Part shown: piece by piece, positions 1 through 19,200 of the stretch
Layout: each line of letters opens with the position of its first letter
Numbering within the stretch: the first letter of the stretch is position 1
Source: a virus
DNA: 19,200 bases
Reading direction: 5' to 3' (one strand)
Virus record (IMG/VR): IMGVR_UViG_3300031669_003266
The notes under the pieces: generated by a model
What the model was told of the DNA's origin: nothing
The model's database searches: none
What the model saw: the letters and a program-made list of their open reading frames with translations, nothing else
Program-made: the position numbers and the translations under genes

Positions 1-17
1 CGAATGGGAAAAGCGCT

Positions 18-431
18 ATGGCCGACGAAACGATTAACTACACGCCACTGACCGAGGAGGAGGCCAAGAAGCTTGGCATTGATTTCTCCACTGGAGCAGT
101 GTTTTCGTCGGCACATCTTCGTAAGAATGACCAGAATCTCCTTCCAGCGGTATTCATGCCAATGGCTCTTGCTGGACAGGATGTGCTCAATCGGCTGAAG
201 GCTGCCGATATCGTCGTCATCTACGAGTACGTGAGCGCCGCCGGTCCTCGTGTGATCAACGGCTATCCTCAGTTTTTCTCGATGCGAACATTGAATCGAG
301 ACGATGCAACGAGAGTTCTTGCATATGCTCGGAAATATTCGAAGCTTCGCGAACAGTTCGTAACGCCAGACATGAGGAAGCCTGACCACGACCCGAATCA
401 GGAGAAACTATTCGATGGCGAAGAAACGTAA
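18..431 (+). CDS. hypothetical protein (137 aa)
   Basis: Complete ORF; no motif recognised. It is the first link in a co-directional chain of overlapping genes, and its stop overlaps the next ORF start. Confidence 0.45.
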   Translation: MADETINYTPLTEEEAKKLGIDFSTGAVFSSAHLRKNDQNLLPAVFMPMALAGQDVLNRLKAADIVVIYEYVSAAGPRVINGYPQFFSMRTLNRDDATRVLAYARKYSKLREQFVTPDMRKPDHDPNQEKLFDGEET

Positions 432-627
432 GAATCCAGAGAGACTTCGAGCAAATTACAGACATATACTTGAGTTCGAGCGTGTAACTGTTGTAGTATG
501 GCCCGATCTTGAGCGTATCGCGATTGTGAGTCCTTTCGATTCGTCAAGCATCTCATTCGACGAATGCATCGATCTGATAGCGAAGACAAAGAAGTCGAGG
601 AAGGGCAAGAGAAGCAATGGCGCATGA
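415..627 (+). CDS. hypothetical small basic protein (70 aa)
   Basis: ATG preceded by ggagaaa about 8 nt upstream. The start overlaps the upstream stop. The protein is Lys/Arg-rich at both ends. Confidence 0.4.
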   Translation: MAKKRKNPERLRANYRHILEFERVTVVVWPDLERIAIVSPFDSSSISFDECIDLIAKTKKSRKGKRSNGA

Positions 628-1192
628 TCCATGGACAAGGATTTTCAGATTCCCGAGTCCGCTGTCGCATCGAAATAAGCAGCTGAAGATGCGCTTCTGG
701 GAGCCACTCTTCGAGATCTGGCACGTCGATCCGGAGACCGATGGAAGCGACTCGTCGTGTCAGCATCGGCTTCAGACAAATCACAACGACAGCTATATTC
801 ATACGTGCTGGCGCTTCTGGCACTGGCGACTACGGTTTCCCGTTGTCCACACGCTGATCAGATGGATTCGTGATCGCTGCGGACTCTGTGGAAAACCATT
901 CGGAATGTTCGCTGGAGTGTGCGGTCACCTTGGCTCATCGAAGCACGCATATCACCCCGAGTGCTATGATATTGTGTGCAAGCGATTTCTGGCCGCGCTA
1001 CATAAGCAGAATCCATGTGAATTCATGTTTGGCGACGGAGAGCCTTGCCCAAATATCGCAGATAGCGTTATCGCGATGATGGACGAGAAGGGCAATTTTC
1101 TTGAGTCAAAACGCTGCTGGCACCACATACCTCGGAAGTCTGCCACACGGCCACTCTCATATGGCCCTCCGATCAAAGTAAACGGAATGTGA
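617..1192 (+). CDS. Cys/His/Trp-rich putative zinc-binding protein (191 aa)
   Basis: ORF with segment RCGLCGKPFGMFAGVCGHLGSSKHAYHPECYDIVC (CxxC...CxH...HxxC), which resembles a RING/PHD-like metal-binding arrangement. It is unusually rich in W and H. The terminal ATG-TGA overlaps the next GTG start. Confidence 0.4.
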   Translation: MAHDPWTRIFRFPSPLSHRNKQLKMRFWEPLFEIWHVDPETDGSDSSCQHRLQTNHNDSYIHTCWRFWHWRLRFPVVHTLIRWIRDRCGLCGKPFGMFAGVCGHLGSSKHAYHPECYDIVCKRFLAALHKQNPCEFMFGDGEPCPNIADSVIAMMDEKGNFLESKRCWHHIPRKSATRPLSYGPPIKVNGM

Positions 1193-1227
1193 ACCTGCCA
1201 AGCTCCACAAGTAGTATGGAGGGTACG

Positions 1228-1998
1228 ATGAGTAAGAAGAGAGCTACGGGAACTCGTGAGTGGGCGCAGAAAACGGTGAACTGCGTGCTCGGTTGCAAGC
1301 ACGACTGTCGGTACTGCTATGCCCGCTACGATATGGTCGACCGCTTCGGAAAGATCAAGAGGGGTGACTGGACGAATCCCGTCGTTCGCGAGCCCGAAGT
1401 CAGAAAAAGCCGCCCAAAGTACGGCGGCGTCGTCATGTTTCCAAGCACTCATGACATCACTCCGGAAGTGCTTGACGAGTGTCTGATCGTTCTTGGAAAA
1501 CTGCTCAAGGCCGGGAACGAGGTACTGCTCGTATCGAAGCCACACGTCGAATGCATCAAAGCAATCGTATACCCATTCGCGGCGTACACGGATCAGCTTC
1601 GGTTTAGGTTCACTATCGGATCTCCACGCGACAAGATTCTCAAGTTCTGGGAACCGGGTGCCCCCATGTTCGGCGAGCGCCTGTCCTCTCTGAGGATCGC
1701 ATTTGACGGAGGTTTCAAGACGAGTATTAGCTCCGAACCTCTACTAGATCCTGCTTACGTCGGAGATCTCTGGGATCAGTTGATTCCGTTCGTGAACTGG
1801 GAGTTCTGGATCGGCAAGATGAACAAGACGGACAGTCGGGTTGACACCGATGATCCCGACGTTCGACGGATGCTTACGCCGATTCTCGAAGGCCAGACGG
1901 ACGAGAGGGTCATGGCGATCTACGATATGTTCAAGACGGAGAAGTTGGTTCGTTGGAAGGACTCCTACAAGGAGGTCATCGAACGATGCCGGAAGTAG
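1228..1998 (+). CDS. radical SAM enzyme (CxxxCxxC; SplB/COG1533-like CxxxCxYCYAR signature)
   Basis: Motif NCVLGCKHDCRYCYARY (Cys at about nt 1294-1317) is the canonical 4Fe-4S radical SAM triad. GGAGGG lies 6 nt before the ATG at 1228. The ORF track extends the frame to a GTG at 1189. The stop overlaps the NUDIX start. Confidence 0.7.
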   Translation: MSKKRATGTREWAQKTVNCVLGCKHDCRYCYARYDMVDRFGKIKRGDWTNPVVREPEVRKSRPKYGGVVMFPSTHDITPEVLDECLIVLGKLLKAGNEVLLVSKPHVECIKAIVYPFAAYTDQLRFRFTIGSPRDKILKFWEPGAPMFGERLSSLRIAFDGGFKTSISSEPLLDPAYVGDLWDQLIPFVNWEFWIGKMNKTDSRVDTDDPDVRRMLTPILEGQTDERVMAIYDMFKTEKLVRWKDSYKEVIERCRK

Positions 1999-2414
1999 TA
2001 GCTCCAAGGCGACCGGTCGTCGGACTAGCCACCCTCTTCATCAAGGATGGGAAGATCCTTCTTGCTGAGCGTCGAGCCGGGAAGCGGCAGGGATTCATGA
2101 ACTGCCCCGGAGGGCATCTTGAGTGGGGAGAGCATTTCGGTGAATGTGCGAGGCGCGAAGTCAAGGAAGAGACTGGAATCGATTTGCTTCAGTGCGAATT
2201 CCTGACGGCTGCCAACGGTCTCGCGCTCGAAGAAGATCATCACTATGTGATGATCTACATGCTTGCCACCAAGTGGGAAGGCGAGGCCCAGCAGATGGAA
2301 GAGGCGAATGGGCCGTGGAGTTGGTACGACATCCCGGGACCGGCTGACAAGATGCTTCCGACGACGCTGATAGCAATCTGCCGATATTTCGAGAGGATGT
2401 CGATACGTGGATGA
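1986..2414 (+). CDS. NUDIX hydrolase
   Basis: Perfect Nudix box GHLEWGEHFGECARREVKEETGI (Gx5Ex7REUxEExGU) at about nt 2109-2177. AAGGAGG lies 10 nt upstream of the ATG at 1986. The start overlaps the radical SAM stop by 13 nt. Confidence 0.85.
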   Translation: MPEVVAPRRPVVGLATLFIKDGKILLAERRAGKRQGFMNCPGGHLEWGEHFGECARREVKEETGIDLLQCEFLTAANGLALEEDHHYVMIYMLATKWEGEAQQMEEANGPWSWYDIPGPADKMLPTTLIAICRYFERMSIRG

Positions 2415-2943
2415 TCTAGTGGCCGCTCTGCATCTTCTCGCGCAAAAGCTTCGCGTCGACGTAGGTGAGTTATCTGATCGCTACGTGCTATACACGCAGA
2501 TCTCTGCGATAGCGCTATTCGTCGTAAACCTGATCTGCGCGTACGCAACGTACAGGATCATCAATTACATCTGCAGACAGTACAAAGAAGCCGATCCAGT
2601 GAAGATCATGGAGACGCGCACTAAGAAGATCAAGGATGACCTCGGTCGAGAGATCGCTGTCGAAACGGCGAAGATAGCCCGATCCTCGGCGCTGGCAGGA
2701 GTCAACGCTGCTCGAATTACTCTCATGGCAATCATAATGGGAGTATTTCTGATAAGCGCCGCCAGTCAGATTCCGGCGATAATCGTGCCTCAGGGCGCTG
2801 CTCTCGATAAAGTGTTCGAGACGATGAAGGACGCTACGAAGGTTGAGATTGTTCAGAATAAGGAGTGCGAGACTTCTGAACGTCCGAAGAAGGTCGACGA
2901 GGCTGCTGAATCAGAAGGAGCAGATGATGGGAGACTTCCTTAA
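2407..2943 (+). CDS. small integral membrane protein (2-3 predicted TM helices, acidic C-terminal tail)
   Basis: GTG start overlaps the NUDIX stop. Hydrophobic stretches IALFVVNLICAYATY and ITLMAIIMGVFLISAASQIPAIIV are followed by an acidic tail (EAAESEGADDG). Confidence 0.5.
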   Translation: MDDLVAALHLLAQKLRVDVGELSDRYVLYTQISAIALFVVNLICAYATYRIINYICRQYKEADPVKIMETRTKKIKDDLGREIAVETAKIARSSALAGVNAARITLMAIIMGVFLISAASQIPAIIVPQGAALDKVFETMKDATKVEIVQNKECETSERPKKVDEAAESEGADDGRLP

Positions 2944-3310
2944 AGAGCCGTGGGCGTTCATTCTCATATTCGCTATTGTGGCGAATATCTTATGGGCTAT
3001 CACGTGGCTATCCATGTGGTCAAAGGATCGATTCAAGAAATCATTTGGTGGAGGGTTACCAATCCTTCTCAGCATCGGGATATTGAACGTCCCGTTTGGA
3101 TTTCTGTTCCTCGCCGGAGCCGTTCTTGGGACTGCGGTACTATCCGTATTCTGGCTATATGCGTCACTGACGAACTCATTCGAGAATGAGCGAAAGGCGA
3201 TTTTAGAATTCATGAATCCACGAGAAGAAACCAAGAACGAGGAAGGAGGTGCGCAGAAAGAGGAGACAGCCAAACCGGCTGCGAAGATGGCGAGACGAAA
3301 GTCGCCATAG
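2926..3310 (+). CDS. small integral membrane protein (3 predicted TM helices, Lys/Glu-rich C-terminus)
   Basis: The ATG at 2926 overlaps the upstream stop (2943); the ORF track extends the frame to 2843. Hydrophobic helices: WAFILIFAIVANILWAITWL, LPILLSIGILNVPFGFLFLAGAVLGTAVLSVFWLY. Confidence 0.5.
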
Positions 3311-3347
3311 GATATGATGATCAAGTGAAGCTGAAAAGGAGATGCAG

Positions 3348-4616
3348 ATGAATTCGAAAGAGAAGTTCGCACTTGTCGTAGGAATACTCGCAATAGTTGG
3401 TGTTCTCTCGCTGTTCGCGACGTTCAGATGGACGACGGTTCAAGGTTCGGAACGAGTTGTGTGGCAGACGTTGGGTGGTGTCCGAGACGACGTCTCTGAA
3501 GACGGTATTCATGTGTACTTCGGATGGACGACGACTCCGCACAAGTACTACATCGGTTCCGATACATTCATCATCGACGACAAGACGGTCACGCCAGACA
3601 ATGACTATATGGACAGGGCTGAAATGGAGTTCAATCAGCCAGACGTTGCTCCAGTCGAGATCCCGGTAACCATGGAACGGCTGACGCTCGCTGACATTGA
3701 AAATGGAAAGACGACTGGTCCAACTAAGGTTATTCTGCGCTGCGTCATGCAGTTCCACCTCGACCCTACCAAGCTTGTGATTCTACATAAGGCGAAGACG
3801 AAAGCATTTCGCACGACATTCCTTAAAGACGTGTTGCTTCAGACGATCATCGACAGCACCACGATTCTCGATGCGCGAACCGTCTATCAGGGCGCTGGTC
3901 GTGTGGCGCTGCAGAGATCCATTGAAAAGTCACTGCAGAGTGAACCGCGCTTCGAAGAGTACGGAATCATAGTGGAGAGATTCGTAGTTCGCGACATCAA
4001 GCTCGTTGACCAGAAGTTCCTTGAGATGATCACTGCCGAAGCGCAGGCCGAGCAGAAGCGCAAGACGGCCATGAAGGAACAGCTTGCTGCTGACGCCGAG
4101 GCCGAGAAGGCAAAGTCCGTAGCTATGGCAGAGCAGAACACGCGACTCGTCGAGGCTGCGACGCTGAAGGGCGAAGAGATCGCTAAGGCGGAAGCGGCGG
4201 CGGCAAAGGAAGTTCTTGCCGCTGAAGCCGATGCGAAGAAGGTCGTCCTCGCGGCTGGCGCTGCCGCAAAGAAGGTTGAGCTTGCTGCGGAGGCCGCAAA
4301 GATTCAGGTAACGCTTGGTGCCGAAGCCGAGGCCAAGAAAGACGAGTTGGAAGGCGAAGGCTTGAAACTTCGAAAGATCGCCGAGGCCGAAGGTGTCCTC
4401 GCTCTTGGTAAGGCCGAAGCTGAAGCGAAGAAGCTGATGCTCGTTGCTTACGAGGGCGAAGGTGGTCAGCGATTCGCACAGGTCGAGATCTCAAAATACC
4501 TCGGACAAGGTATCCAGAAGGTTTACTACGTTCCAAGCGACATGAGCATCAACGCAATCGCGTCCGACTTCCAGAACGCGATTACGGTAGGTCTTCCGGG
4601 AAACACGAAGAAGTAG
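3348..4616 (+). CDS. SPFH/Band-7 domain protein, flotillin-like (YqiK-type), N-terminal membrane anchor plus C-terminal Ala/Glu-rich coiled coil
   Basis: N-terminal TM helix FALVVGILAIVGVLSLFATF. The SPFH core ends in the characteristic ...EEYGIIVERFVVRDIKLVD...ITAEAQAEQ. This is followed by roughly 150 aa of EA/AEAKK repeats typical of the flotillin C-terminus. AAAGGAG lies 6 nt before the ATG at 3348. Confidence 0.85.
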   Translation: MNSKEKFALVVGILAIVGVLSLFATFRWTTVQGSERVVWQTLGGVRDDVSEDGIHVYFGWTTTPHKYYIGSDTFIIDDKTVTPDNDYMDRAEMEFNQPDVAPVEIPVTMERLTLADIENGKTTGPTKVILRCVMQFHLDPTKLVILHKAKTKAFRTTFLKDVLLQTIIDSTTILDARTVYQGAGRVALQRSIEKSLQSEPRFEEYGIIVERFVVRDIKLVDQKFLEMITAEAQAEQKRKTAMKEQLAADAEAEKAKSVAMAEQNTRLVEAATLKGEEIAKAEAAAAKEVLAAEADAKKVVLAAGAAAKKVELAAEAAKIQVTLGAEAEAKKDELEGEGLKLRKIAEAEGVLALGKAEAEAKKLMLVAYEGEGGQRFAQVEISKYLGQGIQKVYYVPSDMSINAIASDFQNAITVGLPGNTKK

Positions 4617-4629
4617 CCGCGAGCCGAAA

Positions 4630-4649
4630 CGCCCGGGTTCATCCGGGCG
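4630..4649 (+). other. GC-rich hairpin (7-bp stem cgcccgg/ccgggcg, 6-nt loop) immediately after the flotillin stop; no U-tract
   Basis: Inverted repeat read directly from the sequence. The missing T-run makes it a weak terminator, possibly an attenuator or processing site. Confidence 0.3.
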
Positions 4650-4692
4650 TCTGTCCGGGACTTACCCCCCGGTACTGACGAGGCAGGTAGCG

Positions 4693-4779
4693 ATGCTCGA
4701 ACAACTGAAGAGGCTTACCATAATCGAATGGATCATCGTCGTAGCAGTTCTGGTGGGCGTTTCCAGAGCCCTGATGTAG
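4693..4779 (+). CDS. candidate 28-aa hydrophobic micropeptide (MLEQLKRLTIIEWIIVVAVLVGVSRALM)
   Basis: A complete ATG-to-TAG ORF below the size cutoff of the supplied track, so it is not listed there. It has a single TM-like segment, sits in the 173-nt gap between flotillin and the HAD gene, and has gaggcagg upstream as a weak SD. Confidence 0.25.
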   Translation: MLEQLKRLTIIEWIIVVAVLVGVSRALM

Positions 4780-4789
4780 GAATATCTCG

Positions 4790-5203
4790 ATGCAAGATCA
4801 GCCGTCTCTCAGACAATGGGCGCTCGAAGAAGTCAATCAGAGTGGAGTCGTGCTGCTCGATTTCGACGGAACGATGACGACGGGCGGCTATCCTGAGATT
4901 GGAGATCCCCGAGAGAGCGTTCTTGAGTACGTGAGAATCGAGCGCTCTGGAGGAAGGGTCATCGTCATCTGGACGTGTCGGACCTCGATGTATCTATGCA
5001 AGACTCTAATAGCGCAGACAGAGGCGGTGCGCGGCATTGCAAAGTGGCTACATGAGAACATGGTCGAGGTTGATGGAATTCTCATGCACGATAAGCCAAT
5101 CTGCGGACTCTATATTGGCGACGAGACAATGCATCCCGACTTTCTTGAGGACTATGAAGAGGCGGTGAAAGGTTGTCTTTCCACTGAAGAGGATGACGAA
5201 TAG
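4790..5203 (+). CDS. small HAD-superfamily phosphatase-like protein
   Basis: HAD motif I VLLDFDGTMT (DxDGT). Later conserved T (VIWTCRT), K (HDKP) and acidic GDE motif (YIGDETM). The size (137 aa) resembles the capless phage HAD phosphatases. Confidence 0.6.
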   Translation: MQDQPSLRQWALEEVNQSGVVLLDFDGTMTTGGYPEIGDPRESVLEYVRIERSGGRVIVIWTCRTSMYLCKTLIAQTEAVRGIAKWLHENMVEVDGILMHDKPICGLYIGDETMHPDFLEDYEEAVKGCLSTEEDDE

Positions 5204-5249
5204 TGGTGTGGCAGTGCCACGAAAATGGACAGTGTCCAAGGAGGAAGTA

Positions 5250-19200: not shown

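Follow-up and report, generated by a model that had tools for sequence, protein, structure and literature searches.

A small, predicted all-helical membrane protein without NfeD homology as a candidate companion of a prohibitin- and HflK/C-like SPFH protein in an uncultivated phage lineage

The 19.2-kb stretch of DNA analysed here (the window) is an uncultivated, phage-like contig in which two small membrane-protein genes, ORF1 and ORF2, lie ahead of a gene of the SPFH superfamily. Judged by sequence comparison, ORF2 is a candidate for a dedicated and hitherto undescribed partner of the SPFH gene, since the adjacency of the two outlasts the rearrangement of all their other neighbours. ORF1, on the other hand, is translationally coupled to an upstream NUDIX hydrolase gene and not to the SPFH gene. 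Neither protein is related to NfeD, which is to our knowledge the sole widely recognised dedicated partner of SPFH proteins. These proteins, which include stomatin, prohibitin and flotillin as well as HflK/C, form membrane cages, and the contents of most bacterial ones are little understood. The features of the locus are as follows.

1228-1998, plus strand: radical-SAM-like gene, 5' of the NUDIX gene (Pfam Radical_SAM 1.3e-5, under the curated cutoff; synteny)
1986-2414, plus strand: NUDIX hydrolase gene, which defines the module of ORF1 (Pfam NUDIX 1.7e-17, gene calls, synteny)
2407-2943, plus strand: ORF1, 178 aa, two transmembrane (TM) segments (ORF call, sequence, hydropathy, homologues)
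2915-2920, plus strand: Shine-Dalgarno-like AAGGAG, 6 nt before the ORF2 ATG at 2927 and within the 3' end of ORF1 (read from the sequence)
2927-3310, plus strand: ORF2, 127 aa, two to three TM segments (ORF call, sequence, hydropathy, homologues, AF2 model)
3348-4616, plus strand: gene of the SPFH-superfamily protein, 422 aa (homologues, family profile, AF2 model, Foldseek)

The original prediction had placed two small TM-protein ORFs at 2407-3310, and ORF1 and ORF2 are indeed real genes and not chance ORFs. Both are conserved on the plus strand and under purifying selection, as synonymous sites are saturated in comparison with closer relatives (pS 0.7-0.8) while pN is 0.26-0.29 (for ORF1, pN/pS is 0.36-0.38). 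The expected size of 178 aa holds for ORF1, while the 128 aa proposed for ORF2 corresponds to an alternative ATG at 2924; we prefer the ATG at 2927, and thus 127 aa, because of the N-termini of the homologues (MGDFLKEPW...) and the AAGGAG at 2915-2920, and because gene calls made independently on six metagenome contigs favour it. The overlapping starts and stops that had been described exist between the NUDIX gene and ORF1 (8 nt, GTGGATGA) and between ORF1 and ORF2 (17 nt), but between ORF2 and the SPFH gene there is no overlap and instead a 37-nt gap, with a second AAGGAG at 3336-3341 ahead of the SPFH gene. Since promoter and terminator scans stayed at chance level, it is this spacing that suggests co-transcription of ORF2 with the SPFH gene.

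Three other ways of reading the frames were rejected. A frameshift fusion of ORF1 and ORF2 is contradicted by the +1 frame of ORF2, by the lack of a visible slippery site and by the non-adjacency of the two genes in the related loci L007 and L008; a dual start at the ORF2 'ATGATG', in the manner of lambda S, by the double ATG not being conserved in homologues; and minus-strand shadow ORFs at 2255-2548 and 2911-3393 by the homology and gene calls found, all of which back the plus-strand frames. Other small TM ORFs occur in the window, for instance at 13401-13757.

Both families are narrow. ORF1 homologues form seven clusters at 90% identity, with 47-64% identity to ORF1, and those of ORF2 (118-129 aa) form four; at 50% identity, ORF2 has seven representatives among 1.84 billion proteins. 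Against Pfam, PHROGs, NCBIfam and PADLOC the two proteins gave only sub-threshold noise (Claudin_2 0.024, phrog_944 0.054) and no NfeD, holin or defence match. Scans of IMG/VR with the ORF1 alignment and with a four-sequence ORF2 alignment returned no matches; a 13-sequence ORF2 alignment was too variable as a search query. Among cultured phages, the whole window had no match by megablast, and neither ORF1 nor ORF2 had one when 50,697 phage records were searched by tblastn.

Hydropathy, supplemented by the AF2 helices, agrees with the multi-TM character originally proposed and places two TM segments in ORF1 and two to three in ORF2. ORF1 starts with GTG, with GAGAGGA located 9 nt upstream, and carries a conserved N-terminal helix (MDDLVAALHLLAQKLRVDV), TM segments at about 29-52 and 104-127 with a charged loop of about 50 aa between them, a conserved motif P-x-G-x-A-L-(D/E) followed by T-K-V-E-I-V after the second TM segment, and an acidic C-terminal tail of 50 aa, just 25 residues of which are conserved. 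ORF2 has one TM segment (8-32), a basic loop (33-43) and a 39-residue uncharged stretch (44-82) that contains a conserved N-x-P-F-G kink, followed by a conserved amphipathic helix (84-96, T-N-S-F-E-x-E-R-x-A-I-x-x-F) and a charged, disordered tail. The AF2 model of ORF2 comprises helices at 8-32, 44-53, 55-81 and 84-96 and zero strands, with pLDDT of 70-86 up to about residue 80, about 70 over 81-100 and below 50 from residue 102. Residues 97-127 are unstructured in this model, and 45 residues follow the last TM segment. The positive-inside rule favours a topology of three TM segments with the C-terminus inside; the AF2 model has instead one continuous helix at 55-81. By Foldseek, this model has no match in PDB, and its best E-value in BFVD is 1.1.

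On the combined basis of transitive homology, family profile and predicted fold, we assign the product of 3348-4616 to the SPFH superfamily. Alone, the window protein has no Pfam match at E<=0.1, Band_7 included; it occurs unchanged on 17 metagenome contigs, and its 83 homologues include many that carry PF01145 or are named SPFH/HflC. The predicted layout begins with an N-terminal TM helix and continues through an SPFH alpha/beta domain and a long coiled coil (about 222-369) to a conserved segment at the C-terminus. The original prediction had called this gene a flotillin. Membership of the superfamily stands, but the protein is nearest to prohibitin and HflK/C and not specifically to flotillin: Foldseek of the model gives prohibitin at 5.7e-12 and also HflK/C, erlin, stomatin, flotillin and MVP (probability 1.00 to prohibitin, HflK/C, erlin, stomatin and flotillin), and the family profile matches prohibitin (3.6e-4) and QmcA (4.5e-4) in PDB. 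Flotillin ranks twelfth in the Foldseek list with a TM-score of 0.27-0.29, is missing from the PDB profile matches, and has no specific match in Pfam or NCBIfam. A tblastn search of the 50,697 phage records gave a sole, weak match, to a prohibitin in Rhodobacter phage RcXuper. Members of the family have long Arg-rich N-terminal extensions ahead of the TM helix, and the distant relative in locus L034 has a strongly basic N-terminal region ahead of its hydrophobic segment; the topology is therefore likely HflK-like, with a cytoplasmic N-terminus and a periplasmic SPFH domain.

The two small proteins were compared with NfeD by several routes, and the suggestion that they are divergent NfeD proteins failed in all of them. 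Neither has a Pfam NfeD or DUF1449 match at E<=0.1 or at E<=10, nor a match in NCBIfam; when the family alignments are compared with E. coli YbbJ and YqiJ by hhalign, the probabilities are 0.2-0.5% (0.3-0.5% for ORF2); and profile searches of PDB, which includes the QmcA-YbbJ structure 8z5g, found nothing relevant. As the original prediction had noticed, the OB-fold of NfeD is missing from both. The hallmark of NfeD is a C-terminal soluble OB-fold beta-barrel of about 60-70 aa, whereas the AF2 model of ORF2 is all-helical, and ORF1 has no conserved segment of the size of a beta-barrel, its extramembrane parts being the charged 50-aa loop and the 50-aa tail. What the two do have in common with NfeD is the N-terminal multi-TM anchor (seen by hydropathy in both, and for ORF2 in the AF2 helices). 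A conserved linkage to an SPFH gene, as in NfeD operons, is seen for ORF2 in six lineages, though not at more diverged SPFH genes, and is not seen for ORF1. The assumption that an NfeD gene precedes nearly every SPFH gene is likewise not supported, as NfeD partners are described only for the subfamilies SPFH1, 2 and 5 (PMC2636767) and occur at two of the nine SPFH genes of P. aeruginosa (PMC13086221).

The case for ORF2 as a partner comes from gene order. Six diverged lineages (the window, L007, L008, L009/L010, L011 and L022) have ORF2 immediately 5' of the SPFH gene, in four different gene neighbourhoods and with a spacing of -4 to 50 nt. In the window the order is NUDIX-ORF1, ORF2-SPFH, HAD-like, MVP-like. 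In L007 the pair follows a HAD-like gene and precedes two other membrane proteins, and in L008, L009 and L010 a HAD-like gene stands directly ahead of it; the window HAD-like gene has no phmmer similarity at E<=1e-3 to the HAD-like genes 5' of ORF2 in L007-L009, and the MVP-like gene was not found in any related locus examined. In L011, an IMG/VR contig, NAPRT, NadD-like and MBL-fold genes come before the pair and an RtcB-like gene after it (names read from translations). In L022 the two genes overlap by 4 nt (ATGA), and the cassette sits between tRNA-Asp and tRNA-His in a 28-tRNA array. With pS of 0.63-0.80 among the lineages compared, the divergence is old enough to have allowed rearrangement. 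Pairwise identities of ORF2 and of the SPFH protein co-vary across the six lineages (r = 0.87).

This linkage has a limited reach. Upstream of same-clade SPFH genes at <=70% identity (L015, L016, L017, L018, L012 and L023) ORF2 is absent, and no substitute membrane gene is found 3' of them either, which argues that the SPFH protein has no general need of ORF2. The six lineages with ORF2 are phylogenetically close, so part of the adjacency could come from descent. The neighbourhood census is small, as scans of genomes and metagenomes with the SPFH alignment yielded three and seven loci.

ORF1 follows another gene. It overlaps the NUDIX gene by 8 nt in all three loci where it was found (the window, L007 and L008), within a conserved block of a 191-aa gene, the radical-SAM gene, NUDIX and ORF1. 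In L007 this NUDIX-ORF1 pair is about 5 kb from ORF2-SPFH, in L008 a HAD-like gene separates ORF1 from ORF2, and the sequenced flanks of ORF2-SPFH in L009, L011 and L022 have no ORF1. The adjacency of ORF1 and ORF2 in the window is a lineage-specific juxtaposition. Of the novel partner pair that had been envisaged, ORF2 keeps to the SPFH gene, but ORF1 belongs to the radical-SAM/NUDIX module.

We propose that the locus contains two units, a reading to which we give about an even chance. The first would be a self-contained two-gene membrane module of ORF2 (2927-3310) and the SPFH gene (3348-4616), with ORF2 as partner or client, carried by an uncultivated phage lineage; the second, ORF1 (2407-2943), would be a two-TM protein coupled to NUDIX as part of the radical-SAM/NUDIX/ORF1 block. 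In this model the SPFH protein would be single-pass, with its N-terminus in the cytoplasm and its SPFH domain and coiled coil in the periplasm, as in HflK/C and prohibitin, and it would assemble into a ring or cage, if solved SPFH complexes are a guide. A published regression of subunit number on CC1 length (y = 0.1782x + 10.22; PMC12624060), applied to the modelled 94-residue CC1 helix at 222-315, suggests about 27 subunits. Such a cage would fence off a patch of the host inner membrane. ORF2, small, fast-evolving, predicted to be all-helical and polytopic, and probably made from the same transcript, would be the membrane-embedded partner or client of the module, touching the TM helix and membrane-proximal face of the SPFH protein, and might sit within the fenced patch or aid ring assembly. 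Given a periplasmic SPFH domain and a cytoplasmic conserved C-terminal helix of ORF2, no contact would be possible between those two. ORF2 would thereby stand where NfeD stands at stomatin- and flotillin-type SPFH proteins and have a broadly similar role, without homology to it. Both the contact between ORF2 and the SPFH protein and a role in infection are what we infer from this arrangement.

The chief alternative to be weighed against this model is that nothing functional lies behind the adjacency. ORF1 and ORF2 would then be ordinary small, rapidly evolving membrane ORFans in a large phage, placed beside the SPFH gene by shared descent among close relatives. The tiny size of the families (seven and four clusters at 90% identity, seven ORF2 representatives in 1.84 billion proteins), the lack of ORF2 beside SPFH genes at <=70% identity, the presence in the window of other small TM ORFs (13401-13757) and the fact that ORF1 is already unlinked would all fit. 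We nevertheless consider it unlikely, as ORF2 and the SPFH gene are contiguous in four contexts with different flanks, including the tRNA-bounded cassette and the joint move away from NUDIX-ORF1, as synonymous sites are saturated, and as three distant relatives have small, unrelated two-TM genes in this position (below). Distinctly less probable is a membrane-permeabilising function. Holins combine small size with two to three TM segments and a strongly charged tail at the C-terminus, and the size, TM count and charged tail of ORF2, in a phage genome, are compatible with this architecture. ORF2, and perhaps ORF1 too, could then be holin-like, and the SPFH protein could regulate or buffer the effect on the host membrane, in line with the ties of SPFH proteins to membrane stress and organisation (PMC13086221). 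Against this, neither protein has a significant Pfam or PHROG holin match, the 19.2-kb window has no recognisable gene for an endolysin or a spanin-like protein and the flanks seen have none for an endolysin, the double ATG of ORF2 is not conserved in homologues, and the neighbours are of early or auxiliary type (NUDIX, radical SAM, nuclease) with no lysis cassette.

Two further explanations have very little probability. ORF2 could be a degenerate short-form NfeD that kept the multi-TM anchor, lost the OB-fold and became too divergent to be recognised; its hydrophobic segments number about three, as those of YbbJ seem to by its sequence, it lies beside an SPFH gene as yqiJ lies before yqiK, and phmmer of YbbJ against two ORF2 homologues gives E-values of 0.45 and 1.4, which are non-significant and come from a tiny database. 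The hhalign probabilities of 0.3-0.5% against YbbJ and YqiJ, the absence of Pfam NfeD even at E<=10, the failure of the ORF2 profile and model to match anything in PDB, 8z5g included, and the lack of beta structure leave hardly any room for it, and the SPFH protein appears to be of the HflK/prohibitin type, for which NfeD partners are not described (PMC2636767). Equally improbable, and largely refuted by synteny, is the joint action of ORF1 and ORF2 as a two-component SPFH partner, as originally proposed. The 17-nt overlap in the window lineage makes co-translation probable, and the ORF1-like cluster P0005 and the ORF2-like cluster P0010, both from ENA with a longest contig of 2769 nt each, hint that a further relative may have this arrangement; yet the genes are about 5 kb apart in L007 and divided by a HAD-like gene in L008, ORF1 is missing from the flanks of ORF2-SPFH in L009, L011 and L022, and its 8-nt overlap with NUDIX is constant. 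The most likely reading, as far as sequence comparison can tell, makes ORF2 a membrane partner or client of a phage SPFH cage, specific to the lineage and distinct from NfeD.

Small proteins are also encoded directly upstream of more distant SPFH relatives. Three of these, with 30-33% identity to the window protein and of the same SPFH subfamily (L024, Planctomycetota CP066225; L025, Actomonas aquatica CP139781; L034, a contig with PcfJ and ParB_N genes), are preceded by a protein of 68-80 aa with two TM segments and a basic C-terminus. Two of the three small proteins are mutually homologous (BLASTP 7e-11), and none has an annotation in the libraries searched. Like ORF2, they are hydrophobic with a charged C-terminus and are encoded on the same strand, 17-74 nt upstream of the SPFH gene; unlike ORF2, with its 118-129 aa, two to three TM segments and amphipathic helix, they are short, and no sequence similarity to ORF2 was found (hhalign probability 0.3%). 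One might speculate that SPFH proteins of HflK/prohibitin topology, in this Planctomycetota/Verrucomicrobiota-associated subfamily and in phages, each use a dedicated tiny hydrophobic partner in place of NfeD, and that the phage version builds an SPFH-fenced compartment of the host inner membrane during infection, perhaps together with the MVP-like cage protein encoded 600 nt downstream. We regard this general rule as doubtful.

Known SPFH systems offer partial parallels. The NfeD-SPFH operons include qmcA-ybbJ and yqiJ-yqiK of E. coli, yuaF-floT of B. subtilis and PH1510/PH1511 of P. horikoshii. With these, ORF2-SPFH has in common a gene for a small multi-TM protein beside, and probably co-expressed with, that of a membrane-anchored SPFH protein with a long coiled coil. 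The co-variation of ORF2 with its SPFH protein (r = 0.87) also compares with that of NfeD (r = 0.26-0.91; PMC2636767). ORF2 differs in that it lacks an OB-fold, any sequence signal of NfeD or DUF1449 and any structural match; its SPFH protein is closer to prohibitin and HflK/C, with a probable orientation towards the periplasm, in contrast to the QmcA-YbbJ cage, which projects into the cytoplasm (PMC13086221); and the pair is carried by a phage and not by cells, with ORF2 dispensable within the wider SPFH clade. The HflK/HflC-FtsH and prohibitin-AAA protease cages are the best fold and profile matches of the SPFH protein and would resemble it in the single N-terminal TM segment, the N-in orientation, the extracytoplasmic SPFH domain and the coiled-coil cap. 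Their concept of a fenced membrane patch that holds a client is applicable to ORF2-SPFH, although there is one SPFH gene here in place of the heterodimeric HflK/HflC pair, no protease gene is adjacent, and the candidate client, at 127 aa, has almost zero extramembrane mass on the periplasmic side. For small membrane operon partners other than NfeD, the SamG/SamH-SamI proteins of B. subtilis (YdjG/H/I) are a precedent, as described in a preprint (bioRxiv 10.64898/2026.02.06.704340): there, membrane proteins recruit the SPFH protein. By that description SamI is cytosolic and is brought to the membrane, while the window SPFH protein has its own predicted TM anchor.

The arrangement of a small membrane gene with an SPFH gene is thus of a known kind, and the novelty, a modest one, is that the companion is not NfeD. 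With both families confined to a handful of metagenomic lineages, its general importance is limited. Two lessons can be drawn from the locus, namely that a location 5' of an SPFH gene does not imply likeness to NfeD, and that among two neighbouring small membrane genes just one, ORF2, is linked to the SPFH gene. If our proposal is correct, ORF2-SPFH would be a compact two-protein system for the effects of an SPFH cage on the membrane during infection, and a conserved, all-helical, non-NfeD partner of 127 aa would widen the range of SPFH accessory proteins.

All substantial ORFs of the window lie on the + strand, and between 1189 and 7979 the genes follow one another in this order.

Genes of the window between 1189 and 7979
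First in the order, + strand: radical-SAM-like gene (Pfam 1.3e-5, sub-threshold)
Next, before ORF1, + strand: NUDIX hydrolase (Pfam 1.7e-17)
2407-2943, + strand: ORF1, 178 aa
2927-3310, + strand: ORF2, 127 aa
3348-4616, + strand: SPFH gene, 422 aa
4790-5203, + strand: small HAD-like protein (phrog_1238 at 2.1e-11)
5250-7979, + strand: MVP-like protein, 909-928 aa (major-vault-protein shoulder domain PF11978, 8.9e-22; weak Vault_3 and Band_7 matches)

The GTG start of ORF1 overlaps the NUDIX stop (GTGGATGA). The last 17 nt of ORF1 are shared with ORF2, whose start follows an AAGGAG by 6 nt, and a gap of 37 nt separates the ORF2 stop from the SPFH gene, which likewise begins 6 nt behind an AAGGAG. 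The overlapping starts and stops of the original prediction are therefore found at the first two junctions but not at the third. The exact 422-aa protein is carried by 17 metagenome contigs (longest 35 kb), on which independent gene calling yields products of 178, 127 and 422 aa; the predicted size of ORF1 is thus retained, while that of ORF2 is corrected from 128 aa.

Both small ORFs are real genes encoding membrane proteins, as had been predicted. ORF1 has seven homologous clusters (47-64% identity) and ORF2 four (54-80%), and comparison with their relatives in the related loci L007-L009 gives saturated synonymous sites (pS 0.68-0.80) and a pN of 0.26-0.29, indicating that both are under purifying selection. 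Hydropathy assigns two TM segments to ORF1; in ORF2 it shows a single TM segment and an uncharged stretch of 39 residues. In ORF1 the N-terminal helix is strongly conserved, as is the P-x-G-x-A-L-(D/E) start of the region after TM2, where a T-K-V-E-I-V segment is invariant. Only 7 relatives of ORF2 emerged when 1.84 billion representative proteins were searched exhaustively with a profile; the family is therefore real but very narrow. In ORF2 the conserved residues are P8, W23, W27, F36, G43, P45, L47, F57, G58, W76 and A91, with an N-x-P-F-G kink and an amphipathic helix T-N-S-F-E-x-E-R-x-A-I-x-x-F. In the AF2 model of ORF2 (11-sequence alignment), helices span 8-32, 44-53, 55-81 and 84-96, strands are lacking and the tail is disordered; pLDDT is 70-86 as far as about residue 80 and near 70 from 81 to 100.

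The 422-aa protein alone has no Pfam match at E<=0.1. Many of its 83 homologues, several from Planctomycetota MAGs, carry PF01145 or are named SPFH/HflC, and its family profile matches prohibitin (3.6e-4) and QmcA (4.5e-4) in the PDB. The AF2 model comprises an N-terminal TM helix, an alpha/beta domain, a helix at 222-315 and further helices at 324-369 and 371-385, and it matches prohibitin (5.7e-12), HflK/C, erlin, stomatin, flotillin and MVP with a probability of 1.00. These several lines place the protein in the SPFH superfamily; the earlier label of flotillin is too specific.

The original prediction assumed that SPFH genes are almost always preceded by an NfeD gene. Published surveys do not bear this out: NfeD partners are reported only for SPFH1, SPFH2 and SPFH5 and none for SPFH3, 4 and 6-12 (PMC2636767), and only 2 of the 9 SPFH genes of P. 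aeruginosa have one (PMC13086221). ORF1 and ORF2 give no match to Pfam NfeD or DUF1449 even at E<=10, their family alignments reach a probability of only 0.2-0.5% against E. coli YbbJ and YqiJ (hhalign; NC_000913.3), and profile searches of the PDB, including the QmcA-YbbJ complex 8z5g, found nothing for either. ORF2 has no beta structure in its model, which has no Foldseek match, and 45 residues follow its last TM segment. None of these tests favours ORF1 or ORF2 as an NfeD protein: the absence of an obvious NfeD OB-fold was correctly noted, and a divergent NfeD is improbable. NfeD matches are also absent from every other ORF of the window.

Gene neighbourhoods separate the two ORFs. Six diverged lineages (the window, L007, L008, L009/L010, L011 and L022) have ORF2 directly before the SPFH gene. 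Their identity to the window is 72-100% for SPFH and 26-75% for ORF2, and the surrounding genes differ from lineage to lineage. In L007 some 5 kb separate the pair from NUDIX-ORF1 upstream of it; in L011 the pair follows genes read as NAD-salvage and MBL-fold; and in L022 (JGI Ga0452209_003785, a 44-kb contig) it forms a cassette at 7630-9266 with a 4-nt overlap, alone between tRNA-Asp and tRNA-His. The enclosing array (L022 1-11818) holds 28 tRNAs in 11.8 kb with small ORFs interspersed. Pairwise identities of ORF2 and SPFH co-vary (r = 0.87), ORF2 evolving about three times faster. ORF1, on the other hand, overlaps the NUDIX stop by 8 nt wherever it is present (window, L007, L008), lies apart from ORF2 in L007 and L008, and does not occur in the sequence available around ORF2-SPFH in L009, L011 and L022. 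The predicted partner pair is thus a juxtaposition of two modules. The block at 617-2943 (+), in which a 191-aa protein, the radical-SAM-like protein, NUDIX and ORF1 have overlapping stops and starts, is conserved in L007 and L008, and the simplest reading of ORF1 is as a membrane protein belonging to this NUDIX/radical-SAM module. Same-clade SPFH genes of <=70% identity (L012, L015-L018, L023) have no ORF2 upstream and no consistent membrane gene downstream.

Three distant SPFH relatives (30-33% identity) are preceded, at 17-74 nt, by an unannotated two-TM protein of 68-80 aa with a basic C-terminus.

Small two-TM proteins upstream of distant SPFH relatives
L024 7685-7927: complete Planctomycetota genome
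L025 4769-4984: Actomonas aquatica
L034 3770-3976: contig with PcfJ and ParB_N genes

The L024 and L025 proteins share homology (7e-11), whereas none of the three resembles ORF2. L027 may have an equivalent that was left uncalled, overlapping the start of its SPFH gene. These three loci suggest that small hydrophobic upstream partners may recur in this SPFH subfamily. Another distant SPFH locus, from a contig of 173 kb, encodes a protein of 101 aa (L029 6182-6487) whose gene begins before the SPFH gene has ended. This protein has a TM segment at its N-terminus and a zinc ribbon (CxxC...CxxC), and it may be a different kind of SPFH partner.

A comparison with 50,697 deposited phage genomes gave the window no relative. 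One related locus is an IMG/VR viral contig, and others lie on contigs of 44-194 kb with many tRNA genes and phage-type genes; the window is therefore most plausibly a piece of a large uncultivated phage. With the MVP-like gene, which was not found in any of the related loci compared, this phage encodes two cage-type proteins of SPFH fold in a span of 4.6 kb; MVP homologues of phages have been described once before, in two gut phages (bioRxiv 10.1101/2023.11.10.566534). In L007 (14103-15821) two other genes stand after the SPFH gene in place of the HAD-like and MVP-like ones. The first encodes a coiled-coil protein of 190 aa with a single TM segment, the second a protein of 378 aa that has TM segments at each end; Pfam matches neither. 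L007, a close relative of the window phage, also carries a tRNA with anticodon CTA (755-830; amber suppressor, labelled Pyl by ARAGORN), which raises the possibility of TAG recoding in the lineage; the ORF2 stop of the window is TAG, and read-through would add only 6 residues. Upstream of the window region, sister contigs among those with the exact 422-aa protein (L002 1924-2808, L004 248-1132) encode a metallo-beta-lactamase-fold protein matching Pfam Anti-Pycsar_Apyc1, a candidate anti-defence nuclease degrading cyclic-nucleotide signals. The window has at 8370-9329 (+) a gene whose product resembles staphylococcal nuclease (SNase 4.5e-11; phrog_452 at 4.3e-28) and carries a TM segment at its N-terminus; after it comes a SEC-C-motif protein of 107 aa. 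An auxiliary-gene cluster occupies 12844-18463 (+).

Members of the cluster at 12844-18463, all + strand
GDSL lipase (7.4e-20)
Glutaredoxin-like protein
Treble-clef zinc-finger protein
NAD-dependent epimerase/dehydratase (2e-50)
SAM methyltransferase (1.9e-10)
574-aa protein, last gene (sole match: C-terminal CXXCXGXG zinc ribbon)

The linkage of ORF2 to SPFH rests on the neighbourhoods and co-varying identities described above; topology, cage formation and contact we infer as follows. SPFH relatives have Arg-rich N-terminal extensions of 50-60 residues ahead of the TM helix, so by the positive-inside rule the N-terminus would be cytoplasmic. This would put the SPFH domain in the periplasm, the arrangement of HflK/C and prohibitin. 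From the 94-residue helix of the SPFH model, a published regression on CC1 length (PMC12624060) suggests a ring of about 27 subunits, extrapolated from a moderate-confidence model. By the same rule, K+R counts of 0.6 / 2.7 / 8.2 favour an ORF2 with its N-terminus outside and the loop 33-43 and C-terminus inside; the AF2 model is also compatible with a two-TM alternative. Probably co-produced, ORF2 and the SPFH protein would act in the inner membrane of the host. There the SPFH protein would form a ring or cage that faces the periplasm and is held by its N-terminal helices, with ORF2 as its membrane-embedded partner or client. Given the favoured topology, the two would touch inside the membrane and at the conserved E-P-W end on the periplasmic side. 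The novel partner originally proposed is thus partly supported, as one candidate non-NfeD protein, ORF2, its adjacency kept in six lineages, and not ORF1, a pair or a divergent NfeD. An SPFH gene with a small membrane partner is a known arrangement, to which ORF2-SPFH would add a non-NfeD variant in a narrow lineage of uncultivated phages.
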